NCBI RefSeq assembly: GCF_000092465.1
Contig: NC_014205.1
Span: 660,001-692,000, forward strand
Length of the DNA stretch: 32,000 nucleotides
Reading direction: 5' to 3'
From: Staphylothermus hellenicus DSM 12710
GTDB taxonomy: Archaea > Thermoproteota > Thermoprotei_A > Sulfolobales > Desulfurococcaceae
Part shown: positions 1 through 32,000 of the stretch, piece after piece
How positions within the stretch are numbered: the stretch's first letter is position 1
Layout of the letters: the number at the start of each line of letters is the position of its first letter
Made by a program: the position numbers and the translations under genes
The notes under the pieces: generated by a model
The model's input: the letters and a program-made list of their open reading frames with translations, nothing else
Database searches by the model: none
What the model was told of the DNA's origin: nothing

Positions 1-2562
1 TTTTGGTTTAGGAGATAATATGTTCAGCACGTTCTTGATATCATCAATTAGGGATTCAATGGCTTCCTCGAGAATTTCTACTTCTTCATTGATCGCATTA
101 TAGTCTGCTTCTGGCCATTTCTCTAAGGATAAGAATTCTTTTTTACCCATCCAGCTCCATATTTCCTCGGTTAAATGAGGGATTACAGGGTTAAGGGCTT
201 TCAGCCATTTACTAAGGATTCTTTTAACCATACATATTGTTTCTTCATTATTTGTTCTTTCACGATAATGATCTATTGATACCATGACATCATAGAATAT
301 TTTCTGTATATAGTCTCTTACCTCCATGTTATCAAGAGCATTTGTTGCTTCTACAAGTAATCTATTGAATCTGGATAAGAACCATTTATCAATGTATTTA
401 TCGTGACCATATTTCTCGCATTTTGTTCTGATAGCTTTTTCAGCTATTACAGTGAATTTTCTCAGAGAATCAATTACACGTTCTACTTCTTTCTCGCGCC
501 AATCAAGCACTGTGTCTAGATTAGCTGCTCCAGCAATATATAGTCTGAACAGGTCCGCCGAGTATTTTTCAGCAATATCTCTTAACAATATAACGTTTCC
601 CTTACTCTTACTCATCTTGGCTCCTTCACGTATAACCATTTCATTTAATGTGATCATTTTAGGCCAGTGTTTCCTAGGAAATATGGCTATGTGGTGATAT
701 ATGAAGAATGATAAATGATTACTTATGTGAGCTATACCTGTATGTCTCTGATCCACTGGGTACCAATAATTGAATTCTTGCCTCATCTCCTCTAGTATTT
801 TCAAAGGTATTCCAGTATCTTCAGATATCTCTTCAGGATCGCCTTCTCCAAGGAATATATAGTCGAATACCTGAGGTTTAAGCTGTTCAGGCTTAACATT
901 GTGTTTTCTAATAATATGTGCTATAGTATAGAATGCCATATAAATGGTTGAATCGCTTAAGCTCTCAATAACCCATTCAGGATCAAATGGTAGCTTTGTT
1001 CCAAGCCCTCTTTTTCTAGCACATGGTCTTTTCTCAAGCCAATCAATAGCGTCTAGCAAGGCCTTCTTGTATTTATTTGGAATAATCCGCATCTTCTCAG
1101 ATACATATTTCTTTACTTCCTCCTTCCACCATGGAACACTATAATCTATGAACCATTGCCCAATTATTTTTGCAGCGATAATTTTTCCTCCAGCTCTACA
1201 ATAGGCTTTACGGTTTAACTCGTAGAAAACGAATCCTTTGTTCTCTCTAAACAGTTTCTTCTTTATTTTTTCCTTTGCTTCACTAACACTTAATCCTTTA
1301 AATTCCGGATCATCCACGATCATTACTCCTTTATAGTATTGTTCCTTATATACTATTTTAGTTGCTTCAACAAGTCTTGGATCAAGCTGGCTCGTTATAC
1401 CCATCTCCTCGACAACAACTCCTGCGTGATGACCCTTTATACCTGGTACATCAATTATTTTGATAGGCTCTATTTCCTTGACAATCTCTGGATCGATACC
1501 GTACATAGCTAGTTTTTCAGGATTCTTTTTAAGCTCCATTAAGGCGACGTAATCATATGGGGCATCGCTTGGCTCACTATAAACTATGCCTGTAGCATTA
1601 TCTGGATCAACGAAGTCTGCTGGAAGAACTATTAATTCTTTGCCTAATGGACTAATTGCTTTTTTACCGATGAGTTCTCTTCCCTTTATTTCCCTAATTA
1701 TTTTGAATTCATCTAGTGGATGTTGGTGTTGAAGCTTAACGAGGGCTTCTTTTGAAACAATTATTTTTTCTCCACGCCACTTAACAACTACATATTCAGC
1801 ATCGGGGTTAACCCATATATTGGTGGCACCAAATAATGTTTCAGGCCTAAGAGTAGCTGCTACGAGATATGTATTGTCTTCGTTGAGAAGCTTGAACTTT
1901 ATTGCTGTAAACTCTAGAATCTCTACAGGGTTAACATCAGCGTCCTGTATATCGTCTTCTCCTTCAGGTTGTTTATGTAGTAGACAATAAGTTACTATGT
2001 GGTCTCCACGTTTTATAACGCCTTTCTCATGGAGCTTATGGAATTGCCAAGTAACAAAAGCATTATATATTGGTTCTCCAGTGTGGAATCTTCTACGCCA
2101 ATCAATACTGTATCCTAAAGCATCAAAATCCATATGTACTCTTTCTGCAAAGAATACTGCAAGGTTTAATGGGTCTTTGAAGGACTCAATAATTTTCTCG
2201 ATCTCCACGGGATCCTTAACATATTTAGCTACATAGTTTCTATAACGATTAATTATTTCTTCTTCTCCCCTAGATATTCTCTCAGATATAGCAATTATTG
2301 GTGTACCAGTTATATGGAATGCCATGGGGAATAAGACATTATAGCCTCGGAGCCTTTTATAACGAGCAATAATGTCTCCAATAGTATATGTTCTACCATG
2401 ACCTATGTGTAAGGGTGCATTAGTATATGGATAAGGTACTGTGATAAAGTATTTAGGTTTATCAGGTTCGATTCTGGGCTCAAATATTTTTCTCTCCTTC
2501 CATCTACTCTGCCATTTAGCCTCAATACTTCTAAGCCATTCTAGGAAATCTTTTTTCGTCAA
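1..2562 (-). CDS. leuS: leucyl-tRNA synthetase, archaeal type; C-terminal end lies outside the window
   Basis: Reverse-strand translation from TTG at 2562 (GGTGG 8-12 nt upstream) gives MTKKDFLEWLRSIEAKWQSRW...PYPYTNAPLHIGHGRTYTIGDIIARYKRLRGYNVLFPMAFHITGTPI (HIGH motif) and later REGAKMSKSKGNVI (KMSKS). The frame is open for all 854 codons to position 1. It is absent from the ORF track because no stop falls inside the window. Confidence 0.93.
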   Translation of the reverse strand, partial: MTKKDFLEWLRSIEAKWQSRWKERKIFEPRIEPDKPKYFITVPYPYTNAPLHIGHGRTYTIGDIIARYKRLRGYNVLFPMAFHITGTPIIAISERISRGEEEIINRYRNYVAKYVKDPVEIEKIIESFKDPLNLAVFFAERVHMDFDALGYSIDWRRRFHTGEPIYNAFVTWQFHKLHEKGVIKRGDHIVTYCLLHKQPEGEDDIQDADVNPVEILEFTAIKFKLLNEDNTYLVAATLRPETLFGATNIWVNPDAEYVVVKWRGEKIIVSKEALVKLQHQHPLDEFKIIREIKGRELIGKKAISPLGKELIVLPADFVDPDNATGIVYSEPSDAPYDYVALMELKKNPEKLAMYGIDPEIVKEIEPIKIIDVPGIKGHHAGVVVEEMGITSQLDPRLVEATKIVYKEQYYKGVMIVDDPEFKGLSVSEAKEKIKKKLFRENKGFVFYELNRKAYCRAGGKIIAAKIIGQWFIDYSVPWWKEEVKKYVSEKMRIIPNKYKKALLDAIDWLEKRPCARKRGLGTKLPFDPEWVIESLSDSTIYMAFYTIAHIIRKHNVKPEQLKPQVFDYIFLGEGDPEEISEDTGIPLKILEEMRQEFNYWYPVDQRHTGIAHISNHLSFFIYHHIAIFPRKHWPKMITLNEMVIREGAKMSKSKGNVILLRDIAEKYSADLFRLYIAGAANLDTVLDWREKEVERVIDSLRKFTVIAEKAIRTKCEKYGHDKYIDKWFLSRFNRLLVEATNALDNMEVRDYIQKIFYDVMVSIDHYRERTNNEETICMVKRILSKWLKALNPVIPHLTEEIWSWMGKKEFLSLEKWPEADYNAINEEVEILEEAIESLIDDIKNVLNILSPKPK

Positions 2563-2769
2563 TCAATACCACCCTAATATATAGTAAAATCTCCTGGGTA
2601 ATTCATTAATATAATAATTATTTATTAACAAAATCGTATGCTTAAAACTTAATCCTGCCTATGTGGGAATAATTAATAACAAAATTCATAATCAAAAATA
2701 ATCTGTCCCACAACTTTATAAGGCTCTTAGATAATTATAGAATTTGATTTAGTAAAAGGTGATGATGAG

Positions 2770-3516
2770 TTGACGCTTGAAATCGTTGATCTATCTGTTG
2801 ATGTAGATAGTAAGCCAGTATTACGAGATATTAATTTAAGAGCTGAGAAGGGTAAACTAACAGTTATAATGGGGCCTAACGGCAGTGGCAAAACTAGCTT
2901 AGCCTATACAATCATGGGTCATCCAAACTACAAGGTTGTGAAGGGAAAAATATTCTTAGAAGGAGAAGATATTACCGATAAAACACCTGATGAAAGAGCC
3001 AATAAGGGATTATTCCTTGTTTTCCAGAATCCCATAGAAGTTCCCGGAATTAATTTATTATCTCTATTAACTGCAGTGCTGAACAAGAAAAGGGGAAAAG
3101 CAGACTTAACAGAGCCAATTCTTGATCTTAGAAAGAAGCTTGTAGTAGAAGCTGGAATGATTGGGTTAAAAGAAGAGCTTCTGGAAAGAGAATTAAACAT
3201 TGGATTCAGCGGTGGGGAAAAGAAGAGAAGCGAGCTTCTCCAAGTAAAGATTTTGAGGCCAAAATATGTTATAATGGATGAACCCGATAGCGGGCTGGAT
3301 GTTGATGGTGTTAGAATAGTTGCTGATGTTATTAGAGAAATGCTCTCCACAGGCTCAAGCATTATATTGATTACTCATTATCCACGTGTGCTCCAATATA
3401 TTGATCCACACAAAGTCGTTGTCCTCTATAAGGGAAGAATAGTTGCTACAGGGAAAAAAGAGCTTGTTGAGAAAATTGATAGAGAAGGATATAAATGGCT
3501 TGGTGATCAAAAATGA
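2770..3516 (+). CDS. sufC: Fe-S cluster assembly ATPase SufC
   Basis: Walker A GPNGSGKTS, signature FSGGEKKR, Walker B VIMDEPDSGLD. TTG start with GGTGAT 7-12 nt upstream. 4-nt ATGA overlap with the next gene. Sits first in a sufC-sufB-sufD arrangement. Confidence 0.93.
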   Translation: MTLEIVDLSVDVDSKPVLRDINLRAEKGKLTVIMGPNGSGKTSLAYTIMGHPNYKVVKGKIFLEGEDITDKTPDERANKGLFLVFQNPIEVPGINLLSLLTAVLNKKRGKADLTEPILDLRKKLVVEAGMIGLKEELLERELNIGFSGGEKKRSELLQVKILRPKYVIMDEPDSGLDVDGVRIVADVIREMLSTGSSIILITHYPRVLQYIDPHKVVVLYKGRIVATGKKELVEKIDREGYKWLGDQK

Positions 3517-4928
3517 CGAGGCCTATAGAAATTTCCAAGATAATTGAACACCCCGAGTATATGGAGCCAATAGAATATAGGGGAAAAATAGAGATTAGAG
3601 GAAAAATTACTCGAGACCTTGTCGAAGAGATTTCTAGGCAGAAAAAAGAACCGGATTGGATGCGTAGGCTTAGGCTTAGAGCTTTAGAATACTTTGAAAA
3701 ATTACCTTTACCTAAATGGCTCTATGGAATTGAATCAATAGATTTGGAAGAGATAACTACGTATTATGTTAAACCATTGGAGCAGCCGGCTAGCAATTGG
3801 GAAGACCTACCAGCAGAGATCAGAGAGATATATCTCAGACTTGGACTACCAGATGCTTATGCTAAATACTTGGCTGGATTAACTACTGTTCTCGATAGTG
3901 AAACAGCATATTCTGCTATGAAGGATTATTTGAAAAAGATTGGTGTGATCATGATCCCCATGGAACAAGCAATCAGAAAATACCCTGATCTAGTTAAGAA
4001 GTATTTTGGAAAAATAGTTGGCCCAATAGAGCACAAGTTCGCAGCACTACATTATGCATTATGGAGCGGAGGAGTATTCGTATATGTGCCTAAGAATGTT
4101 AAAGTACCCTACCCCGTCGAAGCATTCTTCTTCGTCGGCAAAGAGCTTGAGGGACAGTTTGAACACTCACTAATAGTCGCGGATGAAGGCTCTGAACTCA
4201 CATTTATAGAAGGATGCAGCGCTCCACGCTTCAAAAAGTTTAGCTTCCATGATGGAGCAGTAGAGCTATATGCACATAGGAAAGCTAAGATATCGTTTAT
4301 AACTGTTCAAAACTGGAGCAGGAACATAATAAACTTTAACAATAAGAGAGCTATAGCTGAAGAAGACTCATATGTAGAATGGTTGGAGGGAAGTATTGGA
4401 AGTAAATACACAGTCACATATCCATCAACAATTCTACGAGGTAAAGGAGCAAGGACATCAAGTCTAGTTGTAGGAATAGCTAATGGCCCATACATTAAGG
4501 ATACCGGATCCAAGGCAATACATGCTGCACCAAATACCAAGAGCAAAATAATATCTAAAAGTATCAGTAGTGAAGGAGGAGTAAACATCTATAGAGGACT
4601 AGTCCACATATTTAAAGGAGCAAAGAATTCGACAAGCTATGTACAATGTGATAGCCTAATACTGGATGAGAAAAGCAAAGCATACACCTATCCAATAATA
4701 CATGTTGAAGAAAAAGATTCTGAAACAGGACACGAAGCAACAACTGGCAGGATAAACGATGATCAAATATTCTACTTACAATCTAGAGGGCTAAGCGAGG
4801 GACAAGCTAAGAGTATGATTGTGCTCGGATATATTAAGGATGTTCTCAAAGGCCTACCGATGGAGTATGTAGCAATGCTGAACCGTGTTATACAATTAGA
4901 ATTTGAAAGAATAGGAGGAGTTGGTTGA
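3513..4928 (+). CDS. sufB: Fe-S cluster assembly scaffold SufB
   Basis: 471 aa. Core reads HSLIVADEGSELTFIEGCSAP; C-terminal part reads HEATTGRINDDQIFYLQSRGLSEGQAKSMIVLGYI, as in SufB. Translationally coupled to sufC and to the following gene. Confidence 0.93.
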   Translation: MTRPIEISKIIEHPEYMEPIEYRGKIEIRGKITRDLVEEISRQKKEPDWMRRLRLRALEYFEKLPLPKWLYGIESIDLEEITTYYVKPLEQPASNWEDLPAEIREIYLRLGLPDAYAKYLAGLTTVLDSETAYSAMKDYLKKIGVIMIPMEQAIRKYPDLVKKYFGKIVGPIEHKFAALHYALWSGGVFVYVPKNVKVPYPVEAFFFVGKELEGQFEHSLIVADEGSELTFIEGCSAPRFKKFSFHDGAVELYAHRKAKISFITVQNWSRNIINFNNKRAIAEEDSYVEWLEGSIGSKYTVTYPSTILRGKGARTSSLVVGIANGPYIKDTGSKAIHAAPNTKSKIISKSISSEGGVNIYRGLVHIFKGAKNSTSYVQCDSLILDEKSKAYTYPIIHVEEKDSETGHEATTGRINDDQIFYLQSRGLSEGQAKSMIVLGYIKDVLKGLPMEYVAMLNRVIQLEFERIGGVG

Positions 4929-6043
4929 AAATGATCCCTCAGAGTCTATTAAAAGAACCATACCAATACTATGGTGATTCACCGACAATAAAAAAGTACA
5001 CTCTCTGGAAACTCTATGACTATTACATCGTAAAGCTCGCTAAAAACCAAATACCGCTCGGCGGATCATCTGGAAAATTTAGTGAAGAATACGATATAGT
5101 ATATGATGGAACAAGTGTTAAGAGTAATAGGGCAGAACTATATGAAACAAAGCCTCTCGGAATAATTAGTCCAATGAAGGATAAACTGTCAAAGATACAT
5201 TATTATCTTATTAAGAGCCATGCATATAGAGTTGTGCTTAGAAACGGCGATTATAAATTATTATTTACAGCACCATTATATGAAGCAGTAATTCCCCAAC
5301 ATCTAATAATTGATGTATATGGTAAAACAAGTCTAGAGCTGGATCTAGACTATAAAAATACAAGATCACTTAGAAGCACATTTATAGAATTACACCTGCA
5401 CGACTCCAGCAAACTGAATTTATTAATCAATCTAAATGATTCAATTAATTCTCCATCAAACATTAATATAGGGATTAAACAAGAAAAATACACATTACTT
5501 AACCTTCTATATTTAACTATAGCAGGTAAGATGACGAGGTTCACTATAACAGATTTACTCGATGGAGAAGATTCTGAATCTAATATTAGAGGAACAGTAT
5601 TTACAACCAAGCAAAACAGAATAGACAATATCACAGATATAGTATCTAGGAATAGGGATACTTATTCAAAATACTTATTTACTTCTCTTGTCAGCGATAA
5701 AGGAGTTGTTGGGCAGAGAGGAGTAGGTAAAATATATGATAACGCATGGGGATCGGGTATTGAATATTATAGCGAAGCATTATTGTTAAGCGATGACGCA
5801 AAGGCTTACCTACAACCAAGACTAGAAATAGATACAGGCGATGTGAAAATAGCGAAACATGCGGCTAGAAATATACATATATTGCCTGAACAAATATTTT
5901 ATCTACAAACCAGAGGTATAGACTATGATTCTGCTAGAAAACTAGTTATTACCGGATACCTTATCAAGGAAATCCCCACAACAATATATACTTCCAAGAT
6001 CATATCTTCTATAAAGAAAGTACTTGATAGCATTATTACATAA
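4925..6043 (+). CDS. sufD: SufD-like Fe-S assembly protein (divergent)
   Basis: The C-terminal segment KIAKHAARNIHILPEQIFYLQTRGIDYDSARKLVITGYL parallels the SufB/SufD C-terminus. The gene overlaps the sufB stop (TTG 4925, or ATG 4931). The N-terminal half is poorly conserved. Confidence 0.7.
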   Translation: MKMIPQSLLKEPYQYYGDSPTIKKYTLWKLYDYYIVKLAKNQIPLGGSSGKFSEEYDIVYDGTSVKSNRAELYETKPLGIISPMKDKLSKIHYYLIKSHAYRVVLRNGDYKLLFTAPLYEAVIPQHLIIDVYGKTSLELDLDYKNTRSLRSTFIELHLHDSSKLNLLINLNDSINSPSNINIGIKQEKYTLLNLLYLTIAGKMTRFTITDLLDGEDSESNIRGTVFTTKQNRIDNITDIVSRNRDTYSKYLFTSLVSDKGVVGQRGVGKIYDNAWGSGIEYYSEALLLSDDAKAYLQPRLEIDTGDVKIAKHAARNIHILPEQIFYLQTRGIDYDSARKLVITGYLIKEIPTTIYTSKIISSIKKVLDSIIT

Positions 6044-6357
6044 TACTAATTTTTCAATTATTAGGATGCATCGCTCAATTCTTGTAGGTAGTTTACTGGA
6101 TTTAATTAATGCATTGATTCCTTGACCCATAGACTTATATAAGCTTATACTACTGCAAGCATATGGATGAACATTGTATAACTTGGTATTTTTCCTACCA
6201 ATATAGTCTATAACATTGAGAAATACTTGTTTAATAATAAAACATGTATTATTTTAAATTTTTAAAATTCTTAAACATTGTTAATTATCAAAAAATATTT
6301 ATCCATATTAATATATTACTAGACTACTAGTTACTGGTAATTAATCGGTGCCTTAGA

Positions 6358-7263
6358 TTGTTGGAGATCAGAGGAGTCAGTAAGTGGTTCGGCAAGTTTC
6401 AAGCATTAGATAATATTAGTTTTAACGTAAATAATGGAGAACTAGTAGGCTATGTTGGATTAAATGGTGCTGGAAAAACTACTACAATACGTATAATTGT
6501 TGGTGTTCTTCCTCCTGATAAAGGTGATGTATTAATAGATGGTTATTCAATTACGCATAATAAGCGTCAAGCTTCAAAACTTATAGGCTGGGTCCCCGAG
6601 CTCCCCATATTTGAGCCTGACGTTAAAGCACTTGATTACTTCGCATATCTAGCAGGATATTATGGATTAAGTAGTAGTGAAGCTTATAGTTTGGGTAAAA
6701 AACTCTTTGAAGAAGTCGGGCTTAGCGGTGCTGAGTATAAGAAGCTTCAAGAATATTCCCAAGGAATGAAGAAACGGTTTGCACTAGCAGTTTCAATGAT
6801 AAATGATCCACCAAACTTTGTTTTTGACGAAGTACTAAATGGGCTGGATCCGGAAGGTATAAAGTTTTTCAGAGAATTGGCGAAGAGGTTTAAAAAGGAG
6901 GGAAAATCAGTTCTGTTCTCATCTCATATATTATCAGAAGTAGAAGCGATAGCTGATAGGGTTGTATTCATACATAAGGGACGGATAATAAATAGTCTCA
7001 GTATGCAGGAGATTAAAAGAATGGCTGGTAAGAAGCTCGTAGTATTGCTGGGTCGGACCCCTGAAAAAAATATAGTTGATAAACTGAAAGAATATGGAAG
7101 AATAAGTGTTGATGGAAATACTATTACGATAGAAGGCTTTAAAGGTGAACAATCAAGCATTATAGAGTTGCTGGTTAAAAACGGCTATAAGATCAACGAG
7201 ATCAAACTTGTCGAGCAAAGCTTAGAGGATGTATTCTTTAAGCTTATAGGTGAACAAAAATGA
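6358..7263 (+). CDS. ABC transporter ATP-binding protein (ABC-2 / exporter type)
   Basis: Walker A GLNGAGKTT, signature YSQGMKKR, Walker B FVFDEVLNGLD, H-loop SSHIL. GGTG lies 9 nt before the TTG start. ATGA overlap with the downstream permease. Confidence 0.9.
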   Translation: MLEIRGVSKWFGKFQALDNISFNVNNGELVGYVGLNGAGKTTTIRIIVGVLPPDKGDVLIDGYSITHNKRQASKLIGWVPELPIFEPDVKALDYFAYLAGYYGLSSSEAYSLGKKLFEEVGLSGAEYKKLQEYSQGMKKRFALAVSMINDPPNFVFDEVLNGLDPEGIKFFRELAKRFKKEGKSVLFSSHILSEVEAIADRVVFIHKGRIINSLSMQEIKRMAGKKLVVLLGRTPEKNIVDKLKEYGRISVDGNTITIEGFKGEQSSIIELLVKNGYKINEIKLVEQSLEDVFFKLIGEQK

Positions 7264-8810
7264 ATCCTTTAATATATGATTTAAAACGATCTTTTATGAG
7301 AAGAACAACCATCATAATGATAATAATATTTCTGTTAATAGGTATAGGAATAACATATCTAATCTTCGGAAACATACAGCAAGAAGGGATCAATCCAAAC
7401 AGTAAGGTAACAGTAGTGGCAACACTATGGAGCAAAAAAGGTATTGGAACAATTTCCGGCTACATAGTGGATAAAGATGGTAAAGGAATACCTGGCGCTT
7501 CCATAGAATTCTATATTGGAGACGAGAAATTAGCCAATAATAAATCCTTAGACAATGGATATTTTGAGATAGATACGGGAGTGAATCTAGCCTTTAACCC
7601 ATCAAATATTGGAGCGTTTGGAGAAAAATACCAGATTCTCCTCAATAATTCAAAAATACATGTTAAAACAGCTAGTGAAGAATTTGATGTAAAAGCTATG
7701 ATTTCAAGCTCGATCAGTATCAAGGGACAAAACATATTTCCTGCATCGATTGTCTATATACATAAGTCCGTCTTCGTTCATGAACCCCCTCAATCTCTAT
7801 CTACCTATGGATCAACTCTTGCTATTATAAATTATGATGAATCAACCGGAAAAGCCACGATTATTGTTGCTGTTCCCTTCTTGTTTTCAAGTGAGACAAA
7901 ATACAATGTATCTTATAGTTTACAACCAGTATTGCTTCTTAGAAAAGGTGAGGTGGTGAAGAATTATTTATCTAGGATTTGTAATGAATCCGCTTCTCTG
8001 GGAGAATTTGATGATCCTGTAGAAATAGTTAGTTTAAATATTAATAATAGAAATACTACTCTCATATTATGCTATAATGTCAGAGATCAAGTTAATGTTG
8101 TATCTGCTCAATTTACGAAATCAAATGTTATTACTAGCTTATATGTAGCCGCCTTGTCGACGCCTGTTAATTTAGTTGCTACATTTATACCGATATCCAT
8201 GCTATATATAGCATATGTCTTAATGGCTAAGCCGAGAAGCATTGGTGCATTGGAATTCTTATTGGCTAGACCTGTAACGAGATTTGATATATTTATTAAT
8301 AGGTATATTGCGGGTATTCTAACAGCAACATTATCTGCTATAATAATTGTATTGGCACTTGTATTGTCTTCATATGTTTTACTAGGTGTACCATTCATAG
8401 CTGACATTGTGTTTTTGCTTTTCCTAGGATTAACACTTTCAATGATTACAATGTATTCGCTCTACTACGCATTAGCAACCTCTCTACGATCAGGGTTTTA
8501 CCTCGGTTTAAGTATTGGTTTATACTTGTTGTTTGCTTTGTTTTGGCAAGTTATTATAGCTATTTACGGAGTATCTACAGGTGTGCTTTTACGAGATATA
8601 CAGGAGTATTCTAAAATGCTTATTAACAGCTACTACTATAATCCAATGGGCATAATGAATTTAATCATGATTATTATACAGAACAACTACGGGATATCAG
8701 CAATTATAAATCCTGATCCATTCTATATGTCTTTATCTGTTACTCTATGGATATGTGTTCCAGCAATACTCGGTTATTTAAGGTTTCAAAGAATAAATTT
8801 ATCCGGCTAA
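7260..8810 (+). CDS. ABC-2 family permease with a large extracytoplasmic domain
   Basis: 516 aa. One N-terminal TM (TTIIMIIIFLLIGIGITYLIF) is followed by a roughly 260-aa non-hydrophobic region containing GYIVDKDGKGIPGASIEFYIGDEKLANNKSLDNGYFEI (carboxypeptidase-regulatory-like beta-sandwich pattern). Then come about 5-6 TM helices with LLARPVTRFDIFINRYIAG, typical of ABC-2 permeases. Coupled to the upstream ATPase. Confidence 0.7.
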   Translation: MNPLIYDLKRSFMRRTTIIMIIIFLLIGIGITYLIFGNIQQEGINPNSKVTVVATLWSKKGIGTISGYIVDKDGKGIPGASIEFYIGDEKLANNKSLDNGYFEIDTGVNLAFNPSNIGAFGEKYQILLNNSKIHVKTASEEFDVKAMISSSISIKGQNIFPASIVYIHKSVFVHEPPQSLSTYGSTLAIINYDESTGKATIIVAVPFLFSSETKYNVSYSLQPVLLLRKGEVVKNYLSRICNESASLGEFDDPVEIVSLNINNRNTTLILCYNVRDQVNVVSAQFTKSNVITSLYVAALSTPVNLVATFIPISMLYIAYVLMAKPRSIGALEFLLARPVTRFDIFINRYIAGILTATLSAIIIVLALVLSSYVLLGVPFIADIVFLLFLGLTLSMITMYSLYYALATSLRSGFYLGLSIGLYLLFALFWQVIIAIYGVSTGVLLRDIQEYSKMLINSYYYNPMGIMNLIMIIIQNNYGISAIINPDPFYMSLSVTLWICVPAILGYLRFQRINLSG

Positions 8811-9571
8811 GATGATTGTTTTTTCCCTTCTTCAACTGCTATCGTTTTAAACTTTTTTCTAAAAGTTAATATGTAGATCCACCACTTAACTATGTCTTTT
8901 ACACCTAGCTTACTTTTACCTTTTGATCTATTGATAAAAGTTATTGGTGCTTCAACTATTTTTAGCTTGGCAGCGACAGGTATTAGTAGCGATTCAATAG
9001 CCCATTCGTAGCTTTTACCATTAGCGTATCTCAATAAGAGTTCTGCAGCTTTCCTATTGTATATCCTGTAATTAGAAGTATTATCATGTATGCTGGTGCC
9101 GTAAAGTGTTTTTATTAGGAAATTAGCTGTTTTACTGATTAAATGTCTATGTATCCCCCAACCAATGGTTTTTCCGCCCTCAACATATCTGCTACCCTGT
9201 ACTACATCTGCTTTATCAGCATATTTTATCAGAGCGACTAAGTCTTCAGGTCTATGAGATAGATCAGCGTCCATGGTAACTATATGTGTAGCCTCAGGAT
9301 CTTTTTTAAATACATATCTTATTCCGTCAAGAATAGCTGATCCAAGCCCTTTTTTACCCTCTCTCACGATAAGCTTTACTTTCTCATTGTATAATCGATG
9401 TTTCCTAACAATATCAGCTGTTCCATCAGGACTATTATCATCCACTACTAGGATCTCATAGCTAATTCCTAATTTCTCGAGAACACTAGTTAATCTAACA
9501 AGTAATTCGCCAATGTTTTCTTTTTCATTATATGTTGGTATAATTACCCATAACTTCAACCAATACACCAA
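8807..9571 (-). CDS. GT2 glycosyltransferase, dolichol-phosphate mannosyltransferase-like
   Basis: VIIPTYNEKENI, VVDDNSPDGT, TMDADLSH (DXD) and QGSRY motifs. The start is uncertain (TTG 9571, GTG 9568 or TTG 9559). Its stop overlaps the convergent permease stop. Confidence 0.85.
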   Translation of the reverse strand: MVYWLKLWVIIPTYNEKENIGELLVRLTSVLEKLGISYEILVVDDNSPDGTADIVRKHRLYNEKVKLIVREGKKGLGSAILDGIRYVFKKDPEATHIVTMDADLSHRPEDLVALIKYADKADVVQGSRYVEGGKTIGWGIHRHLISKTANFLIKTLYGTSIHDNTSNYRIYNRKAAELLLRYANGKSYEWAIESLLIPVAAKLKIVEAPITFINRSKGKSKLGVKDIVKWWIYILTFRKKFKTIAVEEGKKQSS

Positions 9572-9638
9572 GGAATATGCTCTTTACATGATAGTCTATG
9601 AAGTTTAGCCTTATAAGAAATAATTAGTTATTTATTTA

Positions 9639-10757
9639 TTACTTTTCCTTAATAACAAGCAGTTTTTCCAAAGCATAACCTGTTTTGGGGTCGAATAAGA
9701 CTATTCTTTCTTGTGCTGGACAGACAGAAATAATTTGGTCGGGGCTAAGGATTAATGTTCTGCCTGTTATAATTTTAACTAATTGATCAGCTATCTCGGC
9801 GACAACGATGTTTTCTCTACCCATCGGTTCTACAGCATATATTCTGGCAGTTAAACATATTGTATCAATTTCTTGTGGAGAAATACTTGTGTCTTCGGGT
9901 CTGAAACCTATTATTACTTTTTTCAATCCTAGTTTTTGAAGTATCTCTCTATATTGTGGTGGAGCATGTATTTTGTTTCCATGAATTACCAAGTATATTT
10001 CATTATTTAAATACTCCACGTCTGCTTCAAGGAAATTCATGGGCGGGTTTCCAAGGAATCCTCCTACGAATAATGAGGCTGGCTTATTATATACTTCTTC
10101 GGGTGTTCCTACTTGAACTATTTTTCCCTCATTTATCAATGCTATTCGATCAGCCATAGCGAGGGCTTCAGCTTGGTCATGTGTTACATATATTGTTGTT
10201 ATTCCCAGGTTTTTCTGGAGTCTTTTAAGTTCTGCTCTAACACTAATTCTAAGTATAGCGTCTAGATTGCTTAATGGTTCATCAAGCAATAACACATCTG
10301 GTTCTTTAACTAATGCTCTAGCAATAGCTACTCTTTGCTGCTGACCGCCGCTGAGTTGCCATGGGTAACGATCTAGTAGCTTCTCGATCTTCAACATTTT
10401 AGTCACTTCTAAAACCTTCCGCCTTATCTCGTTTTCAGATATTTTCTTTAATCTTAGTGGAAAAGCTATGTTATCATATACTTTCATATGTGGATAAAGT
10501 GCCCAGTTCTGAAAAACCAGTCCCACATTCCTATCTTTAGGGGGTAGATTCGTTATGTCTTTGTCGTCAAAGAATATTTTTCCACTGGTGGGCTTATATA
10601 TTCCAGCTATCAAGTAGAGTGTTGTAGATTTACCGCTACCGCTTGGTCCCAGTAACGCTAGGAACTCACCGTGTCTAATAGTTAATGTAATATCTTTTAC
10701 TCCGACAACTTTGTTCCTAAATATTTTAGTAACCTTCTCCAGTCTAACCTCTACCAT
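9639..10757 (-). CDS. sugar ABC transporter ATP-binding protein (MalK/UgpC-like)
   Basis: Walker A GPSGSGKST, Q-loop FQNWALYPHM, signature LSGGQQQRVAIARAL, Walker B LLLDEPLSNLD, plus a roughly 130-aa C-terminal regulatory domain. Last gene of a four-gene minus-strand operon. Confidence 0.92.
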   Translation of the reverse strand: MVEVRLEKVTKIFRNKVVGVKDITLTIRHGEFLALLGPSGSGKSTTLYLIAGIYKPTSGKIFFDDKDITNLPPKDRNVGLVFQNWALYPHMKVYDNIAFPLRLKKISENEIRRKVLEVTKMLKIEKLLDRYPWQLSGGQQQRVAIARALVKEPDVLLLDEPLSNLDAILRISVRAELKRLQKNLGITTIYVTHDQAEALAMADRIALINEGKIVQVGTPEEVYNKPASLFVGGFLGNPPMNFLEADVEYLNNEIYLVIHGNKIHAPPQYREILQKLGLKKVIIGFRPEDTSISPQEIDTICLTARIYAVEPMGRENIVVAEIADQLVKIITGRTLILSPDQIISVCPAQERIVLFDPKTGYALEKLLVIKEK

Positions 10758-10761
10758 ATAA

Positions 10762-11637
10762 TCACCCCTTGATCCCGGAGACGCTTATTGTAAATATAAG
10801 TCTCTGCGCGAAGACGAAGAAAAGTATTGTTGGAAGCAAATATAATGTGCCAGCCGCAGCAACTAATGGTAAATAAGCGTATTCAGCATATGTGTTATCT
10901 TCAATAAACTTGGCAAGAGTAATATCTACCATAAATGTTCTAACATATATTAGATCCATCCATCCAGCTAAGAAGCCGAACAACATAACAGCTGCTAAAC
11001 CAGGCTTGATCATTGGCAACAATATTTTCCACCAAACCTTAAAACGAGAAGCCCCATCAACAATTGCGGACCATTCAATCTCCCATGGAATCATATCGAA
11101 GAAGCCTTTCATAAGCCAAGTAGCCATAGGGATCTCTATTGCGGCCCTAGCGACTATGACATAGAAGAAACTATAAATACTAACAAGCTCTAATGGAGGA
11201 ATAAATAATCTATAAATAAAATAAACTCCAACAACTAATACGCTACCTGGAAAAGCATGTAGGAGTATGAGTAGGGCTAACAAGTGTTTCCTACCTGGAA
11301 AATTCATTCTCGAAATAGCATATCCATTAAGTGAACCAAGTATTGTAACTAAGAAACTAATACCTAGAGCAACAATTAATGTATTCAATACTATTCTCCA
11401 AATATTCACATGAATTCCTGCAAAAGCCGCTGTTCTACCTTGGAACAATAATATCCAGTTAATTAGAGTTGGACGGAAACTGTTCAGATCAAGACTTGTA
11501 AACATTGTCTTGCTAAAACTTGAGAGAATCATTAATAGATAACCTGTTATCAAGGGTATAGAAGCCAATATTATAGCTAAAAATATTAGTATCTCACTGC
11601 TTCTCTTCCTAATCTCAACATCTCTCATACCGGGCAT
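10762..11637 (-). CDS. sugar ABC transporter permease (MalG-like)
   Basis: EAA loop WSAIVDGASRFKVWWKILLPMIKPG and six hydrophobic segments. I place the start at ATG 11637 (MPGMRDVEIRKR...), which forms a TAATG overlap with the upstream permease stop. The 67 extra N-terminal codons in the ORF track are Cys/Ser-rich and overlap that gene. Confidence 0.88.
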   Translation of the reverse strand: MPGMRDVEIRKRSSEILIFLAIILASIPLITGYLLMILSSFSKTMFTSLDLNSFRPTLINWILLFQGRTAAFAGIHVNIWRIVLNTLIVALGISFLVTILGSLNGYAISRMNFPGRKHLLALLILLHAFPGSVLVVGVYFIYRLFIPPLELVSIYSFFYVIVARAAIEIPMATWLMKGFFDMIPWEIEWSAIVDGASRFKVWWKILLPMIKPGLAAVMLFGFLAGWMDLIYVRTFMVDITLAKFIEDNTYAEYAYLPLVAAAGTLYLLPTILFFVFAQRLIFTISVSGIKG

Positions 11638-12614
11638 TATATATCGCCTCTCGGGGGCTTGATCATTTTCTCGAATCCCATGAGCTTCAATGTTATAATG
11701 CCTAGTATAGAAGAAACAATTACTAGAACAACTCCTGCTGCAGCAGCTAGTCCCTGATCCTGTATACCTGTGAGAAAAGCTGTATTGTAAACATATAGAC
11801 TCCACGTAGTACCATAATCTCTGTTTACAAGTCCCCATTTAACTAAGAGGAACAAGTGATCATATGTTGTTAAAAGACTGAGAAGCTGCCAAGTTGTAAC
11901 ATATGTGATGTGCCATTTAAGCATTGGTATAAGTATTTTACGTGTAATATCCCAGTTAGATGCTCCATCAACTCTTGCCGCTATCACTAATTCTTTAGGA
12001 ATATTGCTAATAGCTGATGTAAAAATAATCATTCCATAACTAACCCCTACTAACCCATTTACGAATACTATGATCGCCCATGCCCCCCAAGGCAGTATTT
12101 GTTGTCCGAGATCAATGGGTTCATCGATTATTCCCAGTTTTAACAATATACTGTTAAGTGTGCCTATACTGCTTGGATGAAAGAAATAATACCATATCAA
12201 ACTATATACGGCTACAGGAGTCATACGTGGTAACAACCATAATAACTGTGATGCGCCAGCAGCTTTCTCATTCATGAAAAATGTTCCAATAGCAAGTGCT
12301 AATCCTCCGATCACATTTATCGTTAAAGTTATTGATACGAATACTATTGTTGTAATCATAACGGCTTTAACAGATGGATCATGCGTTAATAAGTAAAATA
12401 ATCGATAATAGTTTTCTAAACCAATGAATTCCCCAGCATATTTATCTATGTTCCAGTTTCTTAAAGGCGTAAAACTCATATAAACAGAGATAATAATGGG
12501 AATAATGAAGAAAACTATTACAAAAAATAGTGCGGGAGCTAAAAACTTTGATGCATCACTCCTTAAGAATTCTCTAAGATTTGAAAAAAAGTATTTGAGT
12601 TTAAACCCTTTCAT
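11637..12614 (-). CDS. sugar ABC transporter permease (MalF-like)
   Basis: EAA loop IAARVDGASNWDITRKILIPMLK and multiple TM helices. Lies directly downstream of the binding-protein gene. Confidence 0.88.
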   Translation of the reverse strand: MKGFKLKYFFSNLREFLRSDASKFLAPALFFVIVFFIIPIIISVYMSFTPLRNWNIDKYAGEFIGLENYYRLFYLLTHDPSVKAVMITTIVFVSITLTINVIGGLALAIGTFFMNEKAAGASQLLWLLPRMTPVAVYSLIWYYFFHPSSIGTLNSILLKLGIIDEPIDLGQQILPWGAWAIIVFVNGLVGVSYGMIIFTSAISNIPKELVIAARVDGASNWDITRKILIPMLKWHITYVTTWQLLSLLTTYDHLFLLVKWGLVNRDYGTTWSLYVYNTAFLTGIQDQGLAAAAGVVLVIVSSILGIITLKLMGFEKMIKPPRGDI

Positions 12615-12626
12615 GAACTCACCTCT

Positions 12627-14285
12627 TTATGGAAAGCTCCATCCTGCAGGTATTTCGCCGATTATTTCTGTATTATCTTTAAGGTCTGGATCGGCATTGA
12701 TCTTTTGAACTAGGTAGTTTACCGCTTCCTCAGGGCTCATTTGTCCTCTTAATACCTTATCGATTGCATCAGCGAAGTAGTCAGCTAGTTTCGGATATAG
12801 TGGATGCACTGGTGTAAATGTTGTATATTCTAACATGTATGTTACATTCTTTAGGAACTCAATGTTTAATGGATTAGCTGTCTTTTCAATGATTGGTTTG
12901 ATCTCGTTCCTAACTTGATCCGACAATATAAACGATAATGATTTCAAGTTGTCTATCCATTGTTTGTTGCCGAGGAGATCTGCTGCCTCCTTTGTTACGG
13001 GTAGGTGTGAGGACATTATGCTGTGAAGAGCAATTATGTCTGGATCACTAGCTTTAACGACGAGTAGGAATGCTAGTTTATGATATAGATCTTTTAATCT
13101 ATCATAATCCGGGTTTTGATAACCTGCTTTACTATTAATTACCCAGGCAAACGGCTGGCTAAGGGTTACTGGTTTCTTCCCTGGCTCTCCTGCAGGGAAT
13201 AATGTATAGTAGAAGAACCTCTTAACCTCCTCGGCAGTAAGTGGTCTTAACTCTCCAGTATTCGGGTCTGTATAGTAAGATTTTGTCTGCCACTCTGTCC
13301 AGTGCCATACACCTCCTATGAATGCGAAGGTTTTACCGTCAACTACTGTTGGATGTATTTGTTTGCCCCAATCCCAACTCATCATATCGCTTGGTAATAA
13401 ACCAGCGTTAACGAAGGCTTTTTCTGTTGCAAACCACTTATACACTACTTCCTTATCTAGTACTAGCTTCCCTGTTTTCTCATCATATAGTTTTCCGCCA
13501 AATGCGTATATGAATTGTATTAGGTCTGGATGAGCTGATCCCTTTCTATGTATAAGTCCCCATTCAGCGCATCCCTTATCTTTTGCTTGCTTAGCTAAAT
13601 TATATAGATCCTTCCATGTGAATTCTCCGCTTTTCACTTTTTCAGCTAGTCCCGAAAGATCTATTCCTGCACATGCTGCAACATCTTTCCTAATATATAT
13701 TGGCCTAGCCTCTGTATCTTGTGGTATACCATAGATTCTACCATTATATTTCATTACAGTTATCAATGATTGATAGAATTTGTTTAGGAAGCCCGGATAT
13801 TTATTCAGGTAATCCGTAAGATCCAATATATATTCTTCATCTGCTAAGTTAGCTATATATATGTATCCATTAGCCATTATATCGGGTGCTTGTCCAAGAC
13901 CCCACTTATTAATATAGTCTCGATATATGGATTTTGGATTGGAAGCATAATATGTTGATACTTCTATTTTAACATTTATACCGTGATCACTCCATATCTT
14001 ATTGATTCTCTCAGCAGCTTCAACTATACCATATATTCTCATTACACTATTAGGGTCTCCACCGCTCCATACCGTGTACTTAACAGTATTTACTCCATTA
14101 TCCTGCAATGCCTTACCAATATTGACCGCATCAGTCTCTAAATTACCGGTTAATTCAACAGTTACTGGAGCACCCCCGCCACCCGTTTGCAACCATACAG
14201 CTATTCCAGCAATAACAGCAACAATAATTACTATGGTTATAATGATTGCTTGTAACCTAGTTAGAGCACTCGCCATATACACCAC
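12627..14285 (-). CDS. extracellular sugar-binding protein of a CUT1-type ABC importer
   Basis: 552 aa. N-terminal TM anchor IIITIVIIVAVIAGIAVWL followed by a GGGGAP linker, as in archaeal binding proteins. W/Y-rich body. First gene of the SBP-permease-permease-ATPase operon. The start could instead be the ATG 9 nt downstream. Confidence 0.8.
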   Translation of the reverse strand: MVYMASALTRLQAIIITIVIIVAVIAGIAVWLQTGGGGAPVTVELTGNLETDAVNIGKALQDNGVNTVKYTVWSGGDPNSVMRIYGIVEAAERINKIWSDHGINVKIEVSTYYASNPKSIYRDYINKWGLGQAPDIMANGYIYIANLADEEYILDLTDYLNKYPGFLNKFYQSLITVMKYNGRIYGIPQDTEARPIYIRKDVAACAGIDLSGLAEKVKSGEFTWKDLYNLAKQAKDKGCAEWGLIHRKGSAHPDLIQFIYAFGGKLYDEKTGKLVLDKEVVYKWFATEKAFVNAGLLPSDMMSWDWGKQIHPTVVDGKTFAFIGGVWHWTEWQTKSYYTDPNTGELRPLTAEEVKRFFYYTLFPAGEPGKKPVTLSQPFAWVINSKAGYQNPDYDRLKDLYHKLAFLLVVKASDPDIIALHSIMSSHLPVTKEAADLLGNKQWIDNLKSLSFILSDQVRNEIKPIIEKTANPLNIEFLKNVTYMLEYTTFTPVHPLYPKLADYFADAIDKVLRGQMSPEEAVNYLVQKINADPDLKDNTEIIGEIPAGWSFP

Positions 14286-14776
14286 CCCGAGATAGGAACT
14301 TTTAAGATACGATGATAAATGATTTGAATAGATGAGCTAAGAGGGGAAATTAGATGTATGTTTCCAATTAATTATATTATCAATAATAACTTTTAAACTA
14401 TTACTTGTCTTACCAGAAAGAGTTAAAACCTATCGATTCATGCCGATAACTTATTATATTCTTATTAATCGTATTACAGGCTAAATAGATGAAACAGTAT
14501 TCAGTTAATTTAACATATATATTTATATTAAATAATTAATCAAAACTAGAACAGAAACCTTGAACATTACAAATATTACATATATAAACAATACATATAT
14601 TTACTTGGAGACTTTTTGAAGCTTAAACATCGGTCTAATACTAGAGCCTTAATTGAACCAGTAGTTTTAGACATAGATTATACGTATAGGTTTTTGATTA
14701 GAAAATTTGTTTTTCACAATAATATATTTAACCTCACAATAGAAAATACATTATCAAAACTAGTGGTGAAGCCGGA

Positions 14777-16402
14777 TTGCCACGTCACTGGATCGATGAA
14801 CTAGCTGATAATCTCTATGAGAAGCTTTTGGAGAGGAGGAAAGAAGTCTATGTATTTAATGGTGGATTAAGTGTTTCAGGCCTCCAACATGTTGGACGAT
14901 TAAGGGGCGAAATAATCATTCCAGAAGTCATACGTAGAATATTGTCAAAGAAAGGACTGAAAATTAAACAATACATAACGCTCTATACACAAGATGCTTG
15001 GAAAGGTAAGAAAGCACAATTAAACGCTTTTCCGAACCCTAAGGAGGCAGAGAAATATAAGGGTTGGCCACTGATCAATGTCCCGGACCCAATGGGTTGC
15101 CATAAAAACTGGGTTGAACATTACTGGGAAGACTTCGGCCCTTACCTTAAAGAATTCACGGATGGAGAAATAGAAGTAGTTACAACTACTGATCTATATC
15201 GTGGAAAACTCTTGGAGTTCACATTGAAAACACTCGAGATCAGAGAAAAAGTTAGGAAAACAATAAACAAGTATCGTGGCAGAAAACCTTACCCCGAGAA
15301 CTGGATACCTTTCGAACCAATATGCAGTAAATGTGGAAGAATAGACTCTACCGAAGCATTAGAGATTATTGATCATGATAAGGTTAAGTATAGATGTAAA
15401 AACTGCGGATACATGGGAGTATCTGATCTAAGCAATGGAAAACTTAACTGGAGAATAGAATGGGTAGGAGTATGGTGGAGTCTGGGAGTAGATTTCGAGC
15501 CCTACGGTAAAGACCACGCTACACCGGGCGGTAGCCGTGATAGCTGTGCAGACCTTGCAGTCAATGTTTATGGAATAAAACCACCCGAGGGAATACCTTA
15601 TGAATGGGTTGCTATGCGCACAAAAGATAAAAAAGTATTAGATATGACAAGTAGTGGATTCATAGGATTTACCCCGAAGGAATGGTTAGAAGTGGCACAC
15701 CCACATATTTATAGATTCATAGTTCTCAGAACATCTCCAATGAAAAAAATCGTTCTAAGCCTATACGAAATACCTCAGTATTATAGCCAATACTATAAAG
15801 CTGAGAGAATCTATTATGGATTAGAGAAGGCTAAGAATGAAGAAGAGGAAGTTTTACTGAAAAGAAGCTATGAATTAAGCTATCCCAGAGGAGAACCTCC
15901 AGAAACTCCTCCAGAACAAGTATCCTATACTCATCTAGCAATACTATCCCAAATATTACCGTCCCAACTATGGAGAACTGAGGGGATAAAAAGATTAATA
16001 AACACAAAGATCATCCCAGAGAATCCATCCAAATATGGATTACAGAGAATACTTGAGACGCTTGAAAAAGCCCATGTATGGACAGAAAAATATGCTCCAG
16101 AAAACATGAAGTTCAAACTACTACCAGAACCAAAACCTGAAATAATAAAGACCATACCAGAGAAGCACAGAATCATTCTTAGAAAAATGAAAAAGCTCCT
16201 AGAGCAAATAGAGGAATGGAACGATGAAAACATAAAAAACGCAATGATCGCTGCAACCAAAGATCTAACAATGAATGAGAGAAAAAGGCTATATGAAGAC
16301 TTCTACAAGTTAATCATAGGGAAACCAAGCGGGCCAAGAGCAGCACCACTACTAGCTCTTCTAGGCAAGGAAAACAGCTTAAAATATTTCGAATACATCT
16401 GA
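14777..16402 (+). CDS. lysK: class I lysyl-tRNA synthetase homologue with divergent signature motifs
   Basis: Collinear, from my recollection of archaeal class I LysRS, with HWxD...SGxxHVG(N)xR, VPDPxGCH, NWxP, WxxLGVDFEPxGKDH, ERIYxG, YELS, KYAPE and a GPRxAxxLAxL tail. A CxxC...CxxC Zn ribbon is present (CSKCG...CKNCG). TTG start with GGTGAAG upstream. Confidence 0.8.
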   Translation: MPRHWIDELADNLYEKLLERRKEVYVFNGGLSVSGLQHVGRLRGEIIIPEVIRRILSKKGLKIKQYITLYTQDAWKGKKAQLNAFPNPKEAEKYKGWPLINVPDPMGCHKNWVEHYWEDFGPYLKEFTDGEIEVVTTTDLYRGKLLEFTLKTLEIREKVRKTINKYRGRKPYPENWIPFEPICSKCGRIDSTEALEIIDHDKVKYRCKNCGYMGVSDLSNGKLNWRIEWVGVWWSLGVDFEPYGKDHATPGGSRDSCADLAVNVYGIKPPEGIPYEWVAMRTKDKKVLDMTSSGFIGFTPKEWLEVAHPHIYRFIVLRTSPMKKIVLSLYEIPQYYSQYYKAERIYYGLEKAKNEEEEVLLKRSYELSYPRGEPPETPPEQVSYTHLAILSQILPSQLWRTEGIKRLINTKIIPENPSKYGLQRILETLEKAHVWTEKYAPENMKFKLLPEPKPEIIKTIPEKHRIILRKMKKLLEQIEEWNDENIKNAMIAATKDLTMNERKRLYEDFYKLIIGKPSGPRAAPLLALLGKENSLKYFEYI

Positions 16403-16549
16403 CAATTATTTCCCAATATTAATTCAAATTATTTAATAGTTTAAGTAAAAGCGATCAGTAAACAGAATAGTATTTGCTACTAAATATAAACAGACTGTGA
16501 TCAACTACATAGCTAAATATATAGTTAAGCAAGGTTTTATCATGTAAGG

Positions 16550-17173
16550 CTAGGTGTTTTTCGAGTATAGCATATAAAGTTTTGCTAGGTCCTCGACAGG
16601 ATTGTGTGAGTAATCAATTCTTAAATCAACTATTCTATCATATAGTTTACCATAATCTGTTTTACCGACAACTAGTATTGCAGCTGATCTATCCCCCCTT
16701 CTATCCCCTCCAATACTATGCCCCTTTTCAAGAGCATGTAATAAGGCAATCGGCACACCTTGATCCAGGTTATCTATGAAGGTGGTACACATCTCATATG
16801 GTATATTTTCTGAAACAACAAGGTTAGCTATAGATACACAATTTCCCGTACCATACCCACTATGTTTTTCCGGGATATTTTTACCATTATAGAAAGAATA
16901 GGAACTATTCCATGAGAGTACAGCTACTTGCCTATATTCACGTCGAGGATCATTCATCAAAGCCTTCATTAACGCATCTTCAACACTATAACCTTTCTCT
17001 AATAAATCTAGAATAATTGGGCCAAGTGATGGATTAGTATATGCTTGTGTAGCAACACCTCCAACAAGGCATTTAGCCCATGGCACACGAGAACCTACAG
17101 CGATACTGCCAGAAACAACCCCCACACCTAAGATATTATTTTTAGGATCAAATCCAATCAAGCTATACGTCAA
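16550..17173 (-). CDS. DUF1028-family protein (Ntn-hydrolase fold)
   Basis: MTYSLIGFDPKNNILGVGVVSGSIAVGSRVPWAKCLVGGVATQAYTNPSLGP and GGDRRGDRSAAILVV match the DUF1028 pattern (M-T-[FY]-S-I..., VGSxVPWA, ATQA, GGDxRGxQSAAL). Confidence 0.75.
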   Translation of the reverse strand: MTYSLIGFDPKNNILGVGVVSGSIAVGSRVPWAKCLVGGVATQAYTNPSLGPIILDLLEKGYSVEDALMKALMNDPRREYRQVAVLSWNSSYSFYNGKNIPEKHSGYGTGNCVSIANLVVSENIPYEMCTTFIDNLDQGVPIALLHALEKGHSIGGDRRGDRSAAILVVGKTDYGKLYDRIVDLRIDYSHNPVEDLAKLYMLYSKNT

Positions 17174-17552
17174 TATAGATCACCAATAGTGTTCTCATAA
17201 AGTTTGATAAATAGATTACAGGTAATAAAGGATTAAGGTAGAAAATAAACGCTATTAAACATGGTGCTTTATTAGATCATTTTTGCTTCAATATTATTAT
17301 CTAAAACCATAAAAACATAGGTTTCCACGGTATATTTTCAGAATGTGACAACAGAGGCCTTCCAACCAGTATCGTTCTCATTATAGTAGAAATAGTTGGT
17401 TTAGTGGATTAGTGTATGCCTTATTGATCATGATCCTCATAAATATATTGCTTAGAACAATTTATATTTCAAGCATTTAGCCAGGCATATTCATTTTTCT
17501 GCTTTCTCCAGCATTATATAGTGCATATTTTTTAAGGGGGCGGGGAAAGATT

Positions 17553-17606
17553 TATTACTTGTAATATATGTATTACATGTATGACAAATATTACAGGTGA
17601 AGCATT
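17553..17606 (+). promoter_or_regulatory. three TATTAC-headed direct repeats at exact 18-bp spacing; the first forms a TATTACttGTAATA palindrome; candidate operator over the promoter and 5' UTR
   Basis: TATTACTTGTA at 17553, TATTACATGTA at 17571 and TATTACAGGTG at 17589. The inverted half-site GTAATA is at 17561-17566. A TATA-like TTTATTA (17551-17557) overlaps repeat 1. AGGTGA (17595-17600) lies 10 nt before ATG 17610. Confidence 0.35.
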
Positions 17607-17609
17607 ATA

Positions 17610-18170
17610 ATGAGTTCCCAAGAAAAGAAAACATATACTATTCGAGGCTTAGATCCCCAACTATATAAAACATTTAGCGAAACAGCCAAAAAACTAGGAT
17701 TAAGTGTAGGAGAATTCATGAATGAAGCTATGAGGGTACTCTTAACTACCCTATCATTTTCCGGCGATGTAGGACAGAAAATTGGAAAGGAAGCATCTAG
17801 ACTCCTAAGCGAATTCATTAAATCCTCGCGGAAATCGCTAAAAGAAGCTGTGGAATCTGTTAAAAACACTATTATTGTTTCAGGAATAGAGGAGTTAGAT
17901 ATATCGAAAAATGATCTTGAAAGCATAGATAAACAAGTTGTATTGGTGAACATTAAAAAGCTATATATTAGCGATGATGTTGATTGGAGACTTTTAGATG
18001 AGAAAATAAAGAGTATAAAGATGGTTAATGAAATAAGCATTCCAAGCCATATCCCTAAACTATTATTTGCGAAAAAATGCTTTATGGTTAAAAGAATAAT
18101 AGTTAGAAATGAGAAAAAAGAAGAGGCAAGCCCCCAGAATGTGCCGAATAGCACTGGTGGTGAGCAGTAA
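17610..18170 (+). CDS. hypothetical protein with an N-terminal ribbon-helix-helix-like segment
   Basis: KTYTIRGLDPQLYKTFSETAKKLGLSVGEFMNEAMRVLL fits a strand-helix-helix (CopG/Arc-like) pattern. I do not recognise the remaining roughly 140 aa. Good SD and ATG. The mirror ORF on the minus strand has an S/L/F-rich antisense-type composition. Confidence 0.55.
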   Translation: MSSQEKKTYTIRGLDPQLYKTFSETAKKLGLSVGEFMNEAMRVLLTTLSFSGDVGQKIGKEASRLLSEFIKSSRKSLKEAVESVKNTIIVSGIEELDISKNDLESIDKQVVLVNIKKLYISDDVDWRLLDEKIKSIKMVNEISIPSHIPKLLFAKKCFMVKRIIVRNEKKEEASPQNVPNSTGGEQ

Positions 18171-18984
18171 GAAAGAAACTGTTAATGATATAATAGATTC
18201 TTTTATCCAAGCTAGCCAATACGATCCATACAAGGTCGAGATTAGTAAGACTAGGAACCCGAGACACCCTCATGGCTGGGGGTATACCCTCTTTAAATAT
18301 AACGGTGAATATATTAGCCAGTTCCATTACAGGAGTGTAAAACCAGTTTATGAAGACTATAATGGCATTGAACTTCTCAAAACCATAACTAGCGACGAAT
18401 ACTACAAGATCCTGTTATTACATTCGAGAGCTGCGTCCCAAGGACAGGTAAACCTTTTTAATACACATCCATTCTTCTATGGTGGAAAAAAGTATCAGTA
18501 CTGGATAGTTCATAATGGCGAGATGGAAATCAGTAAGCTTACGGATAGACTAGGTATAATGAAACAGAACATATCTGATTCTTATCTTCTAGGAAAACTA
18601 ATATATGAATTAATAAATTATCCCTCCGAGGAAAATATAATAGAAGCTCTAAGAGAAGCAAAGAAGTATACAAGATCAGCTATGAACACTATAAATATCT
18701 TCTATACCGATGATCAAAGGCTAATAGTGGCTGTTACATCATATGTTGTTAAAGAATACTTGGAGAATAAGAAATATATTGATTACTACAAGCTCTATTA
18801 TGTTGCTTCAAATAAGGAGGTGTTCCTAGGTTCTTCTACAATATTTTATTATCTACAAAAGAATAAATCTCCGATAATAAATAATGATATAGTTGATTTG
18901 ATCAATAAAGGAATAATCATAGAGGTTATTGATCGCGGAATCAAGATAGAACAGTTTGATATATGGGGAATGAAAACTAAATAA
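18139..18984 (+). CDS. class II glutamine amidotransferase-like Ntn hydrolase (YafJ/GATase_4-like)
   Basis: The internal ATG gives an N-terminus of MCRIALVV (Cys directly after Met, the Ntn nucleophile position). Then HPHGWGY, LLHSRAASQGQVNLFNTHPF, WIVHNGE, SDSY. Overlaps the upstream gene by 32 nt. The ORF-track start at 18109 would bury the Cys. Confidence 0.8.
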   Translation: MCRIALVVSSKKETVNDIIDSFIQASQYDPYKVEISKTRNPRHPHGWGYTLFKYNGEYISQFHYRSVKPVYEDYNGIELLKTITSDEYYKILLLHSRAASQGQVNLFNTHPFFYGGKKYQYWIVHNGEMEISKLTDRLGIMKQNISDSYLLGKLIYELINYPSEENIIEALREAKKYTRSAMNTINIFYTDDQRLIVAVTSYVVKEYLENKKYIDYYKLYYVASNKEVFLGSSTIFYYLQKNKSPIINNDIVDLINKGIIIEVIDRGIKIEQFDIWGMKTK

Positions 18985-18999
18985 TAGCATGGTGGTTCA

Positions 19000-19422
19000 T
19001 TGCCGAAAATAATTAAGAATATCGATAAGATTATTCATCATCTTCGATTAGCACTTGGGAAGATGGAAGTTGCTAGGAATGCTTATAAAAAACATAAACA
19101 AACCCGTGGGCTTGACATGTTAACTATTGTATCTGCACTACACGGTATCCCGATCAACCACGCTATTCTGGCCGAGATATATATTTCGTCTTCTAATAAA
19201 GAAATTGATAAATCAATTAAGCTCTTATCAAAACTTGAAAAGAATCTTCTAAAGAATAATCAAGCACTACATGCTCGGTATAGAAAGGATTTGTTGGAAT
19301 TAATGAATCTTATGCAGCTAGCTAGAAATACTTCATCTATAGAGGAAAAATATGAGATCATATCGCGAACTATAAGTGAGTTATCAGAATTTAGAAATGC
19401 CTTGGAAAAATATAATATCTAG
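19000..19422 (+). CDS. hypothetical small protein with alpha-helix-type composition
   Basis: 140 aa, K/E/L-rich. TTG start with GGTGG 8 nt upstream, 15 nt after the previous stop. Contains R26-N-A-Y-K-K-H32, which fits the loose HEPN Rx4-6H pattern; this is only a weak hint. Confidence 0.5.
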   Translation: MPKIIKNIDKIIHHLRLALGKMEVARNAYKKHKQTRGLDMLTIVSALHGIPINHAILAEIYISSSNKEIDKSIKLLSKLEKNLLKNNQALHARYRKDLLELMNLMQLARNTSSIEEKYEIISRTISELSEFRNALEKYNI

Positions 19423-19445
19423 ACAGTCATGGTTAAGGAAGAAGT

Positions 19446-20615
19446 TTATGTAGTGTCTTTTTTCTTAACAAAATCCTCTATTCGATTTAGTGCTTCATTT
19501 AGTTTCTCATATTTTACCGCATAACTTATACGTATGTATTGATCATATTCCTTACCAAAGGCTATGCCGGGCACAACAGCAACTTTTGCTTCCCTTAATA
19601 ATTTCTCGCTAAACTCCATACTTTTAAAGCCTATATTTTTAATGCTTGGAAAAATATAGAAGGCTCCTTTAGGCTTAACTACCGGTAACCCTATTTCATT
19701 TATTCTTCTCCACACAAGATCCCTTCTACGCTGGTATTCTCGACGCATATACTCTACTGCATCCCAGCTTCTTTTATCTCTTAATGCTTTAGCAACTGCG
19801 TATTGAATAAATGTTACAGGACATGTTACTGTATACATATGTAGTTTAACCATTTTCTCAATAACCCAGCTAGGTGCTACAGCGAACCCTATTCTCCAAC
19901 CAGTCATAGCAAACGTTTTTGAGAACCCATTAACTGTTATTGTTCTCTCAAATAATCCATTTAGTGATGCTATACTGACATGTTTAACCCCATCATATAC
20001 AATATACTCGTATACTTCGTCACTTATGATCATTAAGTCGTGCTCTACTGCGAAATCAGCTATTTCCTCTAAATCCTTCCTTGTATACACTGTTCCCGTA
20101 GGATTATTTGGTGTATTAATTATTATTGCTCTAGTCTTTTCCGATACATACTTATTGAGATCCTCGATTCTAGGCTTGAATTCTTCCTCCTCCCTCGTCG
20201 GAACCATTACTGGTTTTCCACCTGCCAATATAACGGCTGGAGCATAGGATACAAAAGCTGGTTCTGGTATTAGAACTTCTTCTCCTTCACGTAGAAACGT
20301 TGCTAAACCCATAAATATAGGCATATTAGCTCCCACAGTTATAATGATCTCCTTTTCAGGATCTGCATCGATATTATTGTCTCTCCGAAGCTTCTCAGCA
20401 ATTGCTTCACGAAGCATGTATAAACCAATGTTTGGACCATAATGCGTGTATCCCTTATCCAGCCCCTCCTTAGCATACTCTTTAATATGTTGTGGTGTAT
20501 CAAAGTCCGGCTCGCCTATACCTAAAGATATAATGTCTTTCATTGAAGAAGCAAGATCGAAGAATCTCCTGATCAGAGATGGAGGAATGCTATCTAGCTT
20601 CTCCGACAAAGCCAT
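19446..20615 (-). CDS. class I PLP-dependent aminotransferase (aspartate aminotransferase-like)
   Basis: NNPTGTVY, SDEVY and FSKTFAMTGWRIGF (PLP lysine), with RISY near the C-terminus. Start taken at MALSEKLDSIPPSLIRRF; the ORF track begins 4 codons earlier at 20627. Confidence 0.9.
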   Translation of the reverse strand: MALSEKLDSIPPSLIRRFFDLASSMKDIISLGIGEPDFDTPQHIKEYAKEGLDKGYTHYGPNIGLYMLREAIAEKLRRDNNIDADPEKEIIITVGANMPIFMGLATFLREGEEVLIPEPAFVSYAPAVILAGGKPVMVPTREEEEFKPRIEDLNKYVSEKTRAIIINTPNNPTGTVYTRKDLEEIADFAVEHDLMIISDEVYEYIVYDGVKHVSIASLNGLFERTITVNGFSKTFAMTGWRIGFAVAPSWVIEKMVKLHMYTVTCPVTFIQYAVAKALRDKRSWDAVEYMRREYQRRRDLVWRRINEIGLPVVKPKGAFYIFPSIKNIGFKSMEFSEKLLREAKVAVVPGIAFGKEYDQYIRISYAVKYEKLNEALNRIEDFVKKKDTT

Positions 20616-20837
20616 ATAGAACACCATATGAATTCTACAATAATTTCTTAATATGCCATAACAATAATAAAATTACCACAGCACTGTTCTCGAAGATAAG
20701 GTTAAATAGTTAGAAGACACAAGCCACTATTCCTTTATATATTTTTCCCTAAACAAACATCTCCTCGTGTAATAGTCGACTCTTATCTCTGTTTTTGAAG
20801 ATAGGCTTATAGTGAAAGTCAGGGTTGAGTGTTATAT

Positions 20838-21596
20838 ATGAGCGAGTTTAGAATAGTATATAAGAGGAAGAAAACATATCGGAAAGCATTAATTTATTTT
20901 CCCATAGTATTAGTTGTCTCAGCTATTTTATTAACTATTATGACAATGTTTGAATATGCAATTTATTTGATCCCATTAGCGGCTGTTCCAATAATTGGTT
21001 TGGGAATTAAAGAATTAAAGATCAGTATAAGAAAGGAGAGAATAAGGAAAATAATGGAGAGAGTTAGGAAAACTATAGAATTAATTAATCACAGCTATAT
21101 TGTATTGAACAAGTCTGTAAAGTATTCTCTCGGATACATAGTTGTAGAGGAGAAAAGCACAGGAGCGAACAGAGACAACCATAGAAGTGTTTATAGAGAA
21201 TTTGAAGCAATAAAAACGGGTGAGTCTAATAAGATACCTCTAAATATTAACTTTTTAAGTAAATACACTATCATGGTTGACGAACTGGGCAATGGCTATG
21301 TTAAGTTACCGGCAATTCTTTTCCAAGACAAAACTATATCTAACGGTCTATTAGTTCTCATTCCGAATAATACCTTGTTTAAATCTTTTGAAAACACCTT
21401 CAAGTTTAAGCTTGTTTCCGGCGATGAAATATATTTGTATACAAAGATTAACCGTGATGTTTTAAATGGTAAACTAATATATACTACAAGACATAAAAGC
21501 TTAGCAGCAAAACTGATCCTTACAGGAACAATTGAGAATACAAAACTATTTAATAAGTTAACCGTGAAAAAAAAACCATATACAATGCCACCGTAA
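20838..21596 (+). CDS. hypothetical membrane protein (two N-terminal TM helices); annotated stop probably not the original C-terminus
   Basis: TM segments ALIYFPIVLVVSAILLTIMTMF and AIYLIPLAAVPIIGLGI, followed by a soluble region with no motif I recognise. Ends ...KLTVKKKPYTMPP* immediately after an A9 run. Confidence 0.6.
   Translation: MSEFRIVYKRKKTYRKALIYFPIVLVVSAILLTIMTMFEYAIYLIPLAAVPIIGLGIKELKISIRKERIRKIMERVRKTIELINHSYIVLNKSVKYSLGYIVVEEKSTGANRDNHRSVYREFEAIKTGESNKIPLNINFLSKYTIMVDELGNGYVKLPAILFQDKTISNGLLVLIPNNTLFKSFENTFKFKLVSGDEIYLYTKINRDVLNGKLIYTTRHKSLAAKLILTGTIENTKLFNKLTVKKKPYTMPP
21567..21575 (+). other. A9 homopolymer (slippery A_AAA_AAA context) 7 codons before the stop of the 20838-21596 ORF
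   Basis: Read directly: gtg aaa aaa aaa cca tat aca atg cca ccg taa. Confidence 0.9.
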
Positions 21597-21847
21597 CCGG
21601 CACACATAATCTTGTCATAGGACTCAATATTTCAGAGCCCTTAGCAATAATATCGCATCTAGAAGAAATAACACTTCACGACATAGTATGTCCGATCAGT
21701 AGGTATGATAGGAACTATAACGGATCAATTATTTATGGTTTTACACAGGGAAAATATAAGTTAAGATTAGAGCTAAGCTTACCCTTCGAACCCAATAAGA
21801 GCGTAGAAGAAACAATAGATCTTGATAGATTGATTTTTAGTTCATAA
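21576..21847 (+). other. continuation of the upstream ORF in the -1 frame (about 90 stop-free codons with no internal start)
   Basis: The -1 frame from the A-run reads (KK)TIYNATVTGTHNLVIGLNISEPLAIISHLEEITLHDIVCPISRYDRNYNGSIIYGFTQGKYKLRLELSLPFEPNKSVEETIDLDRLIFSS*, with stop TAA at 21845-21847. There is no ATG/GTG/TTG near its 5' end, so it cannot be an independent gene. Confidence 0.55.
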
Positions 21848-21918
21848 TTTAATTTCATAACTTTTTTATTTTTCTTCCACCAAATATTTTTGGCTTGAGG
21901 TGATTTTATGCAGCGCCA

Positions 21919-22227
21919 ATGGTAGATGAATATATTAGGTCTCTTCAAACACCTGATCTTCTACCTAGTAATTGGTACAATATCTTGCCTGATCTACCAG
22001 AGCCCATTCCTCCAATGAAGCTTGGAACAGGTGAAGTAGTAAGGCCTGAAATGTTAGAAAAATTATTTACTCGTACAGCTGTTAAGCAAGAGTTTAGCAT
22101 GGAGAGATACATAAGTATACCCAGCGATCTCCGAGAAACATATCTAGAAATAGGCAGGCCAACACCACTGCCCAGAGCAAAGCGTTTAGAAGAATACTTG
22201 AATACTCCTGCTAAAATCTATTATTAA
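21919..22227 (+). CDS. trpB2: TrpB2 (tryptophan synthase beta-like) N-terminal segment, as translated up to the TAA
   Basis: MVDEYIRSLQTPDLLPSNWYNILPDLPEPIPPMK...YLEIGRPTPLPRAKRLEEYLNTPAKIYY*. Homology continues past the stop as YEGVT (22228-22242). Confidence 0.85.
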   Translation: MVDEYIRSLQTPDLLPSNWYNILPDLPEPIPPMKLGTGEVVRPEMLEKLFTRTAVKQEFSMERYISIPSDLRETYLEIGRPTPLPRAKRLEEYLNTPAKIYY

Positions 22228-22246
22228 TACGAGGGAGTAACCGTTT

Positions 22247-22296
22247 GTCCCTACCGTGTCATTCTGTATATTTTTGTTTGTGTCCACGGTAGGGAC
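22247..22296. repeat. perfect 12-bp inverted repeat (hairpin with a 26-nt AT-rich loop)
   Basis: GTCCCTACCGTG (22247-22258) pairs with CACGGTAGGGAC (22285-22296). Confidence 0.95.
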
Positions 22297-22305
22297 TTCC
22301 ACCTC

Positions 22306-22335
22306 CCCCATAGTCTTCGAGAAAAGACTATGGGG
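22306..22335. repeat. perfect 12-bp inverted repeat (hairpin with a 6-nt loop)
   Basis: CCCCATAGTCTT (22306-22317), loop cgagaa, then AAGACTATGGGG (22324-22335). Confidence 0.95.
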
Positions 22336-22477
22336 TCATGGGCGGCTGTCGAGGCCAACGGCACGGGCCTCCCATCTACAGCAAGCCCCATGGGTCTCGG
22401 AGCATAGCTCCCATCAACCCACAGGGACATAGATCAATACAAGAAAACATAATCTGAAATATTTAAAGCTTACTACC

Positions 22478-23455
22478 CCTACTGGTAGCCATAAAATCAA
22501 TACTGCACTAGCCCAAGCATATTATGCTTTTAGAGAAGGGATCACTAGATTAACCACTGGGACCGGTGCGGGGCAATGGGGCTCAGCACTGAGTCTTGCA
22601 GGATCAATGTTTGGATTAAAAATAACTGTATACATGGTTAGAATAAGCTATTTACAGAAACCATACCGTAAAACCGTTATGGAGCTATATGGTGCAGAAA
22701 TATATCCTAGCCCCAGTGAAAAAACCGAGATAGGTAGAAAACTACTCTTAGAAAACCCTGATCATCCTGGAAGCTTAGGTATAGCAATAAGCGAAGCAAT
22801 ATGGGATGCAATGAATAGTGTAAACACAAAGTACTCCCTAGGATCAGTCCTGAACCATGTCCTACTACACCAGACAATAATTGGGTTGGAAGCAAAGAAG
22901 CAACTTGAAGAAATAGGTGTTTACCCCGATATGGTTATAGGATGCGTTGGTGGAGGAAGCAATTTTGCAGGAATAACATATCCGTTCATAAGGGATAGAT
23001 TGAAAAACTCCAGCAATACCAAGTTCGTAGCTGTAGAGCCAGAAGCTGCTCCGTCAATGACGAGGGGAGAATATCGTTACGACTATGGAGACTCGGCAGG
23101 CTTAACTCCTCTAATCAAAATGTATACTCTCGGATACAAATATATACCGCCACCCATACATGCTGGAGGGCTAAGATACCATGGATTAGCACCGTCGCTA
23201 AGCATATTGGTGAAGCATGGAATAGTCGAACCTAGAGCATATCCGCAGAAACAAGTATTTGAAGCAGGCAGAGTATTTGCTAGAATAGAAGGAATAATCC
23301 CCGCACCCGAATCAGCACATGCAGTAAAAGCCGTTATTGATGAAGCAATAAAAGCCCGTAGAGAAAACAAGGAAAAAATAATATTGTTCAATCTAAGCGG
23401 GCATGGATTGCTAGATTTGAAAGGATACCGTGATTTCTTAGACGGAAAAATATGA
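22478..23455 (+). CDS. trpB2: TrpB2 C-terminal segment (carries the PLP-lysine motif); first ATG only at 22607
   Basis: [65 protein letters not shown]...[11 protein letters not shown]...GGLRYHG...PAPESAHA...[11 protein letters not shown]. The frame is open from 22433, but no start codon precedes the catalytic-Lys motif. Confidence 0.85.
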
Positions 23456-23741
23456 TTGTAACCAGACTAATTCATTATAGAGCTGGTTTTTCCTAGTTTG
23501 CCTATCTACACATAATGTCAATAAACAATGTTAATGTCTTTTAATTCTATTAGTTTAGAAATAATTTAGAAAAAATATTAACCCGTATATTGTTACTAGT
23601 TTGGAGATGCATTGATGATTAAAGGATATTTGGCGAATGAGTTTGTTGAAACCTATGTCTTTATATGTATTTATAGAACCATACGTTTTATATACCATCC
23701 TACAATCTATACATGTAATGAGTAATAATTGGTAGTTTAAA

Positions 23742-24860
23742 ATGACTTTAGTTAATACAATTCAAATATTCCGGGAAGCAATAGGCTTGAATGATGCCGT
23801 TGCTAAGAGAGTATTCGAGACCAGAGATATTGTTAAACGGTTAACCGTCATTTCTAAAAAGCATATATCAATATCAAAGATTCCAAGTGAAGAAGCAACT
23901 GCAGTCTTCAATCCTGGAATAGCTATATTTAACAATTATGTATACTTGTATCCCAGAGTTATTCTAGGATATTTTCTTTACGTATCTGCTATAGCAGAGG
24001 TAAAGATACCAATTGTTGATGTTTTGGAGAACGATGTTGAAGGCAAAAAATACAAGGCTAAAATAGTAATAGTCCCCGATAATAGGTACGATATATGGGG
24101 CACCGAGGATCCACGAATATATGTTTTAGATGATAAGTTAGCGATGACATATACAGGTAGAACAAAATATTATTTTGATAACGGAATAAAAACTAATAAA
24201 ACATTCCCGATAACAGCCTTTAGAGAAGCCTTACCGAACAAAGAAGGAGACAATAAATACTGGCATAAGAAATACATCCATGTCCCCATAGAACATGTTA
24301 GAAATAGATTAATAAGTGATAAAGACGCTTTCATGTATCGTTTAAGAACAGGTAATGAACTATACCTGTTTCATAGACCCCACTTTATAGAAAATTCATT
24401 TTATACATTGATTAGTAAGATCAAATTCACGGATAAAAAAGTAAATGGTATCAAGGAAACAATATACAACAATGGTATTGTAGTCTTTAAGGCTTCAAGT
24501 TTTGAAAAGAAGATTGGCTGGTCTACACCACCTATACAGTTGAATGATCGTGAATTAATCGTTTTCCTGCATGGAGTAGACAATGATATCGAAACATATC
24601 GATTATTTGCTGCTCATATAGAGTTTGATAAAGAAGATATTATTGTAAAAGCTGTAACTCCTACATATATTATGGCTCCTAAAGAAGACTATGAAAAATT
24701 CGGTGATAGACCACAGACTATTTTCCCTTGTGGAATATGGCCTCTTAATAGAGAAGAATACTTGATAAGCTATGGTGCCGGCGACTACTTCTCAGGAATA
24801 GGTATGATAAACATAAATGATTTATTAGGAGAGCTTGATAAGGGAAGAATCTATGAATAA
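23742..24860 (+). CDS. GH130-like (PH1107-related / DUF377) glycosidase or phosphorylase family protein
   Basis: AVFNPGIAIF, IWGTEDPRIYVLDDKLAMTYTG, GWSTPPI, FLHGV, FPCG and SYGAGDY follow the five-bladed-propeller GH130 pattern. Confidence 0.8.
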   Translation: MTLVNTIQIFREAIGLNDAVAKRVFETRDIVKRLTVISKKHISISKIPSEEATAVFNPGIAIFNNYVYLYPRVILGYFLYVSAIAEVKIPIVDVLENDVEGKKYKAKIVIVPDNRYDIWGTEDPRIYVLDDKLAMTYTGRTKYYFDNGIKTNKTFPITAFREALPNKEGDNKYWHKKYIHVPIEHVRNRLISDKDAFMYRLRTGNELYLFHRPHFIENSFYTLISKIKFTDKKVNGIKETIYNNGIVVFKASSFEKKIGWSTPPIQLNDRELIVFLHGVDNDIETYRLFAAHIEFDKEDIIVKAVTPTYIMAPKEDYEKFGDRPQTIFPCGIWPLNREEYLISYGAGDYFSGIGMININDLLGELDKGRIYE

Positions 24861-24950
24861 ATAGAATCCTTATAGACTGTAACTTCTCCTATAAAACATA
24901 TTGCCTAATTACTTGATTAAATAATATTGTTATAATTTAACGAATATATT

Positions 24951-27900
24951 ATGGTGACAGTGTTTTTGCGTATAAAAACTAAAGTAGTATTGGAAAAGCT
25001 GGGATATAATTATTTGTATAGGGTAGAAAAAGGAAGTGAGCCTGAATATTCAAATGTAAAGTTTTCAGATATTGTTCCAGAGTTTTCTAGTCATCGAATA
25101 GGAGGTTTCAAGCTTTATAAACACCAATATATGGGATATCAAGCACTGGCTCTTGGAAAAAACTTGATTATAAGGTCTGGAACTGGTAGTGGCAAGACTG
25201 AGGTTTGGATTCTTCACGCTATGAATATGGTTAAGAAGAATGAGAAGACACATGTCCTCGTATTATATCCTACACTTGCATTAGCAAATGATCAAATAAA
25301 ACGGATAAGAGATTATTTAAGCCTAATAAACAATGAGCCTCTCCAACTTGATAGTGTTCGTAGAGCAGAGCTTGAAACGAGTATTGGGAAGAGAGGCTTG
25401 AGAGACCTTATAGGAAAAACCAACATTGTAATATCTAATCCAGCATTTATACTACACGATGTTAAGAAACTATTATTACATCCTACTCGTTCCCTCCTCT
25501 ATAGCTTCTATAAACGCTTAGATATGATTGTTGTTGATGAAATAGATTTTTATGGTCCCCGGAGTCTTGCATTACTACTTGCACTACTCAAAATATTATC
25601 AGAGTATAGTGATGTAAAACCTCAAATCGCTGTTTTAACTGCTACTTTATCTAATCCCGAAGATTTAGGTATGTATTTAAGAGATATAACGGGGCGAGAA
25701 TACGAGGTTGTAGAGGGTAAACCGTTTAATGTAGATAATTATCAATATATTATTCTAGGCAAAAACCTCGAGAACATTTGGAAAATTCTTGTAAATAATA
25801 AAGAACATGTTGAGAACATAGAGGATCCTATTATAAGAAATGAATTACTTAAAGCTATTGATTCATATAAATATTTTGCTGGAAACATACATAGAATAAT
25901 TTCTATTGCTCAATCACAAGGAATAGATCTTCCATCTCCAAGCGTTGATTATGGAGAAATAATAAATGAGTATCTTGAAGACGATCATGTTACACTAGTA
26001 TTCACTTATAGTATTTCTATGGCGGAAGAAGTTGTTAGAACTGTTAAGCATAGGTATGGGGAGGATAAACCTATAGCTTCCCATCACCACCTAGTACCTA
26101 AGAAGAAGAGAGAGGAGATAGAGGAAAGGGCCCGTAAAGGATTAATAAAAGTAATAGTTTCTCCTAGAACATTGTCTCAAGGAATAGATATAGGCACAAT
26201 TGCTAGAATAGTACATTTAGGATTACCAAGCGATGTACGCGAGTATTATCAGAGAGAAGGACGTAAGGGTAGAAGGAAAGAATTAGGCTTTGCAGAAACA
26301 GTTATCATACCTTTTTCTAGATGGGACAAAGAACTATTATCCCGGGGATTCAAGGTATTCGAGAAATGGCTTGGACTAGGTATTGAGAAAACACTTGTTA
26401 ATCCAGATAATCTCTACATCTATTTATTCACAGGTTTAGCAAAGCTATTATCTCCTTGGTATAGAGAAAAACTTAATGAACTAGAGAAAAAAGCTCTTAG
26501 GAAAACAGGTGTTCTCACGGAAAAAAGAGTTAATGAAAAACTTATGAAATGGATCTTTGAAAGAATTAATTTCTACGAATTTGCACCTCCATATGGGATT
26601 AAAAGATACCTGGTTAAAGGCGACAAGCTAATCCCACTAGAACCTATTGGACACTGTGATTTAGTCGAGAAGTTCCAGCCTGGAAACATTGATTACTCTG
26701 AGGAAGCAATCATTACACATTTAGATACTGGGAAGACTGCACGTTATGTGCGAGCAGTTTATGAGAAACCGGTACGTGAAATAAACTTTTACAGTGAGGA
26801 CGCTTTTGCGGTAGCGTTAGAGGAGTATAGATATATTAAGATGAATTGGGGAGAGAAACCAAGTATTCTAAGAGACATATTAGCTGGTAGGCTAACATCT
26901 GAAGAACTCTGTGTGGTCTATACACCTTGGAACGGTTTTGGGAAGTATAGGAAAATACCTGATAGGTGCGTATGGAAACTTAGATCGGAGAAGCCCAAGG
27001 TCCTGGTTCGCGGAGATAAAGCTATCGTATACTATGATCGTAGACAAATATATGTTCCAAAACCGACAGCCGGAGAATATAGAGACTATACATATGGTTA
27101 CTTATACAGCGTTGATCCTGGAGAAAACAGTGATCTGCTAAGACTAGGTTTAGCAATGCTCATGATCCTGTTGAGGAGAATATATGGTATAGCTTTTGAA
27201 ACAATAATGTATGATGTCATAAAACTGGGGGAATACAAGTATTTCAGCCTCCACGAACCAGAAGCTGCTGGGATAATTGATAAGATTAACTGGTTAGATG
27301 TTAGGAGAAAAATTGAAGACTACAAGTTTGACGACTTAGACATTATCCTATTATCAGAAATAGATGATATATCTTATTCGATTCTGATAACATATGAGTT
27401 TGACTGGGAAATAATTAGGCAACAAATGCTGCGTATTATAGATTATATATTAGCGAGAGACAGGATCAAGGTATTACTTGGTGGAAAAGAAATAGCAGTG
27501 CCTAAGCCCAGTCCAGCATTGAAACTATTAGCATTGTCGTTAATGGTTGAAGTAGTAGGCGAAGAAACAGAATTGCCGCGAATACTTGTAGCAATAAATG
27601 CTTATGATGGGGAAAAACATTATCCGGCAATCGCTCTATATCCGCCCATACCCTATATTAAACCTCCCAATGAAATACTTGAGGTTGAGAAAAGACTTTT
27701 AGAAAAGATCATGTATGAGGACTACAAGATCATTATACCTAACAAGGAGAAAACATTATACCAGCTGAAAACTGCTAATATGAGGCAACTAGCATTAATT
27801 ATTGAAAATATGCCGGAGAAAACAATTGATATAACACAAATGATCCAAACAATAAATCTTAGAAATATTTCTTTCCAAGAACTAGCAAATCAGTATACTG

Positions 27901-28088
27901 GACAAGAAAAAACAATGAATCCATCAAGAATAAGAGAAATATTAAAGACAATCCGTGAAAAAATGACCATATACGATACACATAGAAAACAAATCATAGA
28001 ATACCTGAGAAACATGTCTGAAACAACATACTTATCATACCTAATTATACAAAATCTTAAAAATACAATTGAGAAAAATACTGGATAA
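24951..28088 (+). CDS. SF2 DEAD/DEAH-box helicase (COG1205/YprA-MrfA-like core) with a roughly 600-aa uncharacterised C-terminal region
   Basis: Motif I SGTGSGKT (25179-), Ia [21 protein letters not shown] (25536-), III [19 protein letters not shown]. The remaining roughly 600 aa carry no motif I can name with certainty. Confidence 0.85.
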   Translation: [1045 protein letters not shown]

Positions 28089-28141
28089 ATAAATGTTTTA
28101 TAGTCCTCTCCCAAAATAGTCGATGCCTATGTGATTAAAAA

Positions 28142-28405
28142 TTGCTTAAAATAGGCCAGCACTACTATGTTAGAACAACTATTACTGTATTTCGCGAGAA
28201 AGCTTTGCACGGCGGTGTTGCCTCCTCGATCAAATATTATATGCTCAGCAAGAAAAGTATTGATTATACAGTTGCAGTCAAAAGCTTCAACATAATAAGC
28301 GGAAAACCCATATTTCTATATTCCCCATATGAAGCTATTAATGTAACTGGTTCATTCGAAGTAGCCCCCATAAATATCTCGAAGATCCCCCAGAGACTAC
28401 TCTAA
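28142..28405 (+). pseudogene. FdhB/FrhB N-terminal-domain fragment (truncated F420-type beta subunit remnant)
   Basis: YYVRTTITVFREKALHGGVASSIKYYMLSKKSIDYTVAVKS...TGSFEVAP aligns in pattern with the FrhB_N start (A..D......A.(D/C)GG.VT.....L....ID.V......GS.H.AP). It stops after 87 aa, whereas intact FdhB is about 380-400 aa. Confidence 0.5.
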
Positions 28406-28416
28406 TCATAGATATC

Positions 28417-28563
28417 ATGCATAAAAGCGCTAAATTATATGAGAGAAAGAAATTTGAAGCTTTAAATATAATAGATGATGGAAAACTATTATCTAAATAC
28501 CTTATATGTTTCAATTGCTGGCATGTATGTCCTATTAAAGATGAGAAAGAATTACTTGTATAG
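28417..28563 (+). pseudogene. short ORF with a partial ferredoxin-type CxxCxxxCP motif, probably a further fdhB remnant in another frame
   Basis: MHKSAKLYERKKFEALNIIDDGKLLSKYLICFNCWHVCPIKDEKELLV*. A second Cys-containing mini-ORF (MKCDTCEDARLHQYIFC...) follows at 28612-28689. Confidence 0.3.
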
Positions 28564-28721
28564 ATAAAAAATAAATCTAATAGTCAGTATTATATTTTAT
28601 TTGATAAACGTATGAAGTGTGATACATGTGAAGATGCCCGTCTCCATCAATATATCTTCTGCATTAATAATTCGGAGAATAAGAAGTAGAAGTTTGAGAA
28701 GAGAAGTTGGTGTTTAAACTT

Positions 28722-30824
28722 ATGGGGGCAGAGTTTAAATACACAATATGTCCGTTTTGTGGAGCGGGCTGCGGAATATATTTAATTGTAAAAAACGGCG
28801 CAGTTGTCGGTGTTGAAAGAGTACGTGATCACCCGGTTTCAGCCGGAGTCTTATGCCCGAAAGGAGTCTATAGTTGGAAGCTTATTCGCCATCCCGAAAG
28901 GCTTACCCAGCCTCTTCTTCGAAGAGAACGTGGTTTCAGACCAATATCGTGGAAACAAGCAATTAAAATAATTGCTGAAAAAATAAGAGAGGTAAGGAAA
29001 GACGACCCTAACAGAGCCTATTTATTGTCTAGTGCTAAATGTACAAACGAAGAAAACTATTTGATGCAAAAACTTGCTAGAACAGTTATTGGAACAAACA
29101 ATATTGATCACTGTGCAAGACTCTGTCACAGTCCTACTGTTGTCGCATTATTGAGAAGTCTAGGATCAGCAGCTATGACTAATTCTATAAATGATGTTGT
29201 AAATGCTAAAACATTATTCATAATAGGATACAATCCCGCAGAATCACATCCTGGATTATTTAGACATATAATGGCAGCACGTATAAAACACTCATCACCA
29301 TCGGCATCAAGAATTCTTGCAGCAAAGTTTCCCTCTATTAAACATGAAACAAGATTCAAAATAATAGTAGCTGATCCAAGGAAAACTAGGACAGCCATAC
29401 ATGCCGATCTACATCTTCAACATAGACCAGGTACAGATTCTTACTTAATTAATGCTATGACAAAGATCATAATTGACCATGATCTTATAGATAAGGAATT
29501 CGTTGAAAATAGAACAATAGGTTATGAAGAACTAGTAAAATCCCTTAAGGATTTCAATATAGAATATGCTTCACGAGTTACAAATGTTCCTCTAAAACTA
29601 ATTGAGGAAGCAGCTATAACTTATGCAACCAATAAGCCCTCAACAATCTATTATGGAATGGGTATTACACAGCATAGGAATGGAACAGCTCTTGTTCAAG
29701 CACTGGTAAATCTTGCATTAATAACTGGTAATATAGGTAAGCCTGGAGCAGGTGTTTGCCCGGTTCGTGGACAAGCCAATGTTCAAGGAGCTTGCGATAT
29801 GGGTGCTCTCTCAGATTTTTATCCTGGTTATAGAGCGGTCAACCCAGAAAACGCGAAAATCATGGAAAAGCTATGGGGAACAAAAGTACCCGAAGAAAAA
29901 GGAATGTATTCGAGTGAAATGTGGTTGGAAGCACAGCTTGGAAAAATAGATTTTCTCTACATAATGGGTGAGAACCCATTACTCTCTGAACCTGGATACT
30001 ATAGGATACTTAGAGCTCTTAGAAGAATAGATTTCATAGTTGTACAAGATATATTTCTAACTGAAACTGCGAGAGAAGCAGACCTAGTATTGCCTGCTTC
30101 TCTATGGGCTGAAAAAACGGGAACTATGACAAATACTGAGAGAAGAGTCCAGCTTATCGATAAAATAGTTGATCCGCCTGGAGAGGCTAGGTCCGATATT
30201 GATATATTGTTAATGATATATAAGGAGCTCGGAATCACACCCTTATATAATGGGCCTAAAGAAGTATTTGAAGAAATACGTAGAGTAGTGCCAGCTTATC
30301 ACGGCATAACATATGAGAGACTAATAAGTAATAGATATGGAATACAATGGCCTTGTCCAGACGAAAAACATCCTGGAACCCCAATATTACATGTAGAGAA
30401 ATTTCCTACACCAGATGGTAGAGCCAGAATTATACCTGTAAAACCGGAAATTACTGTTAAAACAACTAAGGATTACCCATATATATTAATAAATGGTAGA
30501 TTAATATCGCATTACAACACGGGAACAATGACTAGAAGAATATTGGAACTATTATTGAAAGAGAGCTCCTCAATTCTAATTATTAGCCCTGAGGACGCTG
30601 AAAAGCTTAATTTATTGGATAGAGACGTGGTGGAACTAGAAACTCCATATGGCAAGGAAAGAATAAAGGTAAGGATTTCGCCAGAGGTGCCTCCAGGAGT
30701 ATTGTTCGTTCCTAACCACTTCGTTGATCCACCAGTTAACTCTGTTACCGGAGACATAATCGACCAAGAGTCAGGTATACCGGAATATAAAGGAATACCG
30801 GCCAGAATCAATGTTCTAAAATAA
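28722..30824 (+). CDS. fdhA: formate dehydrogenase alpha-like molybdopterin oxidoreductase (Cys type)
   Basis: N-terminal [4Fe-4S] motif CPFCGAGCG...CPKG. Active-site string HCARLCHSPT, with Cys (29124-29126) where selenoproteins have Sec. RGQANVQGACDMG. C-terminal molybdopterin dinucleotide-binding domain. ATG 28722 with GGTG 10 nt upstream; the ORF track uses TTG 28707. Confidence 0.85.
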   Translation: MGAEFKYTICPFCGAGCGIYLIVKNGAVVGVERVRDHPVSAGVLCPKGVYSWKLIRHPERLTQPLLRRERGFRPISWKQAIKIIAEKIREVRKDDPNRAYLLSSAKCTNEENYLMQKLARTVIGTNNIDHCARLCHSPTVVALLRSLGSAAMTNSINDVVNAKTLFIIGYNPAESHPGLFRHIMAARIKHSSPSASRILAAKFPSIKHETRFKIIVADPRKTRTAIHADLHLQHRPGTDSYLINAMTKIIIDHDLIDKEFVENRTIGYEELVKSLKDFNIEYASRVTNVPLKLIEEAAITYATNKPSTIYYGMGITQHRNGTALVQALVNLALITGNIGKPGAGVCPVRGQANVQGACDMGALSDFYPGYRAVNPENAKIMEKLWGTKVPEEKGMYSSEMWLEAQLGKIDFLYIMGENPLLSEPGYYRILRALRRIDFIVVQDIFLTETAREADLVLPASLWAEKTGTMTNTERRVQLIDKIVDPPGEARSDIDILLMIYKELGITPLYNGPKEVFEEIRRVVPAYHGITYERLISNRYGIQWPCPDEKHPGTPILHVEKFPTPDGRARIIPVKPEITVKTTKDYPYILINGRLISHYNTGTMTRRILELLLKESSSILIISPEDAEKLNLLDRDVVELETPYGKERIKVRISPEVPPGVLFVPNHFVDPPVNSVTGDIIDQESGIPEYKGIPARINVLK

Positions 30825-30841
30825 CTTTTTATAGTTTGTAA

Positions 30842-31513
30842 CTAGGACCTCTCACGGTATATGAGACATTCAAGACAGGGCTCAGGTAGTTTTTTGATTA
30901 ATCCTTCCTCAACACATCTAATATCATCTCGAGTATTAACATTATATACACTAAGCTTTTGTTCAAGCGGGTAATCATCTAGATACAGTATTTTCTTATT
31001 ATCCAACTTGTTGATTAACCTAGTAATACTTAGTTCTCCACAACTAATACTTTTCTCAAAAACTGATAATAATTCCCCAGAATAAATTGCATGTAAGGGT
31101 TCGAGGAAACCTTTCCTCCAGCCCGGAACTAGAGCTAAGAACTTGTTTTCAATCCATATATTAAGCATTTCTATGAGAAGCTCTCTATTTAGACATGGCA
31201 TGTCTCCGCCGAAGACGAAAACATCTCCAAGATTCTTTAATGCTATATAGATACCTGATATAGGGCCTTTCAATATATCATCGATCAATACATTACTTAA
31301 TCCTATCTTCCTCAGCAACACCGCATTATGAGGGCTTGCTATAAAAAATATATTTTCTTCGTCGAAGATGCTTATGAGTCTCTCATAAACATATAGTATG
31401 AGGGGCTTTCCATTTATTGTATAGAATAGTTTGTTGCTGCCAAATCTAGTTGATAAGCCACCGGCAAGTACCGCTATCTTTAACTTCCCCATATCATCAA
31501 TAGCCTCAGCCAT
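30842..31513 (-). CDS. mobA: molybdenum cofactor guanylyltransferase MobA
   Basis: KIAVLAGGLSTRFGSNKLFYTINGKPLI (LAGGxSxRxG...K motif), GPISGIY, GGDMPC. Convergent with fdhA. Confidence 0.85.
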   Translation of the reverse strand: MAEAIDDMGKLKIAVLAGGLSTRFGSNKLFYTINGKPLILYVYERLISIFDEENIFFIASPHNAVLLRKIGLSNVLIDDILKGPISGIYIALKNLGDVFVFGGDMPCLNRELLIEMLNIWIENKFLALVPGWRKGFLEPLHAIYSGELLSVFEKSISCGELSITRLINKLDNKKILYLDDYPLEQKLSVYNVNTRDDIRCVEEGLIKKLPEPCLECLIYRERS

Positions 31514-31787
31514 TCATTATCAACATCTATTATACTATTAATCATTTATTTTATACTTAGCATACATTATAACTAGGAGAAGCTTCATATGAGAATAGCT
31601 GATTACTCAATACTTGACTTCTATGAGGAGATGATTAATTTAAACATCGAATATATCAAATCAATCAATAATTAAGCAGGGAGGAGAATATTGGATAAGA
31701 GAAATGCTATTGTAGAAAGGGGCTCTAAGCGGTACTGGAGAATAATGTGAGATAAGAGATGAAAATAAAATATTTCTATATTATATT

Positions 31788-32000
31788 TTAGAGTAGATAC
31801 CTCCACACGCCTCTTCCACGATAACTATAAACTATTGTTTTCCATGCTGTTACTTCTTCTATACTATATCCTATTCCTTCTCTTCCTATGCCTGAATCTT
31901 TTCTGCCTCCAAATGGATAGTATCCTATTCCGTGTCTTGGATATTCATTGATATATATGGCTCCGACTTCGAGGAATCTTATTAGTTTCCTGATTTTATT
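31788..32000 (-). CDS. aldehyde dehydrogenase family protein (GapN-like), C-terminal 70 codons only
   Basis: Reverse-strand translation gives [70 protein letters not shown]. PFGGxKxSGxGREG is the ALDH C-terminal signature. The N-terminus lies outside the window. Confidence 0.8.

Follow-up and report, generated by a model that had tools for sequence, protein, structure and literature searches.

An interrupted trpB2 gene

The window (the whole stretch of DNA that was analysed, 32 kb) carries trpB2 on the plus strand in two segments. In translation the 5′ segment, 21919–22242, reads ...RAKRLEEYLNTPAKIYY, stop, YEGVT, and the second one, 22478–23455, runs open to its stop in a different frame. 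With 235 nt removed, the two are joined in frame as ...YEGVT/PTGSHKIN... (slashes mark junctions throughout) and give 433 codons. A preliminary description of the locus had reported these coordinates, the differing frames, the 235-nt gap and the 433 codons, and translation confirms them. The break lies in the Thr-Pro codons within the PLP-lysine motif, and the 3′ fragment contains neither further stops nor frameshifts.

Since ACC (GGT) is present at both junctions, the ends of the insert are ambiguous by 3 nt, and 22241–22475 is equivalent to 22243–22477. We use the boundaries 22241–22475, which are chosen by comparison with the element family described below, with CC at 22241–22242 as part of the element. 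The junction GG is then found at 22241–22242 and 22476–22477. The features of the locus are collected in Table 1. The GC content is 49% in the insert, 62% in its core and 36% in the window. Folding of the insert is far stronger than that of shuffled sequences on both strands, with the larger excess on the minus strand (z = -5.5).

Table 1. Features at the interrupted trpB2 locus, in window coordinates.
Feature	Position	Strand	Basis or remark
trpB2 5′ fragment, codons 1–107 and first base of codon 108	21919..22240	+	translation; alignment with intact 433-aa orthologs
Predicted omega-RNA guide, 5′-UUACUCCCUCGUAUUAAUAA	22221..22240	-	position relative to right-end terminus
In-frame TAA nonsense codon 103 (Lys103→TAA)	22225..22227	+	AAA in orthologs
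Inserted element, 235 nt, protein-less miniature of IS607 type	22241..22475	-	blastn; family boundaries; empty site in orthologs
Omega-RNA (reRNA) scaffold, as judged from sequence, and right end GGGACAAACGG, GG = 22242, 22241	22241..22418	-	nhmmer E = 2.4e-44 against family profile
Putative repeated segment, with copies elsewhere in these samples	22241..22429		Logan contig ends
Terminal hairpin at right end (helix 6), 12-bp perfect stem	22247..22296	-	covaries across family
59-codon remnant ORF, TnpB C-terminal tail	22251..22430	-	BLASTP
AT-rich left-end remnant with archaeal TATA-like box TTTAAATA at 22460–22467	22430..22475	-	sequence reading
trpB2 3′ fragment, PTGSHK... to stop	22476..23455	+	translation; Pfam PALP match
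Glu136→Gly	22559–22561	+	Glu in 120/120 homologs

The insert is not the only lesion of the gene. The TAA codon lies outside of it, 16 nt upstream of the junction, at a position where all 120 homologs have Lys, and the truncated product of 102 aa is also encoded in Logan contigs from two runs. The preliminary description held that removal of the insert exactly rebuilds the lysine motif and the reading frame. This is true, but it does not give an open gene, as the TAA at 22225–22227 is left. The intact sister ortholog has the other unusual residues of the window trpB2 without Lys103→TAA or Glu136→Gly. Branch counts give 16 nonsynonymous and 35 synonymous substitutions on the window trpB2 branch, against 9 and 33 on the sister branch, and are no more than suggestive of relaxed selection on the former. 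The TAA and the Glu136→Gly change belong to the evidence against splicing given below, and we therefore conclude that trpB2 is here a pseudogene of fairly recent origin, damaged in three places: by the insertion, by the TAA instead of an invariant Lys and by the Gly instead of an invariant Glu.

Orthologs with an empty site

With the rebuilt protein as query, thousands of TrpB2-type proteins are found, the best match having 91% identity and a length of exactly 433 aa. No insert interrupts the junction in the closest orthologs, which are 88.6% (L015/L016) and 74% (L017) identical at the nucleotide level. Their DNA across the junction reads ...GAAGGAGTA/ACCCCTACTGG... with nothing between, a context also given as ...TATTATAAATATGAAGGAGTA/ACCCCTACTGGTAGCCAC...; read on the minus strand, the site without the insert is GTAGGGGTTAC. 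The alignment of orthologs that had been proposed as a check thus finds the site empty. The K-Y-E-G-V-x-P-T-G-S-H-K block is unbroken among 120 homologs, as the preliminary description had stated of such a block in TrpB2 proteins; it is nearly invariant, and the ORF is uninterrupted in 120/120. Since the motif is contiguous in the orthologs and nearly invariant in the homologs, the in-frame rejoining of trpB2 is not a matter of chance.

The insert is homologous to the right ends of IS607-type transposons

In a sensitive blastn search of plasmids, nucleotides 1–174 of the insert match the 3′ end of tnpB of Pyrococcus abyssi pGE2 on the opposite strand (72% identity, E = 2e-19); the matched gene is annotated as IS200/IS605-family TnpB. 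In phages, blastn matches the insert core to the annotated MITE-SMN2 of Sulfolobus virus SMV1 (HG322870). In minus-strand orientation the insert, the pGE2 copy and SMN2 have a common end, ...GGGACAAACGG, and diverge beyond it. The homology of the insert to archaeal IS607-type elements covers their last ~190 nt, on the minus strand. The 59-codon remnant ORF is 60% identical over 47 aa to the C-terminus of a 434-aa TnpB (L004; BLASTP, E = 7e-17).

The conserved core GAGSCCCGTGCCGTTGGSCTCGA is present at four loci in three archaeal MAGs, namely an Acidilobaceae MAG, a Thermodiscus MAG (two loci) and a Desulfurococcaceae MAG, and at not less than 120 metagenome loci. The family members come from hot-spring metagenomes and MAGs. 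About 100 copies among the matches listed have TAGGGACAAACGG as their end, with flanks beyond it that are unrelated; all-against-all alignments break off at the same terminal base. As about 100 family copies end at that base, the right end of the window element is placed at 22241.

The full-length relatives are ~1.9–2 kb long and carry the gene of a serine recombinase (YARVSS motif; Pfam Resolvase and HTH_17) and, after it, that of TnpB, which has a Pfam Cas12f1-like TNB domain in L004 and L021. With a serine recombinase and TnpB they are IS607-type rather than IS605-type elements. Among the listed matches with enough upstream sequence, ~31 members have a tnpB ORF of 300 aa or more and ~49 have only short ORFs. 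The short forms are protein-less minis of 250–265 nt and make up roughly half of the family among these matches. The left ends of the full-length elements recur unchanged in these minis, as GG/GCTGAATCC... (SMN2-like group) and GG/GCTGTTTCGTAGTTGATG.... Of 52 independent insertions, 50 have GG directly before the left end; T or G is preferred one base further out. IS607 elements are known to require GG strictly as core dinucleotide, to use a TGGG-like target, to lack inverted repeats and target-site duplications, and to excise without a scar (PMC10690162). SMN elements are known as gene interrupters (PMC3839810), and protein-less minis which retain the omega RNA have been described for IS200/IS605 (PMC10055086). 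Judged by these alignments, the right end of the insert is that of IS607-type (tnpA + tnpB) elements, as in a miniature derivative of the SMN type.

The classical MITE hallmarks, terminal inverted repeats and a target-site duplication, are both absent from the window element. It has internal hairpins only, and the ACC “repeat” at its junctions is GG plus one chance base, not a target-site duplication. The preliminary description expected such duplications of a MITE-type insertion; the IS607-type family makes none.

The preliminary description preferred a spliced intron of the bulge-helix-bulge (BHB) type, akin to that of cbf5, which would yield functional TrpB2. The precedent exists in Crenarchaeota (PMC2738675), and such an intron would agree with the restored frame and PLP-lysine motif and with the clean 3′ fragment. 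The proposed search for a BHB at the junction, made as a simplified geometric scan, gives no motif: among junction-spanning, frame-restoring pairs 235 nt apart, the central helix has 0–2 of 4 pairs. The sole 4/4 central helix of the scan has no flanking helices and would leave the lysine motif unrebuilt. The TAA at 22225–22227 would survive splicing, Gly would still replace the invariant Glu136, the closest orthologs have an empty site and the ORF is whole in every homolog, and the insert is homologous to transposon ends lying antisense to trpB2. The cbf5 intron and the window insert both interrupt a crenarchaeal protein-coding gene; however, the former is flanked by a BHB, is common to related lineages and leaves the gene otherwise intact, and none of this is true of the insert. 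We consider the spliced trpB2 intron extremely unlikely.

The insert retains an omega-RNA scaffold

The alignment of the putative scaffold in 43 sequences has six helices with 97.1% of cells paired, compared with 31–46% when the partners are slid. Compensatory changes are found in 18 of the 37 scaffold pairs, and none of 500 shuffles reaches the observed values. The window copy retains all six helices and has compensatory pairs of its own. Frequent U-G pairs fit only the minus strand and indicate it as the RNA strand. On this sequence evidence, 22241–22418 is the omega-RNA scaffold as expected over the tnpB 3′ end and the right end. The TATA-like box TTTAAATA in the left-end remnant might serve as its promoter, so far as sequence motifs indicate, and the predicted omega RNA would be transcribed antisense to trpB2.

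Known RNA families are absent from the whole window in Rfam at gathering thresholds. At E ≤ 10 the region 22150–22560 gives a single match, a chance miRNA hairpin, and the tRNA/tmRNA scan finds nothing. Group I and group II introns were considered as separate candidates and rejected, with no model match in Rfam at gathering thresholds in the window or at E ≤ 10 in the insert.

The last result also bears on a phenotypically silent insertion of the IStron kind, that is, an IS605/IS607-kind transposon with a self-splicing group I intron. IS607-family IStrons of Clostridia splice from the genes they interrupt (PMC10690162), and the insert does belong among IS607/TnpB elements. Against this stand the missing group I/II match across the insert, its length of 235 nt only, and the upstream TAA, which stays. 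Moreover, because the element is antisense to trpB2, the trpB2 transcript would hold the reverse complement of the element RNA. The probability of an IStron is negligible in our estimate, lower even than that of the BHB intron.

The left end and possible further copies of the element

The left end of the window copy is atypical. Every other left end examined begins with GCTG or GCAG, while the canonical terminus GG/GCWG is absent from the window copy, which begins with TAGTAAGC or GGTAGTAAGC. Its left end has no match among the fetched family loci; L004 and L021 are cut or 5′-truncated, and therefore the left end of the parent is not available from either. The window copy looks 5′-truncated. 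It may be immobile, or may be the product of an aberrant or in-situ event. The missing GCWG lowers our confidence in its present mobility, not in its descent from the IS607-type family. As a separate observation, the minus-strand target GTAGGGGT is similar to the interior of one family left end.

Logan assemblies contain parts of the same locus. Contigs L139 and L140 (SRR3925462, SRR3925463) include the left junction with 28–30 nt of the insert and stop at 22270, and contig L001 starts at 22400 and includes 76–78 nt of the insert and the right junction. With k assumed to be 31, these two contig ends correspond to k-1 overlaps, which points to 22241–22429 as a collapsed repeat. One end of this segment is the right end of the family and the other is the start of the tnpB homology. 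Probably, at least one further copy of the identical right-end part is present in the sample, perhaps in this very genome, and the same contig ends suggest that the left-end part 22430–22475 is single-copy there.

Further copies were also sought elsewhere. The 32-kb window contains neither an extra copy of the element (blastn, nhmmer) nor tnpB at another position. Exact look-up of the two small ORFs of the insert in the assembly index gives no record, and the 58-aa TnpB-tail peptide as protein query gives no candidates. A window-specific 21-mer finds only ~75%-identical archaeal relatives and chance bacterial matches in GTDB genomes, and window-specific 25-mers find no match in JGI metagenomes and IMG/VR. 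The nearest relatives of the insert found are ~75% identical.

A misjoin of a repeat into trpB2 during assembly would be conceivable here, as misjoins arise at repeats and, in the Logan assemblies, the insert core behaves like a repeat that has been collapsed. Yet both junctions are found in separately assembled Logan contigs, the left one in L139 and L140 from two runs and the right one in L001, and the trpB2 halves adjoin the two proper ends of a single element, which is correctly oriented. An assembly artefact is, in our view, highly improbable.

The repeat boundaries matter as well for how the short form arose. A full-length ~1.9–2 kb IS607-type (tnpA + tnpB) insertion in trpB2 might have been deleted later to 235 nt, so that the element never transposed as a mini. 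This is a variant nested in the explanation given below and not a contradiction of it. It would agree with the Logan break points, which imply sharing of 22241–22429 only, with 22430–22475 and the deletion junction apparently single-copy; no identical mini copy is found in the collections searched, and differently truncated family copies do occur (for example, the second copy in L096). On the other hand, a purely internal deletion would preserve the GG/GCWG terminus, which is missing here, and the family is rich in ready-made minis of 250–265 nt. Deletion of the terminus in place is unlikely, because the trpB2 flank beside the left end is complete down to the last nucleotide. Decay in place is thus a minority possibility, which we consider rather unlikely.

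Proposed origin of the insert

We suggest that the insert is very probably a non-autonomous miniature derivative of the IS607 family, of the Sulfolobus SMN or PATE-like kind, which lies on the minus strand and inactivated trpB2. An insertion that killed the gene was the alternative offered in the preliminary description, and it is the one borne out, the insert being an IS607-family miniature.

The element would consist of a short AT-rich left-end remnant with the TATA-like box, joined to the terminal ~187 nt of its parent. The ~187-nt part would comprise the right end and the C-terminal codons of tnpB, which serve at the same time as omega-RNA scaffold. The Thr-Pro codons of the PLP-lysine motif contain a GG, and the element would have entered there, in the style of transposition by a serine recombinase (TnpA), without target duplication. 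As transposition of the TnpA type makes no target duplication, deletion of the insert rebuilds the trpB2 sequence exactly at the site. The window copy has no tnpA or tnpB, with 59 tnpB codons only, and hence is unable to move or cut alone; it was presumably mobilised in trans by a TnpA serine recombinase.

This makes the locus similar to the SMN elements. SMN2 is annotated in the virus SMV1 (HG322870) and in plasmid pMGB1 and interrupts plrA (PMC3839810, PMC3718332). It shares with the window element the right end and the core GAGSCCCGTGCCGTTGGSCTCGA, and both interrupt genes; neither SMN nor the window element has terminal inverted repeats or an ORF of protein size, and what ORF there is amounts to a small remnant. 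They are also of one size class, SMN1/SMN2 being 251–320 nt long (PMC3839810, PMC3718332) and the window element 235 nt. However, SMN2 and the window element are only ~82% identical over a 45-nt core and divergent elsewhere. The window element is without the SMN2 terminus GG/GCTGAATCC, and its host is a Desulfurococcales-like crenarchaeon of ~36% GC, whereas that of SMN is Sulfolobus.

With the IS607 transposons (the pGE2 copy; CboIStron/IS607, PMC10690162) the window element has in common a homologous right end and omega-RNA region, GG as the core dinucleotide at both junctions, the absence of target-site duplications and inverted repeats, and a target rebuilt by scarless removal. It differs from them in having no tnpA, no more of tnpB than the remnant codons and a non-canonical left-end terminus. 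PATE-like IS200/IS605 minis of Geobacillus (PMC10055086) also consist of ends and omega RNA without a protein and depend on TnpA/TnpB in trans. Unlike the window family, with its serine recombinases and GG, they use a Y1 tyrosine transposase via ssDNA and a defined 4–5-nt target/TAM.

An archaeal protein gene seemed to contain a clean in-frame “intron”; this is here corrected to a transposon insertion of the scarless type. For IS605-/IS607-type insertions without target duplication, clean restoration on deletion is expected and is no evidence for splicing. The trpB2 case is an ordinary transposon insertion with a pseudogene, of a kind already known, and it adds a Desulfurococcales-like member to the very abundant omega-RNA-bearing miniature IS607 derivatives of hot-spring archaea.

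The predicted guide and possible homing

The guide of the omega RNA would be the 16–20 nt beyond the right end, from 22240 to 22221, which is trpB2 sequence; its function is reasoned from published TnpB biology (PMC10055086, PMC10690162). With such a predicted guide, the locus is a natural case for the question whether TnpB can service minis in trans. The base that makes the TAA, 22225, is position 16 of the guide/target, and TnpB cuts in a zone 15–28 nt from the TAM (10.1101/2023.03.06.531077). The position of the TAA within this zone may be a coincidence. Speculatively, the mini makes a working omega RNA with which TnpB, supplied in trans, cuts uninterrupted trpB2 near the GG, so that insertion and loss of a metabolic gene spread in the population by homing; we find this doubtful, less probable than decay in place. 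If it were true, the TAA at guide position 16 could be the scar of a repair or a mutation that escapes such cutting.

Parentage and structure of the element family

The left end GG|GCTGAATCC... and the right end of the SMN2-type minis, named after the Sulfolobus miniature element of the same family, are both common to full-length elements encoding a serine recombinase and TnpB, as follows from the comparison of ten minis (L022, L039, L044, L067, L069, L076, L110, L111, L118 and L134) with L003:1415-1667. Therefore, the parent of the SMN2-type minis is of the IS607 type. This differs from the earlier proposal, made in a 2013 paper, that an IS200 transposase mobilises them.

The window copy is without the first ~12-25 nt of a canonical left end. 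The trpB2 target GTAGGGGT together with the first bases of the element TAGTAAGCT (window 22468-22490, minus strand) resembles the interior of a family left end, TTTAGGGGTTAGGTTTATAAGCT, when compared with group-B left ends such as those of L060 and L082. An internal GG may have served as the site of recombination.

At L005:2350-2630, in a Thermodiscus MAG, GCTATTCTA comes immediately after the right end ...AAACGG, and the left end of the same mini begins with this sequence as well; such a right end-GG-left end junction points to a copy in tandem or to an arrangement like a circle junction. The 1.3-kb contig L096 carries a second copy of the omega RNA, the guide RNA of TnpB (L096:1100-1279), whose 5' truncation lies elsewhere and in which a recognisable left end is absent. 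Thus, variously truncated copies exist in the family of the window element. Many family hits among L019-L138 lie a few hundred bases or less from the end of a contig; a repeat of high copy number, at which metagenome assemblies break, would be expected to show this.

Lesions in trpB2 and the adjacent gene

The TAA in trpB2 is created by an A-to-T substitution at window 22225, 16 nt from the right end of the element. In the predicted omega-RNA guide/target this corresponds to position 16, within the range of distances at which TnpB enzymes cut; the substitution could have arisen as a repair scar or as an escape mutation, or its location could be coincidental. Glu136 of TrpB2, which belongs to the TETGAGQWG block and is present in 120 of 120 homologs, is replaced by Gly at window 22559-22561. 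With the insertion and the TAA, it is the third inactivating-type lesion of the gene.

The gene immediately upstream of trpB2 is frameshifted. Its 340-aa ortholog from L015, a close ortholog locus, aligns to the window in frame +1 through residue 253, whereas the part from residue 249 on aligns in frame +3, and in separately assembled Logan contigs the gene is called at 252 aa, truncated in a similar way. Hence, a second disrupted gene adjoins the trpB2 pseudogene.

Coordinates of the disrupted gene next to trpB2
Feature	Position in window	Break	Evidence
Frameshifted gene, immediately upstream of trpB2	20829-21596, continuation to ~21845	~21570-21600	Alignment with L015 ortholog

Follow-up and report, generated by a model that had tools for sequence, protein, structure and literature searches.

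Elements of the IS607 family have neither inverted repeats nor target duplications, and they insert at an invariant GG target, for which (G)GG is preferred; their termini also carry GG, consistent with a 2-bp exchange performed by a serine recombinase (PMC6188088). IS607-type elements pass through a circular intermediate and make use of a TGGG-type motif, and in a clostridial element of this type about 40 bp of the left end and 60 bp of the right end are sufficient for excision (10.1101/2023.11.20.567912). The omega-RNA architecture, in which a conserved fold overlaps the 3′ end of tnpB and stops at the right end of the transposon, with unrelated flank beyond, is known for bacterial elements and for a Sulfolobus element (PMC10055086; 10.1101/2023.03.06.531077). 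Elements devoid of proteins, named PATEs, "often encode omega-RNAs", which are used in trans (PMC10055086). Among archaeal miniatures, SMN1 and SMN2 of Sulfolobus, named as miniature non-inverted-repeat transposable elements, are 251-320 bp long, possess no terminal inverted repeats (TIRs) and insert into genes, with SMN2 interrupting plrA.

The locus analyzed here lies within a 32-kb stretch of DNA (hereafter the window) from a Desulfurococcales-like host with 36% G+C. It holds a GC-rich island that is very probably a non-autonomous miniature derivative of an IS607-family element, located on the minus strand inside a gene of the TrpB2 type and retaining the omega-RNA scaffold. Mobile elements of this kind, SMN- or PATE-like, are already known from archaea; the island adds an ordinary one to them, and current understanding is not changed by these results. 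With the IS607 family (IS607, IS1535, ISC1926) it has in common the homologous ends, GG at target and termini, the absence of TIRs and target-site duplications (TSDs), and a tnpB 3′ end overlapping a structured RNA, while differing from it in the absence of tnpA and of all but the last ~57 codons of tnpB. Having lost tnpA and most of tnpB, the element can neither move nor make TnpB alone.

Compared to SMN1 and SMN2, the element belongs to a similar size class (235 bp), likewise lacks TIRs and is likewise found within a gene. The right end ...GTAGGGACAAACGG and the set of helices are common to all of them, and so is a small open reading frame (ORF) for the TnpB C-terminus, extending 21 codons upstream and 37-39 codons downstream of the conserved 23-nt block described below. 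On the other hand, overall identity is only about 50% (82% over 45 nt, the stretch of the insert that matched the annotated MITE-SMN2 among phage and archaeal-virus records), and the left end is shorter, beginning with GG-TAGTAAGC in place of the GG-GCTGAATCC of SMN1 and SMN2, whose host is Sulfolobus. Judged by these sequence comparisons, the element probably represents a subfamily related to SMN1/SMN2 and not the same element.

The interrupted trpB2 gene

The island is flanked by two ORFs of 102 aa and 282 aa, which are the halves of one trpB2 gene. The parts of the host gene are as follows:

21919 to 22242, plus strand: 5′ part of the host gene, comprising codons 1-108 up to ...GTA ACC; the product is a tryptophan synthase beta of the TrpB2 type / TrpB-like PLP enzyme
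22225 to 22227, plus strand: in-frame TAA, 15 nt ahead of the insertion, at the place where the IYYKYEG motif has its conserved Lys codon AAA
22478 to 23455, plus strand: remaining 3′ part of trpB2, now in the +1 frame, with CCT ACT GGT AGC CAT AAA (PTGSHK, the PLP-lysine motif) as its first codons

The upstream half is read in frame 1, from the ATG at 21919 to ...NTPAKIYY*YEGVT, and the downstream half in frame 2, up to the stop at 23455. Joining the halves at 22242|22478 gives a protein that can be aligned, with no gap, to the structure of S. solfataricus TrpB2 (6hul_B, E 3e-164) and to orthologues of 433 aa, the best of which (P0001) has 91% amino acid identity. In the DNA of this closest orthologue (L003), the corresponding region reads ...TAT TAT AAA TAT GAA GGA GTA ACC|CCT ACT GGT AGC..., and in comparison with it the window carries 235 extra nt exactly at ACC|CCT, with a 3-nt ambiguity in the placement of ACC. 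After deletion of the 235 nt the two genes are colinear, with 1302 nt each and 88.6% nucleotide identity. The limits of the insert are in this way set at 22241/43 to 22475/77, with the AT-rich segment 22431-22475 included. An earlier, preliminary description of the island had placed its end at 22440, which the uninterrupted orthologue moves to ~22475-22477. The same description was silent on the protein-coding gene split by the island.

Codon differences to the orthologue comprise 98 synonymous and 39 nonsynonymous changes together with one internal stop, indicating that trpB2 was under purifying selection until recently. The region beside the insertion has no excess of substitutions, as 3 were found in 18 nt and 36% of the 18-nt windows of the gene have at least 3. 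The insertion itself shifts the reading frame six codons ahead of the PLP-binding lysine. Owing to this frameshift and the in-frame TAA, the host trpB2 is probably a recent pseudogene. The truncated ORF of 102 aa is identical in two Logan assemblies. For annotation, the ORFs of 102 aa and 282 aa are of value as the remains of a single, recently broken trpB2.

Parts of the element and its insertion site

The core of the island, 22285-22430, has a G+C content of 60.3% (88/146), compared to 35.7% for the whole window, and the 200-nt windows adjoining the island are at 29-42%. The recount agrees with the GC-rich core of 60% (88/146) in AT-rich surroundings given in the preliminary description. One other stretch with similar G+C is present in the 32 kb, at ~15441-15590, within a long protein-coding ORF. 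The following parts of the element and its junctions can be recognized:

22243 to 22475, minus strand: element body, 233 bp (235 bp with one GG core)
22241 to 22242, minus strand: GG core of the right-end junction (CC on the plus strand); all 27 of 27 aligned members end in ...GGGACAAACGG and then diverge
22476 to 22477, minus strand: GG core of the left-end junction; before insertion, the minus strand read CCAGTAGG-GG-TTACTCC
22431 to 22475, minus strand: AT-rich left end of 45 nt, TAGTAAGCTTTAAATATTTCAGATTATGTTTTCTTGTATTGATCT, alignable with its counterparts in the full-length elements L063 and L056
22460 to 22467, minus strand: TATA-box-like motif TTTAAATA, presumed tnpA promoter; position and sequence conserved in L063 and L056
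22251 to 22430, minus strand: ORF of 59 aa, remnant of the TnpB C-terminus; its ATG is followed in frame by the ~57 terminal codons of tnpB
22241 to 22426, minus strand: tnpB 3′ end and right end, the putative omega-RNA scaffold region, with six conserved helices
22221 to 22240, minus strand: predicted omega-RNA guide TTACTCCCTCGTATTAATAA, the flank directly 3′ of the right end, antisense to trpB2

A sensitive blastn search against annotated plasmids aligned the first 175 nt of the insert with pGE2 of Pyrococcus abyssi (72%, E 7e-20). On the plasmid, the matched segment comprises the final ~170 nt of a gene with the annotation TnpB and 9 nt past its stop codon, on the opposite strand. At the protein level, the 59-aa ORF aligns with residues 370-423 of the pGE2 TnpB (50% identity, E 2e-14, BLASTP), and residues 377-432 of the L056 TnpB find the same place in the window by tblastn (57%, E 9e-15). 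Neither the 58-aa nor the 59-aa ORF encoded by the insert had an identical database entry, and a protein search with the 59-aa TnpB remnant gave no database candidate. The terminus ...GGTAGGGAsAAACGG is common to the window element, pGE2 and SMN2.

At the other side of the element, the left end aligns with the segments located just upstream of the tnpA start in L063 and L056, with a mean column identity of 77%. The TATA-like box, TTTAAATA also in L063 and TTTAAGTA in L056, lies ~45 nt upstream of the tnpA ATG, and the motif presumably acts as a promoter. Since both ends are homologous to those of full-length IS607-type elements, the insert is an IS607-type element with an internal deletion, which spared 45 nt at the left end and, at the other side, the final ~190 nt with the 3′ end of tnpB and the right end. 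By comparison with the full-length relatives, the deletion removed everything from the tnpA start to approximately codon 375 of tnpB. Neither tnpA nor a full tnpB was found in the element or elsewhere in the 32-kb window. Because tnpA is absent from both, the insert is filed as a non-autonomous derivative and not as an IS. A pattern search and sensitive blastn found no further copy of the insert within the window.

On the minus strand, the occupied site reads ...AGTAGG-GG-[TAGTAAGC...ACAAAC-GG]-TTACTCC. The target is a GG within GGGG, GG is present at both junctions and no duplication extends beyond it. A repeat search of 22150-22550 found no inverted repeats joining the termini, only a weak internal pair of 16 nt at 75%. 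As strict MITEs are defined by TIRs and a target-site duplication, the element is of the non-inverted-repeat kind. SMN-type copies are arranged in the same way, flank-GG-[GCTGAATCC...ACAAAC-GG]-flank, with unrelated flanks, and the left ends of L063 and L056 are likewise preceded by a run of G. The GG target and junctions and the lack of TIRs and TSDs match the published behavior of IS607 elements. In addition, the retained ends, 45 bp on the left and ~190 bp on the right, exceed the 40 bp and 60 bp sufficient in the clostridial IS607-type element.

Family and full-length relatives

The family was collected through a 23-nt block, GAGSCCCGTGCCGTTGGSCTCGA, conserved in the window element, pGE2 and SMN2, by looking for exact matches in species-representative genomes. 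There were 100 matches, nearly all of them crenarchaeal. Those listed belong to Desulfurococcales, Sulfolobales, Acidilobales, Thermoproteales and other Thermoproteota, over which this IS607-type lineage is spread. The sole non-archaeal match among those listed, in an alphaproteobacterial MAG (L044), has 29% identity to the window copy outside the 23-mer; sharing so little beyond the block, it fits the approximately one chance match that we estimate from the length of the 23-mer. Genomes can hold many copies, at least 20 in the case of Metallosphaera yellowstonensis MK1. An ORF of 369-416 codons upstream of the block, corresponding to a full-length tnpB, is present in 16 copies, while in about three quarters of them the upstream ORF is shorter than 80 codons, as in miniature or decayed elements. 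The layout seen in the window, with 21 codons upstream and 39 downstream of the block, recurs in many copies from Metallosphaera and Stygiolobus. Most of the detected copies are miniatures, in which the omega-RNA fold has been preserved together with a left end that carries the promoter.

The closest relatives of the window element are the 3′ ends of the full-length elements L046, L056, L063 and L016, which reside in MAGs of Acidilobaceae and Thermoprotei and are ~76% identical over ~195 nt, in alignments spanning 22426 to 22241-22239. At just ~76% identity, these relatives are too distant to be taken as the parent element. In the closest full-length relatives and in pGE2, a tnpA for an HTH domain plus a serine recombinase overlaps the start of tnpB. 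This holds for L056, L063, L016, L019, L033 and pGE2, that is, for every close full-length relative with an identifiable transposase. The L056 tnpA product matches the NCBIfam model NF033518, "IS607 family transposase", with 243 bits (cut-off 110). Its tnpB matches TIGR01766 and the Pfam family Cas12f1-like_TNB, and the TnpB score against NF040570, 98.6 bits, is below the cut-off of 100.

These results bear on the transposase that moved the element. PATE-like derivatives of IS200/IS605, such as those of Geobacillus stearothermophilus, likewise consist of two ends and a guide-RNA scaffold and need TnpB from elsewhere (PMC10055086). They differ in being moved as single-stranded DNA by a Y1 transposase, with TAM/TEM cleavage motifs, while the window element is archaeal and belongs to the serine-recombinase (IS607) branch. 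If the window element were nevertheless a derivative of the IS200/IS605 kind, a Y1 tyrosine TnpA would have recognized its subterminal hairpins. The matched gene of pGE2 is indeed annotated as "IS200/IS605 family accessory protein TnpB-related", an IS200 transposase has been suggested as the mobilizer of SMN2 (PMC3839810), and the element, without TIRs or a TSD, has a 12-bp hairpin 5 nt from one of its ends. However, the left end has no hairpin, so that subterminal hairpins are not present at both ends, an exchange by a serine recombinase fits the GG cores, which are found at both ends as well as at the target, and the identifiable transposases of close full-length relatives are serine recombinases, that of L056 being typed as IS607, and not Y1 enzymes. 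Mobilization of the Y1 type is accordingly very unlikely, and assignment to the IS607 branch is preferred.

Regarding the source organism itself, an exact 20-mer from the core, TAGCTCCCATCAACCCACAG, had no match in species-representative genomes or JGI metagenomes, which places the source genome outside those two collections. Two Logan assemblies (k=31) carry the locus, with contigs that end at 22270 and resume at 22400. The locus is contained in the reads of SRR3925462 and SRR3925463. In a de Bruijn graph such breaks are to be expected of a repeat that extends over 22241-22429. Measured from the right end (22241) and from the deletion junction (22429), the breaks are displaced inwards by ~29-30 nt, and as the limits of the repeat coincide with these two points, a further copy in the source organism is suggested, either a full element or one with a different deletion. 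The searches with the 20-mer, the ORFs and the protein remnant recovered no such copy.

RNA structure, intron-like motif and proposed origin

The island folds more stably than expected on both strands: the plus strand at -92.7 kcal/mol (z -4.4) and the minus strand, which is the more stable one, at -113.7 kcal/mol (z -5.5), each exceeding 200 of 200 dinucleotide shuffles. An alignment of 27 family members in the tnpB sense yielded a consensus of 46 base pairs in six helices. The helices, each defined by the consensus fold and covariation, are located as follows:

22416-25/22387-96, minus strand: helix H1
22407-11/22399-403, minus strand: helix H2
22366-71/22351-56, minus strand: helix H3
22337-45/22299-306, minus strand: helix H4
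22327-33/22308-14, minus strand: helix H5
22286-96/22247-57, minus strand: helix H6

Compensatory double changes were found in 24 of the 46 pairs across the 27 members, which answers the covariation check with homologues that the preliminary description had proposed. Alignment cells are paired in 96% of cases, compared to 84% in shuffles and 33-48% when the partners are slid by 1-3 columns. Likewise, the covariation score is 0.359, compared to 0.145 in shuffles (none of 500 reach it) and 0.045-0.093 after sliding. G-U pairs exceed A-C combinations in the 27-member alignment by 95 to 24, and this excess indicates an RNA read on the tnpB-sense strand, which is the minus strand of the window. The functional strand of the island is accordingly the minus strand.

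All four stems listed in the preliminary description exist and are equal to H6, H5, H3 and H2: the perfect 12-bp stems are at 22247-58/22285-96 and 22306-17/22324-35, the 6-bp stem at 22351-56/22366-71 coincides with the conserved family helix H3, and the 5-bp stem at 22399-403/22407-11 with H2. Their interpretation has changed. The perfect stems had been taken as a sign of youth, yet in the family as a whole these helices are conserved and show compensatory changes, and the repeated CCCAT and ATGGG strings, thought to allow pseudoknots, are the arms of the conserved helices H1 and H4 on the minus strand. As for the choice between a structured RNA and a miniature mobile element, both turned out to be true together, the island being a mobile element with a conserved RNA-encoding core.

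Searches for known RNAs gave no assignment. At gathering thresholds, Rfam 15, with its models for tRNA, SRP, RNase P, sRNAs, group I/II introns and ribozymes, had no match in the whole window, and at E<=10 the region 22100-22600 gave just a chance match to mir-308 (15 bits, E 2.9). ARAGORN reported neither tRNA nor tmRNA in the window. The type of the element had not been recognized in the preliminary description, where no known RNA family was matched, and the Rfam 15 scan was likewise without a matching family. A cmscan of 22200-22500 had also been proposed there, with a clear Rfam hit named as the contrary outcome; such a hit is absent, no Rfam family being found.

It could be argued that the island does not stem from a mobile element at all, and that a small RNA gene of a new class resides here between two gene fragments. 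A GC-rich composition, strong structure, a TATA-like box of its own and the lack of an Rfam match would all be in line with this. Against it, the island splits one gene at a single phosphodiester bond in comparison with the orthologue, is homologous to the 3′ ends of tnpB and belongs to a multi-copy family with unrelated flanks, leaving a resident gene with an almost negligible probability. A mobile element is preferred. For annotation, the case shows that an accumulation of G+C and hairpins in the AT-rich genome of a hyperthermophile is not necessarily due to a housekeeping RNA; at this locus it marks the guide-RNA scaffold of a decayed TnpB transposon.

Several properties of the fold point to the omega-RNA architecture. 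The structure (22426-22247) overlaps the TnpB remnant (22430-22251) on the minus strand, and the conserved sequence stops at the right end, at 22241, followed by an unrelated flank. Divergence begins directly after ...AAACGG in 27 of 27 aligned copies and in 21 SMN-type copies. By analogy with described elements, the conserved fold is regarded as the signature of a TnpB omega-RNA scaffold, and the flank TTACTCCCTCGTATTAATAA would be its guide.

A different question is whether the insert could leave the transcript of its host gene as an archaeal intron of the bulge-helix-bulge (BHB) type. A motif resembling a BHB is present at the junctions:

22233 to 22480, plus strand: BHB-like motif, with the outer helix 22233-35/22478-80, central helix 22236-39/22471-74, bulges 22240-42 and 22475-77, and inner helix 22243-46/22466-69

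The outer helix pairs GGG with CCU (3 bp), the central helix AGUA with UACU (4 bp) and the inner helix GUUU with AAGC (4 bp), and the two 3-nt bulges are AC|C. In the trpB2 pre-mRNA, the endonuclease would cut at 22241|22242 and 22476|22477, and the ligase would restore ...GUA ACC CCU ACU.... These cuts coincide exactly with the junction in the orthologue. Among 30,900 equally spaced position pairs of the window, 31 (0.1%) score as well, with 4 registers possible. Furthermore, mRNA introns of this type are known from cbf5 in Crenarchaeota (PMC2738675), where a BHB motif is also located at the exact insert junctions in a protein-coding gene. The cbf5 intron, however, occupies the same conserved site in different orders, and its ORF is intact after splicing, whereas the insert in the window is a lineage-specific transposon remnant and a stop remains, the spliced trpB2 mRNA keeping an in-frame UAA at codon 103. 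Moreover, the insert is absent from all close trpB2 orthologues, its conserved RNA structure is on the strand opposite to the host sense, and the BHB helices appear short and A-U-rich for a hyperthermophile.

As a control, the other miniature insertions of the family were inspected on either strand, and the central and outer BHB helices are formed in 0 of 23. The excised and circularized archaeal intron considered in the preliminary description is therefore unsupported as a property of the family. Only the short inner helix is intrinsic to the ends of the element, with the rest contributed by the flank, and the BHB-like motif is probably a flank-dependent coincidence. On the strength of the homology results and of this control, the BHB intron reading was downgraded, and we consider it highly improbable. 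There is equally little chance that the motif is nevertheless cut in vivo. In a variant of the same reading, the transposon remnant would have become an accidental intron at this single site, where flanks and termini fold into a BHB and tRNA-splicing endonuclease and RNA ligase release a 235-nt circle, which is likewise very doubtful. If true, such an accidental intron would be the archaeal counterpart, dependent on protein enzymes, of the self-splicing bacterial IStrons. The latter combine IS605/IS607 elements with a group I intron and, as here, place a TnpB/omega-RNA transposon in a gene with its removal from the host transcript in question. The window element differs from them in having no group I ribozyme (no Rfam match) and in its antisense orientation to the host gene, and its sole splicing-like feature is the flank-dependent BHB motif, absent from other copies. 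An alternative splice junction at 22224|22457, which would remove the TAA, was rejected: all orthologues read IYYKYEGVTPTGSHK and no BHB was seen there by hand inspection.

The origin of the miniature element could be envisaged as follows. An IS607-family element, with a tnpA for the serine recombinase and a tnpB for the RNA-guided nuclease, underwent the internal deletion. An IS607 serine transposase acting in trans could then have moved the product, by way of a double-stranded circle recombining at the 2-bp GG core. The retained tnpA promoter may transcribe the scaffold and read out across the right end, giving an omega-RNA in which ~16-20 nt of adjoining trpB2 antisense sequence would serve as the guide. 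If a TnpB encoded at another locus of the genome took up this RNA, it could cleave the empty site left after excision, and we propose that such cutting would favor retention of the element. By analogy with the described systems, we propose that the promoter in the left end drives transcription, and that the omega-RNA is processed and loaded into TnpB. The high G+C content is explained by the folding required of this RNA in a hyperthermophile whose genome is AT-rich. The pattern observed in the family is in line with the published view that TnpB can receive guide RNAs in trans from elements without proteins, and its copies are a ready source of thermostable omega-RNA scaffolds for comparison.

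Element termini and the adjacent trpB2 sequence

At the ends of the 235-bp miniature IS607-type element, the junction regions on the two sides could be paired with each other, and further features were recognized in the flanking sequence:

22233-22246 with 22466-22480, plus strand: bulge-helix-bulge-like motif
22476-22483: G run preceding the left end (TAGGGG)
22225-22227: in-frame TAA in trpB2, where the uninterrupted orthologue has AAA

The cut sites of the bulge-helix-bulge-like motif fall at the same places as both GG cores of the transposon junctions, and none of the 23 other miniature insertions examined has such a motif. In 22 of these 23 control copies, among them L014, L021 and L048, the tips of the right and left ends, each taken as its complement (GUUU... 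for the right end), can pair in a 4-bp helix; this is a short complementarity intrinsic to the two termini. Four or five G precede the left end in the subfamily of the window element, as seen at three sites: that in the window and those of two full-length relatives, L063 (3249-3260) and L056 (2615-2626), both reading AGGGGG. From these three sites alone, there is a hint of a G-rich target or TAM preference extending past the GG core.

The in-frame TAA is located 16 nt from the right end of the element, within the predicted guide/target segment of the omega-RNA. TnpB enzymes have a cutting zone at 15-21 nt, and the stop codon is positioned inside it. This placement, in regard to both the segment and the cutting zone, may be a coincidence, because the substitution density around the TAA is not unusual, with at least three differences being found in 36% of 18-nt windows.

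Relatives and further copies

Logan k=31 contigs of this region (SRR3925462, SRR3925463; L001, L002, L005) break at 22270 and 22400, which is 29-30 nt inside the right end of the element and its deletion junction, therefore suggesting that another copy of 22241-22429 is present in the same sample. Such a copy was sought but not retrieved.

Approximately three quarters of the element copies located through the conserved 23-nt block (L008-L107) are miniature. Copies in Metallosphaera and Stygiolobus recurrently hold an ORF of 59-60 aa, in which an ATG is joined to the TnpB C-terminus, with 21 codons before the conserved block and 39 after it; the Sulfolobus element SMN2 has nearly the same layout (21/37 codons). 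The sole non-archaeal match to the block, for which about one match is expected by chance, is in an alphaproteobacterial MAG (L044, 4454-4476), where identity outside the block is 29% and little or nothing is shared.

In Pyrococcus abyssi pGE2 (L006), an apparently intact IS607-type serine-recombinase ORF (…VIYARVSSSDQ…) occupies minus-strand positions 4296-4871 of the locus, with the annotated tnpB directly downstream. This recombinase ORF is omitted from the pGE2 gene table, a list known to have gaps.

The other GC-rich stretch

The only further stretch of the window exceeding 52% G+C, 15441-15590 (maximum 57%), is enclosed by one ORF:

14777-16402, plus strand: 541-aa ORF

In L001 its counterpart is a gene for which Pfam gives a match to class-I lysyl-tRNA synthetase, and the stretch is ordinary coding sequence.
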